Source: Pristiophorus japonicus
Taxonomy: Eukaryota
Assembly (NCBI RefSeq): GCF_044704955.1
Contig: NW_027251843.1
Coordinates: 186,001-250,000, forward strand
Length of the DNA: 64,000 nucleotides
Direction: 5' to 3'
Part shown: positions 1 through 64,000 of the stretch, piece after piece
How the letters are laid out: each line of letters starts with the position of its first letter
Numbering within the stretch: position 1 is the first letter of the stretch
Notes under the pieces: generated by a model
Told to the model about the DNA's origin: nothing
Seen by the model: the letters and a program-made list of their open reading frames with translations, nothing else
Databases searched by the model: none
Made by a program: the position numbers and the translations under genes

Positions 1-479
1 ATAATGAGTTTAAAGGGGCAGACGAAGCCTGCGGGGGATAAAAGGGGATTCATTCATGGAGACCCCCCCCCCTCCAGTGTTTGGACTCATAGGAAAGGGA
101 ATTCAAAATGGACCTAAATTACAGAAGCTTGAGATCCCCTAAACATCTATGGGAAGGAGCATATCAATTTTAAGATTCTACAACATTTTGGCTGCGAAAA
201 AGAGTTACCAAATACAGGAGGTGGGGCCAACGTCTGAAACAAATTCGTGTATTAAGGATCCCAGGCAATTCACCCCCTAAAAGATAATCGAATTACCCAA
301 TCAAGCACAATGGAAATCATGGTCAGAAAAACTGGACAATCCTAAAACAATGCAAAACCAGTGATAGCACATTCTCACACCCTAATCGAGTTACTGCTGA
401 CAAAGGAGACATTTGAAAATCAATGGACAGAACAGTTTAAACAGAGCCCAAGAGATTTGATGGGAGATAACGGAGCTTT

Positions 480-1355
480 TTTTTGGGATATATCTATCCC
501 CCAGTTTTACAAGGAAAGACTAGCAGAACACAGAAGCTAGCAGAACACAGACTCGAACAAGGAACAGACTGGAACACAGACACAGACACAAGCAGCTGGA
601 GCTGGGGAGTGAAGAAATGGAGTAGTGAAGGAAACTTCAAGAAATCATCAAGGACCGACCAACCAAAACCTACTCAGCAAAAACCGAAGAATCGACATTT
701 ATTTCCACTCTACAATCTACTTCTGAACAGCCAACGGGTGAGAAATTACCTAAAAGGACTAACTAAAACCAAAGAAAGTGGGTACTTACCCCATACATCC
801 GAAACGCAACTTACCGCATTAACGGACGCACCCCAACTGAAGACTACGCAGTCCGAAGTCCTCACCTCCGTCCGGGGTGTGGCTTGCCCAGAAGGCCAAG
901 TGCAGAGAACCCCGAAACCGTGATTCACCGGCAACTGTCTGAAGGGATTGGTGAGCATCGCCCATGAACCCTCAGAGCTATAGCTTAGTTAGTTAGGGGA
1001 ATTGGGAGGGGAGAGGCTGGGATAACTTGTGTAAATATAGCTGCATTCTCCTTTTTACCCCATTTAGAGTTTAAGCTGTATTCTTTTCCCCACAGGCTGT
1101 AATTTGACATTTTATTCAATGTGTTGTACCCCTCAGTGTGTATTGGTCTGTGTGTGTTATTAAAGGGTTGCCTTTTACTTCTTTTTAAACACAATAAAGC
1201 CATACCTGCTTCCTACCTTGAAACCAATTGTCTGTCCAAGTCTGTCACAGTCCCTTCATAATTCCAGTGTCTAGAACCAAGGGTGTGGGAGCGATTCGGA
1301 ACCACTCATATAAGGTCAGAAGGGAAAGCTGACCCCCTGAAAACCACCCCTTACA
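480..1355 (+). mobile_element. Possible LTR remnant (left boundary uncertain)
   Basis: AATAAA near 1192, ends ..CCCCTTACA, LTR-like composition; no partner LTR in the window. Confidence 0.35.
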
Positions 1356-4300
1356 CGGTGAAATATCCAATTACCTCAATGATACAATTAATGAATAAAC
1401 AGAATAACTGAGCACAGCCCAGAGGCGGGTGCCAGTGTTTCCAGTCGAGGAATGTAATATTTCGCCCCAGACTTCCATCCACTGAATTACACCAGGAATG
1501 GCTGGTGATCTGATAATGGCTGCCCATGTCCTAACTCACAGCAGATCCCAATACCCCATTACACCTGTGCTCGCTGACCTACATGTGCTCCCTGTCGAAC
1601 AATGCCTCAATTTTAATATCATCATCCTTGTTTACAAATTTCTTCATGGCCTCTGTCAGGTCCACCAGCTCTGTGACTTTGTGAGCTCTCTGTGTTTCTC
1701 TAAACCTGGCATCTTTCACATCCCCAAATGTTAACTACTCCACCATTGGCAGCCGTGCTTTCGGCTGCCTGTGCCCCAAGCTCTGGGACTCCCTCCCTAA
1801 ACCTCCATACCTCTCGAGCTCTCCTCCTCCTTTAAGATGCTCCTTAAAAATTACCTATTTGACCAAGCTTCTTTCCAAAACCTACTTAAGGGCCTCGGTG
1901 TCAATGTTTCCTGAATTCCCTATTGGATTTATTAATGACTGTCTTAAATCTATTTGGTTAAGTTCTGGTCTCTCCTGCAAGTGGAGAGAGCTTCTCTCCC
2001 TTTACCCTATCAAACCTTTTCATATTCTTAAAGGACTCTAACTATTTATCCCTCAGTCTTCTCTTTGCTAAAGAAGAGAGCCTCGGGTCTGTTCAATCCT
2101 TCCTGATCTCAGTTCTGGCATCATTCCAGTAAATCCACTTTGCACCTTCTGCAGCGTCTCCATGTCCTTTTTATAAGATGGCCACCAGAAATGTTTGCAG
2201 TATTCCAAGTGTGGTCAAAAGGAGGTTCCATCCAAGTTTAACATAACTTCAATGTTTTACAATTCTATCCCTCTCACCATGAACCCAAGTGCTTTCTTTG
2301 TTTTTATGGCCTGATGAACCTTCATCGCTACATTTAGTGATTTGTGTAACTCTACCTTCACATCCCTCTGTTCCCCACTCCCGTTTAGACACTTATCTTC
2401 CAAGGAGAATGTCACATCCGTATTATTCCCATTAAAATGTACCACTTCACAGTTCCCTAATTGAAGTTCATTTGCCAATTACATGCCCATCCTGCAAGTT
2501 TATTATTGTCTCAGTTTGTTGTCACAGTCCTCCTCAGTGTTAACTATAACCCCCCATTGTGGGGGCATACACAAAGTTTGACATTGTGCTCCCGATTCCC
2601 GAGTGCGAATTGGTTATGTAAATGGTCCCAGCACCAATCCTTGGGGAACACCAGTTTCCACCTTTACCAGCTTCACTGCTTTTGAATGATATTGGCTTAG
2701 AAAGAAACCCTAGTTCATTGTTTGGTTTCAATTGCATTGCTGGCCTGCGATGCAGCTTTTAATGGTTTGTTCACCCGTATCCCAAGTTCACTTTGCTCTT
2801 CTGCCACATTCAGTTTCTTATTTTCAATGGTGTAGGTGATCCTGGAATCATAGAATGGTACAGCACAGAAGGAGGCCATTCGGCCCATCTAGCCTGTGTT
2901 GGCTGTTTGCTCGAGTCATCCAATTAATCCCATCCTCGGCTCCTTCCCCTGTATTTTATTTACATCAATTATTTTTGGCAAATACCCTTTTGAAAGTTAC
3001 TATTGAATCTGCTTCCACCGCCCTTTCAGGCAGCGCGTTCCAGATCATAACAACTCGCTCTTTAAAAAAAATGTTTCCTCAAGTCTCTGTTGGTTCTTTT
3101 GCCAATCACATTAAATCTGTGTCCTCTGAGAACCGAACCATCTCTCAGTGGGGACAGTTGCTCCTTTATTACTTTATTCAATTTATTTAGAATCTTGATC
3201 ACTGCTATCAATCTCCTCTTAACCTTCTCTGCTCTAAGGAGAACGACCCCAGCTTCTCCAGTCTCTCCATGTAACTGAGGTCCCTCATCCCTGGAACATT
3301 CGAGAAAATCTATTCTGTACACACTCCAAAGCCTTGCCACGCTCCCTCGAGTGCGGAGCCCAGAACTGAACAGGACCCTAGCTGAAGCCTAACCAGTGTG
3401 TTATAAAATGTTAACATAACTTCCTTGATGTTGTGCTGTATTGCTCTATTAATAAAACCAAGGATCCAGTATGCCCTTTTACTAGCCTTCTCATCTTGTC
3501 CTGCAACCATTAAAGATTAATGTGCATACACGTCTAGGTCTCTCTGTTGCTGCTCTCCCTTTAACATTGTAGCATTTAGTTCATTCTTCCTGCCAAAATA
3601 CCTCACTTCACAATTCTCTGTGTGAACTTTAATCAGAGTTAAGGTGATATTTTAAGCGAAGGTTAACGATTTGGACTGGAATGCCATCGGGGAAGTGTAG
3701 GATCAGGTCAGGGACTTCTCTGAAGCTCTCAGGCCCTCCAGCCTGAATACATTTCGTGAGCTTCAAGACCCAGCCACATTTGCTTGGGATTTAGGGCCTG
3801 TTTAAGGCTCCACTAATATTTGATTCGGTTAATGAAAAACATGTAGCAGTTAACAGAGTAAGAGATAACTTTATATGCAGGAATGAGCGTCAGTTAGAAG
3901 GTGTTAAATGATTGTCCTTTTTACCGATGATCAGCCAGGAATTTGGTGAATAGCGGAGCAGGCGCGAAGGGCCGAACGGCCTAATCCTGCTCCTATTTCA
4001 TAATATCTAATGTTCACCAGTCTATTCCTCCTGAAGTCTATTACACTGGTCCCCATTGTGTGCTACATTTCCTAGTCTTGTATCATCTACAAACGATAAA
4101 ATGATGCCGTGTACACCCAACTCTAGTTCATATATCAAAAAGAGCAGTACTCCTAATGCCGAGCCCTGGGATAGACAGTAGTATAGCTGCCTCCAGTCTG
4201 AGCAATAACCAGTCACCAATACTCTCTGTTCTCTGTCTCTCAGCCAATGTCATGTCCATGCTGTCCTGTCCCATTAATCCCATGGTTTAGAATTTCATCA

Positions 4301-4751
4301 ACAAGTCAATAAGTGGCAGCTTGTCAAACGCCTTTCGAAAGTTCTGATACACATCAACCGTGATATTTCTGGATATATCTAGATTCCTTCCAAAGTGTAT
4401 CACCTTGCATTCATTATATTAAAGTTCACATTACTGCACAGTCTGCATGTTTCCTAACGTCTATTGTGAGATGTCGTTCAGTGAAATAGTTCTTCAATAT
4501 TTGAAGCAAAGCATCAGTTTATTGAGTAAAATACCAATAATAATTAATAAATAAAGGCAGCCATCTACAACTGTGTGAGGTTTTGGAACTTTACCAGAAA
4601 GTCAGAGGGTTTATTGCTGAGTAAACTATTGGCTTGTCACTTTGTACTGCTGCTATTCGGTAAAGCTGGTGAAGATATTATTTATTTCAACTAACACAAC
4701 CGCTGCCCACTTTACATGAGCCTCACTTTGTTCTTTCCATATATAAATATG

Positions 4752-6080
4752 CACCCAATACCCTCAGACCCTCCACACCCCACCCAATACCCTCAGACCC
4801 CCCACACCCCACTCAATACCCTCAGACCCTCCACACCCCACCCAATACCCTCAGACCTTCTCCTCCCCACCCAATACCCTCAGACCCTCCACACCCCACT
4901 CAATATCCTCAGACCCTCCACACCCCACTCAATACCCTCAGACCCTCCACACCCCACCCAATACCCTCAGACCCTTCCCTTCCCACCCAATACCCTCACA
5001 CCCTTCCCTTCCCACTCAATACCCTCAGACCCTCCACACCCCACTCAATACCCTCAGACCCTCCACACCCCACTCAATACCCTCAGACCCTCCACACCCC
5101 ACCCAATACCCTCAGATCCTCCACACCCCACCCAATACCCTCAGACCCTCCACACCCCACCCAATACCCTCAGACCCTTCCCTTCCCACCCAATACCCTC
5201 AGACCCTCCACACCCCACCCAATACCCTCAGACCCTCCACACCCCACTCAATACTCTCAGACCCTTCACACCCCACTCAATACCCTCAGACCCTCCACAC
5301 CCCACTCAATACCCTCAGACCCTCCACACCCCACTCAATATCCTCAGACCCTCCACACCCCACTCAATACCCTCAGACCCTCCACACCCCACTCAATACC
5401 CTCAGACCCTCCACACCCCACTCAATACCCTCAGACCCTCCACACCCCACTCAATACCCTCAGACCTTCTCCACCCCACTCAATACCCTCAGACCTTCTC
5501 CACCCACCCAATACCCTCAGACCTTCTCCACCCCACCCAATACCCTCAGACCCTCCACACCCCACCCAATACCCTCAGACCTTCTCCACCCCACCCAATA
5601 CCCTCAGACCCTCCACACCCCACTCAATACCCTCACACCCTTCCCTTCCCACCCAATACCCTCAGACCCTTCCCTTCCCACTCAATACCCTCAGACCATC
5701 CACACCCCACTCAATACCCTCAGACCTTCTCCACCCCACCCAATACCCTCAGACCCTTCCCTTCCCACCCAATAACCTCAGACCTCCTCACCATACCCAA
5801 TATCCTCAGACCCCCCCACCCAATACCCTCAGACCTTCCCCACCAATACCTTCAGACCCCCTCAGTCCACCCAATATCCTCAGACCTCCCCCACCCCACC
5901 CAATACCCTCAGACCCCTCCCACCCACCCAATACCCTCAGATGCTCCCCACCCCACCCAATATCCTCAGACCCCTCCCACCCACCCAAAACCCTCAGACC
6001 CTCCACCCCACCCAATACCCTCAGACCCACCCCCACCCAATACCCTCAGACGCTCCATCCCACAGAATATCCTCAGGCCT
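4752..6080. repeat. 29-bp C-rich minisatellite
   Basis: CCCAATACCCTCAGACCCTCCACACCCCA unit, about 45 copies, degenerating at the 3' end. Confidence 0.95.
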
Positions 6081-6233
6081 TCCCCACCAATGTTCCCTTT
6101 GTGCTTTTGTACTGAGTGGACCAGAAACTCCTTTTAGCACAAAATTCTCACTGGTAGGCAATGTTTACAATCAAAATATTTACAACAACTTTTACAAGAA
6201 CGACAGCAGCAGCAACCACTTAAACACACATTT

Positions 6234-9200
6234 GGGACTCAAATTTCCGCAAGATTTGCCCCGTTTTTTTTCAAGTAAGTAGCTTTTTTTGGAGTAACTT
6301 AAAAATCACAAATTTCCCCATTTAACTTGCTCCAGTGTAAGTTAGTTATTTATTTTTTTTTCTCGTTTAGTTTGTTTTCTCCTAAAGGGGGCGTGACAAG
6401 CCACTTATGCCTCTTCTGGCCCTCGAAGCAAATTTGGCCAGCTGAAAGTTACTCCAAACTAACTTAGGCCAGTATATGTGGCCACTTTTGTAGGCACAGA
6501 AAACCCTTACCTACATTTAAGAAATCAGCGCAGGTAGCCAGAGATAGTGGGGGTGCGGGGGGGTGGAGGAGGGGTGGGAGGTGAGTTAGAGGATTCTAAA
6601 GCACTAAAAACCTTCACAAAATCAGCACAACATCACAAAATATTCAGCACAACGTCATCAAAAATAAATGAAAGATAAATCAGCTACTGAAAATAGAGCA
6701 GTCCGACCTTGCCGACTGCAGAACGCACCAGCTAGGTGGTGAAGAAGGCAAATGGCATGTTGGCATTCATAGCGAGAGGATTTGAGTATAGGAGCAGGGA
6801 GGTCTTACTACAGTTGTACAGGGCCTTGGTGAGGCCACACCTTTAACATTGTGTATAGTTTTGGTCTCCTAATCTGAGAAAGGACATTCTTGCTATTGAG
6901 GGAGTGCAGCAAAGGTTAACCAGACTGATTCCCAGGATGACAGGACTGACATATGAAGAAAGACTGGATCGACTAGGATTATATTCAATGGAATTTAGAA
7001 GATTGAGAGGGGATCTCATAGAAACATATAAAATTCTGAGGGGATTGGACAGGTTAGATGCAGGAAGAATGTTCCCGATATTGTGGAAGTCCAGAACCAG
7101 GGTCACAGTCTAAGGATAAGGGGTAAGCCATTTAGGACCAAGATGAGGAGAAACTTCTTCACTCAGAGAGTTGTGAGCATGTGGAATTCCCTACCATAGA
7201 AAGCTGTTGAGGCCAGTTCGTTAGTTATATTCAAAAGGGAGTTAGATGTGGCCCTTATGGCTAAAGGGATCAAGGGGCATGGAGAGAAAGCAGGAATGGG
7301 GTACTGAAGTGCATGATCAGCCATGATCATATTGAATGTTGGTGCAGGCTCGAAGAGCCGAATGGCCTACTCCTGCACCTATTTTCTATGTTTCTATGTT
7401 TCTATGTTTCTAGCCCTCCCGCCAGGGCTAGGGGGGGCAGGCAGGCATGATTGTAATGGTGAGGGATTTTTAATTTTTACAGTTGTCCCTCAATATTGCG
7501 TGGTCCTAATGGAGCATGATTCAGTTTTAATGCAAAATATCTTTTATTGGATATTTTACAGTGCACTTCAACGACGACAACAACAACAACAAAGAAAGGC
7601 TGCACCCAATCCTCACCCACATCTCAGGGAAAGTGCACTTCCTCATAGGGTTGGTGATGATGGTGTGGGGGTTGGGAGCCCGGCTTGGGTCTGACCAGTG
7701 GCTGGTGCATGGATTGAAGTGGGCGTGGCATTTGAGTAACCGGCCTTTGTGCATTTTTGCAGAAACTAGCTCCCTCATGGCATCTGCCATCGTCTGCACA
7801 CCCTCTGAAATGCTTGCCCTCACTTCCCGTCTCAGTGCTGATATTTCACCCGACAGTGTCGCTATCTCATCACGGACCCCACTGACGGCCTCCACAAGTG
7901 ATCTTGTGAGGGCATTAGTTTCCTCAACCAATGCAACAACCTGATCAACCTCTGCTGAGGGCTGCATCTCAGGAGAGACTGGTCGGTTTCTCCTTCCCCT
8001 CGCCGTGGGTCTGCCTAGTGGCACCCCTCCAGTGTGGGACACAGGCTGGGACGGTGGGGGACTGGGTGTCCCAAGATGCATTTGACAACCGCCACTGGGA
8101 CCCGCGACCTCGGAAGGTGTGAACCCATGGAATATTGCCGAGGAGCTCATGGAGGTTTCTGGCAGTGTGATGCCCTGTGCTATGTCCTGATCCATATCGT
8201 GGTCAGCATTCTCCCGTGGACACATTTCCATGGATCCCTCCTCCCCCCACCCGCCTTGGTCTGGCGTGCACATTTCTGGATCCTCTGGTGGCTCTTCAGG
8301 ATGTTGAGGAGTGTCTTCTTCTTCTGCAAAATACATCAGAACAGTCAAATGGTTAACAGCACAGGAGGGGGCAGGATGGGTGGCATGAGTAGTCTGATGC
8401 ATAGCAGGCCAGTCAGCAGGTTGTTTTGAAGGGCGACTATACATTTTAATGACTCACCCTCACCCTTGCGTGTGGGTCCAGCTTGTACAGAGCTGATTCT
8501 TTTTCTGCCGGTGCGAGTCAGCAAAGCAGCAACCCTCTGTTCCAGGGGTGACAGTAGGTGCAGATTTGGCAGCTCTCCTCCTGTTCCAAGTCTTTCCCTT
8601 TTGTTGTGGGCCAATTTCTTCTGCAAAGATGAAAATATAAAGTTTCAGACATGGTGCGCTTCTGATGGGTGGGACACATACAGATGATCACATTTTTAAT
8701 TGCAATTCAATTTAAAGATAAAGATATTAGTTACACTCACTACTTGACCAACGTCCTGCCATTTCTTCTTGCACTGGCTTCCAGATCCTGCTGTATTGAC
8801 CCCTGCGGAGTATTCATCTGCAACTAAGTTCCATCTTCTTCTCATTTCCTCGGGTGAAACTTTTGACGGACCACTCTTGCTGATATCCAGCTCCAGCCAT
8901 TTCTCCTCAACAACAGTCACTGGTTTCTCCACTTCCTCATCGAGGAAACTCTTTGTTCGTCTTACACGCTCATGCGCCATTCGTGTATTGGACTCACATT
9001 CAGGTAATGTTCAAAAATCACACTTGTCACCTTTCTTACACCTATCCAGCGCTCCTTTCCACTCCCTCAGCCACACAAAAATCACTATTTAAAGCTTACC
9101 TTTACATATGGTCCATTACCAATGATACTGAGGATGCTCTCCCTTTTATTGGCCGCTTGCCAAGCTTCCTGTTGCACTGCACATGCGCGCACGCTGAAAC

Positions 9201-9546
9201 ACCCATGTGAGCATGCTGAACCACCCATTGCGCATGCGCGCATGCTGAACCGCCCATTGCGCATGCGCGCATGCTCAAACAGACATGTGAGCCCCTGCCG
9301 GAACTCCACAAGTCGCTGGGCCCAAGCCCCGCCCCCCTGCTGGCTGCGCTGAGCAAATGCGGCTGAAACTCCGCCCCCTGCCCCCCCCCCCCCCCCCCGC
9401 AGTCTCTGCAGCACCATGCTGATGGATCCGGACGACGAGGGAGCGGCCAAATTAACAGGTACAGTTTGGGCACTTTTTTTGCCCCAAAAAGTCAGCGTCC
9501 CACCCCTAACTACGCCGCTTTAGTTGGCTGGGGAAATTTGGGCTCA
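6234..9546 (-). mobile_element. Non-autonomous PIF/Harbinger transposon with a spliced Myb/SANT-like gene (exons about 8980-8740, 8620-8458, 8323-7700); CR1 inserted at about 6735-7410
   Basis: F..EE.E..V..V...W...QCKKKWQD trihelix motif, KKLAHNKRERLGTGG second exon, GT/AG junctions, imperfect terminal inverted repeats (..CAAATTTCC / GGAAATTTG..). Confidence 0.8.
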
Positions 9547-9574
9547 TAGAGTTATGCCATATTGGCACGAGTCC

Positions 9575-10470
9575 ATCTCAAAAAATCTGCAAAAGGATAT
9601 AGACAAGCTAAGTGAGTGGGCAAAAATTTGGCAGATGGAGTATAATGTTGGAAAGTGTGAGGTCATGCACTTTGGCAGAAAAAAATCAAAGAGCAAATTA
9701 TTATTTAAATGGAGAAAAATTGCAAAGTGCTGCAGTACAGCAGGAACTGGGGGTACTTGCGCATGAAAAACAAAAAGATAGTATGCAGGTACAGCAAGTG
9801 ATCAGGAAGGCCAATGGAATATTGGCCTTTATTGCAAAGGGGATGGAGTATAAAAGCAGGGAAGGCTTGCTACAATTTTACAGGGTATTGGTGAGGCCAC
9901 AACTGGAATACTGCATGCATTTTTAGTTTCCATATTTACGAAAGGATATACTTGCTTTGGAGGCAGTTCAGAGAAGGTTCACGAGGTTGATTCCGGAGAT
10001 GAGGGGGTTGACTTATGAGGAAAGGTTAAGTAGGTTGGGCCTCTACTCATTGGAATTCAGAAGAATGAGAGGTGATCTTATCGAAATGTAAAAGGTTATG
10101 AGGGGGTTTGACAAGGTGGATGCAGAGAGGATGTTTCCACTAGAACTAGAACTAGGGGAGACTAGAACTAGAAGGCATGATCTTAGAATAGGGGGCCGCC
10201 CATTTAAAACTGAGATGAGGAGGAATTTCTTCTCTGAAGATTTTACATCTGTGGATTCTGCTGCCTCAGAGAGCTGTGGAAGCCGGGTCATTGAATGGAT
10301 TTAAGACAGAAATAGTTTCTTAAACGATAAGGGAATAAGGGGTTATGGGGAGCGGGCAGGGAAGTGGTCCTGAGTCCATGATTGGATCAGCCATGATCGT
10401 ATTGAATAGCGGAGCAGGCTCGAGCGGCCGTATGGCCTACTCCTGCTCCTATTTCTTATGTTCTTATGAT
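9575..10470 (+). mobile_element. CR1 LINE 3' fragment (further CR1 pieces at about 1890-2650, 2850-3620, 4020-4400, 27780-28200, 29250-29700, 30530-31010, 55350-56425, 59055-59390)
   Basis: WQMEYNVGKCEVMHFG, RPQLEYC, CR1 3' UTR and TTCTTATG tail. Confidence 0.88.
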
Positions 10471-11814
10471 CTTAAATCTTGTGACTAGGTTCGATACAGG
10501 TTTAACATAACTTCTCTGCTTTTGAATTCTAATCTGCTAGAAATGAATCTATTGCTTTATTTGCACTGTTGTGGCCTTATTACCCTCCATTGCTACTTTT
10601 AGTGATTTGTGTACCTCTACCCCTAGATCTCTTTGCATCTCTACATCATTTAGACTTATTTTCCAAGGGTTGGCAGGTTCCTTATCCCTTCTACCATTTT
10701 TCACCACCTCTCACTTATCTATACAGAAAATTGTTTGTTATTTACATGCCCATTTTTCAAGCTTGTTTATGGTAGAATTAATTAAGAGCTTTTATTTCTT
10801 GATGGACAAACTCTATTTAAACAAAATAACTTGTCAGAAATGAGTGGGATATAATGGAACTGCATAATAATACATTAACACTTCAGAAACGTCACTGAAT
10901 TACACGGTTGTGCATCGACAAACAATGGAAAAGCCCAAGGTGAGCTGAAAGAGGCATAGCTATTCGAGCAATTTGTATTAATTATAAAGTTGTCAATGTA
11001 TGAGCCCCCTCCATCATGTCACTATAGCAACGGCTGCACATACAGCAGGAGCAGGGCCTTTCCTATGGTGCTGACGTGCTGTACGTCCACATAAGTAATT
11101 AGAATATTCATCACAATGCAAACAGACAACCAACAAATATAAAGCCATAGTTCTTTAGTTCACGGTATTAAAAAGAATTGAACCAAAACAGGACGCGAAT
11201 TTCCAACTGCAATCACTTCCATTATTAAACGTGGTCTTCTTGAACCAGCACACTCCCCAGGTAACATGACAGAAATGCAGCACTTATTCACCAGTGCAGA
11301 AAAACACATACACAGTGTGTCACAGAACTAAAAACAAAAAGCAGGAAAAGCGATCATCGAACAGAAATGTACAGGCATCTTTCTTCCTGGACAGGAGAAC
11401 CAATCAGACTGACTTGGAAATGCTTATAATATGGTGATGTAAAGATGTTCATTTACAAATTTTCCTTCGAATGTTTTTCTCTCAAACATTCGGCACAATA
11501 TTCATCCGTGCTTTTACCACGACGTGTTAAATTATTCAGCAAACTTCCCAATTAAACTTCATTGTACTCTCAATTTTTAATCTATTATTTTAAAGATATA
11601 TACCAAATCAAAATTGTACATGATCAGTTTAATCAAAGTATTTTCTGTGTCTTTCTGAATAAACAAATACTGGTTTCTTCTAAAGTTTCTTCCTGAAATT
11701 TTTACACATCATCACACAATTATTGTTTCTATTAACATTCCACTAAACGTTTAAGAGTAAATCTATATTTATATTTTTAATGGGACTTGTTTGGACTTTG
11801 GAACAAAATAGCAA

Positions 11815-12190
11815 AATACAGCGGATGCTGGAATCTGAAACTAAAGCAGAAAATGCTGGAACTACTCAGCAGGTCAGGCAGCATCTGTGGAGAGAGAAAT
11901 AAAGTTAACGTTTTAGGTCTGTGACCTTTCGTCAGAACTGGAAGAAGTTAGAGATGTGACAGATTTTAACCTGGTGCAGAGGCAGGATTTAACCACTCAT
12001 GCCTTGCACCATAACACAAACCTTCCCTTTCCTTCCTCCCCTCCCAACTTTCTCTGCCTCTGCACCGGTTTTAAATCTGTTCCATCTCGAACATTTCCCA
12101 GTTCTGTTGAAAGGCAACAGACCTGAAACGTGAACTATGTTTCTCTCTACTGCCTGACCTGCTGAGTATTTCCAGCATTTTCTGTTTTTA
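11815..12190. repeat. Long inverted repeat, Penelope-type terminal sequence (shorter copy at about 56905-57030)
   Basis: AAATGCTGGAA..ACTCAGCAGGTCAGGCAG arm and its reverse complement CTGCCTGACCTGCTGAGTATTTCCAGCATTT; arms about 150 bp. Confidence 0.75.
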
Positions 12191-13069
12191 TATTATATAA
12201 ATTTAAATGGTTTGTGTGTTTACCCTTTTTTGGCTCTCTTCCTAAATGGCTTATTGATACTTTATAATCAGTCAATAAAAAGTGAGGTGTAACTCCCACA
12301 AATCCTTCACTGCCCTCCCCTCCTCAACAGCACGGGATGCATGTTTGTATAAACCTGCACGTTCCAAATCTAATACTGAGAAACTTCAATTTTACATGGT
12401 TTAAGCAATTCCGAGACACTTTAAAAGCATTTGAATTTTAAGATCAGGTTGAGATTTGCTTTGATGAGGGGAAAATTGATTTTTGTTTGTTTCTTCCGAA
12501 ATCATCTTCAAAACTTAGGTGGAAAAGTGTTTCCAACACTCGCTTTTTGTGAAAAGTTCATGAAAAATCTTACATTGTTTTCCAGTCTCCATGTAGCTTT
12601 GGGAGAAGAAAATGCTCCATGTTTATCTGCACTGCCTCAATACTGTCGTTACACATGCACCAAAAAATAATCAAGTAAACGGATCCCAATCAGAGCTCAA
12701 ATAAGAAAGTGAATAAAGTGGTGAAACTTGCTCGGAAGGCGGTGAGCTTAACTATCCCCAGCCTGGGCGATGAGTTGGGATCAGTTTTGGAGATGTTGGT
12801 TCCTCTTTTTCTGCTGCCGTTCCCTCCGTCTCTCACAAACTCTGAGATACAAATGTGACCACAAGTCATTTCTCGTCTGTCGTAACATGATTTAAAAAAC
12901 CCTGAGAAACGCTTTCAAACAGGGGACAACAGCCGGCAAAATTTAACTTCAAATGAACCGGCCACATCCAAAATCACTTCCCCGTATTTTTTCAGCTTTA
13001 AATAATTCTCCGAATTAGAACAAAACTTCACCGCAGCCTATAAATTGTTGACTTTCGCCTCCTCCCAGC

Positions 13070-13730
13070 TGCACCTTCACTGTGTTGTTCCGGATGAGCA
13101 GAAATTTTCTCCAATTCAATATTGGGAAGACTGAAGCCATTGTTTTCAGTCCTGCCACAAACTCCGTTGCCTAGCCATGAGTCCACCCCTCTCCCCAACT
13201 TCTGTCTGAGGCTGAACCACACTGTTCACAATCTTGGTGTCATATTTGTCCCTGAAATGAGCTTCCGGCCACACATCCGCAGTATAACTAAAACTGCCTA
13301 TTTCCACCTCCTTAACATTGCTCATCTCTGCCCCTGCCTCAGCTCATCCTCTGCTGAAACCCTCATCCATGCCTTTGTTATCTCTAGACTCGACTATTCC
13401 AATGCACTCCTGGCTGGCCTCCCACATTCTACCCAGTGTAAACTAGAGGTGATTCAAAACTAGGCAGCCCGTGTCCTAATTCGCACCAAGTCCCACTCAC
13501 CCATCACCCCTGTGCCCATTGACCCGTGTCCTAACTCGCACCGAGCCCACTCACCCATCACCCCTTGTGCTCGCTGACTGACATTGGCTCCCGGTTAAGC
13601 GACGTCTTGATTTCACAATTCTCTTCCTTGTTTTCAAATCCCTCCATGGTCTCAGTCCTCCCTATCTCTGTATCTCCTCCAGCGCCACAACCCCCCGAGA
13701 TGCTGCGCTCCTCTAATTCTGCCCTCTTCA
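13070..13730 (+). mobile_element. L2-type LINE 3' fragment (related pieces at about 1500-1860, 19160-19450)
   Basis: NLGVIF..SF.PHI..ITKTAYFHL..ETLIHAFVISRLDYSNALLAGLP. Confidence 0.8.
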
Positions 13731-13734
13731 CGGG

Positions 13735-14470
13735 AGTATTATGGGGTACATATATCTTATATATGCTAGAATAACAAGCTTACATTCAATCCAGGAGATT
13801 GACAATTATAATTATAATTATACTTAGACTTAGCATCATTACAATATAAAATCATAGTTACTTTTGCTGAAGCCACAAGGCTGTTCCAGCGCTTGCGGCA
13901 CTGGTCAGATCCCCTGGCTTCGTGGGATGCAGACAAGACGGCAGCGGCGATCTCGCTCCATATCTGACGGTATGCCCGTGGAGCTGGTTTCCCACCAGCC
14001 CTATCCCGGTCACTTGGGCCCACCGGGAGTGGACCTCCACGACGAGGACCTCGTGGTCACATCCTAAAATGATTTGGACCTCTTCCTCCCCCTCTCCACA
14101 TCTCGAACACTTTCATCACTGTCAGACATATTCTTTACCTCTCTCTCTATCTCTCTCTCTCTATCTCTCTTGATCTCTATCCCCCTTCTGCGCATGTGTG
14201 ATGACCCCTGACCTCCCGAAACGCGGAAAAACATTTCCACCCAAAAAAAAACAGGCAGCGCAGAAGCCTGTTGCTAGGGAAACTTTTGCTTTCACCATCG
14301 CTGCGCGATCGCTGGGTGATGTCACATCCCTGGGCTCTCGCTTCGTCCATTTCACATCCCTGGGCTATCACCGAGCTGAAAGTCGCGATCCAAAAAAGGA
14401 GCGATGGTCCAGCAATCATAAAGGCTGAAACATCGCTAAGGCTGGAACATCACCCATTTTTTGGGCCCTA
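13735..14470 (-). mobile_element. Harbinger fragment, Myb/SANT-like exon
   Basis: IWSEIAAAV...RGSDQCRKRWNSL motif; GGGCCC-type terminus near 14468. Confidence 0.7.
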
Positions 14471-14639
14471 GCGAACAAAGACTCGACCAATCTCTTCAGC
14501 TGTGACTGGCAGTTCATCAATGTATGAAAAATAGAACACTTCTTCTCTATCGGGTGTAACTTGTGAGAGGGAAGGCAATCTAGACATAGCATCAGCAGTA
14601 ATGTGATCAGCTGATCATCTGTATTCAATATCATATGTA

Positions 14640-17600
14640 TGTGCTGAAAAAATCAAAGCCTATCTCTGCATTCAGGCTGCAGCTAATGTTGGAACTGGTG
14701 ACTTTGGATGGAGGATTGCTGTCAGGGGCTTATGGTCCATAATGATGGTAAACTTATGACCATACAAGTATTTGTGGAACTTCTTGACCCCAAAAATTAA
14801 TGCCAAAGCTTCCCTTTCGATTTGCGCATAATTATGCTCACTGGCACTGAGAGTGCGTGAAGCAAAAGCAATTGGTCTCTCCTCCCCACTATATAATACA
14901 TGAGCGATCACTGCCCCAACTCCATAACGAGAGGTATCACATGCTAGCTTGATCTCCTTAGATACGTCATAGTGAACTAACATGGTGCTCTCTACCAATT
15001 TGCTTTTACACTCCTTGAATGCTGTATCGCATTCTTCTGACCACTTCCAATGGACCTGTTTTTTCAATACTGTAGCCAGATTTGGTAGGAACTTCCCATA
15101 ATAGTTCAAATGGCCCCAAAATGATCGAAGTTCAGTGACATTCTTGGGAGTGGGTGCATTTCTGATTGCATCCAGCTTTCCCTTGGTTGGATGTAAATCA
15201 TCTTTGTCTACTCTGTACCCTAAGTACTCCACTGAGTTTTGAAATAACTCACACTTGCGAGCAGACACTCGTACTCTGTGCTTCTCTAGCCGTTTGAGGA
15301 CTTAATTCAAAATGTTTTTATGAATTTGCCCATTTGGTGCTGAAATTGGTATGTCATCTAAATAATATACTACCCCTTCAATACCTTGCAAAATCTGGTT
15401 CATCACCCCTTGGTATATGGCAGGGGCAGAAGACACTCCAAACGATAGCCTATTAAATTGATATAGGCCTAGATGAGTATTTATTGTCAAGCATAACTTG
15501 GACTCCTCATCTTGTTCAAGCTGTAAGTAGGCATTTGTAAGATCGAACTTTGAGAATATCTGACCACCTGTCAGTGTTGTGAACAAATCTTCTACATTAG
15601 GCAATGTATTGGGGCGATTACCCTCTAGAACCTAGTTTACAGTTATTTTATAATCACCACACAATCTTACCTTACCATCAGACTTGGGTACAACAACAAT
15701 GGGTATAGCCCAATTACATCGATCTATCTGAGAAATAATGTTCTCAGTCTCTAGTCTTTTGAGTTCTTGCTCAACTTTCTCCTTGAATGCATATGGTACG
15801 GGACGTGGCTTGCAGTAAACCAATCTAGCGTCCTTCTGTACCCTGACACTTGCCTTGAAGCCTTGGATCGGACTGCCTATTCGCAGAACACCTTCAGATA
15901 ATTCTTGATGTCATCGTTTGATACAAATCTCGTTTCAACACGAAAAGTCTCACTCCAATCCAGCTTCAGTGATCCCAACCAATTTCTTCCTAGTAAAGCA
16001 GGCTTGTCTCCTGCCACTACTTAGAGAGGCAAGGTCTGAAATTGATCCTTGTATTTCACCAGTACGGTGATACGACCTACCACAGGTATGTTCTCTCCGA
16101 GTAGCCTTGCAGCTCTATCTTGGATTTCTCCAATGGGAAATCACGCAATTTGTTGAGGTATAGCGAATCCTTTACTACACTCACAGATACACCAGTGTCG
16201 ATTTCCATGGGTATCTTGGATCCTGCAACATCGATGTGGATTATGATAATTTTCGAATTGCTGTTAGTTAACCCCGTGCTCCTGATGATGTGTAGCTCTA
16301 AAACCTCCTCGTCCTGTTGTTTTTCTTCCATGCTATGTAGTCTCTTGGGATTTCTACTTACGGCCTTGAAAGCTGGTTTACCCTTCAGTTGGCATGCCTT
16401 CGCAAGATGCCCAGTTTTCCTGCAGATGAAACACTTTACCTTCACATATGGACAACATTGAGCAATGTGTTGTCCCAAGCACTGAGAGCAGGACTTCAAT
16501 GCTCTGTTACCATTGCCAGTTTCTGAGACCTTGGGGCCCAACTGCCTTTTTCTTTTAACCTGCAGGCGATTCACCTCGGTTATCCGACGACTGGAAATAG
16601 TATGACATTCTCGGGAATGTTGATCGGCATATTCATTGACATAGCTGTCTGACAAACTAAATCAAAAGTCAAGTTAGGCATTGTCAATAACTTTCTTCTG
16701 ATCGCATCACTTTTCATCTCACAAACAAAGCGGTCACGCAATGCTCGGTCTTGAAAGTTTCTAACATTACAGTGAATAGATAGCTCTTTTAATGCTACAA
16801 TGTACTCACTGATATTTTCCTCCATTAACTGATCTCGTATTCCAAAACGATAACATTCAGCAATTTGCAGGGGTTCAGGACTGTAGTGCGAATCTGCTTA
16901 ATAATTGTGTCCTTTGGCTTGACAGGCACAAGCAAATTTTTCAAGGTTTCATACAACTCGGGCACTGCTTCAGTTAAGAAAATTGCCCGTTGTGTTTCCA
17001 ACACCACCCGGTTATGGTTTTCAGCATTGGGGACTTCGATGATATTATTTGTGGTGAAAAACATTTCTAGCCACACCACATATGCTCTGAAACTTTCACG
17101 GTCGCGTTGAAACTCCCCCAAACGCCTTATTATTCCCATAGGCACGGCCATCTGGACTCTGGCAGTTCAAACAAGTGTGTTTGTAACTTACCTAGGATTT
17201 GTAGCTGTTAATCAAAACAGAAAAGCTCTCAAAGTCTCTGTCGGCCGGCTGAATCATCCACCAACAAAAATTGCAGTTTTTTTCTGATTATCCCATTCTC
17301 GTTGCCATTGTTATATCTTGAGCACAACTCACAAACACACACACGGCCTGAAGATGGCAGAACACTAAGGGACACTAGGTAGGTGACATGTTCCCTCTTT
17401 ACTTGTACACAGCACTGGCTGCAGTATCACAGGAGTCCACCAGATGGAGCTATATATATTCATCATCGGCAGTCCCTCGGAATTGAGGAAGACTTGCTTC
17501 CATTCTTAAAATGAGTCCTTGGGTGGCTGAACAGTCCAATGCGAGAGCCACAGTCCCTGTCACAGGTGGGACAGATAGTTGTTAAGGGAAGGGGTGGGTG

Positions 17601-18266
17601 GGATGGATTTTCCGCATGCTCTTTCGTTGCCTGCGCTTGGTTTCTGCATGCTCTTGGCGATGAGACTCGAGGTGCTCAGCGCCCTCCCGGGTGCACTTCC
17701 TCCACTTAGGGATGACTTTGGCCAGGGTCTCCCAGGTGTCAGTGGTGATGTCGCACTTTATCAGGGTGGCTTTAAGGGTGTCCTTGTAACGTTTCCGCTG
17801 CCCACCTTTGGCTCGTTTGCCGTGGAGGAGCTCCGAGTAGAGCACTTGCTTTGGGAGTCTCGTGTCTGGCATGCAAACTATGTGGCCCAGCAGAGCTGAT
17901 CGAGTGTGGGGATCTTAGCCTGGACGGGGACGCTGATGTTGGTGCGTCTGTCCTCCCAGGCGATTTGTAGGATCTAGCGGAGACATCGTTGATGATATTT
18001 TTCCAGTGACTTGAGGTGTCTACTGTATATGGTCCATGTCTCTGAGCAATACAGTAGGGCGGGTATTATTACAGCCCTGTAGACCATGATATATTACACT
18101 GATATATTACTCTATATATTACACAATATTACAATAATATCTAATAAAGGACACACAGCCCCACCTCTTGTACTGACTCACCCCACAGTTATATATAATA
18201 TAGAATAATGGACACACAGCCTCAACTCCTGATGTCACAATGACTTCCTCATGATGTCATTAAACA
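14640..18266 (-). mobile_element. Decayed Gypsy/Ty3 LTR retrotransposon (5' LTR about 18266-17309, gag, PR, RT, RNase H; integrase missing)
   Basis: PBS TGGCAACGAG at 17307-17298, CFIC..GHLAKAC knuckle, IDTG, YLDD, ACDTSRYG/EREAL/DHKPL. Confidence 0.9.
17460..18089 (-). mobile_element. RTE-clade LINE 3' fragment inserted into the Gypsy LTR
   Basis: MPDTRLPKQVLYSELLHGKR..GGQRKRYKDTLK, a typical RTE C-terminus; short GAT-repeat tail. Confidence 0.85.
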
Positions 18267-18689
18267 GTTTCAATCCCATACACATGAAATTCCCAATTTG
18301 GGGCAATGCTGCTGGAAATGTCTGTGGGACACTCCCATTTCTACACCTTTTGCCACAAGGACTTTGAGAGTCTGTGGTGCGGAGGGTTGTCTATTTGGAA
18401 GAGCCAGCTGCTCAATCCAACATGGCTGCCCAGGGATGTGAATGTTGCCTTGTCCGTATGGTCTGTTTCTCAGGTCTGGGCCTTCATCCCCAACACCCAC
18501 CTTAAACTGACACACACAGCGGGCAGGACTTATATGGATACATGACCCCCGTGGGACACATCACCACTGAGGGGTCATGTCCCCTGGCCTCACAATGGAA
18601 ACCATGGCAACACAGAAACCGCAGGGGTGGACCAATCACAGCAAAGTGCAACAGACTGTGCATTTGTGCCTGAGAGCAACGAGGAGAGA

Positions 18690-19150
18690 GCTTCAATCTA
18701 TTTAACCCTTCGATCCCTGGCTGCCGTCTGAAAACTAAGCCCGAGTTGGCAGAGGCGGTGACTACATTATTCCCGCTGTTATTCTGCGCCCTGCTCATTC
18801 ATCTCAACCCCTGTGTTAATGTTTCTCTGCTCAATGGTACTGCTCCCCACGGCAAATCCAAGCAGAGAGATTGCTCAGCTGGGTGTGAAACATGGAGAAG
18901 CAGAGATGGGCATGGACTGTGTGGGGGCACTAAAGGACCCACTGGCTCCGATCAATAATAAAACAGTCAGTAAGGACACGGTGAAAAGGTGGGGATGGGA
19001 CCAGATGATGGACCTGGACAAGTCACAGCTGCAGCTCGCAGACACGCTGGTGAGCAGATTGTTGGGGTGTTTGTTCAACACTTGTCCAGTTGCTGTGTGT
19101 CACATTACAATTGGCGCCCATTACTTGTCTCATAAAGTGACGGGCACATT
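18690..19150 (+). pseudogene. Possible decayed HEAT-repeat (MROH-like) coding fragment
   Basis: AVTTLFPLLFCALLIHL..V.V.L then, frameshifted, DCVGALKDPL..GWDQM..LVSRLL resemble MROH-family segments from memory; not verified. Confidence 0.3.
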
Positions 19151-19994
19151 GATTCGTCTGAGCTTTCGACCACACATCCGCAGCATAACTAAGACTGCCT
19201 CTTTCCATCTCTGTAACATCACCCGTCTCCACCCCTGCCTCAGCTCATACGCTTTTGAAGCCCTCATCCATGCCTATTAACTGTAGACGCGACTATTCCA
19301 ATGCACTCCTGGCTGGCCTTTCACATTCTACCCTGCGTAAACGAGAGGTGATTCAAAACTCGACTGTCCGTATCCTAACTCGCACCGAGTCCCGCTCACC
19401 CATCACTCCTGTGCTCGCTAACCTACATCGGCTCCCAATTAAGCAAAGTATTGGCGGGAGGAAAGGTGATGGGTTTTGGGGATATAAGGAGCTGCTTTGC
19501 AACAAGCTCCAGCTCAGGAGGAAGAAAGCTCCGGAAACAGCTCCGCAAAAAGCTCAGCAAAAAGCCCAGGAAAAAGCCCAGGAAAAAGCCCAGGAGCAAG
19601 ACATTCAGGAAGAAGCTGCAAGCAAGACAACGGGCAATCAGGGTGAGCATATTGCCTGCGCCTACACATCCACAAGACCACTTAGCTGTGTGAGGGGGTG
19701 ATTGTAAGTCCCAACCAAACCCAAGGGGTTTAGTGCTGGGGGGGTCCTGTGTTAGTTTATTTCACGGGAGGGTTCTTTTATTCAGCCGTGGTAACTTAGC
19801 ATGACAGGGCTTATTGGACAAGCCAGGGTTGTACTGTTTTGCACTGTTTATGAGTGGTATTGTTAATCTTATTAAACACAATACAGTTGAGCCTGAAAAA
19901 CGTGTGTCCGAGTCTGACCTGTCCAGAAAATTCCTATCGTCCAGAACTTGTAGTAGGAGGTGTGTTTTCAGTATGCCCGAGAAAACCACCTACA

Positions 19995-20715
19995 GGCACC
20001 CCCTCCAACAGTGCAGCACTCCCTCAGTACTGCCCCTCCGATAGTGCGGCACTCCCTCAATACTACTGCTCCGGCAATGTGGCACCCCCTCAGTACTGAA
20101 CCTGTGACAGTGTGGCACTCCCTCAGTACTGCCCCTCTGACAGTGCGGCACTCCCTCAGTGCTGCACCTCCGACAGTGCGGCACTCCCTTAGTACTACAC
20201 CTGCGACAGTGCAGCTCTCCCACAGTACTGCCCCTCTGATAGTGCAGCACTCCCCCTCTGACAGTGCAGCACTCCCTCAGTACTGCCCCTCTGACAGTGC
20301 GGCACTCCCTCAGTACTGCACCTCCGACAGTGCGGCACTCCCTTAGTACTACACCTACGACAGTGCAGCACTCCCTCAGCACGGCCCCTCTGACAGTGCG
20401 GCACTCCCTCAGTACTGAACCTGTGACAGTGTGGCACTCCCTCAGTACTGCCCCTCTGACAGTGTGGCACTCCCTCAGTACTGCCCCTCTGACAGTGCAG
20501 CACTCCCTCAGTACTGACCCTCCGACAGTGCAGCATATCCTCAATACAGCTCCTCTGACACGGCAGCACTCCCTCAGTAATGCCCCTCCGACAGTCTGGC
20601 ACTCCCTCAGTACTGCCCCTCTGACAGTCTGGCACTCCCTCAGTACTGCGCTCTGACAGTGCAGCACTCCCTCAGTACTGTCCCTCTGACAGTGCGGCAT
20701 TCCCTCAGGACTGCA
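19995..20715. repeat. About 33-bp SINE-derived minisatellite
   Basis: CCCTCTGACAGTGCGGCACTCCCTCAGTACTGC unit; the same motif occurs once in the SINE at about 27180-27220. Confidence 0.92.
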
Positions 20716-22879
20716 CAGTAGTGTATATCTTTAATTTGCACTCAGGTCCCGGGAGTGGGGCTTGAACCCACGATACAACATTGCATCACTGCATGCCGTT
20801 CAGTCTGAGCTGTGAGTCATATCCCGACCTCAGTTGGAACAGCTAACTCAGAACAAACAACAACAGCAACTTTTATACAGCACCTTTAACACAGTAAAAC
20901 TCCCCGAGTGCTTCACAGGAGCGTTATAGAATAAAGATTGACAGCGAGCCACCTAAGGAGACATTGAAATTTGCAGCTCAGTCAAATTGTGAGGGAAATT
21001 GGCAGTGCTGTCTTCATACCAAAAGGGGGCGATGTTGGTTCTGAAAAGACCAAATTTTTGGACAATTTCTGTGTCACTCAATTGATTGGTTTGTAAAACC
21101 CGTTTGTACCAAACCTCCAGTCAGGTTTGCAGAATAATTTCCAGTTCCCCACGTGTCATTTGATGGTGGATCTCAGCGTGTATCTCCTCGTCCGCTCGTG
21201 AGGCGGTGTCTCAGAGCGATTGGAGGGTCAGCAGCCACTCCGCACTGCAGTGAGCATCGGCAGGCCATTCCACTGTGGGAGGCCTCTCCGCGGAGCTCGG
21301 TGCACGGGGTATATCCACACAGAGACGCTCTGCCGCCAGGTACAGCAGCAACAACCTGCATTGCTATAGCAACTGGAACATTAGAACAACATCCCGAAGC
21401 AGCTGATAGAGGCGTAATCTGGTCAAAGTGTTGCTGAGCCAAAGGGGGAGGAGCTGGGAGGGTGATCAAAACACTCAGTCACAGATTGGGTTTGAAGGGA
21501 GGTCTTAAAAGAGGAGAGGGGTGGAGTGGCAGAGAGGTTTAGGGAGCAGGGAGTTAGGGCCCAGGCAGCTGAAGGCACAGCCCCCAATGGAGGGGAAAGG
21601 GAAGGGGGGATGGATAAGAAGCCTGAGCCAGATACAGCGGCCCCTGAACACAACAACAACTTGCATTTATATAGCGAGTGTTGTGACAATGACAGACAGT
21701 GAGAATATAACCCTGATCATGTAACACAGTATTTGCAGCACTTGACACTGTGGGGAAAGCTTGTAATTTTAATCCATGAGCTGTACATAAGCGAGAGCAG
21801 GACCTGTTTGTGGCCGGTGCGGAGATCACCACTTACAGAAGGTAGTTACTGCAGGGAATTCAGGGCCACAGTGACCTCCTGGACTAGTTTCCATCGCCTG
21901 GGGAGCGGGGGTGGGGGCGGGGGGTGGCAGGGTCGGAGAGGAGTTTCCCAGATTTATTTCCCCCAATGGGTTTTTTAGCTGGTTTTCCACCTCTCCCAGG
22001 AGATCAGGTAGTTTTGGGTGGGGTGGAGAGTCTATACTGTGATACACCAGGTATCACAATTGTGTGGGACGGGCTGGATGGACCACAGGGTCTTTACCTG
22101 TCCGTCACTGTTCGCGGGTTTGGGTTTCAAAAATGTAGAGCTGAATTGGAAAGAAAGACTTGCATTTATATAGCGCCTTTCACCACCTCAGGTCATCCCA
22201 AAACGCTTTACAGCCAATGAAGTACTTTTGAAGTGTAGTCACTGCGGTGATGGAGGAAACACGACAGACAGTTTGTGAACAGCAAGCTCCCACATGTGAC
22301 TATGACCAGATAATGGGCCTAAATTGCGTATCGCCCCGAGTGGGGCGGTAACTTTTCCCATGCCCAAGTCCCGCGGAAGCGAAATTGGGGTCACGGCCCC
22401 TGACAGGAAGTGGAGCGCATTGTGGCGCGCTGCACTTCCCCTGGGGATGGGCTCGAGGGCGAGTGTCGGGCTGCACCATCGCGGCACCGACCCCGCCACA
22501 TCGGCACAGAAAGGCCCGACCGGTAAGTTGGCAAAAACAAATGGCAGAGCGCACCTCGCAGTAAGGTTCACCCCACGAGTGAAGTGCTGACCGGTTCGTG
22601 GCCCACAGGCCTGGCGTGGACACAGCTCACAATCTGTTTCCTGGTTCTTGGGTAGGACTTGAACCCACAACTTTCAGACTCAGAGGCGAATGTGCTGCCC
22701 ATTGAGCCACAGCTGACTGAGCTGCAAACTTAAGGCACATTAATGGCCCATCGACGGTGTTCGCCCTCAGTGGGGTGAACAAATCCAGAAATTATGGCCT
22801 GAATGATGTCGGCCGGGCCATTATTTGCTTTTTTATCGTTTTAAGTTTATTTCTGCTGTGTTAGTCCTTAGTCTATTAA

Positions 22880-25110
22880 ATAGAGGCATGGCAGGGCAGT
22901 TCTGTCCTGTGGAGAGCACATCCTGTGGCATGTGGGAATTCCTGGACGCTTCTCGTGGCCTGGACGACCACATGTGCAGCAAGTGTCACCAGCTACAGCA
23001 ACTCGAGCTCCGCGTTTCGGAGATTGAGCGACAGCTGGATTCATTGCAGTGCATCCGCGAGGCTGAGAACTTCGTGGATAGCACGTTTCTAGAGGTGGTC
23101 ACCCCGCAGCTTAAGAGTGTGCAGGCAGAGAGGGAATGGGTGACCACCAGACAGAAGAGGAGGTCCAGGCAGGTAGTGCAGGAGTCCCCTGAGTCCATCT
23201 CGCTCTCCAACCAGTATTGTGTTCTGAGTACTGGTGGGGGCGATGGTTCCTCTCGGAAGTGCAGCCAGAGCCAAGTCCACGGCACCATGGGTGGCTCAGC
23301 TGCACAGGGGGGAGGAAGAAGAGTGGAAGAGCAATAGTGGTAGGGGATTCGATAGTTAGGGGAACAGACAGGTATTTCTGCGGCCGCAACGTGACTCCAG
23401 GATGGTATGTTGCCTGCCTGGTGCCAGGGTCAAGGATGTCACTGAGTGGCTGCAGTACATTCTGAGGGGGGAGGGTGAACAGCCAGAAGTTGTGGTCCAT
23501 ATCGGTACCAATGACATAGGTAGAAAGAGGGATGAGGGCCTACAGGCAGAGTTTAGGGAGCTAGGAGAGAGTTTAAAAAGCAAGACCTCGATGCCACGAG
23601 CTCGTGAGTACAGAGATATGAGGATAGAGCAGATGAATGCGTGGCTGGAGAGATGGTGCAGGAGGGAAGTCCCAGCAGATTGTAAAACTGCAAATGTAAT
23701 GTCCCTATTTAAAAAGGAGGCAGACACAAAGCAAGGAACTATAGACTAGCTTGAGAAGTTGTTGGAGTCCATTATTAAAGAAGCAGTAGCAGGACATTTG
23801 GAAAAGCAAAATTCAGTCAGGCAGAGTCAGCACTGCTTTATGAAGGGGAAGTCATGTTTGACAAATTTGCTAGAATTCTTTGAGGATGTAACCAACAGGG
23901 TGCACAAAGGGGAACCAGTGGTGTGGTATATTTGGACTTCCAGAAGGCATTTGACAAGGAGCCACATAAAAGATGACTGCACAAGATTAAAGTTCATGGC
24001 GTTGGGGATAATATATTAGCATGGATAGAGGATTGTCTGGAACAGAAAACAGAGAGTAGGGATAAATGGTAATTAGTAACCAGTTGCGTGCGGCAGGGAT
24101 CAGTGCTAGGAGCCCAACTATTTACAATCTATATTAACGACGTGGAGGAAGGGACCGAGTGTAACGCAGCCAAGTTCGCTGACGATACAAAGAATGGAGG
24201 AAAAGCAATTTGTGAAGAGGACAAAAATATTTCCAAATGGACAGAGACAGGCTAAGTGAATGGGCAAAAATTTGGCAGGTGGAGTATAATATTAGAAAGT
24301 GTGAGGTCATGCACTTTGACAGAAAAAAAATCAAAGAGCAAGTTATTATTTAAAAGGAAAAAGATTGCATCGTGCTGCAGTACGGCGGGACCTGGGGGTA
24401 CTTGTGCATGAAACACAAAAGGATAGTATGCAGGTACAGCAAGTGATCAGGAAGGCCAATGGAATCTTGGCCATTATTGCAAAGGGGATGGAGTATAAAA
24501 GCAGGGATGTCTTGCTACAGTTATACAGGGTATTGGTGAGGACACATCTGGAATACTGCGTGCAGTTTTGGTTTCCATATTTACGAAAGGATATACTTGC
24601 TTTGGCGGCAGTTCAGAGAAGGTTCACAAAGTTGATTCTGGAGATGAGGGGGTTGACTTATGAGGAAAGGTTGAGTAGGTTGGACATCTACTCATTGGAA
24701 TTCAGAAGAATGAGAGGTGATCTTATCGAAACATATAAGATTATGAGGGGACTTCACAGGGTGGATGCAGCGAGGATGTTTCCACTGATAGGGGAGACTA
24801 GAACTAGAGGGCATGATCTTAGAATAAGGGGCCACCCATTTAAAACTGAGATGAGGAGAAATTTCTTCTCTCAGAGGGTTGTAAATCTGTGGAATTCACT
24901 GCCTCAGAGAGCTGTGGTAGCTGAGACATAGAATAAATTTAAGACAGAAATAGACAGTTTCTTAAACGATCAGGGAATAAGGGGTTATGGGGAGCGGGCA
25001 GGGAAGTGGACCTGAGTCCATGATCAGATCAGCCATGATCTTATTAAATGGTGGAGCAGGCTCGAGGGACCGCATGGCCTACTCCTGCTCCTATTTCTTA
25101 TATTATTATG
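22880..25110 (+). mobile_element. Internally deleted CR1 LINE (ORF1 zinc finger/SGNH esterase + RT 3' part)
   Basis: SCGMWE..CSKC, VVGDSIVRG, VVHIGTND; KSCLTNLLEFFE; RRMRGDLIETYK; CR1 3' tail. Confidence 0.9.
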
Positions 25111-25737
25111 TTCTTACACACACACACACACACCTACAGGCGGTACTGGGGAAGCCACACTAACACTCAGGGACATGTACACGGTGATACACTGACTGCT
25201 CCTCTCCCTAAGCTGAGGCCTCACTCGGTACAGTTTTGTGCTGCTGCCACGAGCCACACGTTAAGGAGAGAGAATGCAACGTTGTGACTGTGGCCTCCTG
25301 CCCCCAGATTGCCCCCAGCAGTCAGCACAGAGTGCACAGTGCGATCCCACCATCGGGGGCTGCCCCAACACCCCCAGTGTGCAGAGTGAGAGTCAATGCT
25401 CAGACTGGGAGGGTTTAATCCCAGCAGCTTTTAGTGTCTCTGTGTTTAATCTTGTGCACTCCAGGGGATCGAGGTAAAATTGATCATTTTAAAATGATTG
25501 ATAATTGGTTTTGACGTGCCATTGATTGACAGCCCACCCAGCCAATCAGGACAGACACTTAATGAAATGCAGCCAATCCAGCTGAGGGGGAGGAGAGGCA
25601 TTTCTAAAGCACTTGCCAGACACAGACTGAATATTCTTCACGTTTATTGCCTTTTACAGATTCACATTTACAGAAACAAGACTTGAATAAAAAGCCCAGC
25701 GAGAGCGAGCTGGAGACATTCACAGGGAGAATGCAGC

Positions 25738-25743
25738 TTTATT
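25738..25743 (-). terminator. Probable polyadenylation signal of the light-chain gene (second AATAAA at 25648-25643)
   Basis: First AATAAA I found on the minus strand downstream of the C stop (about 570 nt). Confidence 0.6.
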
Positions 25744-25940
25744 AAAACAGTTGTGCGGATTTTCTCCACAGCGTGAGAATCCTGTCCCTTTAAACGGGGA
25801 CAAAACCTTGAATTGTAACAGCAGGGTGAGCAGGGAGGGGGTCTGCTTACTGAAGCGGCACTTCGCAGTTTAACATTAGTTTTACTCTGCTGACAGTCTT
25901 CAGCATCTTCGAGAGGTTTTACTTGGCAGCACGAGTAAAC

Positions 25941-26150
25941 ATTGTCCCATCAAATCCTCCCAGGGCAGGTACAGCACGGGTTAGATACAGAGTAAAGCTC
26001 CCTCGACACTGTCCCATCAAACCCTCCCAGGGCAGGTATAGCACGGGTTAGATACAGAGTAAAGCTCCCTCGACACTGTCCCATCAAACACTCCCAGGGC
26101 AGGTACAGCACGGGTTAGATACAGAGTAAAGCTCCCTCGACACTGCCCCA
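25941..26150. repeat. 67-bp tandem repeat (about 3 copies) within the predicted 3' UTR
   Basis: GTCCCATCAAA...GGGTTAGATACAGAGTAAAGCTCCCTCGACACT unit starting at 25944, 26011, 26078. Confidence 0.9.
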
Positions 26151-26307
26151 ATAACGTGCCTTGCCCCCTGACCCTCAGATGCTTTCCCTGACCCAGTCCC
26201 GAGAAGGAAGAGAGTAGAAATGTAGTGCTGACAATGACCTTTGCCCTCCCGGCTCACCCCCTGTTCTATTTAAAGTTGCGTCTCCCCCCCGGACTGTCCC
26301 TGACACA

Positions 26308-26636
26308 CTACGCACATTCTGCTCTCCTGACGCCCTTGCTGAGGGGAGAGGAGAGGCTCTCGTGGGTGAGGCTGCAGGAGAAGCTGGCGTTGGATTCCCA
26401 GTCGGAGCCAGAGAGGGTCAGCAGGCTGCTGACACTGTAGGTGTTGTCCGAAGCTCGCAGGTAGTCGCTGGTCTGGACTCCGGCCAAAATGGTCGCCCCG
26501 TCCTTCTTCCACTCCACCTCCAACGCATCGGGGTAGAAGTGATCGGCGAGGCACACCAGGGTGGCAGTGCCCTTGGTCGTGACCTCCTCCGGGGAGGGGG
26601 GCAGCAGGGTCAGCGTGGGTGGTGTCGTCCCTCGGC
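26308..26636 (-). CDS. IGKC: Ig light chain constant exon (S)RGTTPPTLTLLPPSPEEV...ATLVCLADHFYP...YSVSSLLTL...FSCSLTHESL...AECA*
   Basis: Pyrimidine tract + TTTCAG acceptor in phase with the J donor; open C1-set domain with both Cys, Trp and the penultimate interchain Cys; TAG at 26310-26308. Confidence 0.96.
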
Positions 26637-26899
26637 CTGAAAGGGAGGAGAAGGATGTTTAATAGGTGTATATTAGTGTGTGTTTGTGTGTGTTGTGCAT
26701 GTTGCGTATGCTGCGTGTATGCATCTGTCACTGTGGGTGTTTCCGTGTGGGGTTAATTCACTTCGGATAACGGAGAGCTGGGTTAATGAACTCCTGGCAG
26801 GCGATTAACCATTAGAGGCGAGCAACGCTAATTCTTAATCTTCTTTGCCTCGCTTGATCAGTTTAATCTAAATATAAATGCGTTTGATGTTAAGGTGGA

Positions 26900-27315
26900 C
26901 GTCTCAAACCACTTTACACACAATGAAGTACTTTTGGAGTGCAGTCACTGTTGTAATGTGAGAAACACGGCAGCCAATCTGCGCACAGCAAGCTTCCACA
27001 AACAGCGGTGTGATAACGACCTGATAATCTGTTCTTTTGTCATGTTGGTTGAGGGATAAATATTGACCAGGACACCAGGGAGAACTCCCCTGCTCTTCTT
27101 CGAAATAGTGGCATGAGATCTTTTACATCCAACTGAGAGGGCAGACGGGGCCTCGGTTTAACGTCTCATCCGAAACACGACCCCTCCGACAGTGCAGTGC
27201 TCCCTCAGCACTGCACTGCAGTGTCAGCCTAGATTTGTGTGCTCAAGTCCCTGGAGTGGAACTTGAACCACAACCTTCTGACTCAGAGGCGAGAGTGCAA
27301 CGCACTGAGCCACGG
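26900..27315 (-). mobile_element. tRNA-derived SINE (other copies at about 22150-22720, 28225-28510, 29800-29990)
   Basis: tRNA-like head (GTGGCTCAGT..GGTTCAAGTTCC on the minus strand) and a body shared among copies. Confidence 0.8.
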
Positions 27316-28582
27316 CTAATACTCAAAATCATATTGGATTGTTGTATAAACATCTGCAGTGCAGGGTTGGCACATATTCAGCACTGAAATGGTTAACAGT
27401 AAGAGTCGGTAAAGACTGAGTGTCCCGTTAAGATGCTGTTCACTGGTAGGAAGCTCGAACTGTAGATGGGTGGATACAGGGGAAACAGGCTCAGCAGTGA
27501 GAAAGCTCAGATCACACACAGATCGGTGCAGAAGCTTCTAGATTGCGTTTAAAAGCTTGCTGCCCAGCACCGGGGTGAGGTCAAGGGTGAGGCTACAATT
27601 AGCCTCAGTGTACCGGGGTCAGGCAGGGTCACTGATCCCAATGATCCCGTGACCTTCTGGAAAGTCAGAATGCGCGGACATTAGGCGAGGGTCAGGATCA
27701 GGGTCCCACTTCAATGAATTTATATAGCGCCTTTCACAACCTCAAGACTTCCCAAGGTCCTTTACAACCAATTGCACACAGGAAGATTTAAGAGGTTGTT
27801 GCCTGGACTGGAGAATTTTAGCGATGAGGAAAGATTGGATAGGCTGGGGTTGTTTTCCGTGGAACAGAGGATGCTGAAGGGAGACCTTATTGAGGTGTAT
27901 AAAATTATGAGGGGCTTAGATAGAGTGGATAGGAAGATCTATTTCCCTTAGCAGAGGGGTCAACAACCAGGGCATAGATATAAAGTAATTGGTGGAAGGT
28001 TTAGAGGGGATTTGAGGGGAAATATCTTCAGCCAGAGGGTGGTGGGGGTCTGGAACTCACTGCCTGAAAGGGTGGTAGAGGCAAAAACCCTCACCATATT
28101 TAAAAAGTACTTGGATGTGCACTTAAAGTGCGGTAACCTACAGGGCGACAGACCAAGAGCTGGAAAGTGGGATTAGGCTGGGTAGCTCTTTGTCGGCCGG
28201 CGCAGACACGATGGACCGAATGGAGTCAGCCAGTGGCTCAGTTCGTCGTGCCCTCGCCTCTGAGTCAGAATTTGCGGGTTCAAATCTCACTCCGATGTCC
28301 TGGCCAATATTTATTCCTCAATCAACACAACAAAAACAAGTTATTTGGTCATCATCACATTGCAGTTTGTGGGAGCTTGCTGTGCACAACTTGGCTGCTG
28401 CATTTCCTACATTACAACAGTGAGTACACTTCAAAAAGTACTTCATTGGCTGTAAAGCATTTTGGGATGTCTGGTGGTCATGAAAGGCGCTATATAAATG
28501 CAAGTCTTTCTTCCTTTTCTCAGAGCCGAGCGTGCTAGTGACTGAGCAACGGCTGACAACTCACGGTCGATTAGCCTGACAC

Positions 28583-28990
28583 GCTCAGTCTCTGGGCTCA
28601 CACTGGGACAGTGAGCTCACTTGGGGAGCTCAGTCTCTGGGCTCACACTGGGACAATGAGCCCACTTGGTGAGCTCAGTCTCTGGGCTCACACTGGGACA
28701 ATGAGCCCACTTGGGGAGCTCAGTCTCTGGGCTCACACTGGGACAGTGAGCCCACTTGGGGAGCTCAGTCTCTGGGCTCACACTGGGACAGTGAGCCCAC
28801 TTGGGGAGCTCAGTTTCTGGGCTCACACTGGGACAGTAAGCCCACTTGGGGAGCTCAGTCTCTGGGCTCACACTGGGACAGTGAGCCCACTTGGGGAGCT
28901 CAGTCTCTGGGCTCACACTGGGACAGTGAGCCCACTTGGGGAGCTCAGTCTCTGGGCTCACACTGGGACAGTGAGCACACTTGGGGAGGG
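28583..28990. repeat. 45-bp minisatellite (about 9 copies) in the J-C intron
   Basis: GCTCAGTCTCTGGGCTCACACTGGGACAGTGAGCCCACTTGGGGA unit. Confidence 0.95.
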
Positions 28991-31118
28991 GAACTGTGCC
29001 CCAGCCAGAGGTAGTTCCTTCAGGAGTGAGATGGGGAGCAGATGACGGGCAGCCTGTGGTGTAGAGGGGAGACATTTCACCGGCCGAGGGCAGGTGCTGA
29101 GCCCGTTTACCTGTAAGAATGTGATAAGTGGATGGGGAAAGTGGGCCGGGCACTGAGTTAACGTCCTGTGTTGCTGGTGGAACTCTTGCTGTCTGCTCCG
29201 TCACGTGTGACAAACACGCAGACACATCAGACGGACATCTGGGATGGAGGGATTGTCCTATGGAGAGATTGAGTAGACTAGGCCTATATTCTCCAGTGTT
29301 TAGAAGAATGAGAGGGGATCTCATTGAAACATACCAAATTGTGACAAGGCTTGACAGGGAAGATGCAGGGAGGATGTTTCCTCTGGCTGGGGAGTCTAGA
29401 ACCAGGGGTCACAGTCTCAGAATAAGGGGTCGGCCATTCAGGACTGAGATGAGGAGAAACCTCTTCACTCAGAGGGTGGTGAATCTCTGGAATTCTCTAC
29501 CCCAGAGGGCTGTGGAGGTTCAGTCCTTGAGTATATTCCGGAGATCGATAGATTTTTGGATATTAAAGGAATCGAGGGATATGGGGACAGTGCAGGAAAG
29601 TGGAGTTGAGGTGGAAGATCAGCCATGATCTCATTGAATGGCGGAGCAGGCTCGAGGGGCCAAATGGCCTCCTCCTGCTCCTAATTGCCATATTCTTATG
29701 GAACATTAGTTCGTGTTCTGGGGATTTTCTGGTGGGTCCAGGTTTAATCAGCAGGGGAATTGTGCGAGTCCCAGTTAATAAAAAGGAAAGAGAAATTAAA
29801 GAAAGACCTGCATTTATATAGCACCTTTCACACCTCAGGATGTCCCAAAGTGCTTCACAGCCAATGAAGTACATTTTTGAAGTGCGGTCATTGTTGTAAT
29901 GTGGGAAACACGACAACCAATTTGTGCACAGCAAGCTCCCACACACAACAATGAGGTAAATGAGCATTTCAAGCGATGTAGGTTGCGGGATAAATATCGG
30001 CCTGAACTCGAGCCACAGAAACAGCAACTGAGAGTCTCCCCACAACCCTGGAGCACTGCAGCCGCCGGATTGCGAGCCCTGCTGCCCCTGTTTGTGATCA
30101 GAAGTTGGACAGGAGGTGAGCGGGGGCTGGACAGATCAGAGTTGGAGCTGGGGGAGGCGGGACCTCGGGAGTGTCAGTGTGCTGAGGCTGAGCTCAGTTA
30201 TATCAGAGACTGTGACAGGAGCACAGACTGCCCCCAGCGAGCTCACTCACTCACACCCACACTCTGCCCGTGTCTCACACACCGTGTCTGTCACACTGAG
30301 ACAGGCAGGAGGCTCGGGAGTGATTTCCGGGGATGGTGCAAGGATGGGACCGCAGTGTGTCAACGTCCAGATCTCCTCCACACGGTGGGTAACAGTTCGT
30401 TACTTATACTTTGCTGGGTGAAGGCGGAGTGTGTGTAAAGGAATACAGCCGGGCTCCCTGTCATACACAGCACTCTTCAATTGACGCTTTCATTCACCGC
30501 AGCTCCCCACCATATTATATAACCCATACAGAGGCACAGGAGAGGGTGCAGAGAAGGTTTCCAAGGATGGGACCAGAAATGCGAGGGTGTACATATCAGG
30601 AAAGGATGAACAGGCTGGGGCTCTTTTCTCTTGAGGCCGAGGAGTGACCAGATAGAGGTCTTTAACATTAGGAAAGATTTTGATAGAATGGATACAGAGA
30701 GAGTGTTTCCACTTATGGGGAAGAGCAGAACTAGAGGCCATCAATATAAGATAGTCAGCAAGAAATCCAATCGGGAATTCAGGAGAAAATTCTTTACCCA
30801 GCAATTGGTGAGAATGTGGAACTGGCTACCACAGGGAGTGATTGAAGTGAATAGTATCGATGTATTTAAGGGGAGGCTAGACAGGGATATGAGGGAGAAG
30901 GGAATCGAGGGTTATGCTGATAGATTTAGATGAGGAAAGACGGGAGGATCGAGTGGAGCATAAACACTGGCATGAACTGGTTGGGCCGAATGGTCTGTTT
31001 CTGGGCCATGTATCCGATGTAATCCTGTGTAAACTAAAATCTTCCACTATTCAGCATTTGTGTCTTCGAAAGATTCAGTATTTAAAGTGTTAATAACGGA
31101 GCATTGGGGTTTACTTAC

Positions 31119-31153
31119 TCAGTCTGAGCTTGGTTCCTTTACCGAACGTGAGC
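31119..31153 (-). CDS. IGKJ: Ig light chain J segment LTFGKGTKLRL(S)
   Basis: FGxGT motif, abuts heptamer, phase-1 donor A|GTAAGT. Confidence 0.96.
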
Positions 31154-31192
31154 CACAGTGACAGCTTCCAGTGCAGCGGCTGTACAATATCC
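31154..31192 (-). promoter_or_regulatory. J recombination signal, 23-bp spacer
   Basis: Read on + strand: CACAGTG (31154-31160), 23-nt spacer, ACAATATCC nonamer (2 mismatches to ACAAAAACC). Confidence 0.9.
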
Positions 31193-31204
31193 TCTGTCCC
31201 TGGC

Positions 31205-31470
31205 TCACTCAGTCTCTCTCCCCCTCTCTCTGTCTGTGTGTCTCTTTCTCAGCATATCACTCTATCTGTTGCTCTCACACTGTGTCTCTCTCAGTCTGCT
31301 TCTCTCTCTCTCACTGCCTCTCACTCTCGTTCCCCCTCACTTTTTCTCCTTCTCCCACCCTCACTCCCTCTCCCCCTCACTCACTCTCTCTCTCCCTTTC
31401 CCTCACTCACACTCTCCCTCCCTCCCTCACTCACTCCCTCACTCAATCTCTCCCTCCCTCGCTCTCTCTC
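31205..31470. repeat. CT-rich low-complexity tract next to the J-RSS
   Basis: Polypyrimidine (CT/CCCT/CACT)n. Confidence 0.9.
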
Positions 31471-31474
31471 TGTG

Positions 31475-32190
31475 ACGAGTTTCCTGTGGCAGTACCCAGG
31501 AGAGTTGGGGATCCAACGTGTTTGGGACAAATCTCCCAGCTGCCCTTCCCGCCCCATCAGACGGTAACCCTGGGGCCACGGAATTGCTGGAGAATGAAAG
31601 TCCCCGTCACACAGGCCTCACCTCTTTGGGCCCCTTGAACAACGGGCTCCGTCTGCAAGCGAGATGTTTGTGTTGCTGACACAGGCCTTCCTCGGGGATC
31701 ATTATAAAATAACGAGTTTCAGGGGCTTTAGAAACCTGTTTCCTCAGTCCGTGACCCATGTGTACGTGGAGTGTGAGAGGATGCAGCCCCTCTTCCACTA
31801 TTTGAAGGGGCTGCTCCTCGATTTCTGGCTCCACTTCAGTCCCACGCTCCTCAGCCTGGCCACCCGGTGCGGGGGAGAATGGGCTGCTCGGAGAACCTCC
31901 CCGTGGGTCTGCTCAAGGTGGTCATCCACAGGGCCCAGTTGGATGGGGCCCTTGGGGTGGCCGCACTGCCTGTCTCCCTCCCTTCTGGGCCTTTGTCCAC
32001 ATCCGGGTGGCCCTGGGGACAGAGCCCAGTGTAGGCCTGAGGCATCTGCGACGGGTGAGCACCGCAGGGCCTGGAGTGTGGGGTGGGCAGGGAAAGAGCA
32101 CGACCATTTCACTTGTTCACTTTCCTTTCATGTTTATGCTTTGGGTTTTATGAGTTGTGGCCCTCTCAATAGTGGGGGGTTTGTGAGATT
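31475..32190 (+). mobile_element. Degenerate Tx1/L1-like LINE 3' fragment between V and J (related piece at about 63871-64000)
   Basis: SVTHVYVECERMQPLFHYLKGLLLDFWLHFSPTLL, zinc-knuckle/C-terminal region. Confidence 0.7.
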
Positions 32191-32539
32191 ATTTGGATTG
32201 AGGACACAGGGACCACCCAGTGTCTCCGTGCTGTCTGAATGTACAGAGTAGAGCTGTGAGATTCTCAGTGATGAAGACACAGCCCCAACTCCTCTCTGAC
32301 CCACTCCATCCTTTCCCAATTCACTGCAGCTTCCAGCTGAATATTCTTGCTGTCACTCCCATTTAGCTCTGTGTCAGTCATGTGTAAAACCGTACAGGAG
32401 GTGGGCTGTGTGTCCATTGTTATATATTATATATAACTGTGGGGTGAGTCAGTACAGGAGGTGGGCTGTGTGTCCATTGTTATATATTATATATAACTGT
32501 GGGGTGAGTCAGTACAGGAGGTGGCACTGTGTATATTGA

Positions 32540-32567
32540 GGTTTTTGTACGGCTGTGTATCACAGTG
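32540..32567 (-). promoter_or_regulatory. V recombination signal, 12-bp spacer
   Basis: CACTGTG + ATACACAGCCGT (12 nt) + ACAAAAACC; a 12-RSS on V is the kappa configuration. Confidence 0.95.
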
Positions 32568-32866
32568 TAGAGGGTAGCTGTAATATTGCTGACAGTAATA
32601 GACTGCGACATCCTCGCTCTGCACGTTGCTGATGCTCAGGGTGAACGTGTTGGACAGGTAACTGCCGGTGAAGCGATTGGAGGTTCCAGTGCAACGATTT
32701 ATTGCCGCATAGATCAGCAGAGTGGGTTTCTGCCCGGCTTTCTGCTGGTACCAATTAACATCATCGCTAACGGATGCACTGGCGGTACAGGTGATGGTTG
32801 CAGTCTGTCCCTCACTCACTGACAGCACCGGGGGAGACTGGGTCATGATGATGTCCCCACTGATAC
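32568..32866 (-). CDS. IGKV: Ig kappa-type V exon, (G)[26 protein letters not shown]...WYQQK...[16 protein letters not shown], germline (unjoined)
   Basis: TCAG acceptor at 32867; open frame with canonical V-set Cys, WYQQ, DxAxYYC; followed directly by an RSS. Confidence 0.97.
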
Positions 32867-33053
32867 CTGAGGGGGAAATGGGGAAAGAATGTGAAGTAAG
32901 CACTGTCACAGAAAGACACTGTAAAATGAGAGATTGCTCGAGACACTGAGCTCTCCTCTAGTGTCAGCATTTGCCCTTCAATCACTGGTCAGTAGAGTTG
33001 GACAGAAATCGACAGCAGGGAGATATTAAACATGGAAGGAGAGAGATTGGTAC

Positions 33054-33102
33054 CTGCGACGCAGAATGCCAGAGGCCAGATCAGCTGGATGGGTGAAATC
33101 AT
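33054..33102 (-). CDS. IGKV: Ig light chain (kappa-type) leader exon, MISPIQLIWPLAFCVA(G)
   Basis: ATG at 33102, 49-nt exon (16 codons +1), hydrophobic signal peptide, phase-1 donor G|GTACC matching the phase of the V-exon acceptor. Confidence 0.93.
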
Positions 33103-33161
33103 GGTGTCTGCTCCTGTCCCTGTGCCTGCTTACTGATAAACTGCCCCTCACTGGGCTCTGC

Positions 33162-33215
33162 TTTATAAACCTGCAGCCTGAGAGAGTCTCACTGCCCATC
33201 CCTCAGTATGTAAAT
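33162..33215 (-). promoter_or_regulatory. V promoter: variant octamer ATTTACAT (33215-33208) and TATAAA (33167-33162)
   Basis: Octamer-like element about 105 bp and TATA about 60 bp upstream of the ATG, the typical light-chain promoter layout. Confidence 0.75.
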
Positions 33216-33799
33216 GTCTTCACCCAGAGAAAGCTACATCAGCACATTTCAATTCCTCTTCTTCTCTCCCTCCCTCTTCACCTCCCTCTCCCTTCCTCTC
33301 TCTCTCCATCCCTCCCTCTCTCTTCTCCACAGACTCCCAGGTGCAGCACACTGAAATGCAGAGTAAACCTCCCTGTGCCCTGTCCTACCAATGGAAGTTA
33401 ACCCTTGACCCCAGAGCATGCCTTCTCCTGGAGTAAGGCCCCATTCCCCACAGTGACCATCCCGTGGCCTCTCTCAGTACACTGGCTGTTTATTGCCCAA
33501 TTAATGGCCGTTCTGTGCTGTGTGCCTATTCTCAGTGGGGACCGCTTTGGACAGAAAGCTAATTTCATGAAGGCCCCGCAGAGGGAGGAGATCCTCACCC
33601 CATCAGTGTGAGCTGGAGCGACAGGACAGGTTCTGACCCACTGCCCCATCCTGTCTGCTCAGAACATCTTCGAATCCCTTCCCCTCTCCTTCCCCTTCCA
33701 TGGCCCCGCTCCGGGTCAGGGTGTTTTTACTGCGATCAGGTGCCGACGATCCCAAATTTACAACAGGAAGGGTCTGCACTCCATATCAACAATGGACTC

Positions 33800-34025
33800 C
33801 ATGTCCCACTGGTCCTCCAATAGGGCCCAGGAAACCTGGCTCCTTCCTATTGGTCCCCCAACAGTGACCAGAAAACATGGATGTTTCCTATTGGTCCTCC
33901 AATATGAACAGGAAACCTGGCTCCTTCCTATTAGACCTCCAATAGGGCCCAGGAAACATGGCTGCTTCCTATTGGTTCTCCAATAGGGTCCAGGAAATAT
34001 GGCTTCTTCTTATTGGTCCTCCAAA
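33800..34025. repeat. About 41-bp tandem repeat upstream of the V promoter
   Basis: TATTGGTCCTCCAATAGGGCCCAGGAAACATGGCTGCTTCC-like unit, about 5 copies. Confidence 0.85.
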
Positions 34026-34325
34026 GATTGAACTTCGAACCCCACACCCTCTCTATTACATCGGCCTCCAACATTGCCCATCACCGCCCTACATTAGCCC
34101 CTTGATGGAAAAATCCCTTAACCCTGTTTGTCTCATCGCCAAACTCGATTATTCCGATGTCCCATCCTGGCTTCCTTCATCCGCTCTCCATAAACCACAA
34201 CTTTCCAAAATGCAGTGTCCATACCTTGTCTCACACCAAGTGCTGTTCCAATATGACCCCTGACCTACTATACCTGACCTCATTGACCTACTATCCTGAC
34301 CTCATTGACCTACTACCCCTGACCT

Positions 34326-35141
34326 TGTAGGGTGTTGGTTTCCCACTCTACTCTGACTCATAGACCTCGGGAATTACAGGAAGGACTCCATGTAATGCAA
34401 AGTTTAGGCTTAACCCCAACTGTTAGTTTATTACACAAAAAACAACTAAACATTATGCAACAAGACTTCTTAGAGATTGACCGAAGACATACAGTCGCCC
34501 ATCCAGCCAGTTGCTGCTGTTGTCGATTGTCGGCTCATGGGGCGAGGGAAGGTGTTGGATCCCCGCTGCTGCTTCGTGGCCTTTGTTCATTGACCTGCTG
34601 GTCTGAAGTGTTTGTTCGACCTCTTGTTCCTCTCTCTGAGTTCTTATTCTCAGCTCTTACAGATATATCCATTCGATTATACACATCTCCTGCTGGGCTG
34701 CCTTTCAGATAATGTATCTGGATGAGTCTCGATGGCTGTGATGATGGGTCTGGATATGTTCGGATGGCCACAATTCACACACAGAATTGACAGGGCAAAA
34801 GATAACTCCTTATCTTTTGTGCCCCGTTATCCAAAAGTGCACACCTTGTGGGATCCTTTGTTGTCCTGGGTTTTCGCAGACTTAGAGTCTCCAGAAGGAA
34901 CTGGTTTTCCCTTCCGGCCAATTAATCCACGGGCTCCTCTGCTTGATTGTATCAAACCCTTTGTCTCGATGTTAATCGGGTCTCGCTCCTGATCCCAGAA
35001 ATCGCAGTAATCAGTGATCAGTCACCACCTGCCCCAGGCTGGTGCTCTTTCTCCCGCCCAACAGTCCTAAAGGTTTCTTTTAAACCATTTCAGTCCGTGG
35101 CCTCTTGCTGAGCTTCGATCATGAAATGTGTAAATCTTACC
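34326..35141 (-). mobile_element. Solo LTR (about 816 bp) inserted in a TGACCT minisatellite
   Basis: TGTA.. start, ..TTACC end (degenerate CA), ACCT 4-bp TSD, splits the (TGACCTACTACCCCTGACCTCAC)n array; AATAAA on the minus strand near 34430. Confidence 0.65.
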
Positions 35142-35879
35142 ACCTCACTGACCTACTACTCCTGACTTTTGAGCTACTACCCCGACCTCACTGACCTACT
35201 GCCCCTGACCTCAATGACCGACTACCCCGAACCTCACTGATCTACTACCCCTGACCTCACTGACCGACAACCCTGACCTCACTGACATACTACCCCTAAC
35301 CTCACTGACCTACGGCTACTGACCTCACTGACCTACTGCCACTGACCTACCACCCCAGACCGAATACCCCTGACCCTTGACCTACTGCCCCTGACCTCAC
35401 TGACCTTCTACCCATGACCTAACTGACCTACGCTGCCTCCCTCATCCCTCAACGCAACAAGTTTGAAAGCCTTGTCTCCGATTCCCTCCATGGCCTCGCT
35501 CCACTGTACCTCTGCGTCCCACTGAGCTACACCCCGCTCCCCGCCCCCGGACCCTTTGGTCTCCTCACTCTGGCTTCCTGCCCATCGCTCCTTCCTTCAT
35601 CCCACCATTGATGGCAGAGCCTTCAGACACCTCGGGTGAGGACAGTGCTGAGAGGGTCCAGGCTTACATATGTTGAATGGGGAAGTGGGTAAGGTCGGAA
35701 CGTGCTGTCGGGACCCATGGAACTGGATCCCAAGCCTTCCTCAGGAGAGGAGAGGGATGTTCAGAGCCCTGGGCTCCATTTCCCACACCAGGCATTTCCT
35801 GTCCCAGTGAATGAATGAGATGCCAATGTTGTGCCCAGGTTAGGGGCAGTCTAGTGCTGTGGGCCCAGATCTGCAAGAG

Positions 35880-37500
35880 GGAATTGGATATATACTTGAA
35901 AAGGAACAATTTGCTGGGTTACGGGTCGAGGAACTTAACATAGTCACAATCAGTAAGGAGGTGGTACTCAGTAAGATAATGGGACTAAAGACGGATAAAT
36001 CCCCTGAATCTGATGGTTGTAATTTACCAAAATTCCCTGTATTCTTGGGAGGTCCCAGCAGATTGTAAAACTGCAAATGTAATGCCCCTATTTACAAAAG
36101 GAAGCAGACAAAAAGCAGGAATCTATAGACCAGTTAACCTTACATCTGTGATTGGGAAAATGTTGGAGTCCATTATTAAAGAAGCAGTAGCAGGACATTT
36201 GGAAAAGCATAATTCAGTCAGGCAGAGTAAGCATGGATTTATGAAGGGAAAGTCATGTTTGATAAATTTGCAGAATTATTTGAGGATGTAACGAGCAGGA
36301 TGGATAAAGGGGAACCAGTGGATGTGGTGTAATTGGACCACCAGAAGGCATTTGACAAGATGCCACATAAGAGGTTACTGCACAAGGTAAAAATTCACAG
36401 GGTTGGGGGTAATATGTTAGCATGGATAGACGATTGGCTAACTAACAGAAAACAGAGAGTCTGCAAAAATGGTCATTCTCGGGTTGGGAATCAGTAACTA
36501 GTGGGGTGCCGCAGGGATCAGTGCTGGGACCCCAACTATTTACAATATATATTAACGACTTGGATGATGTAACCGAATATAATGTAGCCAAGTTTTCTGA
36601 TGATAGAAAGATGGGAGGAAAAGCAATGTGTGAGGAAGACACAAAAAACCTGCAAAAGGACGTAGGCTTGCTAAGTGAGTGGGCAAAAATTTGGCAAATG
36701 GAGTATCATTTTGGAAAGTGTGAGATCATGCACTTTGGCAGAAAAAAATCAAAGAGCAAGTTATTATTTAAATGGAGAAAGATTGCAAAGTGCTGTGGTG
36801 CAGCGGGTACTTGTGCATGAAACACAAAATGTTAGTATGCAGATACAGTAAGTGATCAGGAAGGCCAATGGAATCTTGGCCTTTATTGCAAAGGGGACGG
36901 AGTGCAAAAGCAGGGAAGTCTTGCTACAGCTATACAGGGTATTGGTGTGGACACACTAATTTTGGATTCCATATTTAAGAAAGGGTATACTTGCTTTGGA
37001 GGCAGGTCAGAGAAGGTTCATTAGGTTGATTCAGGAGATGAGGTGGTTGATTTATGAGGAAAGGTTGAGTAGGTTGGGCCTCTACTCATTGGAATTCAGA
37101 AGAATGAGAGATGATCTTATCGAAACGTATAAGATTATGAGGGGGCTTGACAAAGTGGATGCAGAGAGGATGTTTCCACTGATGGGGGAGAATAGAACTA
37201 GAGGGCACAGTCTTAGAATAAGTGGCCTCCCATTTAAAACAGATGATGAGGAATTTCTTCTCCCTGAGGGTTGAAAATCTGTGGAATGCGCTGCCTCAGA
37301 GAGCTGTGGAAGCTGGGTCATTGAATAAATTTAATGCAGAGATCGACAGTTTCTTAACCAACAAGAGAATAAGGGATAATGGGGAGTGGGGAGGGAAGTG
37401 GTCCTGAATCCATGATCAGATCAGCCACGATCGTATTAAATGGCGGAGCAGGCTCGAGGGGCCGTGTGGCCCAGTCCTACTCCTATTTCTTATGTTCTTA
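35880..37500 (+). mobile_element. CR1 LINE RT fragment
   Basis: YRPVNLTS, PQGSVLGP, FSDD, LEFRRMR; TTCTTATG tail. Confidence 0.9.
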
Positions 37501-38769
37501 AAGTGAGGAGGAGTGGGAATAATTGGGTAATTCTTTCAAAGAGCCGGCACAGGCCGATGGGCCGAATGGCCTCCTTCTGTGCTGTAAGATTCGAGGCTGT
37601 GAGCCCGGTTCACAGTTTTCTCCCATGTCATTAACAAACGTACAGCTGTGACAACCTCCCTCTTTCACTTCCTCTGTGGGTGAAGTTTCATTCTTCCGAT
37701 CTGTCAGTCTCTTCAGTTATTTTTTGCACGGGGGATTTTGGCTGTGGTCTGAGTCTCTAATAATAACCGTCCAATCAGGCAGAATAACAGCAGCTCGGAC
37801 CGGCTAGGACAGCGGACCCAGGCTCAGTACTGACCCTGCAACGTCCTCCTCACCAACATCTGGGGACTTGTGCCAAAAGTGGGAGAGCTGCCCCACAGAC
37901 TAGTCAAGCACCAGCCTGACATAGTCCTATTCACAGAATCAGACCTTTCGGCCAATGTCCCAGATTCCTCCATCACCCGAGGTGGCGGCTCAGTGGTATA
38001 CAGTCGGAGGGAGTGGCCCTGGGAGTCCTCAACATTGATTCCGGGCTCCATGAAGTCTCATGGCATCAGGTCAAACACGGGCAATGAAACCTCCTGCTGA
38101 TTACCACCTCCTGTCCTCCCCCAGCTGATGAATCAGTGCTCCTCCATGTTGAACACCACTTGGAAGAAGCACTGAGAGTAGCAAGGGCACAGAATGTACT
38201 CTGGGTGGGGGACTTCACTGTCCATCACCAAGAGTGGCTCGGTAGCACCACTATTGACCGAGCTGGCCGAGAGGGGCGATGCTGACATTGCAATCCCAGG
38301 TACCGGAGGACTGGAGGACTGGAAACATGGTACCTTTGTTTAAAAATGGAGCAAGGGATAGATCGAGTCACTACAGGTCAGTCAGCCTAACCTCGGGGGC
38401 GGGATAGGAGGAATCTTCATTTAACAAAACACGGATTAATCAAGGACAGTCAGCATGGATTTGTTCAGAGAAGGTCATGTCTGAATAACTTGATTGAATT
38501 TTTTGAGGACATAACAATAAGGAGGGTCGATGAGGTAATGAGCTCAAAGGGTAATGAGTCAAAGGGTAATGGTTAATGGTTGTTTTTGTGACTGGAAGGC
38601 TGTATCCAGTTGGGTTCTGCAGGGCTCAGTGCTGGGCCCTTTGCTTTTTGTGGGTATACATCAATGATTTAAACTTGAATGTAGGGAGTATGGTTAAGAC
38701 GATTGCAGATGAAACTAAAATCGGCCGTGCGGTTGATAATGAAGAAGAAAGCCAACGCCTGCAGGAAGA

Positions 38770-40870
38770 TATCAACTTTCGCAGTCCTCCAATCCTCTGG
38801 CACTACACCTGGAGCCAGGGAGGGTTGGAAAATGATGGTCAGAGCCTCTGCTATTTCCTCTTTTGCTTCTCTTAACAGCCTGGGATCCATTTCATCCAGG
38901 CCTGGGGATTTATCTACTTTCAAAGCTGCTAATTCCCTTAATACCTCCTCTCTCACAATATTTATCTCATCTAATACTTCACACTCCTCCTCCCTGATTA
39001 AAATGTCTGCATCGCCCCTCTCTTTTGTGAAAACAGATGCAAAGTATTCATTAAGAACCATACCCACGTCTTCTGCCTCCACCCACAGATTTCCTTTGTG
39101 GTCTCTAATAGGCCCCACTCTTTCCCCAGTAATCCCATTGATCTTAATATATTGATAAAACATCTTTGGGTTTTCCCTGATTTTACTTGCCAACATTCTT
39201 TCATGCTCTCTCTTTGCTTTATTGATATATACTTTTAATTGTACCCCTGCATTATACACCTCTAGAGTTGAAGCAGTATTGAGTTCTCTGTTTCTGTCAA
39301 AACCTTCCCTTTTTTTCTTTATCTATCCCTGTATGTCCCTTGACATCCAGGAGCTCTAGATTTGTTAGCTCAACCTTTTTCTTTAAGGGAACATACTTGC
39401 TCTTTACCCTCAGGATCTCCTCCTTGAATGCCTCCCACTGCTCTAACAATGATTTACCATCAAGTCGCTGTTTCCAGTCCACTTTGGCCAAATCCCTATT
39501 CAGCTCAGCAAAATTGGCTTTACCCCAGTTGAGAAATTTTGTTCCAGGTCCACCTTTGTCCTTTTCCATAACTACCCTAAATCTAACTGAATTATGATCT
39601 CTGGCATCAAAATGCTCTCCCACTGATACCCCTTCCACCTGCCCATCTTCATTCCCCAAAACAAAGTCTGGAACCGTCCCCTCCCTTGTTGGACTTGTTA
39701 CAATTATTTTGGTGAAACGATGAATTAAGTGCCCCCTTCTTAAAGGTGCACTAAAACTGACACATTAAACAAATTCAATTTTGACATTAAAAGGATCAAA
39801 TTAAAATTTGGTTGCCGAGGGTGATGATACACTCCAGTCCCTCCGGCGCCCACCTCTCGCGGAAGGCCGCGAGCGTACCGGTGGACGCCGAGTGCTCCAT
39901 CTCTAGGGACACCCTGGCTCGAATGTCACCACGGAAAAAAGGCAGGCAGTCGGGCTGAACGACCCCCTCAACCACCTGCTGTCTGGTGGATTGTTACATA
40001 CAGGCTAAAGAAGTTCTCCTGAATGCATTTCAGGAATTCCTGTACCATTCACGCTACTTTTTCTATAGTTTTTGGACTTCGCAGCTATTTGCCCAATTAT
40101 TTGTTCTTATATCTCCTTCTGATTGTTTGAGGATCGATAGTACACTCCCAGTAGTGTGATCGCCCCTTTTATATTCTTCAATTCAAACCATATGGCCTCG
40201 TTTGATGACCCCTCTAACGTATCACCCTTTCTCACAGCTGTATTTGTTTCTTTAATTAATACTGAGACCCCCTCCTTTTTTATCCCCCTCCCTATCCCAT
40301 CTGAAAACCCTGTAACCAGGAATGTTGAGCTGCCATACCTGCCCTTCTTTCAGCCATGTCTCAGTAATAGCTAAAATATCGTACTCCCAAGAGTCTATCT
40401 GTGCTATCAGCTCATTTGCCTTATTCCCTATACTCCTTGCATTGAAGTATATACCAGTTAGCACTGCCAAACTGCCTTGTTGTCTATTTTCCAGCCCTTG
40501 TTTCCTCTGTCTTCCAAATTCACTTTCTACTTCTCTGCTGCCCAATTCCAGCTTTGCTTCTCTCCCCACTGAATCTATTCTCCGGTTCCCATCCCCCTGC
40601 CAAGCTAGTTTAAACCCTCCCCAACAGCACTAGCAAACCCCTCCATGAGGATACTGGTCCCGGCTCTGTTGACGTGTAACCTGCCCGGTTTGTAGAGGTC
40701 CCACCTCCCTCAGAAATGGTCCCAATGCCTCAGGAATCTAAAGCCCTCCCACCTGCACCATCTCTCCAGCCACACATTAAGAGTCTCTCCTCCTATTTTT
40801 GTACTCTGTAGCATGTGGCAATGGCAGAAACCTGAAGATTACTCCCTTTGAGGTGCTGCTTTTTAATCTC
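38770..40870 (-). mobile_element. CR1 LINE endonuclease/linker fragment with an embedded Tx1 3' end (about 39720-39990)
   Basis: YFNARSI..AITETWL, DHNSVRF, KSPGLDEM.PRLL. Confidence 0.85.
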
Positions 40871-40879
40871 TCTCCTAGC

Positions 40880-41705
40880 AATCAGCCAGAAGTGCCGAGT
40901 GGATGATCCATATTGGCCTCCTCCTGAGTCCCCACCATCTCAGAAGCCAGTCTTCAGCCAATTCGATTCACTCCACGTGATATCAAGAAGCGGCTGAGCG
41001 CACTGGATACAGCAAAGGCTATGGGTCCCGACAACATCCCGGCTGTCGTGCTGAAAATTTGTGCTCCAGAATTATCCGCGCCTCGAGCCAAGCTGTTCCT
41101 GTACAGCGACAACACTGGCATCGATCCGACAATGTGGAAAACTGCCCAGGTATGTCCTGTCCACAAAAAGAAGGACAAATCCAATCCGGCCAATTCCCGT
41201 CCCATCAGTCGACTCTCAATCATCAGCAAAGTGATGGAAGGTGTCATCAACAGTGCTATCAAATGCCACTTACTCACCAATAACCTGCTCACAGATGCTC
41301 AGTTTGGGTTCTGCCAGGAACACTCGGCTCCAGACCTCACTACAGCCTTGGTCCAAGCATGGACAAAACAGCTGAATTCCAGAGGTGAGGTGAGAGTGAC
41401 TGCCCTTGACATCAAGGCAGCATTTGACCGAGTGTAGCATCAAGGAGCCCATTAAACCTGAAGTCAATGGGAATCAGGGGGAAAATACTCCACTGGCTGG
41501 AGTCATACCTAGCACAAAGGAAGATGGTTGTGGTTGTTGGAGGTCAATCATCTTAGCCCCAGGACATCGCTGCAGGAGTTCCTTAGGGCAGTGTCCTAGG
41601 CCCAACCATCTTCAGCTGTTTCATCAATGACCTTCCCTCCAACATAAGGTCAGAAGTGGGGATGTTCACTGATGACTGCACAGTGTTCAGTTCCATTCAC
41701 AACTC
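40880..41705 (+). mobile_element. CR1-group LINE RT fragment (continues at about 54624-55350)
   Basis: GPDNIPAVVLK, ALDIKAAFDRV, FTDDCT; sequence resumes in register at about 54624. Confidence 0.85.
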
Positions 41706-43105
41706 ACTGAATCAGAGAATGGTTACAACACAGGAGGAGGCCATTCGGCCCATCGAGCCCGTTCCGGCTCTCTGCAAGAGCACTTCAGCAAGTCCCACTC
41801 TCCCACCCTTTCCCCGTAGCCCTGCAAATTGTTTACCTTCAGGTACTTATCCAATTCCCTTTTGAAAGCCACGATTGAGTCTGCCTCCACCACCCTTTCA
41901 GGCAGAGCATTCCAGATCCGAGCCACTCGCTGCGTAAAACGTTTTCCCGCATGTCGCCTTTGGTTCTTCTGCCAATCACCTTAAATCTGTGTCCTCTGGT
42001 TCTCGACCCTTCCGCCAATGGGAACAGTTTCTCTCTATCTACTCTGTCCAGACCCCTCATGATTTTGAACACCTTGGTCAAATCTCCTCTCAATCTTCTC
42101 TGCTCCAAGGAGAACAACCCCAGCTTCTCCAGTCTATCCACGTAACTGAAGTCCCTCATCCCTGGAACCATTCTTGTAAATTCCCTCTGCACCCTCTCTA
42201 AGGCTTTCACATCCTTGGACACAATACTCCATTTGAGGCCAAACCAGTGTTTTATACAGGTTCATCATAATTTCCACACTTTTGTACTCTATGCCTCTAC
42301 TTATGAAGCCCAGGATCCCGTATGCTTTCTTGAAAGCATTTTCTCAAGCTGCCCTACCACCTACAACGATTTGTGCACATATACCCCCAGTTCTCTATGT
42401 TCATGCACCCGCTTTAGGATTGTAATCTTTAGTTTATATTTCCTCTCATCATTCTTTCTGCCAAAATGTATCACTTTGCACTTTTTTGCGTTAAATTTCA
42501 TCTGCCAAGTCTACGCCCATTCCACCAGCCTGTCTATATTTTGAAGCCTATCACTATCCTCCTCACTGATCACTGTACAGGTTGAACCTCCCTTATCCGG
42601 AACTCTCGGGAACGGGCCTGTTCTGGATAAGGGATTTTTCTGGATGAGGGGTGGTCACGTTAAATTGGATGGTACAGGTACTGAGCAAGGGGATATCGGG
42701 GCTGCCTGGCTTGGGGCTGGGAGTGCAGCAGAGAGACCATTGGGGGCAGCGGGGGGCGGTGGATCACGGGGTCAGGCCAGCGATTGCGGGAGTCGGCAGC
42801 GAAGAAGGACTTCAATTTGTTCATGTCGTCGTGGTTGGGAATGGTTCTGGACGAGAGGTGGTTCCGGATAAGGGATTTCTGGATAAGGGAGGTACAACCT
42901 GTACTTCCAAGTTTTGTCTCATCTGCAAATTTTAAAATTGTGCCCTGTGTACTCACATCCAAGTCATTAATATACACCAAGAAAAGAAGTGGTCCCAGTA
43001 CCGACCCCTGGGGAATCACTGTATACCTTCCTCCAGTCCGAAAGACAACTGTTCACCACTACTCTCCGTTTTCTGTCACTTGGCCAATTTTGTATCCTTG
43101 CTGCC
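41706..43105 (-). mobile_element. CR1 LINE 3' part, target of the ERV insertion (continues at 52512-52530 and about 54444-54620)
   Basis: PQGSVLGP, FADETK, LEQRRLRGDL on the minus strand. Confidence 0.88.
42578..42901. mobile_element. Tc1/mariner (Tigger-like) MITE
   Basis: TA TSD on both sides; TIR CAGGTTGAACCTCCCTTATCC / GGATAAGGGAGGTACAACCTG. Confidence 0.85.
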
Positions 43106-43566
43106 TGTGGAAGAAAGAATCTATGAATCCATGGCTTATGGTAAAGGGAAGGGTTAAATTCTGTTTTTGCTATATTTGAAGAAATAATAGGACTAGAACA
43201 ACACCCACACTTTTTAGCCTTAAAACTTAGAAATGTAATTAAATGACTATCCGGTATTAAAAGGGAGTCTCCTGATATTCTGCTTATCAGACTGTGAACA
43301 GGGAGAAACTATGCAAGGACAGATAGAGTGTGTGCCTCCCGAGACGACCTTTGTACTCACGGAACTAATGAATAAGATTCCTTTTCTATTTCTGTATTCT
43401 ATTTCTGTATAAAGATAGGGACATTTTGCTTGTACAGGAGAGTTTTCTGCCTTGGTACGGTCCAAGCAGGCTCTCCGAGATATTTTGCTTTTTTAAATAA
43501 AATTCTCTCGAAGCACGATTCTGAAAGCCTCCGCCTGAGTTAATTAACTGAGAAATTTCCTCGACA
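43106..43566 (+). repeat. ERV 5' LTR (461 bp)
   Basis: TGTGG...CGACA; TATAAA and AATAAA inside; direct repeat of 52051-52511. Confidence 0.96.
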
Positions 43567-43571
43567 GATTC

Positions 43572-43590
43572 TGGCGTAGTCCGGCAGGAT
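43572..43590 (+). promoter_or_regulatory. Primer-binding site, tRNA-Ser
   Basis: TGGCGTAGTCCGGCAGGAT versus the complement of the tRNA-Ser 3' end TGGCGTAGTCGGCAGGAT (one extra C). Confidence 0.8.
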
Positions 43591-43910
43591 CTCTAAAAAA
43601 CGAGATCCAAAAGAACTAAATTTAACTTTTAAAGGGAAAAGAGGAATTTTAAGGACCTTCCTAGCTGAAAGGAGGAAGGTGCCTCGGCCGTCCTAGCTGA
43701 AAGGGGGACGAGCTGCCGAGATCCCCTGGAGGGTGAGGCATAATTTAAGGTAGCTACCGCAAAGAAGCTAAAATAACAAAAAGGCAAAAGGAGACCCCGA
43801 GCTGAGCGGAAAAGAGAACACCGGTGAGCGCTTTGTAAATTATTGTATATTTTGTAGGATTGTCCCAACTCTCATTTCAGAAAAGATCGCGAGACGTTGC
43901 ACCCGGAAGA

Positions 43911-45557
43911 ATGGGAAACGGCTCTAGTCGAGCAGGGCGCTCGCACCCAGCTCCTAGAAAAGGAAAGAAAGACGACCTCTCAACTGAAAGAATGAAAGTA
44001 CATCCTAAGACTGAGAAAAGAATCCGTAAGGTAGCAAAGCAACGAGAGAAGGTAGGAGATCCTATTGTGCCGCCCGGCTCGCCGGCAGACACTGTAATTA
44101 AAGAAACAGGAGACGACAGATACGCGGTAACGTTTAGTAGCGATTTGTACGGTTGGTCTGATGGGGATTGGCCATATGGAGGAAGTTTTAAATTGACCTT
44201 AATTGAGGAATGGAGACAGACCACCAAAGATGGGGCGGGGGTCCCCACTTGGGATAAAGATTATATGGAGAATTGTTTTAAAAAATGGACAGAGGTGGCA
44301 AAAAGGCACCAGCCCCCTAAAAATAAAAAGAAAGAGGAGGAGGGTAAGGAGAAGCCCCCTCCCTCTTACAGCCCCCCCGAGAGCCCCAGTTATGACCGCT
44401 TCCCCTGTCGGCTTATATCCCCGTCTTCCAACCACCAAGCCGGATGATTGGCAGGAGATCATAGAAATAGTGGCTGCCCAGCTAGATCAGGCCTCTAGGC
44501 GACGAATGCAACCACGACCCCAGAACCCACCAGAGGATGAAAACGGGGAAGGAGGGGCAAGTGGAGGAGCCGAAGGCGAAAACCCCAACCCTGACCCTGG
44601 AATGAATACCAGGAATACCATAAGACAGGCCGATTCCACCACTACCCCCACGACACAAGCCCCCCGTGTAATGATTGGAACCACGGCTGTCCTAAAGCCC
44701 TGGAAGCTCGGGATATGATATCAGCCACCCCTAATCCTGTTAAGAAGCCAGTAGCCTTTCATAACTGGCTTGAGCAAACCTGTACCATTTATAACCCCCT
44801 CCCCGGAGATGTGAAATTATTACTGCAGGCAGCATATGGGTCCTCTTGGCAGGGGGTAAAAGATATGTTCCCTATACCCACCGGCGAAAACGGAGATTGG
44901 CGGGAAGATAATGAGGAAGAAGGAAATGAGTCCCGGGAACATTGGTTGCAGCACAGGGGCAAGGATGCCATACTAAAGGGAGCTAAAAAGCATGGAGATA
45001 TAGGGGAAGTCACGCGCTGTCTGCAGAAAGCAGAAGAATCAATAATAGATTTTGCAGGCAGATGGAAAAATAGTTGAGACGAGCATGCAGCAATACCAAT
45101 GGATCAAAATGAACCTTTGGCAGTGCAAACCTTGTTAAATTGTATGTTGCCGCAACACACGAGAACCTATAAAATTAAGGTTTTGGACTGGCAAGGAAAA
45201 AGTTGGAAGGAAACAATTACAGTCTTGGCCAACATGGATAGGGAGGGACTATTCACCTATAAGGAAAATAAGGCTAAAACAGCAGGTCAGTACCATCAGC
45301 AAAAGGGAAGAGAACAAGCACAGAATAATAGAGGAGGGTTTGGGGGACGAGGACGAGGAAGAGGGAGAGGACAGTGGCCCCAACGAGACCGCTCCCAAGA
45401 TGAGTGTAGAAATTGTGGAAGGAAAGGGCATTGGGCTCGCGATTGCAGATGCCCCCCGAAACAGGGTGGAGGGTTACAAGGGGATTTCCCCAAACCTCCA
45501 CCTTCATTGGCCCCTCAGTTTTCGTTCTCTAACCCCAACCCGCACCAATCAGCATAG
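43911..45557 (+). pseudogene. gag: ERV gag (two frameshifts, one stop)
   Basis: MGNGSS myristoylation start, WPYGGSF matrix motif, PPSY and YPRL late-domain motifs, CRNCGRKGHWARDC zinc knuckle, TAG in frame with pol. Confidence 0.9.
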
Positions 45558-48500
45558 GGATGCCCCGGAGGCTTAGTGGTACAGGCGGCAGCCCTCCACT
45601 TATCAGCAGACATCGAAGAAAACCCTTTGGCAGTAGTAAAAGTAGGAGACACTTATGTGAAATTCCTGGTGGATACCGGTGCTACTATGTCTTCTGTACC
45701 ATCCTCTGTGGGATTACCTGTAAGCAACACCACCGTCTTAAGTATGGGTGTGGCCGGTAGCCCCATGAAAGAATTTTTATCTGAACCTACCAAATTGATA
45801 ATTGAAGGACAACCAGTTAATGATGAGACTTTGATAGTCTCTAAAACAACACCTCTCCCTTTATTGGGAAGACAGACTTTGTGCAAACTAGGAGCCACAA
45901 TTTATTGCACAAAGGAAGGAATGTACATGGAGCTCCCTCCAAATAAAATTCATCAGTTGTTTAATGGGATTAAAGAAGAGAAAAGGGAGGATAACAAAGA
46001 AAAGGCTGCCTTCTATTGTTGGCAATTGAATGGCAACTTCTACTCTCCTTTGATACATGAAGTTATACAAAATTTAAAAGCTAAAATCGACCCTAATACT
46101 GAAGAATTGATGTATATAATTTTGACAAGCATTCAGGCAGTTCAGCTTCATTGTACAGCCTGGTACACTCGACAAAAAGCTGAAACTTACCAGTGTTTGG
46201 TACAATCCTTTTTAAAAAAAGAAGAAATAGTAGAAGCTACGCCCCACATTTATTTTGGACCAGAAGGATTGGGGGTAGCCATGGATTTGACACCCTTACA
46301 GCAGCAGCGGTATAGAGAAGCGAACTCGACACCCCATCTGACATTGGCTACAAAACCGCCAGCGAAAACAAAAGATATGGGTCCGATGATTGTAGGAATA
46401 GAAAAAGAAAAACAGCAACAAGGCTATCAACCTTGGGCAGTAATAAAACTGCAAAATGTTCAGATAGACTTTATCACCCACAACAGGGGGATTCTCCAGT
46501 GGAAAGGTAAAAATCACGCCTCCACTTTTGAAAAACAGCAACCCCCGGAACAACCAAGCCCTAAGCTGCCAATGGCATTGAATCAAGTATCTTCTGAACT
46601 TTGGGCAAAGCATAAGAATCATGTTGGGCAAGTACATTCTGCAGTACCCCATCGGGTACAATTGATAAAGAACACCGTGTTACCAAGCATTAGACAGTAC
46701 AGACTGCCTCCAGAGGCAGAAAATGGGATAGAGCCAGTCATTTCTGCATTGTTGGAACAAGGAGTTTTAAAAAAGACACAGAGCCCGTGTAACACTCCGA
46801 TACTGCCCATACCAAAGGTTAATAGGCCGAATGAATGGAGATTTGTGCAAGATCTGAGAGCTATTAATAAGATAGTAGTCCCTATCACCCCTGTGGTACC
46901 GGACACCAACATTATACTATCTGCTATACCACCAACAGCAACTGTCTTTACTGTGATAGACCTGTGTTCAGCTTTTTTCTCCATCCCTTAAATCAAGAAA
47001 GTCAGTATCTGTTTGCTTTCACCCACAAAAGCAGCAGTACACATGGACCAGATTGCCCCAAGGATACACCGAAAGCCCCGCAGTATATGCAGCAGCAGTA
47101 AAAAGAGACCTTGATGACTGTTCATTATCAGACCAGTCTGTGCTGTTGCAGTATGCGGACGATTTGCTTGTGGCTTCTAGCCACGGATACAGGTGCGTAC
47201 AAGACTCCCTAAAACTGTTACAGCACCTATGTGAAAGAGGGCACCGAGTGTCGTTACCAAAGTTACAATTTTGTCAGACTCAAGTCCAGTACCTGGGTTT
47301 TCACATATCTCAAGGGCAGAGGCAGCTAGGACCAGAAAGAATTCAGACAATTCAAAGTGCCCCCATACCAAAGACAAAGAAGGATATCTTGTCATTTTTG
47401 GGGATGGTTGGGTACTGTAGACAATGGATCCCCGATTATCGAGAATGGGATGCGGTCCTAAGATCAGCTGCCCTAAATGATGCCCCACCCAAGGTGGAGT
47501 GGACCCCAGAGAGAGAGGAGGCATTTAAACAGTTAAAGAAAGCCATTACTAATGCTCTGGCGTTGGGACTTCCGAATTATGGTAAACCTTTTCAGATGTA
47601 TGTGAATGAGAAAGAAGGATTTGCAACCGCAGTACTAACCCACGAACATGGTGGGGGAAATAGACCAGTTGCTTATTATTCGGTTTTGCTGCCTCCAGTA
47701 GTAAGGGGAATGCCAGCATGTCTACGTGCTGTAGCTGCTACTGCAGTCATGGTGGAGAAGTCGGTACCTATTGTTTTGGATTATCTATGTGCTGTCATTA
47801 CAGCCCATGCTGTGTTATTACTTTTGAATTCAGCTGCCACACAACACTTTACAGCGTCTAGAAGAACAGGTTATGAAGTATTACTGCTGTCACACCCTAA
47901 CTATACCTTTCGACGCGCACCGGTAGTAAACCCAGCCACCTTTCTTCCTACTAAAGAATAGAGGATCCAGACCAGCATGATTGTCTGTTAACAGTGGAAA
48001 TAGCCACCTTACCAAGACCAGATTTGCTCACAGAGCCCATGGACAATCCTGATCTTATTCTCTATACGGATGGATCATCACATAGGCCGTCGGATGACTT
48101 GCTGTTGGCAGGCTATGCTATTGTAAATCCCCACGAAACTGTTGAAGCATTCGCCCTGCCTCCCGGAACCTCGGCTCAGGCTGCTGAATTGTTTGCCCTC
48201 ACTAGAGCTTGTATAATAGCTAAAGATCATACTGCTAATATCTATACTGATTCCAGATATGCATTTGGTGTGGTCCATGATTTTGGACAACTGTGGAAAA
48301 ACAGAAGCTTTATCACCTCTGGTGGAAAGCATATTAAGCACTCTCAACTGGTGCTTAATCTATTAGATGCCATTCAGTTGCCAAGTAAGGTAGCCGTCAT
48401 CAAATGTGCAGCTCACACAACCGGTGAGGATGAAGTATCAGTAGGAAATAGGAGGGCTGACGAGGCAGCCAAACAGGCCACTTCGGCACAGGCAGACTGC

Positions 48501-49712
48501 CTTCAAGCAGTCTCAGTCTCCCCTCCACAAGTACTTGACATCCAACAACTTAAAACAGCCCAACAACAAGTTACCATGCAGGAAGGAAGAACTTGGGAAA
48601 ACCAGGGTTGTTTTCTCAAAAACGACATCTGGTGTCACCCTGATGGGCGAACTGTTTGCCCTAAATCTCTATTTTTGCCCCTGTCTCGCCTAGCACACGG
48701 TCAGGCTCAAATGGGCAAAGGAGGGATGATACATGCTATTAATGCACAGTGGTATGCACCAGGAATAACAGTAGTAATTGAGAAAGTTGTGAGAACATGC
48801 CAAATTTGTCAAAAAAATAACAGAGGTAAAACACCTGCTGAATATGATCATCTACCCCAGCCAAGTATGCCCTTTGAAAATTTGCAAATTGATTTTATTC
48901 ACACGCCTCCAGTATCAGGTCTTAAGTACCTATTAGTCATAATAGACATGTTCACAAGGTGGGTAGAAGCGTACGCCACGAGGAGAGACGATGTCCGAAT
49001 AGTAGTAAAAATTCTATTTAAAGAAATAGTACCAAGATATGGGATACCTATGGGAATCAACAGTGACAGGGGAACACACTTCACCGGAAAAATAGTGCAA
49101 AACCTTGCAGAAGCGTTAGGTTTCCAGTGGAAGTTACATATACCATATCAGCCACAGTCCTCGGGAATGGTAGAAAGAGTAAATGGGATAATAAAATCTA
49201 CCCTTACCAAGGTATGCCAGGAGACTGGACTAAAGTGGCCAGATGCCTTACCATTGGTATTGTATACAATGAGAAACCAGAAAAACCGAAACACTGGTTT
49301 GACACCACATGAAGCCTTATTGGGAAGACCAATGCCTACTGGCGTAAAACCACCACTGGCAGCTGAAAAAATAGCATTAATTTGGAATGATGAAAAATCA
49401 CTAAAGTATGCTCAGGCCATGTGTGAAATAGCAAGGAGTCTGCATGAACAGATAAAGCAGACACAGGTGCCCCCGTCGGAAGGAAATATGCACCCTTTCA
49501 GGCCTGGAGACCAACTGCTGGTAAAAACATTAAACAAAGAATCCTTTTCTCCTCGGTGGAAAGGACCATATCAGATAATTCTCACAACACGAACCGCGCT
49601 GAAGTTGGAAAAGCATCCAAATTGGGTGCATGCAACCCATTGTAAATTATTTTCCCGACGAAATACAGCCAAAAGAAAAGGCATCGAACCAGGACGTACT
49701 ACGATTGCCTGA
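45558..49712 (+). pseudogene. pol: ERV pol: protease - 2H phosphoesterase - RT - RNase H - integrase (frameshifted near 46990-47040 and 47960)
   Basis: LVDTGA protease; VQDLRAIN, LPQG, YADD RT; TDGSS/AAEL/YTDSRY RNase H; IDF..SDRG..MVER integrase; WKGPY. Confidence 0.95.
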
Positions 49713-49810
49713 CTAAGAAAAAGGCCATCTTCTCGCTGAAGAACTGTACCTGCTCTTGCATTAAATTAAATATTTGGACTTGAAAGTACTGCCCAAAAGT
49801 TCAGGAACGG

Positions 49811-49966
49811 ATGTCAGAGCTCATTTGTGTGCCAGTTTGGGCCTTTATTATTTGGGCCACTGTTACTATCGTGTGGACGTGTTGTTATTGTAACGACTTA
49901 ATTCAAGAGTGGTATAGAAACAAACAAGAAAGGGAAGATGGGAAGGGACTCTTGGAAAAATTATAA
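49811..49966 (+). CDS. Putative retroviral accessory ORF, 51-aa single-pass membrane protein overlapping the env start
   Basis: MSELICVPVWAFIIWATVTIVWTCCYCNDLIQEWYRNKQEREDGKGLLEKL*, translated by hand; below the ORF-track cutoff. Confidence 0.55.
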   Translation: MSELICVPVWAFIIWATVTIVWTCCYCNDLIQEWYRNKQEREDGKGLLEKL

Positions 49967-52124
49967 ATGGACGTTAGGTATACTGATCATTTTAGCGACA
50001 GGGAACTCCCGGCAGGAGGAAGAAGTTCTAAAAGAAGGAAGAGTATGGAAGGGAAATATGGTATGGGAAAGAAGTAATAGTGCAAGGCAACAAGGCAATT
50101 TTATATGCACAGTAGGCCAAAGTTGTAAAGTAGGGAACTTTACGACACGATGTGAGGCGTGTGGAATGAAAGAAGAAAGAGGGGAATTCCAGTTTATATT
50201 GGGGAAAGGGTATCAGTTGTTCATAGAATACCAGGCCGATGTGTGGATGAAGTGTACCCACAGCACGGGGAAAAACAAGAGATGGGGGTACATAGGAGGG
50301 CCGGACGAGAGAAAAGACTTCCTCCTTTATTCATTTACAAGTATGGTAGAAGGGCAGCGGATGTTGTGCATGAATAACACCCCGGTGAATGGAGGAGACC
50401 CATTCGTGGTAAAATGGTCAGTAAAAGAATCTGGCCACCCAGAAGACCGGGACCCGGGACATCTAAAAAGGATACTGACCACTTGCATCCCAGTGGTAAG
50501 ATCCCCAGGTGTATTAAATCTAACAATACGAATTAAATATCCCCCAAAGAAAGAAGATGGTTGCCACACAACCAGTGTTAAGGTATCTTTTGAAAAAGAA
50601 AGACCCCAAAGAAAGAAACGGGATGTATTAGAGACTGTGTTAGGTGGAGTGGGAGCAGGAATAGGAGCATTGAACTCCATGGATATTGAGACCCTACAAA
50701 ATAAAATCCAGGCCGTCGGAGGACTGGTAGGGGAAGATATAAAAATCAGAAATGCCTGGGATGAAGGATTACAGCAATTACAGATATCAGGTTACGTCCT
50801 AAATGAAATGACCTGGCAACAGAATGAAAGGGTAGAGAAGGAAATAGAGAACCTAATAAAGGAACAACAGGGAGTAACAAGTACACCCATTGCCTGTTTA
50901 AAGAAATGATCAGACAGCTATTAAGAGCCGAGTTAGAAAGGAAAATATTATCCTTCCATGCTAACACATGGGAAAGGTTGCTGGAAATTAACAAAAGGGA
51001 TAAGCTTCTTAATTTAACCATTAACCCTCAAAAAAAAGATATACCAGTTGTAATTCAAAAGGATGTAAAGTTACTGTGGAGATAGTAAGTAAGACACGAA
51101 AATAAATTTGGTGTCAGTTCCAAGTAATGCCCCAACTGTTTGGACAGAACTTCTGGTACCCAGAATTTAAAGGAGATTGGGTCGATGAGAAGAATATGAC
51201 ACATCACCAGATGCTAGGTGGCCATTCGGAATGGTATGTCCCTATCAGACCGCCATATACGAACCATGCTCACTGCAGCACTCCATTGGAGTATGTAAAT
51301 GGGAATTAAAGCCAACAAATGACACTGATATTACGGAAATAGGACAGAATGAGGTCTGTGTGACAGGAAATAAACCTGTCTCTCTGGATGGAATTTTGTA
51401 TAAACCCCCCATTAATAAATGCGTGAGAAGAGTCTACTCCCTGTATGACCCTGAAGTAAAAACAACTTATACCTTTGGGCAATGGCAAAATGTAGAAAAA
51501 TATCTGTCTATGCACAAGATTGAACCCTTACCCCCCGTAATTAATCTGACCAGACTGCACAATTTGATACGGAATGACAAGAAAATTGAGGAAGCTCTGT
51601 CAAAGCAAGGCAGAAACATCCACCAATTTAGAGTCGAAATGAGTTACAAGAAGGGGCAACTAGTAAGAATTGTAGACGAAGTCACCTCTTTGACAGTACA
51701 CCACTGGTGGGATGTGTTTACCGGATGGTCCCCAAAAGCTACAGCAGTACTGAAGCTTGCTATACACCCCATAGTAATCGTAGGTGTGGTTATGCTTGTA
51801 TTATTAATAATCCTTTGCGGAATGTGGATAAAATAAAAAAATGTAATTAGTCAAGTAATAGGCCTGATCTCCGAAATAGAAAGGAAAAGTGTGTGCATGA
51901 AAGGAAGGTTAAGTTGCTTAGAGGAAAAGGTTGATGAAGACGAATATCTCAAAATGCGACCCTATCCTGAAGGGTATGAACCCCCTTTTGCGCAAGAAGA
52001 GAATATAGGAAATTGTGTTGATCTGAAAAAAAAATCAACAAGAAGGGAATTGTGGAAGAAAGAATCTATGAATCCATGGCTTATGGTAAAGGGAAGGGTT
52101 GAATTCTGTTTTTGCTATATTTGA
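49938..52124 (+). pseudogene. env: ERV env (disrupted around 50900-51230, stop at 51834-51836, in-frame tail to 52124)
   Basis: Signal peptide, RKKR furin site followed by a Gly-rich fusion peptide (DVLETVLGGVGAGIGALN), heptad region, membrane anchor IVIVGVVMLVLLIILCGMW. Confidence 0.88.
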
Positions 52125-52511
52125 AGAAATAATAGGACTAGAACAACACCCACACTTTTTAGCCTTAAAACTTAGAAATGTAATTAAATGACTATCCGGT
52201 ATTAACAGGGAGTCTCCTGATACTCTGCTTATCAGACTGTGAACAGGGAGAAACTATGCAAGGACAGATAGAGTGTGTGCCTCCCGAGACGACCTTTGTA
52301 CTCACGGAACTAATGAATAAGATTCCTTTTCTATTTCTGTATTCTATTTCTGTATAAAGATAGGGACAATTTGCTTGTACAGGAGAGTTTTCTGCCTTGG
52401 TATGGTCCAAGCAGGCTCTCCGAGATATTTCGCTTTTTAAAATAAAATTCTCTCGAAGCACGATTCTGAAAGCCTCCGCCTGAGTTAATTAACTTAGAAA
52501 TTTCCTCGACA
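52051..52511 (+). repeat. ERV 3' LTR (461 bp)
   Basis: About 8 substitutions versus the 5' LTR by manual comparison; preceded by AAGAAGGGAAT. Confidence 0.96.
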
Positions 52512-52967
52512 CTGCCACTGTCCCGTTTATTTTTTTTATTTGTTCCTGCGATGTGGGCATCACCGGAAAGGCCAGCATTTATTGCCCATCCCTAATTGCC
52601 CTTGAGAAGAACCGCTGTTCCTTTTTTTAATAGCAGTTTGGTACAACTGAGTGGGGTAAGATTTTGTACAAGTTTGCTGTAACTTGACCAGATTTTATGT
52701 ACCAGCATGCCTCGCGAGGCCAACAGGACTTTCTGCTGCACAAATGTCCATTAAAGCTGCTGAACGCTGCAAGCTGTCCTGTGGTTGAGCTACTTCGAAA
52801 GCTGTGTTTCACAGGTAAGGGAAATAGTGGCCTTCAGACCGTGAGAACTTTGCGAGAACAGACTCAGAAACAGGAACATCAGCACACAAGAAGTCTCCAG
52901 TTTTGCATTCGACTGATTAACTGTCTAGCTGGTTGATCAGGAGAGGAGAAGAACATCTACGGCCATT

Positions 52968-54028
52968 CCTCCCATCGAATGAGACATGGACACACTGAGG
53001 GACTGCCCATTACTCCCATCGAATGGGACACGGACACACTGAGGGACTGCCCATTACTCCCATCGAATGGGACATGGACACACTGAGGGACTGCCCATTA
53101 CTCCCATCGAATGGGACACGGACACACTGAGGGACTGCCCATTACTCCCATCGAATGGGACACGGACACACTGAGGGACTGCCCATTACTCCCATCGAAT
53201 GGGACACGGACACACTGAGGGACTGCCCATTACTCCCATCAAATGGAACATGGACACACTGAGGGACTGCCCATTACTCCCATTGAGTGGGACAAGAACA
53301 CACTGAGGGACTGCACATTACTCCCATCGAATGGGACATGGACACACTGAGGGACTGCCCATTACTCCCAGCGAATGGGACACGGACACACTGAGGGACT
53401 GCCCATTACGCCCATCGAATAGGACACGGACACACTGAGGGACTGCCCATTACTCCCAGCGAATGGGACACGGACACACTGAGGGACTGCCCATTACTCC
53501 CAGCGAATGGGACATGGACACACTGAGGGACTGCCCATTACTCCCATTGAATGGGACATGGACACACTAAGGGACTGCCCATTACTCCCATTGAATGAGA
53601 CACAGCCACACTGAGGGACTGCCCATTACTCCCATTGAATGGGACATGGACACACTAAGGGACTGCCCATTACTCCCATTGAATGAGACACAGCCACACT
53701 GAGGGACTGCCCATTACTCCCATTGAATGGGACATGGACACACTAAGGGACTGCCCATTACTCCCATTGAATGAGACACAGCCACACTGAGGAACTGCCC
53801 ATTACTCCCATCGAATGGGACATGGACACACTGAGGGACTGCCCATTACTGCCATCGAATGGGACACGGACACACTGAGAGACTGCCCATTACTCCCATC
53901 GAATGGGACATGGACACACTGAGGGACTGCCCATTACTCCCATCGAATGGGACACGGACACACTGAGTGACTGCCCATTACTCCCATCGAATGCGACACA
54001 GACACACTGAGGGACTGCCCATTACTCC
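52968..54028. repeat. 44-bp minisatellite (about 24 copies)
   Basis: CTCCCATCGAATGGGACACGGACACACTGAGGGACTGCCCATTA unit with no variable spacers. Confidence 0.95.
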
Positions 54029-56428
54029 TAGTTTTGTAGTGTAAAAAGAGCTTCAAAATTAGTATTAGAGGCTTGTTTATAACCCGGGATTACTGAGTGT
54101 AACAGTACTATTAGAGACTTACTTGTAACCTCTTGGTGATTTTAAGTAAAGAGAACTTATTCCAGAAATTTTTGTCTTGAGCTGTCTGTTCCACAGGTCC
54201 GAACTCTATAAACTGTTGGACGGTGTGAGGGGTAAATCCACACATCTTACAGTGACTCACTGGGCCATTAAGTGTTAACCACATGATCACCATTATTAAC
54301 ACAAGCTTTTTTATTCCAGATTTATTTAATTGAACATATATTTCCCAGCTGCTGTGATGGGATTTGAACTCATGTCTGTAGGATTATTGTTTTACTTTTC
54401 TGAATTATTAGCCCAGTAACATTACCACTATGCTTCCATTCCCCATTCCATGGGCTTCAACTTTGCTGGCAGGCCTATTATATGGCACTTTATCAAACGC
54501 CTTTTGGAATACGTCAACTGCATTGTCCTCATCAACCCTCTCTGTTACCTCATCAAAAAACTCAATCAATTTAGTTGAACACAATTTGCCTTTAATAAAT
54601 CCGTGTTGGCTTTCCTTCATTAATCCTCCTCAGATAATGAAGCAATCTGTGCCCGCATGCAGCAAGACCTGGAAGACATTCAGGCTTGGGTTAATAAGTG
54701 GCAAGTAACATTCATGCCACACAAGTGTCAGGCAATGACCATTCTCCCAACAAGAGAGAATCTAACCACTGCCCCTTGACATTCAACGGCATTACCATCA
54801 CCAAACCTCCCACCATCAACATCCTGGGGGTCACCATTGACCAGAAACTTAACTGGACCAGCCACATAAATACTGTGGCTACAAGAGCAGGTCAGAGGCT
54901 GGGTATTCTGTGGCGAGTGTCTCACCTCCTGACTCCCCAAAGCCTTTCCACCATCTACAAGGCACAAGTCAGGAGTTTGATGGAACCTCTCCACTTGCCT
55001 GGATGAGGGCAGCTCCAACAATTCTCAAGAAGCTCGACACCATCCAGGACAAAGGAGCCCGCTTGATCCACCACCTTCAACACTCACTCCCTCCACCACC
55101 GGCGCACCGTGGCTGCAGTGTGTACTATGTACAAGATGCACTGCAGTAACTCACCAAGGCTTCTTCGGCAGCACCTCCCAAACCCACGACCTCTACCACT
55201 TAGAAGGACAAGGGCAGCAGGTGCATGGGAACACCATCACCTGTAAGTTCTCCTCCAAGTCACACACCATCCTGACTTGGAAAAATATAGTCCGTTCCTT
55301 CATCATCACAGGGGCAAAACCCTGGAACTCCCTCTATAACAGCACTGTGGGAATAAGAGAACACGGGGTTGGTGCTAATATATTAGCATGGATAGAGGAT
55401 TGGCTAACTAACAGAAAACGGGGAGTCAGCAAACGGTAACTAGTGGGGTTTCACAGGGATCGGTGTTGGGGCCTCAACTATTTACAATTTATGGTAATAA
55501 CTTGGATGAAGGGACCGAGTGTAAAAAATCAAAGAGCAAATTATTATTTAAATGAAGAGAGATTACAAAATGCTGTAGTACAGCAGGACCTGGGGTTCCT
55601 TGCGCATGAAACACAAAAAGTTAGTATGCAGGTACAGCAAATACTCAGGAAGGCAAATGGAATGTTGGCCTTAATTGCAAGGGGGATAGAGTATAAAAGC
55701 AGGGAAGTTCTGCTACATCTGTACAAGGTATTGGTGAGACCACACCGAGAGAACTGTGTACAGTTTTGGTCTCCTTATTATAAGGAGAGATTTATTTGCA
55801 CTGGAGGCAGTTCAGATAAGGTTCACGAGGTTGATTCCTGCCTGAGATGAAGGGGCTGACTTATGAATAAAGGTTGAGCAGGTTAATCAGAACATAAGAA
55901 ATAGGAACAGGAGTAGGCCATACGGCCCCTCCACCATTCAATAAGGTCATGGCTGATCTGATCATGGACTCAGCTCCACTTCCACGCCCACTCCACGTAT
56001 ACTCTTTGGAGTTTAGAAGAATGAGAGATGAACTTGTTGAAACATATAAGATTCTGAGGGGGCTCGACAAGGCAGATGCAGAGAGGATGTTTCCAGTCAT
56101 AGGAGAATGAAGAACTAGGGGGCAGAGTTAAGGAATAAGGGGTCGCCCATTTAGAATTGAGATGAGGAGGAATTTCTTCTCTCAGAGGGTTGTAAATCTG
56201 TGGAATTCTCTGCCCAAGAGAGCTGTGGAGACTGGGTCATTGAATGTATTTAAGGTGGAGATAGACAGATTTTTGAACGATAAGGCAGTAAAGGGTTATG
56301 GGCAGCGGGTAGGGAAATGGAGCTGAGCCCAGGATCAGATCAGCCATGATCTTATTGAATGGCGGAGCAGGCTCGAGGGGCCAAATGGCCTAGTCCTGCT
56401 CCTATTTCTTTTGTTCTTATGATTCTTT

Positions 56429-59400
56429 GGCCTAGAATTTCCAGGGTGTAGCACCAGCCATTGAGAGGGTTTTGTTGAAATAATCGTGGCCGCCTTGCTT
56501 GCAGCCCGGGACACGTCATCCACATTTTGGTAAGGGCCTTACCGCTGTCGTTGGCAGCACACACCTCAAAATATGAATTGTCAGATGGTGACACCAATGC
56601 CTGACTCGAGCCACGACGGCTAATTGGGGCGTTTGCGCTCACCATATCGTCCTGCCCTAAGTACGCACAGAAAAGCAGGCGTGAAGCAGCCCTGCACAGA
56701 CGCTGTTGGTGCTTCTTAATGGGCCATACATCTTTCAGGTATGTTTGCATTTAAGCTCGGGACTGTTTTAAACAATATATTTTGTGGAAGTAATGGCTTG
56801 GTGCAATAAATGCTCAATGTTTTTTCAGTGTGCAGGGAATGCAAGGGGTGCTGCTGGACACGTGCAAGGCTTCTGGTGGTAAAGGAAGGTCCCTGGAAAG
56901 ACTGGGAATGCTGGAAATACTCAGTAGGTCAGGCAGCATCCATGGAGAGAGACAGAGTTAACATTTCAGCTCAAGATGCTGCCTGACCTGCTGAGTATTT
57001 CCTACATTTATTGCCTTTATTTCAGATTTCCAGCTTTTGCTCGCAAAGGGAGGAGGAGGAAATGGAAGGAAGGAGGCAACCCAGACAGTCGCTTTCTGGC
57101 CGGGATATCCGGAATCGAATCATCCGCCTGCGGTCCGAGTGACGACATCTCCAATCCCCTTTCAACATTAGTCACACACCTTACCATCCCTCTGTTACTG
57201 ACCATCACAGTGTCCTCTTGGCCACAATGCTGAAATAAAAGCCCCCCACAAAGCAAACTTTCCAATCCAACTTTATCCATATCTGCATCCAACACTACAT
57301 CAAAAAATCAATTGATCGCCATTAGTCACTGACTTGTGTGTGTCTTTGCCTATCGCACTGATGTCACGCAGTGCTACCCCAGGGGCTGCAGCAGGGCTGC
57401 TGGAAGGCTGCTGACTTTCAGTTGGGGAGACTGGAGATGGTCTTGGAGGGCGACCTCGAGCAGCTCTGGGCCTAGAAGGCCCGGCTGCGGACTGCACCAC
57501 CTCGGCCTTGGCGGCAGCAGTCTGGGCTGGCTGGCTGACAGGCAACAGCATCGACACTGGTGGAGTGGCAGTGGTGTCTGAAGGAATGCTGTCATTCTGA
57601 GAGAGGGCAGTAGGTTTGTGCTCCACGGAGCCACTGCCACTCCCAGGGGGAAGGTGGGGCATCATTGCTGGAGGGCAGATTGCTGGACTGCTGTGACACC
57701 CTGCGAGCCCCTTTGAACACTGGAATCTGCAGCCATGATGGCAGCAATCTGAGCTTGCATGGCGTTGGGTGGCTGCTGCTTGTGCTGCAATGGAAGCCGA
57801 GACATCGACCATCAGACGCTGCATCATGGCCGGGTCCACAAGAACCCTAATGGAGTGGGCCACCATTCCATGCTGGAAAAGATGGGCTCCAAGCTCTGCA
57901 CAAAGCCCTGTGCCAAGCTGGTGCCTGACTCCTCCGTGCTCCTTGACATTGAGCGCAGGCTTTCTGACAGGCTTCCCAATGCACCAAGCATTTCATTGTA
58001 CATACCCATCAGCCTTCTTCTGTAGCCCACCCATCGAAATCCTCATCTGAGTCCTCTACACCAGAACCCGTGTGTGACCTCACCTGATATGTCCTTACTA
58101 TATAGTATAAATGCACACGAGGCCCATGCTTGAGAGAAGGTCAGTCTGTGACCTGTCCTTTATTCCTTAGCACTCCAAGTGATGAAGGTGGGTGGAGCTT
58201 CCCCTTTTGTACCTGAAGGCCCAGGTTAGGAGTGTCTCCCACCTAGTGGTCATTGTTCTCACAGTGTACAACTTTGGCCAGATTATACATGGGTTACAAT
58301 GCTGGTTGAATACATGACATCACCCTCCGGCGAGCTGGAACCTGCGCCATCCTTGCCCCCTGCCCTGGCTGCATGCCCCTCGTGCCCGGTGTCTCACCAC
58401 GTGCCGATCCCGCCTCTACACTACCCTCTACATTACACGCAGTGTCAGTATCTGAGCTGGTGGCTGTGAGGGTGAAATGGAGGGACGGTGTGTCTTCACC
58501 ATCATGTCTTCTGTCTTTTCCACCTCTTGCTCTTCCAACACTGCCTGGCCAAGTGGCAATTCCTGGGTATGTGAAAGGAGAAAGGTACAAGGGGAGGGTT
58601 GCAGTGCCAGGAGGGTGGTTGCGGGGGGGGTCGATGTAAGAGGGGCATGCTTTACACCATCTGCAGCTTGTAAATCAGGAGGGATTGTGGGCTGAGGGGG
58701 ACGTGGGATATGAGAAGGAGGATTAGGTACGGCCATACCATCATCTTCTGTGGTTCTGTCCCGCCACTGGCCACGGGTTCACCGATGGGCACGCCAATGA
58801 TGGCGAGCACCGTCTGCTCCACGGGGATAAGGACATCCGGACGCGCCTGCCCCCCGCCACTGAGCTCCTGCTGCCTCGGGTTCTGGGCCACCTTGCTCTG
58901 CAAGAGAGGGAAGTGTATCGGTGAGTGTTGTGCCATGTGTTTGTGTGATGTGCCTGTCATGGTTGAAGAGCTGGCGGTGTGTGCAAGCTGTGAGATGTGG
59001 GCGTGAGGCTTGCAGCAGAATCTAAGTGTGTGAGGGTGAGGTGAAGCTGTGAATGTGGATGTTTCCCCTCGTGGGGAAATCTGGAACTAGGGGGCATAGA
59101 TTCAGAATAAGGGGTCGTCCATTTAAGACGGAGATGAGGAGAAATTTCTTCTCTCAGTAGGTCGTGAATCTTTGGAATTCTCTACCCCAGAGAGCTGTGG
59201 AGGCTGGGTCATTGAATATAAACAAGGCTGAGATAGACAGATTCTTGAACTACAGGAGAGTCACGGGTTATGGGGAGCGGGCGGCGAAGTGGAGTTGAGG
59301 CCAAGATCAAATCAGCCATGACCTTATTGAATGGTGGACCAGCTCGAGGGGCTGTATGTTCCATTCCTGCTCCTATCCCTTATGTTCTTGTGTAATGAGT

Positions 59401-59870
59401 CCTGATTGCTAGAGATGGTTGGTAGGTAGGTGATGGGGGTGTGGTGCATTGAGTAGTGTGTGAGACTAGTGGAGCAGTTGGTGGGACATGGCATTTGAAG
59501 ATGAATTCACCGACCTTGACCACACTCGTGAGGTCATTGAATGTTTGACGGCACAGCATCCCGGTGCTCGGGTCCTGGTCTCACTGCCTTTGAAACGTTT
59601 GTCTGGTGGATCCTCCTCACCCCCTGTGGATAGAGAACATTTCTCCCCCTCTGCACCTACTCCCCCAAGGCCTCCAGTGCAGTGCTGGAGGATCTTGGAG
59701 CCGGCTCTCTCCCCTGTTGTGTCATCAGTACGTCTTGGTCCAGGTCAAAATGTCTTCCACAGCCACTTCCAGCAACTGCTCCAGACACATTTCACCTGTC
59801 CATTAAGAGGTGCAGGCCAGATTTAACTGGTGCCAGCCTCACACAACTATTTTAGTTGTGAACATTAAAC
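56429..59870 (-). mobile_element. Degenerate Harbinger element with a Myb/SANT-like gene, interrupted by a solo LTR, CR1 and a Penelope-type repeat
   Basis: SKVAQNPRQQELSGGG..LIPVEQTVLAIIG exon homologous to exon 2 of the 6.2-9.5 kb element; GGCCTAGAATTTCC terminus. Confidence 0.65.
58085..58319 (-). mobile_element. Solo LTR (235 bp)
   Basis: TG...CA termini, 5-bp TSD TCACC on both sides, AATAAA on the minus strand. Confidence 0.8.
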
Positions 59871-59959
59871 AAATGCCCCCTGATTAAGGAAGAGGGGGGC
59901 ACACTTCAAAAAATTTTCAAGTGCCCCCTTGGTTTTTTTATTATATATAAACTTTTATA

Positions 59960-62900
59960 TACTTTTTATAGCCGCCAGAGAGCTCATCCCCTGGAGTCCC
60001 AAGGGATTCCACAATTCCTTGGGAGCACAGATACTTAAGGTGGCCTCACAGGCCGGAGAGGCACTATGGAGACCTGCAATAAAAGACAAAGGTCACACTT
60101 TACTTTGAGCTCACAGGATCCAGTCAGACTCATTATTGATACATAACAACTGGAAACGAGATACAGATGATGAACCCAACAATGCAGAGAACAGTGGGCA
60201 TCCTGGAGAAATTCTCGAAGGGAAATGATTGAGAAACCTTTGTGGAGTGACTTGACCAATACATCCTGGCCAACGAGCTGGAAGGAGAAGCAAACGTTGC
60301 CAAACGAAGGGTGATTCTCCTCACCATCTGCGGGGCACCAACGTATGACCTCATGAAAAATCTGCTTCCTCCAGCAAAACCCACAGAGAAATCATGTGAC
60401 GATTTGTGCACACTGGTCCGGGAGCATCTGAACGGGAAGGAAAGCGTTCTGATGGCGAGGTACCGGTTCTACACATACAAAAGGTCTGAAGGCCAGGAAA
60501 TGGCGAGTTATGTTGCCGAGCTAAGATGCCTTGCAGGACATTGCGAATTTGAAGGACATTTGGAGCACATGCTCAGAGATTTTTTCGTACTTGGCATTGG
60601 CCATGAAGTGATACTTCGCAAACTTTTGACTGTAGTGACCCCAACCTTGAGTAAAGCCGTAGCGATAGCCCAGGCGTTCATGGCCACCAATGATAATACC
60701 CTGCAAATCTCTCAGCACACGGGTACTGTGAACAAAGTGATGTTGTTTTCAAATCGCAACATACAGGGCAGGCCCCACATGCCTGAAGTTGCACATCCGT
60801 AGATGTCTCAGAGTCCACTATCAAGATTGATGAATGCAGGGCCAGTAACATCTTTGTTGGCGCTGTGGGGGTGATCATCATTTCCATTCATGCTGCTTCA
60901 AAGGGTACGTTTGCAAGGGCTGTGGGACACTTCCAATGTATGTGCAGGCGAGCTGCAAACTCTGCTAGTCCTGCAAGCCACCATGCTGCAGAGGAGGACA
61001 GATCCACGGCAGATCACGATGAATCAGAGCCTCAGGCCGAGGAGGCAGAGGTATATGGGGTGCACACATTTACAACAAAGTGTCCCCTGATAATGCTGAA
61101 GGTTGAATTAAATGGACTCCGAGTGTCAATGGAGCTGGACACTGGCACAAGCCAGTCCATAATGAGTAAGAAGACTTTTGATAAATTGTGGTGCAACAAG
61201 GCTTCAAGTCCTGACTCCCATTCGTACTAAACTGAGAACTTACACAAAAGAACTGATTCCCGTAATCGGCAGTGCTATTGTAAAGGTCTCCTACGATTGA
61301 GCGGTGCACAAGCTACACTTTGGGTGGTACAGGGCGATGGTCCCAAGCTGCTCAGCAGGAGCTGGCAGGGAAAGATACGCTGGAACTGGGACGATGTCCA
61401 AGCGCTCTCGTCCGCTGATGACACTTCACGTGCCCAGGTCTTAAACAATTTCCCTTCGCTGTTCGAACCAGGCATCGGGAAGCTCCAAGGAGCAAAAGTG
61501 CAGATCCACCTAATTCCGGGGGCGCGATCCATCCATCACAAGGCGAGAGCGGTACCGTCTCTGCTGAGAGAAAGGGTAGAGATCGAGCTAGACTGGCTGC
61601 GACGAGAGTGCATCATTTCGGCAATCGAATTCAACGAGTGGGCCAGTCCGATTTTTCCAGTCCTCAAGGGAGACGGCACCCTCAGAATCTGTGGTGATTA
61701 CAAAGTAGCTATCAATCGTTTCTCCCTGCAGGAACAATATCCACTACCAAAGCCTGATGACCTTTTTGCTACACTGGCGGGAGGAAAGACGTTCTCGAAC
61801 CTAGATTTGATTTCAGCCTACATGACGCAGGAGCTGGAGGAATCATCGAAGGGCCTCACCTGCATCAACACGCACAAAGGTCTCTTCATTTATAATAGAT
61901 GCCTGTTTGGAATTCGATCAGCCACGGTGATATTCCAGAGAAACATGGAAAGCTTACTGAAGTTGGTCCCACGCACAGTGGTCTTCTAGGACGACATCTT
62001 AGTTACAGGTTGGGACACAGTCGAGCATCTGCAGAACCTGGAGGAGGTTCTTAGTCGACGCAATCACTTGGGGCTCAGGTTAAAATGCTCGAAGTGCGTT
62101 TTCCTGGCGCCTGAAATGGAGTTACTGGGGAGAAGAATCGTGGCGGCTGGCATCAGGGCCACCGATTCAAAGATGGAGGCAATCGAGAACGCACCGAGAC
62201 CACAGAACGTGACGGAGCTGCGGTCATTCCTAGGACTCCTGAACTACTTTGGTAACTTCTTACCGGGTCTCAGCACACTTTTAGAACCACCGCATGCTTT
62301 ACTGTGTAAAGGAGATGACTGGATATGGGGAAAAAGCCAAGAAAATGCCTTTGTAAAAGCTAGAAAATGGTTATGCTCAAACAAATTGCTTGTGTTGTAT
62401 GATCCATGTAAGCGTTTGGTACTAGCATGTGATGCGTCGTTGTACGGCATCGGGTGTGTATTGCAACAAGCTAATGCATCTGGGAAATTGCAACTGGTTG
62501 CTTATGCATCCAGAAGTCTGTGTAAGACTGAGAGCCTCGAGCATGATTGAAAAAGAAGCATTAGCGTGTGTTTATGCGGTAAAGAAAATGCATCAATATC
62601 TGTTTGGGCTCAAATTTGAATTGGAAACTGACCGTAAGCCACTGATATCCCATTTTTCCGAAAGTAAGGGGATAAATACGAATGCATGGGCCCGCATCCA
62701 GAGATGGGCGCTCACGTTGTCCGCATACAACTACGCCATCCGCCACAGGCCAGGCACAGAAAACTGTGCCGATGCTCTCAGTAGGCTGCCATTGTCCACC
62801 ATGAGGGTGGAAATGGCATAGCATGCAGATTTAGTCATGGTTATGGAAGCATTCGGGAGTGAACAATCATCCGTCACAGCCCGACAGATTAGAACCTGGA

Positions 62901-63870
62901 TGAGCCAGGACCCCTTACTGTCCCTAGTAAAAAATGTGTGCTTCACGGGAGCTGGTCCAGTGTCCCAGTGGAAATGCAGGAAGAAATAAAGCCATACCAG
63001 CGGCACAAAGATGAAATGTCTATACAGGCAGATTGCCTTCTCTGGGGTAATCGGGTAGTGGTCCCAAAGAAGGGCAGGGACACTTTTATCCGTGACCTCC
63101 ACGGTAGTCACCCAGGCATCATAATGATGAAAGCGATAGCCAGATCCCATGTGTGGTGGCCCAGTATCGATGCGGACTTAGAGTCCCACATGCACAAATG
63201 TAACACATGCTCGCAGTTAAGCAATGCACCCAGGGAGGCGCCACTAAGTTTATGATCTTGGCCCTCCAAACCGCTGTCCATCGTCCATGTCGACTATGCA
63301 GGCCCGTTTTTGGGTAAAATGTTCCTTGTGGTTGTAGATGCGTACTCCAAATGGATTGAATGTGAAATAATGTCGGCAAGCATGTCCGCTGCCACCACAG
63401 AAAGCCTGCGGGCCATATTTGCCATACACAGACTGCCTGATGTCCTTGTGAGCGACAATGGGCCATATTTCACCAGTGCTGAGTTCAAAGTGTTCATGAC
63501 CTGTAATGGGATCAAATATGTTACATCTGCCCCATTCAAACCAGCATCCAATGGTCAGGCAGAGAGAGCAGTGCAAACTATGAAGCAGGGATTGAAGAGG
63601 GTAACTGAAGGCTCACTGCAGACTCGCTACCGCACGAGACCCCACTTGCTCACTGCTGAACTGCTCATGAAAAAGGCACTTAAGACAAGGCTCTCGTTAG
63701 TTCACCCTGATCTCCATGAACAGGTAGAGAGCAGGCAGCTTCAACAAAGTGCATACCATGATAGCGCAAATGTGTCACGCAAAATTGAAATCAACAATCC
63801 TGTATTTGTGTTGAATTGTGGACAAGGTCCCAAGTGGCTTCCCGGCACTATTATGGCCAAAGAGGGGAGC
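59960..63870 (+). mobile_element. Decayed Gypsy/Ty3 LTR retrotransposon (partial LTR to 60148, PBS 60151, gag-pol)
   Basis: LDTG protease, ICGDYK RT, ACDAS RNase H, HPGI..WWP..C..C and SDNG..GQAERAV integrase. Confidence 0.92.
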
Positions 63871-64000
63871 AGGGTGCCCAAAGATCAGGAGTGTGGGACT
63901 GAAGTGCAACCAGAATTTGAGGAGCAGCCCCTTCAATAATGGAATAGGGCCTGCAACCTCGCACACTCTATACAACCATGGAATACGGACTCATCTAGAC

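Follow-up and report, generated by a model that had tools for sequence, protein, structure and literature searches.

A CNPase-like 2H phosphoesterase domain predicted between protease and reverse transcriptase in an endogenous retrovirus of the shark Pristiophorus japonicus

Full vertebrate CNPase contains, besides its 2H phosphoesterase domain, an N-terminal PNK-like domain and a C-terminal prenylation site. The CPDase of the tRNA ligase Trl1, another 2H enzyme, opens RNA 2',3'-cyclic phosphates. Virus-encoded 2H enzymes with two catalytic His residues are MHV NS2, rotavirus VP3-CTD and MERS NS4b, which cleave 2-5A, and phage Acb1 and the avipox PDE, which cleave cGAMP. CNPase consumes cyclic phosphates, whereas the 2-5A-cleaving enzymes produce them (PMC8406329). 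2H enzymes have repeatedly switched substrates (PMC11410667), so that enzymes of one fold need not act on one substrate, and the cGAMP-cleaving group is polyphyletic and has no defining sequence mark. In fish retroviruses, a 2H or CNPase domain has been known for some two decades, both in WDSV (Mazumder 2002, as cited in PMC9503650) and in teleost epsilon-like endogenous retroviruses (ERVs; Basta 2009, as cited in PMC4977317). These two reports may already cover the position of the domain, its shark members and its location in Env. In the literature searched, no functional test of the fish-retroviral domain was found. A study of shark ERVs (Han 2015; PMC4422223) contains no mention of phospho, CNP, domain or accessory, and retroviruses are unmentioned in both PMC11410667 and bioRxiv 10.64898/2026.07.21.739742.

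The window analysed here, a 64-kb stretch of contig NW_027251843.1 of P. japonicus, contains a plus-strand provirus in the order LTR-gag-pro-pol-env, with a 2H domain in Pol after the protease. The target-site duplication CTGCC occurs before the 5' LTR (TG...CA, 461 bp; 43106..43566) and after the 3' LTR (52051..52511), and alignment of the two LTRs revealed 8 differences over 461 bases. The primer-binding site, read from the sequence directly 3' of the 5' LTR (43572..43590), presumably resembles tRNA-Ser; a search for tRNA genes within the window returned none. The gag gene (43911..45557), with an MG start and a CCHC zinc knuckle at its end, is spread over three frames with an internal stop, and its closing TAG (45555-45557), in frame with pol, is probably of the readthrough type. 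It is followed by a retroviral aspartyl protease (45615..45902; Pfam RVP, E 1.5e-9; catalytic DTG at 45672) and, beyond the 2H domain, by reverse transcriptase (RT), RNase H and integrase (46590..49712; Pfam and ORFs), pol being frameshifted near 46990 and interrupted by a stop codon at 47959-47961. The ORFs of the env-like region (49902..51836) form several broken frames, two pieces of which gave no Pfam match above the cut-off. The provirus is young but broken, and this copy no longer functions as a virus; because its gag is broken, the 2H protein cannot be made from it by the normal route. The label epsilon-like is based on an MLV-type integrase C-terminal domain (Pfam), the teleost homologues and PMC4977317. 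At least three ERV families of the shark genome carry the 2H domain.

The stop-to-stop frame 45558-46991 (477 aa) spans the protease (Pfam, aa 20-115), the insert and the RT start, with DTG at 45672, GRQTL at 45867 and ELWAK at 46596 as landmarks. The initial annotation had reported extra in-frame, stop-free residues between protease and RT, and these were retrieved as a gap of 231 aa, about 176 aa of which (45990..46517, model residues 1-176) form the predicted CNPase-like 2H domain, as delimited by the AF2 model, Foldseek and VIA. The preceding protease (PR)-2H linker (45903..45989) carries in homologues a Q-hydrophobic-hydrophobic run, a possible protease site. The two HxT motifs described before are present too, 62 aa apart and with both His intact. 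Motif 1 is HCTA within LHCTAW (46149..46160, His codon CAT at 46149; CNPase H230/T232 equivalent) and motif 2 is HLTL within PHLTLA (46335..46346, His codon CAT at 46335; H309/T311 equivalent), in agreement with the two H-phi-[ST]-phi motifs of the 2H superfamily. A Tyr follows motif 1 at the F235-equivalent position. When the 229-aa insert was shuffled 100,000 times, 14 of the resulting sequences had a phi-H-phi-[ST]-phi pair with a spacing of 50-100 aa and 4,076 had a plain HxT/S pair. Since the plain pair is that frequent, the bare motif pair is weak evidence and the case rests on conservation and fold.

The AF2 model of the domain was of moderate quality (pLDDT 74.7, pTM 0.73; residues 150-155 and 181-188 below pLDDT 50); a single-sequence AlphaFold model (pLDDT 32) was left unused. 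The best Foldseek match of the AF2 model was CNPase/RICH (E 4.8e-7), which accounted for all matches listed down to rank 50. With VIA, CNPase reached Z 15.0-15.8 over about 170 residues, followed by the fungal Trl1 tRNA-ligase CPDase as the second-best fold class (Z 11.6), all other 2H enzymes staying at Z ≤8.4. That holds true of the 2-5A group (NS2 7.7, AKAP18 7.0, VP3 5.8-6.2) as well as of the cGAMP enzymes (Acb1 8.0, avipox PDE 5.8). The AKAP7/NS2 group did not come out as the closest one, the Z of 5.8-7.7 for NS2, VP3 and AKAP7 being half the CNPase score. The model displayed a two-lobed 2H fold, the first 21 VIA matches (Z ≥5) all being 2H-type entries as judged by title. In addition, a profile of 10 ERV proteins gave 24 PDB matches at E ≤10, 23 of them CNPase/RICH (best E 0.0025) and one the avipox cGAMP PDE (E 0.81). 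Atlas feature matches pointed to the tRNA-ligase CPD family, albeit weakly (one below the recognition threshold, the other with a score of 0.75). As CNPase came top in Foldseek, VIA and the PDB profile search, the 2H fold proposed initially was borne out, and the domain is predicted to be nearest to CNPase rather than to the 2-5A enzymes.

Sequence identity between the viral domain and CNPase is 13-17%. The Pfam CNPase family (PF05881) did not match the window protein and matched one of 93 homologues (E 0.011, below the cut-off); the AKAP7_NLS family matched the window protein below the cut-off (E 0.13) and disappeared with slightly different bounds. A single-sequence PDB search gave one chance match, the domain alone as query of a word index yielded a 92%-identical protein as its sole match, and a scan of viral contigs found no relatives. 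A repeat protein without the motifs (P0007) was excluded from alignments A1 and A2, and the A2 profile was dominated by RT and protease matches when searched against the PDB. CNP of the host lies at a locus of its own and contains introns; one of its exons aligned weakly with the ERV profile (hhalign probability 53%, E 1.4e-4). DSSP of the model assigned a strand to residues 116-121, including His116, then a loop and a helix at 127-144. This predicted helix (46368..46421, placed by DSSP and offsets from the His) would be the equivalent of CNPase helix alpha7; its equivalents of V321 and G324 are Lys and Gly. Helix alpha7 and the beta5-alpha7 loop are called unique to CNPase, and alpha7 is suggested to limit substrate size, in PMC4643303.

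Approximately 200 database homologues were retrieved from fish ERV Pols, in which they follow the protease. Of the 188 fish-retroviral homologues that span both HxS/T motifs, a set that was not dereplicated, 161 have the two intact, and His1 is kept in 183, Thr in 185 and His2 in 179. In homologues with about 20-30% identity, no residues are better conserved than His and Thr. The His are present in all covered genomic copies (motif 1, 105/105; motif 2, 104/104), so that both His are kept in sister proviruses. Further CNPase-equivalent positions were assigned in 174 homologues by offset from the His, without superposition: the F235-equivalent (His1+5) is Y/F in 169, the G324-equivalent (His2+15) is G in 157 and the V321-equivalent is K/R in 150, while the R307-equivalent is not Arg (most often A, V, Y, E, T or F). 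An aromatic residue occurs near the CNPase Y168 position, in an unsure register. As judged from these residues, a pocket with K/R and a lost Arg might suit another substrate than that of CNPase, one carrying more charge, for instance a dinucleotide. Of 40 proteins tried, 34 were measured for the distance between His2 and the first RT Trp, which was 85-93 aa in all but two. The domain has a long history in the epsilon-like retroviruses of bony and cartilaginous fish, occurs widely among them and is no shark novelty.

Selection was assessed in 107 genomic copies picked by RT match, with omega derived from variant counts, not from a tree, and a fixed ts/tv weight of 4. Variants common to at least five copies (41 synonymous, 45 non-synonymous) gave an omega of 0.40 (p 2.4e-5), compared with 1.09 for singletons; an earlier count on a small sample of 23 copies pointed in the same direction (shared omega 0.52). 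The shared-variant omega was 0.27 for PR and 0.14 for RT-N, and near 1 for the PR-2H linker, in which variants were few. The dN/dS comparison suggested beforehand thus yielded an omega significantly below 1, showing that the domain was under purifying selection while the ERV family replicated. Seven of 109 copies share deletions of the domain end and the RT start; as these also destroy RT, they mark non-autonomous copies and not a dispensable domain. The 2H tree agreed with the PR+RT tree (Mantel rho 0.81, against at most 0.37 in 999 permutations) and recovered eight of its 15 well-supported splits, five being in conflict, which shows co-descent in broad agreement. The 2H tree is 1.55 times as long, and this faster evolution, seen also in the higher omega of 2H compared with PR and RT-N, favours an anti-host role over one coupled to RT. 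The location of the best viral structural matches was counted in the same direction, namely the Env polyproteins of WEHV1 (E 2.9e-9) and WDSV (E 8.4e-9), at the polyprotein level. The walleye viruses had been put forward as carriers of such inserts, but their best match lies in Env and not between PR and RT, which suggests, as far as these structures go, that the domain relocated between Pol and Env.

The explanation preferred here, tentatively and at somewhat less than even confidence, is a CNPase-fold Pol domain that is likely carried in the virion as a 2',3'-cyclic-phosphate hydrolase and that likely destroys host-alerting cyclic-phosphate nucleotides or RNA ends. Among the functions listed in the initial annotation, processing of 2',3'-cyclic-phosphate ends fits the modelled domain best. 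To make the protein, translation would read through the gag TAG; packaging in virions together with Pol may reasonably be expected from its place in Pol. The viral protease would cut at the PR-2H linker and perhaps also at the 2H-RT linker. The His/Thr pairs may then open a 2',3'-cyclic phosphate to a 2'-phosphate by general acid-base catalysis, as in CNPase and the Trl1 CPDase. Candidate substrates of such an accessory anti-host enzyme are 2',3'-cGMP, described as the natural TLR7 pocket-1 ligand in PMC11470960, and RNase T2-type cyclic-phosphate-ended fragments, which are sensed by TLR8 according to PMC8406329. The TLR7/8 ligands are made in lysosomes, however, where a virion protein may be destroyed. 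The domain was probably captured long ago from a cellular CNP-like gene, the direction of transfer being part of this supposition.

The main rival, which we consider unlikely, is a repurposed phosphodiesterase for cGAMP or other cyclic dinucleotides that clears cGAMP from the producer cell and the virion. cGAMP is packaged in virions of HIV-1 and other viruses and triggers STING in target cells (reviewed in PMC10242147), so that a packaged cGAMP-cleaving enzyme would be useful; the phage Acb1 and avipox 2H enzymes do cleave it (PMC11410667). A second phosphate might be held by the K/R that is conserved at the V321-equivalent position, and the avipox PDE was the only profile match outside CNPase/RICH. 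These points are offset by the low Z of Acb1 and the avipox PDE compared with 15 for CNPase, and by the predicted alpha7-like helix, given its suggested size limit.

Equally unlikely is a CNPase-type chemistry serving replication, in which the domain would assist RT by repairing 2',3'-cyclic-phosphate ends inside the core, be it those of the tRNA primer or those of nicked genomic RNA. The near-fixed distance at which the domain directly precedes RT agrees with this, as do the weak Atlas matches and the nearest folds, CNPase and the Trl1 CPDase, which act on RNA ends. CNPase moreover rescues yeast tRNA splicing (PMC4643303), and RNA-end processing has been suggested for some viral 2H domains (PMC9503650). 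Against this stand the walleye Env matches, away from RT, and a domain less constrained than RT. In addition, most retroviruses replicate without a 2H domain, and the 2'-phosphate left by CNPase is a poor end for priming.

Very unlikely is a 2',5'-phosphodiesterase destroying 2-5A and blocking OAS-RNase L, as MHV NS2 and rotavirus VP3 do. The superfamily and motif pair are the same, and AKAP7 was hit weakly, although that match was lost when the bounds changed slightly. The host genome holds an OAS cluster (16 matches, 15 on one contig), and a Pfam search for RNase L gave three matches at two loci that look like IRE1. The pathway works in a cartilaginous fish, but the ancestor of ray-finned fish lost both OAS and RNase L (PMC10400998), and most named homologues come from ray-finned fish with both motifs kept. 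This makes 2-5A weak as a general explanation; as the shark kept its OAS cluster, it may still hold for this one ERV family. Together with Z of 5.8-7.7 against 15, these findings weaken the RNase L antagonism put forward earlier. Least probable of all is a non-catalytic or neutral element (a spacer, an unselected passenger or a decoy for host CNP, listed as an HIV-1 Gag MA binder that inhibits particle formation in PMC7471995), since the shared deletions and a 2H omega above those of PR and RT are outweighed by the conserved His and Thr, an omega significantly below 1 and the loss of RT function in the same deletions.

A broader version of the preferred cyclic-phosphate reading, doubtful as it is, would have a single old CNPase capture give rise to a virion-borne eraser of innate-immune nucleotides. 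Shark and teleost ERVs would have it in Pol, WDSV and WEHV in a cytoplasmic Env loop between the transmembrane helices (aa 875-1044 in WDSV), and its Lys/Arg-remodelled pocket would destroy 2',3'-cGMP and cyclic-phosphate RNA (TLR7/8 ligands) or packaged cGAMP. If true, retroviruses would thereby counter nucleotide sensing with an enzyme, in a way for which the literature searched gave no description. The CNPase placement narrows the substrate question, the answer to which would bear on how retroviruses handle nucleotide sensing and on which cyclic-phosphate substrate matters in vertebrate cells.

Compared with known 2H enzymes, the viral domain is most like vertebrate CNPase and fish RICH (PDB 1woj, 2xmi, 2i3e; PF05881), with a predicted fold that matches over some 170 residues (Z 15-16), a pair of H-x-T/S motifs, an aromatic residue at His1+5, Gly at His2+15 and a helix after the motif-2 strand. 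It differs in its His spacing (62-63 versus about 79 in mouse CNPase, H230-H309), the absence of Arg307, Lys/Arg in place of Val321, the identity of 13-17% and a score below the Pfam cut-off. It also has neither the PNK-like domain nor the prenylation tail, being flanked by protease and RT in a viral polyprotein. The Trl1 CPDase (PDB 6u05; PF08302), second in fold and the best Atlas feature family, has kinase and ligase partners that the virus does not have, and showed no sequence-level match. The viral 2H immune antagonists are structurally far from the shark domain (Z 5.8-8.0). The fish-retrovirus reports concern the same kind of virus and the same kind of domain, whereas the host is a shark here, in which no fewer than three families have the domain, and a PR-RT insert takes the place of the Env polyprotein match of WDSV and WEHV1. 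The additions to that record are the walleye Env proteins, rather than Pol, as closest viral structure matches and the Lys/Arg found for CNPase Val321.

The insert between protease (PR) and reverse transcriptase (RT) in the Pol of the endogenous retrovirus (ERV) in the window (45990-46517) is a real, selected, CNPase-like two-histidine (2H) phosphoesterase domain. It lies in an open frame of 477 codons (45558-46991), encoding the protease (DTG at 45672; Pfam RVP at aa 20-115, E 1.5e-9), the insert and the start of RT. The initial annotation had proposed such a domain from two motifs, LHCTAW (His codon 46149) and PHLTLA (His codon 46335), whose positions and spacing of 62 residues were borne out. 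This motif pair by itself is a fair lead and not proof: when the insert was shuffled 100,000 times, a plain HxT/S pair at 50-100 aa spacing arose in 4,076 of the shuffles and a pair with hydrophobic flanks at that spacing in 14. The insert is part of a full-length provirus, with two LTRs of 461 bases (43106-43566 and 52051-52511; 8 differences), flanks carrying the target-site duplication CTGCC, a primer-binding site (43572), and then gag, which runs from 43911 to a TAG in frame with pol and is followed by pol and env. This copy is young but dead: gag is spread over three frames and contains an internal stop, pol is shifted in frame near 46990 and interrupted by a stop at 47959, and env, too, is disrupted. 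The window also contains tandem arrays at 4636-5775, 19933-20735, 28493-29032 and 52831-54142 (units of 29, 33, 45 and 44 bp, respectively), the last starting about 300 bp past the 3' LTR; its remainder holds many decayed LINE-like repeats.

The ERV family is large, with 1,258 candidates in the same genome, of which the 150 scored were 90-100% identical across the domain; some copies have open frames of more than 1,200 codons running through it. For 109 copies, picked by their RT match and not by the domain (110 of 150 listed loci, one duplicate left out), the motif 1 His was found in 105/105 covered copies and the motif 2 His in 104/104. Domain coverage was at least 90% in 93 of the 109, and 46 of 91 were without stop or net frameshift in the domain; no clean PR-RT junction lacking the domain was seen among these copies, two of which align poorly there. 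After removal of two near-duplicates, a count that was not tree-based, with a fixed transition weight and CpG transitions excluded, gave an omega for the 2H region of 1.09 for singleton variants (48 synonymous, 144 non-synonymous), 0.83 for variants in two to four copies, and 0.40 for those common to at least five copies (41 synonymous versus 45 non-synonymous; p 2.4e-5). The singleton value is as would be expected for post-insertion decay. Among variants in at least five copies, omega was 0.27 for PR and 0.14 for the RT N-terminus.

Several arrangements accompany these copies. Two loci, L002 and L003 (G000:C8:148.29 and 148.55 Mb), are 99% identical to the window domain and carry its 477-codon frame, possibly representing one duplicated insertion or an alternate haplotype. 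More than 20 copies of the pol region lie in tandem at G000:C3:232.76-232.92 Mb, with a spacing of about 5.35 kb. Deletions of 549 nt (window-equivalent 46442-46990; L151, L175, L195 and L199) and 437 nt (46396-46832; L109, L171 and L200) recur at unlinked loci, both removing the last part of the 2H domain along with the beginning of RT; they probably mark non-autonomous subfamilies copied in trans. Furthermore, at least two other ERV families in this genome (29 ORFs from 30 loci fetched, L033-L062) have their own 2H version between PR and RT, the RT being about 45-50% identical. In one of them, Arg takes the place of the hydrophobic residue that is fourth in motif 2, and the link to RT is shorter, measuring 71 aa from the motif 2 His.

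Outside this genome, the closest database protein (92% identity) is labelled sawshark, in keeping with a shark host. Fifteen proteins came up in a full phmmer scan: this relative, 13 with 30-40% identity in the motif region, several being pieces of fish-ERV Pol, and an unrelated repeat protein, which was set aside. A 10-sequence profile (the window domain plus nine phmmer-found proteins) matched 107 longer proteins and 106 of similar length, whose labels cover four cartilaginous genera (Pristiophorus, Narcine, Chiloscyllium and Leucoraja) and, by a visual tally that took in partial matches, about 50 genera of ray-finned fish. Many tilapia entries bear names of unrelated host genes. Six fish-ERV-like proteins (P0161, P0166, P0178, P0202, P0212 and P0060) are labelled bacterial (Cetobacterium, Aeromonas, Brevinema, Shewanella, Salmonella) or ferret, probably through host contamination or mislabelling. 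Both H-x-S/T motifs were intact in 161 of the 188 sequences spanning both motif columns, a redundant, cichlid-rich set (motif 1 His in 183, its Thr in 185, motif 2 His in 179). A 2H match was present in 220 proteins; PR lay upstream of it in all 188 having PR, and RT lay downstream in 127 of 134, the matches overlapping in the other seven, apparently because of a truncated domain. The median PR-RT gap was 228 aa (n=108), versus 231 in the window. For 43 dereplicated proteins, the 2H and PR+RT trees were correlated (Mantel rho 0.81, against at most 0.37 in 999 permutations), the former being 1.55 times as long; 8 of 15 supported splits recurred and five conflicted. To judge from these sequences, this is consistent with a single ancient acquisition passed down together with pol, plus noise or some recombination.

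A structure model built from a 93-sequence alignment (pLDDT 74.7, pTM 0.73) predicted a CNPase-like 2H fold. The Foldseek matches listed, down to rank 50, were all CNPase or RICH (top E 4.8e-7, TM 0.65), and, independently, so were 23 of 24 PDB matches of the 10-sequence profile. Against 48,161 representative chains, CNPase scored Z 15.2 (173 aligned, rmsd 3.8), followed by zebrafish CPDase (8.4), Acb1 (8.0), MHV NS2 (7.7), Usb1 (7.3), AKAP18 (7.0), rotavirus VP3 (6.2) and avipox cGAMP PDE (5.8). A second comparison gave Z 15.8 for human CNPase and 11.6 for 6u05, titled as a fungal RNA kinase, which we take to be Trl1, residues 640-832. The profile aligned weakly with the host CNP exon; the host CNP gene (L031 and L032; G000:C21:4.66 Mb) carries LHCTT and SHITL on separate exons. 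Among predicted viral structures (BFVD), the best matches were Env polyproteins of walleye epidermal hyperplasia virus 1 (Q9WHI8; E 2.9e-9, 171 columns) and walleye dermal sarcoma virus (WDSV; A4GTG3; E 8.4e-9, 179 columns), followed by Q2VF30_1, an unnamed 1,072-aa fragment. The cytoplasmic loop of WDSV Env, described as flanked by one helix that ends at aa 874 and another that starts at aa 1045 (PMC3185748), comprises about 170 residues (aa 875-1044) and is likely the matching domain. If so, there has been a transfer of the domain between Pol and Env, both of which would place it inside the particle, facing the cytosol.

The domain would be synthesized by gag readthrough, packaged into the particle and released by the viral protease, possibly at the recurring Q-hydrophobic run of the PR-2H linker; it would likely hydrolyze 2',3'-cyclic phosphates. 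An anti-host role is tentatively favoured, at a little under an even chance, on the grounds that this is an accessory domain whose evolution outpaces that of RT and for which relocation to Env seems to be tolerated. Speculative substrates are 2',3'-cGMP, described as the natural TLR7 pocket-1 ligand (PMC11470960), and cyclic-phosphate-ended fragments, which TLR8 is reported to sense (PMC8406329). Healing of RNA ends for reverse transcription is an unlikely purpose. Cleavage of cGAMP is no more probable; its appeal is that virions can reportedly carry cGAMP (PMC10242147) and that 2H enzymes are described as having gained such activity elsewhere (PMC11410667). Degradation of 2-5A, also put forward in the initial annotation, is improbable and does not work as a general account, since the ray-finned ancestor is reported to have lost OAS and RNase L (PMC10400998) whereas teleost ERVs keep the catalytic residues; the shark genome has a cluster of at least five OAS-like genes (L203-L208; G000:C8:218.42-218.60 Mb), with stops inside some matches, and RNase L was not clearly found there. 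A domain without catalysis is the least credible reading.

The existence of 2H domains in fish retroviruses is already in print: CNPase is said to be encoded by some epsilon-like ERVs of ray-finned fish (PMC4977317, citing Basta 2009), and WDSV and fish retroviruses are listed among 2H carriers (PMC9503650, citing Mazumder 2002). A literature search, with subscription journals mostly outside its coverage, found no study testing what such a domain does in a retrovirus, and the function is now directly assayable. The possible Pol/Env relocation and the putatively remodelled pocket are leads worth following. The model helix 127-144, directly after the motif 2 strand, is placed where CNPase is described as having its distinctive helix alpha7 (PMC4643303). 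When CNPase positions were assigned by counting from the His residues, 169 of 174 homologues had an aromatic residue at the F235 equivalent and 157 kept the G324 equivalent, whereas the R307 equivalent was not kept and that of V321 was Lys/Arg in 150. The viral domain may thus work like CNPase by its predicted fold, with a remodelled pocket, and the window protein falls below the Pfam CNPase cut-off.

Follow-up and report, generated by a model that had tools for sequence, protein, structure and literature searches.

A small open reading frame (ORF) of 51 codons, located at 49811..49966 on the forward strand of the window (the whole 64,000-nucleotide stretch of Pristiophorus japonicus DNA analysed in this study), has been held as a protein-coding frame during the divergence of the viral sub-lineages which carry it. 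The ORF lies between pol and env of an endogenous provirus, and we regard it with considerable confidence as a real gene. Its product is predicted to be a single-pass membrane protein without a signal peptide, and the acidic dileucine motif of its tail (D-x-x-x-L-L, residues 43-48, 49937..49954), overlooked in the initial annotation, is its main feature. In the best reading, a single clade of epsilon-like retroviruses of sharks has this ORF as an accessory gene, and we lean towards a membrane adaptor as the role of its product.

The provirus and its small open reading frame

The provirus occupies 43106-52512 of the window on the forward strand, where all of its features are read, and is bounded by LTRs at 43106..43568 (5') and 52051..52512 (3'). 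The 5-bp target-site duplication CTGCC stands just before the first and just after the second, and comparison of the two LTRs gave 9 mismatches and one gap column over about 462 positions. At 43572-43589 lies the primer-binding site, which presumably is similar to a serine tRNA at its 3' end. In this provirus gag, pol and env are each broken. The gag gene (43911..45557) is spread over several frames, codes for a CCHC knuckle (zf-CCHC, E=1.2e-6) and is closed by a TAG which shares the frame of the protease. The pro-pol region (45558..49712) has shown an MLV-like RNase H, with MLV/XMRV RNase H as the top PDB matches, and an integrase C-terminal domain (MLVIN_C, E=1.2e-16); when compared with 27 of 30 close copies, the pol 3' end of the window copy is frameshifted around 49646. 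The env gene (49938..51836) has its own signal peptide, a furin site RKKR (50610-50621) and a fusion peptide, and is broken after codon 323. Because of the in-frame TAG which closes gag and of the MLV-like Pol, the provirus is a class I (gamma/epsilon-like) endogenous retrovirus (ERV), and the label 'epsilon-like' is suggested by the Pol class, the host and the Env relatives rather than by an RT tree against reference viruses.

Between the protease and RT an insert of about 190 residues (45969-46556) was also observed, with two HxT motifs (LHCTAW and PHLTLA) which we take to be the 2H phosphoesterase pattern; Pfam and PDB searches with this insert gave zero match. CNPase ORFs are known from epsilon-like fish elements (PMC4977317). 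Elsewhere in the window, tandem arrays at 4636-5775, 52831-54142, 19933-20735 and 28493-29032, having periods of 29, 44, 33 and 45 nt respectively, sit among many LINE-like fragments.

The small ORF follows a non-coding spacer (49713..49810) which has accumulated many indels between lineages. The initial annotation had described an intact frame of 51 residues overlapping the env ATG in another frame, and inspection bore this out: the given protein sequence is encoded by 51 codons from ATG to TAA, and the env ATG stands at 49938. The start contexts, cggATGt for the ORF (weak) and aagATGg for env (strong), are also as described. An N-terminal hydrophobic helix, likewise proposed, is recovered by hydropathy in residues 4-24 (49820..49882). 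The best 19-residue Kyte-Doolittle window of the window protein starts at residue 4 with a value of 2.2, and in 7 of 7 lineages it starts at residue 4-5 with values of 2.2-2.6. AlphaFold2 has predicted a single helix over residues 2-50 (pLDDT 82, pTM 0.44), and a four-copy complex prediction, with a score of 0.05, gave no evidence in either direction. The tail carries 4-6 basic and 6-8 acidic residues and is net neutral to acidic. When both strands of the window were cut into 225-nt bins, an ATG-initiated ORF of 45-110 residues with an N-terminal hydrophobic stretch was found in 6 of 564 bins, the small ORF's own bin being among the 564, and only one of the 564 also holds the dileucine motif.

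Homology searches with the protein of the small ORF returned no relative. A single sequence gave zero candidates; a seven-row alignment gave 14, none at E<=1. The best match in the Atlas (0.79) is at chance level, and no PDB chain was obtained at E<=10. In Pfam nothing matched the window protein, and ten weak single-member matches were scattered across seven variants. For Env, the search among longer proteins yielded 0 of 2018 candidates, and the N-terminal 323 residues have no Pfam match. The Env family consists of uncharacterised proteins of sharks, ray, frogs and koala (P0001-P0064), of which the closest named members belong to sawshark (80% identity) and horn shark (42% identity), those of ray, frogs and koala being more distant. 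One member labelled as a Bacteroidales MAG protein (P0064) clusters with the koala Env-like proteins and is probably host contamination.

Conservation and coding constraint among the sub-lineages

The genome-wide search (5.9 Gb) produced 674 DNA and 660 protein candidate copies, of which 40 and 150 were scored. The ORF is open in 27 of 30 close copies (97-100% identity), and these say little. Copies were therefore also gathered through an integrase profile and through Env queries, so as not to select by the ORF, and this yielded eight sub-lineages, designated A to F, whose ORFs share 67-100% of their DNA sequence, the mean of the 28 pairs being 80%. In all eight the ORF ATG stands exactly 127 nt before the env ATG, and alignments of the ORF have zero gaps in 28 of 28 lineage pairs, that is, no indel over 126 nt. 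The spacer upstream of it has a length of 22-80 nt and an average of 3.75 gap runs in each pair; for 15 of the 28 pairs the two spacer lengths differ by a number not divisible by three, and the reading frame upstream of the ORF ATG is unconserved. The drift ends at the ORF ATG. The ORF diverges jointly with the 5' end of env while integrase remains near 93% identical.

A codon model fitted with IQ-TREE to 14 natural copies from seven lineages, chosen as open and not including lineage F, gave an omega of 0.53 over the 42 codons outside the env overlap (likelihood-ratio test against omega fixed at 1, p=0.016; likelihood profile about 0.33-0.89). The five other frames gave omega values of 0.87-1.80 and contain 14-76 stops. 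The constraint is modest, weaker than in the benchmarks of Env (0.30) and integrase (0.22, a rough value, from a set with two frameshifted copies). Between lineages the net pN/pS was 0.36 (bootstrap 0.22-0.55) after three non-colinear and two inverted copies had been dropped beforehand, and variable sites are distributed over the three codon positions as 18/17/31 (p=0.015). Residues 4-24 have undergone at least 20 changes among the eight lineages, none of them to a charged or strongly polar residue or to a stop (P=0.013), and the probability that the internal branches would by chance show neither a stop nor a lost ATG is about 0.009. These tests are not mutually independent, they rest on a short stretch and every lineage was drawn from a single genome; taken together, they suggest that a translated product is likely. 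The collection of relatives proposed in the initial annotation has therefore shown the ATG, the frame and the membrane segment to be kept in eight sub-lineages under purifying selection, and this supports its claim of a novel accessory gene. Its further description as a complex retrovirus holds in a loose sense only, namely that coding constraint points to one gene in addition to gag, pro, pol and env.

The dileucine motif is present in 125 of 128 copies, 82 of these 128 having been chosen with queries containing the ORF, and we take it to fit the [DE]xxxL[LI] definition of clathrin-adaptor motifs. It overlaps the first env codons, and its D shares bases with the env ATG and is thus partly forced by env. 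The overlap permits a test of which frame is guarded. In the codons of G-L-L there are five lineage-level base changes, and all five are silent in the small ORF while three alter Env; the two residues ahead of G-L-L vary (G/E and K/A/V/E). The CCYC cluster (residues 24-27, 49880..49891) did not behave in the same way. The initial annotation had pointed it out with the remark that juxtamembrane Cys are often palmitoylated. It is replaced by SYYF in lineage E, which has no cysteine at this site, by CGYC in C3 and by CCYF in D, so that a conserved palmitoylated cluster is not supported.

Losses of the ORF were also recorded. Lineage E has a TAG in the ORF in 32 of 90 matches (at codon 15 in the seven retrieved), lineage F has a TAA at codon 25 in four of four copies together with a broken env, and two copies have a common deletion of the first half of the ORF. 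Extra copies were chosen independently of the ORF, through an integrase profile and through Env queries. Among 52 copies chosen in this way, including five deleted ones, 36 are open and two of these are scrambled by inversion; in the Pfam integrase search, 31 of the 40 loci retrieved belong to other families without this Env or ORF. The same short inversion within the ORF, between small inverted repeats, occurs in two copies of two different lineages (L102 and L119). Since ORF-broken copies have spread, germ-line copying did not require the gene. The stop alleles weigh less because copies with a common env break have also spread in lineage E, and dispensability is what the word 'accessory' means. 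Lineage E itself appears to be a very young burst of near-identical copies, with one group sharing the ORF stop and another sharing the env break, and complementation in trans between these groups is possible.

Two other families of this genome have a related Env (about 25-36% identity), with env directly after pol and the ORF absent; the ORF is therefore a clade-specific gain, or an addition lost elsewhere. One of the two is an older family (L151-L166, L170, L186, L194-L196, L198) with about 30% identity in integrase and no MLV-type C-terminal match, for which an env exchange between distant retroviral groups seems likely from the sequences. The other is a third family (L187, L189 and L192) in which env follows pol immediately.

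Proposed expression route and competing explanations

The initial annotation had compared the arrangement with the leaky-scanning layout of Vpu and Env. The start contexts fit such a layout and the overlap with env is kept, but Pfam and PDB searches showed no homology to Vpu. Of the 119 copies with an ORF ATG, 113 show a pyrimidine at -3 of this start and all 119 a T at +4, while the env ATG has an A at -3. Out-of-frame ATGs between the ORF start and env occur in only 9 of the 119 copies, and in lineages C1 and D codon 7 is a further ATG of the ORF frame. The kept weak start followed by a strong env start would fit leaky scanning on a single message.

For the splicing of this message, the TTCAG noted 6 nt upstream of the ORF is indeed present and ends at 49804, but its AG is kept in just 29 of 68 copies of lineages A and B. 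A CAG placed 6-8 nt ahead of the ORF start is frequent in lineages A, C1, C2, C3 and D, but B and F lack it, as does E for the most part. Each of the eight lineage representatives has a 10-nt block (49740-49749 in the window) with a pyrimidine-rich stretch after it, and this block may be a better candidate for the splice region than the TTCAG. In three sequencing runs which resemble genomic DNA there were 32 joints, of which 15 were listed; none of these 15 is of the GT..AG type, and the joints resemble genomic deletions.

The mechanism which we propose has steps of decreasing certainty. With most certainty, the ORF would be translated from the env mRNA as its first, weak AUG, and most ribosomes would scan on to env. 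Second in certainty, the product would be a signal-anchored single-pass membrane protein with 3-5 residues outside and a charged cytoplasmic tail. The least certain steps, taken jointly, are that the D-x-x-x-L-L of the tail would bind clathrin adaptor complexes, and that the membrane helix would grip a host surface protein which hinders the virus, so that the host protein would be drawn into endosomes. This action would be like that of Vpu, Nef and EIAV S2, arrived at by convergence. It is a real possibility, though one to which we give somewhat less than an even chance, that a shark class I retrovirus has evolved, independently of the lentiviruses, a Vpu-type minimal helix and clathrin-adaptor motif, co-translated with Env and removing a surface restriction factor.

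Among the alternatives, the product may escort or sort the virus's own Env, or the ORF may be mainly an upstream ORF tuning the amount of Env. The fixed 127-nt spacing, the kept weak context, the few out-of-frame ATGs and the divergence of the ORF along with the env 5' end can all be read in this manner. A purely regulatory upstream ORF, however, could do without any constraint on its amino acids, whereas here omega lies under 1 and both the hydrophobicity and the L-L are kept; moreover, the two related-Env families manage without such an ORF. This explanation is considered unlikely.

The initial annotation had left the choice between a viroporin and a restriction-factor antagonist, and here the retained dileucine motif speaks for a trafficking adaptor. 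Viroporins are numerous among the small membrane proteins of viruses, and a small single-pass protein with a charged tail and with invariant residues T17 and T19 in its helix would be in keeping with a homo-oligomeric pore or release factor in which the dileucine merely places the protein in the right membrane. But T17 and T19 appear from the sequence to lie on different helix faces, a charged pore-lining residue is absent and the best-kept feature of the tail is a sorting motif, so that a viroporin is also given a low probability.

The stretch may otherwise act as RNA, that is, as a U-rich element belonging to the env splice region or to an enhancer, with codons that are hydrophobic by accident. 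The U-rich stretch is there, the AGs at 49817, 49835 and 49907 are kept in 69 of 70 copies of lineages A and B, and the common stop alleles have spread in lineages E and F. Against this stand the three-base periodicity, the frame-specific omega, the absence of indels, the kept ATG and the small chance, already given, of no stop or ATG loss; and no folding signal was detected, since in 7 of 7 lineages the ORF RNA folds no better than shuffled sequences (z-scores +0.7 to +2.3). We hold a non-protein element to be rather improbable.

A role as a FAST-like fusogen of cells, which has been suggested for the sORF2 of insect retrotransposons, is very improbable. The small ORF codes for a small membrane protein with juxtamembrane cysteines and a tyrosine, within a retroelement, and some sORF2 genes lie downstream of pol (PMC11952523), but its outside end has 3-5 residues as compared with about 30, it begins with Met-Ser and has no N-terminal glycine, its tail is neutral to acidic rather than polybasic and the element has an env of its own. 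The reading as a frameshifted N-terminal part of Env, to which single copies with a deletion fusing the ORF to env (L010, L067 and L148) might lend colour, is the least probable and is largely refuted, as in all eight lineages the two frames stay separate with an unchanged offset, and every lineage has an Env with an ATG and a signal peptide of its own; across these lineages neither a frameshifted Env nor a lack of conservation was seen.

Comparison with known accessory proteins

The favoured reading, that of an accessory membrane adaptor, can be compared with systems already described. Vpu has about 81 residues and overlaps the env start. The small ORF codes for 51 residues, also with a predicted N-terminal membrane anchor and a cytoplasmic tail bearing an acidic dileucine-type motif, which is DxxxLL here and ExxxLV in Vpu. 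In contrast to Vpu, the DSGxxS phosphodegron is missing from all lineage variants, there is no sequence match (Pfam for the window protein and seven lineage variants; PDB at E<=10), and the element is a class I shark provirus with an MLV-like Pol and not a lentivirus. The absence of homology and of DSGxxS and the non-lentiviral genome rule out that the ORF is Vpu itself. Vpu is expressed from a bicistronic message with env (PMC3900648) and, as described in PMC3315493, PMC4552633 and PMC4018625, requires ExxxLV to route tetherin.

Like Vpu, the S2 gene of EIAV is located at the env start. S2 and Nef are myristoylated, whereas the small ORF protein would be single-pass, and it shares no homology with them. 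EIAV S2 (ExxxLL), Nef and MLV glycoGag are reported to have unrelated sequences and to remove SERINC5 by means of a membrane anchor and a clathrin-adaptor motif (10.1101/065078, PMC11769393), and the small ORF protein also pairs a predicted membrane anchor with an adaptor-type motif. Tetherin is said to predate the split of the cartilaginous fish (PMC6002735) and fish SERINCs are described as restricting retroviruses (PMC10085909); tetherin and SERINC are thus candidate target classes which are old enough.

The accessory genes of WDSV are placed before gag and after env. With WDSV, WEHV and lineages II/III of CmiERV, the provirus shares the class I Pol, the in-frame TAG at the gag-pol junction and the cartilaginous-fish host range (PMC4422223). 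Some epsilon-like fish and amphibian retroviruses carry extra ORFs, for example with CNPase or macro domains (PMC4977317), but in the available text of PMC4977317 and PMC4422223 none was seen with a small membrane ORF between pol and env. The short single-pass sORF2 proteins of MDG1-group retrotransposons (PMC11952523) are similar in residing in a retroelement and differ in the ectodomain of about 30 residues, the myristoylation site and the polybasic tail, all of which the small ORF protein lacks, as well as in the presence of env here. Our literature search, which had most subscription journals, repeat libraries and supplements outside its scope, met with no description of a membrane ORF between pol and env in a retrovirus of fish or sharks, and none is mentioned in the accessible portions of PMC12690878, 10.1101/2024.07.05.601823, PMC5046194, 10.1101/2021.11.23.469661 and PMC4422223.

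This ORF has a bearing on several aspects of retroviral biology. Its protein is missing from the databases searched, and the short pol-env spacers of fish ERVs can conceal genes which are missed by gene callers. Accessory proteins mark the means by which a host blocks a virus, and a protein of 51 residues with a distinct sorting motif and eight natural variants offers a cheap bait for the surface protein restricting shark retroviruses. The ORF also tests whether the strategy of Vpu, Nef and S2 is peculiar to lentiviruses and mammals or has arisen repeatedly among jawed vertebrates. If the proposed reading is true, it would add another independent origin of an 'adaptor of adaptors' to those of Vpu, Nef, S2 and glycoGag, the first in cartilaginous fish within the reach of our searches, and it would provide a direct probe for ancient membrane restriction factors.

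Follow-up and report, generated by a model that had tools for sequence, protein, structure and literature searches.

Acidic clusters and Tyr-x-x-hydrophobic motifs in the cytoplasmic tails of retroviral Env proteins direct trafficking and virion incorporation, and the tails of MLV, MPMV, RD114, and HIV/SIV carry YxxPhi and acidic-cluster sorting signals of this kind, as set out in the cited portions of PMC9967133 and PMC3917443. The motif YxxM can be read by two different partners, being bound by AP-1/AP-2 when unphosphorylated and by p85 when phosphorylated (PMC4255484, in the excerpt cited). In the JSRV Env tail, YxxM matters for transformation; direct binding of p85 is, in the cited part of PMC3185594, something that was never shown. 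Across JSRV/ENTV, the motif marks one strain set and is absent from close relatives, and in JSRV it separates exogenous from endogenous strains. From the cartilaginous fishes, the elephant shark CmiERVs have been described, with an LTR divergence similar to that of the provirus analyzed below; the cited portion of that account (PMC4422223) holds no description of an Env tail. Our literature search, which covered few subscription journals, returned no account of the Env tail of a shark retrovirus or of a YxxM in such a tail.

The Env tail analyzed here lies in a stretch of 64,000 nucleotides from the sawshark Pristiophorus japonicus (hereafter the window; all coordinates are window positions, and all features are on its + strand). 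Like the tails of MLV, MPMV, RD114, and HIV/SIV, it combines tyrosine motifs with an acidic patch and a predicted membrane-proximal helix, and, as in JSRV/ENTV, its YxxM distinguishes one group of strains from close relatives that lack it. However, the core motif of the shark tail, GYxPPF, is not a canonical YxxPhi, and most of the shark subfamilies have no canonical motif at all, unlike the retroviruses named above. The window's subfamily also has two YxxM motifs where JSRV/ENTV have one, these are carried by endogenous copies as a derived state, and both the Env class and the host are unrelated. The analogy with JSRV drawn in an earlier, sequence-only reading of this DNA is real but weaker than implied there: a YxxM is present in an Env tail, but the motif sits in endogenous copies, it is not shared across the group, and p85 binding is undemonstrated in JSRV itself as far as the cited source goes. 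On balance, and with modest confidence, we favor the interpretation that this is the Env tail of a multi-copy endogenous retrovirus, cut by a stop that probably arose at a mutational hot spot after insertion, and that YLKM, confined to one subfamily, is likely to have been a tyrosine-based signal for sorting or adaptor binding and not a PI3K dock inherited from the ancestor.

The tail belongs to a full-length provirus (43106-52511) in which gag, pro-pol, and env are all broken. Its 5' LTR (43106-43566; 461 nt) and 3' LTR (52051-52511) are bounded by copies of a 5-nt target site, CTGCC, at 43101-43105 and 52512-52516. Downstream of the 5' LTR is a primer-binding-site-like stretch (43572-43590), which we take to resemble the 3' end of tRNA-Ser. 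The gag-pro-pol region (43839-49712) is interrupted by stops and frameshifts and retains protease, RT, RNase H, integrase, and zinc knuckle domains. The RT matches a gammaretroviral-type RT at E 2e-70 and a foamy Pol at E 1e-21, and its top matches are presumably the enzymes of the MLV group; a gammaretroviral-like RT of this kind fits epsilon-like lineages. The two LTRs differ at 8 of 461 nt, and this 1.7% divergence would correspond, very roughly, to tens of millions of years at the neutral rate assumed in the cited portion of PMC4422223. The insertion was assembled three times with the same flank (L001-L003), one copy being near-identical and one 1% diverged. The two further copies of 43101-52516 (L002 and L003) lie on another contig, 258 kb apart.

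The env ectodomain and membrane anchor (49902-51836) are distributed over three pieces (49902-50909, 50828-51085, and 51189-51836), the last of which ends in a TAA stop (51834-51836) at the edge of a homopolymer run, a stop that recurs among copies. In a structure model, the predicted membrane-spanning helix covers 51732-51830 (residues 174-206 of P0001) and ends just before the TAA. The sequence-only reading had placed the TAA directly after the anchor and had noted that the frame stays open past it into the 3' LTR. Both points are borne out: the open frame runs for 95 codons (51837-52124), enters the LTR at 52051, and includes the tyrosines of DEDEYLKM (51945) and YEPP (51975). Its description of the tail as severed by a single stop is correct as to the stop but understates the damage, because env is frameshifted upstream too: the window copy is out of frame with 32-33 of the 35 youngest-clade copies (itself among the 35) at about 50870, 51020, and 51210, so that translation already ends at 50907-50909. 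The duplicate L003 has the first two of these frame breaks together with the stop, as in the window. When the anchor and tail are modeled together with X at the stop (pTM 0.36), the membrane helix is followed by a second helix (51840-51929), conserved in all subfamilies, and then by coil, with YLKM in a low-confidence stretch. Neither the env pieces nor the tail matched a Pfam family at a meaningful score, and the Env piece had no sequence match among solved structures. A structural search with the Env model gave one viral match at 2e-04; Foldseek with the model (pTM 0.36) returned no PDB match at E<=0.001, and its weak rows included pneumovirus F.

The comparison of copies shows that the segment beyond the stop is a true cytoplasmic tail, belonging to the Env of an endogenous retrovirus with many copies in the shark genome; it is in frame with the anchor in most copies and under constraint at the protein level. 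In a count of exact-pattern sites across the 5.9-Gb genome, which is independent of our choice of loci, the codon at 51834-51836 is sense at 172 of 196 sites and a stop at 24, and the stop is not fixed. Reading passes from anchor to tail in 99 of 110 loci (the first 30 fetched and 80 that we picked from 144 matches), and in 23 of the 30 first-fetched loci (40 scored of 672 candidates). Between subfamilies, dN/dS of the tail ranges from 0.12 to 0.83 in nine pairs (all below 1 and eight below 0.6), as compared with 0.14-0.37 for the ectodomain; these values rest on at most 8 open copies per group and include post-insertion changes. The same tail is also found in frame with the anchor in an outgroup protein, P0003, at 55% identity. 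A word-index protein search returned nothing among longer proteins, and for P0003 only the query itself.

Relatives of this Env at E<=0.001 number 74 and are spread across jawed vertebrates, including sharks, bichir, amphibians, a turtle, birds, and the koala, the nearest named ones being from a sawshark and a horn shark. Among them is P0023, an 873-aa protein from the chicken, which aligns with the Env ectodomain and anchor at E 2e-09 and 23% identity and is probably Ovex1 ORF3. The length given for Ovex1 ORF3 in the cited part of PMC2717909 is likewise 873 aa. The homology of the shark Env with this type of Env extends over the ectodomain and anchor, whereas the tails differ: most relatives have about 15-45 residues, and the shark family has a core tail of 55-65 residues, reaching about 90 in one subfamily. 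YxxM occurs in 2 of the 56 relatives with a locatable anchor. A distant Env of the same class, P0042, has an independent tyrosine-rich tail of its own, about 67 residues long, which includes DDDNYVSM and ends in TYENL.

Across the subfamilies and the outgroup, the deeply conserved element of the tail is MRPxPxGYxPPF and not YxxM. This core (MRPYPEGYEPPF; 51954-51989) is kept in all subfamilies and in P0003, and its 12 codons show 10 synonymous versus 3 nonsynonymous variants among 10 representatives. In contrast, the Tyr of the acidic patch with YLKM (51933-51956; Tyr codon 51945) is specific to the window's subfamily. Within that subfamily it is conserved (Tyr in 65 of 65 and Met in 64 of 65 aligned insertions, with YLKM or YLQM in frame in 61 of 67), but every other subfamily sampled, like P0003, has a Cys in its place, contrary to the ancestral YxxM that had been proposed. 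We set the invariance of YLKM within the subfamily aside as uninformative, because most columns are invariant at 97-98% identity. Across 162 loci, some of them duplicated, 79 combine the Cys with an upstream Tyr a few residues before the Cys column, 75 have the Tyr and lack the upstream one, 5 show other states, and in 3 the site was not found. In a protein tree that excludes the tail, all five representatives with Tyr group together in a single clade (97/94), next to 21 rows with Cys, P0003 among them; the root of this tree is unsure because the outgroup branches are long. This distribution marks YxxM as a late gain confined to the window's subfamily, not an ancestral feature.

The ancestral tail would have carried a helix next to the membrane, an acidic patch holding a single Tyr, and MRPxPxGYxPPF. 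The DNA of the representatives suggests that the window's subfamily lost this old Tyr through a three-codon deletion and gained another by a Cys-to-Tyr change, located three residues upstream of a Met that was already present. The family series thereby records stepwise gain and loss of tyrosine motifs in an Env tail, including an extension into U3. In a sub-lineage seen in L159, L163, and short-read contigs, about 120 nt of the tail are deleted, so that both YLKM and its acidic patch are gone and the reading frame is shifted; this sub-lineage is well represented in three of four short-read runs. At three other loci (L078, L080, and L083), env as a whole is about 93% identical to that of the window at the DNA level, but the protein identity in the anchor and tail is only about 67%, and the env of these loci is probably recombinant.

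The distal end of the tail varies more widely. At an A-run (52026-52034), the frame changes in the window copy, as in many of its sisters, and the frame that the window takes past the run is found in 3 of 67 independent insertions, a set deliberately enriched for stop copies (21 of 67). By this comparison, the last ~30 codons of the window's open frame are a copy-specific wrong frame. In 22 of the 67, the tail reaches in frame a second acidic YxxM that the sequence-only reading did not list, EERIYESM, whose YESM (52067-52078) lies in U3 and is out of frame with the tail in the window copy. Both YxxM motifs are thus in frame as they lie in 22 insertions and changed or unreached in others, the second motif being replaced by YEHL/YEHV in 6 of 67, otherwise altered in 5, and unreached in 8 in which the tail ends just before the LTR. 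The tails of other subfamilies mostly stop before the LTR, and YESM is not encoded in any frame of U3 in those inspected. Judged from this pattern, both YLKM and IYESM are gains of the window's subfamily alone, the latter via extension of the tail into U3, where lineage-specific changes would have given rise to the second YxxM.

The shape of YLKM and YESM makes a role in sorting likely. Both, like YEHL, consist of a Tyr with a bulky hydrophobic residue at +3 and fall in coil in the model, at low confidence. By analogy with other retroviral tails, such motifs would be predicted to bind clathrin adaptors in their unphosphorylated state and thereby to control the surface level of Env and its incorporation into virions. 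The 6 of 67 insertions with YEHL/YEHV keep YxxPhi and lose YxxM, and since a change from YESM to YEHL retains the adaptor-type shape and abandons the p85-type one, we place the sorting or adaptor interpretation first. Other subfamilies replicated without a canonical YxxPhi, so that motif-based sorting would not be essential to the family.

An alternative that we consider unlikely, though deserving of real weight, is that YLKM and IYESM, about 40 residues apart, would together, once phosphorylated, dock both SH2 domains of p85 and drive survival or proliferation of the infected cell. The fit is at least as neat as that of sorting: both motifs are new in the same lineage, both are preceded by acidic residues, and both lie in the predicted unstructured part of the tail. 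The U3 of other subfamilies inspected has no YESM in any frame, the subfamily is large (196 pattern sites), and the distant same-class Env P0042 has its own DDDNYVSM tail. Tyr and Met are also kept while their neighbors change (YLKM to YLQM and DEY to DDY), but the family is so young that invariant columns are in the majority in any case. Moreover, the Met belongs to the older conserved core, so that one substitution made the first motif, and the second motif is YEHL/V, altered, or unreached in 6, 5, and 8 of the 67 insertions. Even in the model case of JSRV, p85 binding and Tyr phosphorylation are undemonstrated in the cited part of PMC3185594. In an extended form, which strikes us as rather unlikely, the lineage would have built a tandem YxxM signaling tail de novo, through the Cys-to-Tyr change and recruitment of the LTR start, arriving by convergence, with an Env of unrelated class, at the PI3K-docking layout of the oncogenic sheep retroviruses, with the GYxPPF core as a second, older adaptor site. 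If the tandem YxxM truly were a PI3K dock, it would represent an independent origin of Env-based signaling in a virus of cartilaginous fishes.

It is also distinctly unlikely, in our estimate, that YxxM is a by-product, selection having kept one acidic-patch Tyr as a kinase site or structural residue that by chance lies three residues before a Met, and YESM being incidental read-through into U3. Consistent with this, 154 of 162 loci have either the one Tyr or the other in strict exchange, and tail length past the core varies freely among lineages. A plain YxxM is no rarity, coming up in 9% of cases when the 62-residue tail is shuffled and in 16% for the 95-residue frame; however, YxxM with two acidic residues just before it appears in only ~2% of shuffles, yet the lineage has two, and the YEHL lineage retains the hydrophobic residue at +3.

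As for the stop, we regard it as ordinary decay in an already broken copy, likely acquired after insertion at a homopolymer-edge hot spot. The sequence-only reading had it inactivate a signaling tail, a claim that is not supported, given the damage to env upstream and the behavior of the stop across copies. Once duplicates are collapsed, the window's subfamily has the stop in 9 of its 53 independent insertions, versus 0 of 50 others. On the copy tree, which is weak because 754 of 1275 column pairs are four-gamete incompatible, it needs 8 changes, at least 5 of them forced by strong branches. A comparison restricted to labeled groups, in which the stop amounts to 1 change, was disregarded, the count on all rows being 9. 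Its carriers are unclustered on the tree (215 of 500 label shuffles are as low) and have no common local haplotype. Of 108 codons in the scanned region that are one step from a stop, ten others have turned nonsense, each in a single carrier, and the recurrence at this codon has a binomial P of ~5e-14 after correction. LTR divergence is 0.017 in stop copies (n=6) versus 0.019 in sense copies (n=18; p=0.48). In a tandem array, the stop is the sole difference (1 of 921 columns) between L152 and both L153 and L155, and a second same-flank set of four copies likewise includes both states. The unclustered recurrence, the lack of a common haplotype, the equal age, and the duplicates differing only at the stop together point to a site-specific change after insertion. 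Some stop copies in the sample, which was deliberately enriched for stops, are mutual nearest neighbors, so that a few may have inherited it.

A comparable site exists in the LTR: at a homopolymer junction (52439), the 5' and 3' LTRs of one provirus differ in 6 of 26 pairs, and the per-copy rate of change there is similar to that at the stop. A general rule that run edges convert was not borne out: 12 of 17 env and LTR sites before a run of at least 5 show no conversion, and in a separate comparison 4 of 6 LTR edge sites show none. CpG decay was also discarded as a cause of the stop, the site not being a CpG. At the junction at 52438-52439, mismatches between the 5' and 3' LTRs are about as frequent as at the CpG sites that vary most, and homopolymer-junction sites of this type could inflate LTR-based ages. 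The tandem array that contains L152 (L151-L155; G000:C3:232758310-232905626) consists of near-identical, internally shortened proviral units at a step of 5355 nt, some of which have common LTRs. The stop has little significance in itself, being decay in a copy that was already dead, but it serves as a warning that nonsense recurrence at a homopolymer edge can mimic selection.

Part of the recurrence could be base-calling error, but it is improbable that such errors, or consensus errors at the homopolymer edge, account for much of it and possibly for the window's own stop. An error would be consistent with tandem copies that are near-identical and differ at nothing but the stop. Among the short-read contigs, those of run X1 include the window's letter at low depth and those of X3 and X7 lack it, and across four runs no window-identical contig spans the site. 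These contigs drop minor variants and cannot give allele shares, so that the absence of the stop from them shows nothing, whereas its presence in X1 argues against error. All three assembled copies of the window insertion (L001-L003) also carry it, including the one that is 1% diverged.

Far less credible is selection of the stop in the replicating virus, as a truncation leaving a membrane-anchored, tail-less Env. Tail truncations recur in other retroviruses. In JSRV, MLV, and HIV, a truncated tail can enhance fusion or the incorporation of Env, according to the cited portion of PMC3917443. In the shark family, the same codon, immediately past the anchor, is hit at 24 of 196 sites, and some stop copies cluster, but no copy carries a stop at the adjacent one-step codons at the start of the tail. 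The carriers also have no common haplotype, both states were seen twice among duplicates of single insertions, and the stop is found in 0 of 51 loci of other subfamilies.

The nef gene overlaps U3, and the sequence-only reading had offered a separate accessory ORF in the nef position as its alternative. This is exceedingly improbable: the segment does extend into U3 in the manner of nef, with ATGs in its frame at 51897 and 51954, but anchor and segment form one uninterrupted reading frame in 99 of 110 loci and in P0003, and ATG 51897 is absent from most other subfamilies, whose tails end before the LTR, so that read-through in most copies and the lack of a separate conserved start refute it.

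Beyond env, the provirus has an insert of ~190 residues between protease and RT (45948-46547) with two H-x-T motifs. A Pfam search with this insert gave no match, and its language-model look-alikes are 2H phosphoesterase clusters, with scores of 0.93-0.95 and recognition below threshold. Domains of the 2H phosphoesterase type occur in the Pol of fish retroviruses. Elsewhere in the 64-kb window, LINE-like 3' fragments are numerous, and minisatellites are present at 52831-54142 (44-nt period), 4636-5900 (29), 28493-29032 (45), and 19933-20735 (33).
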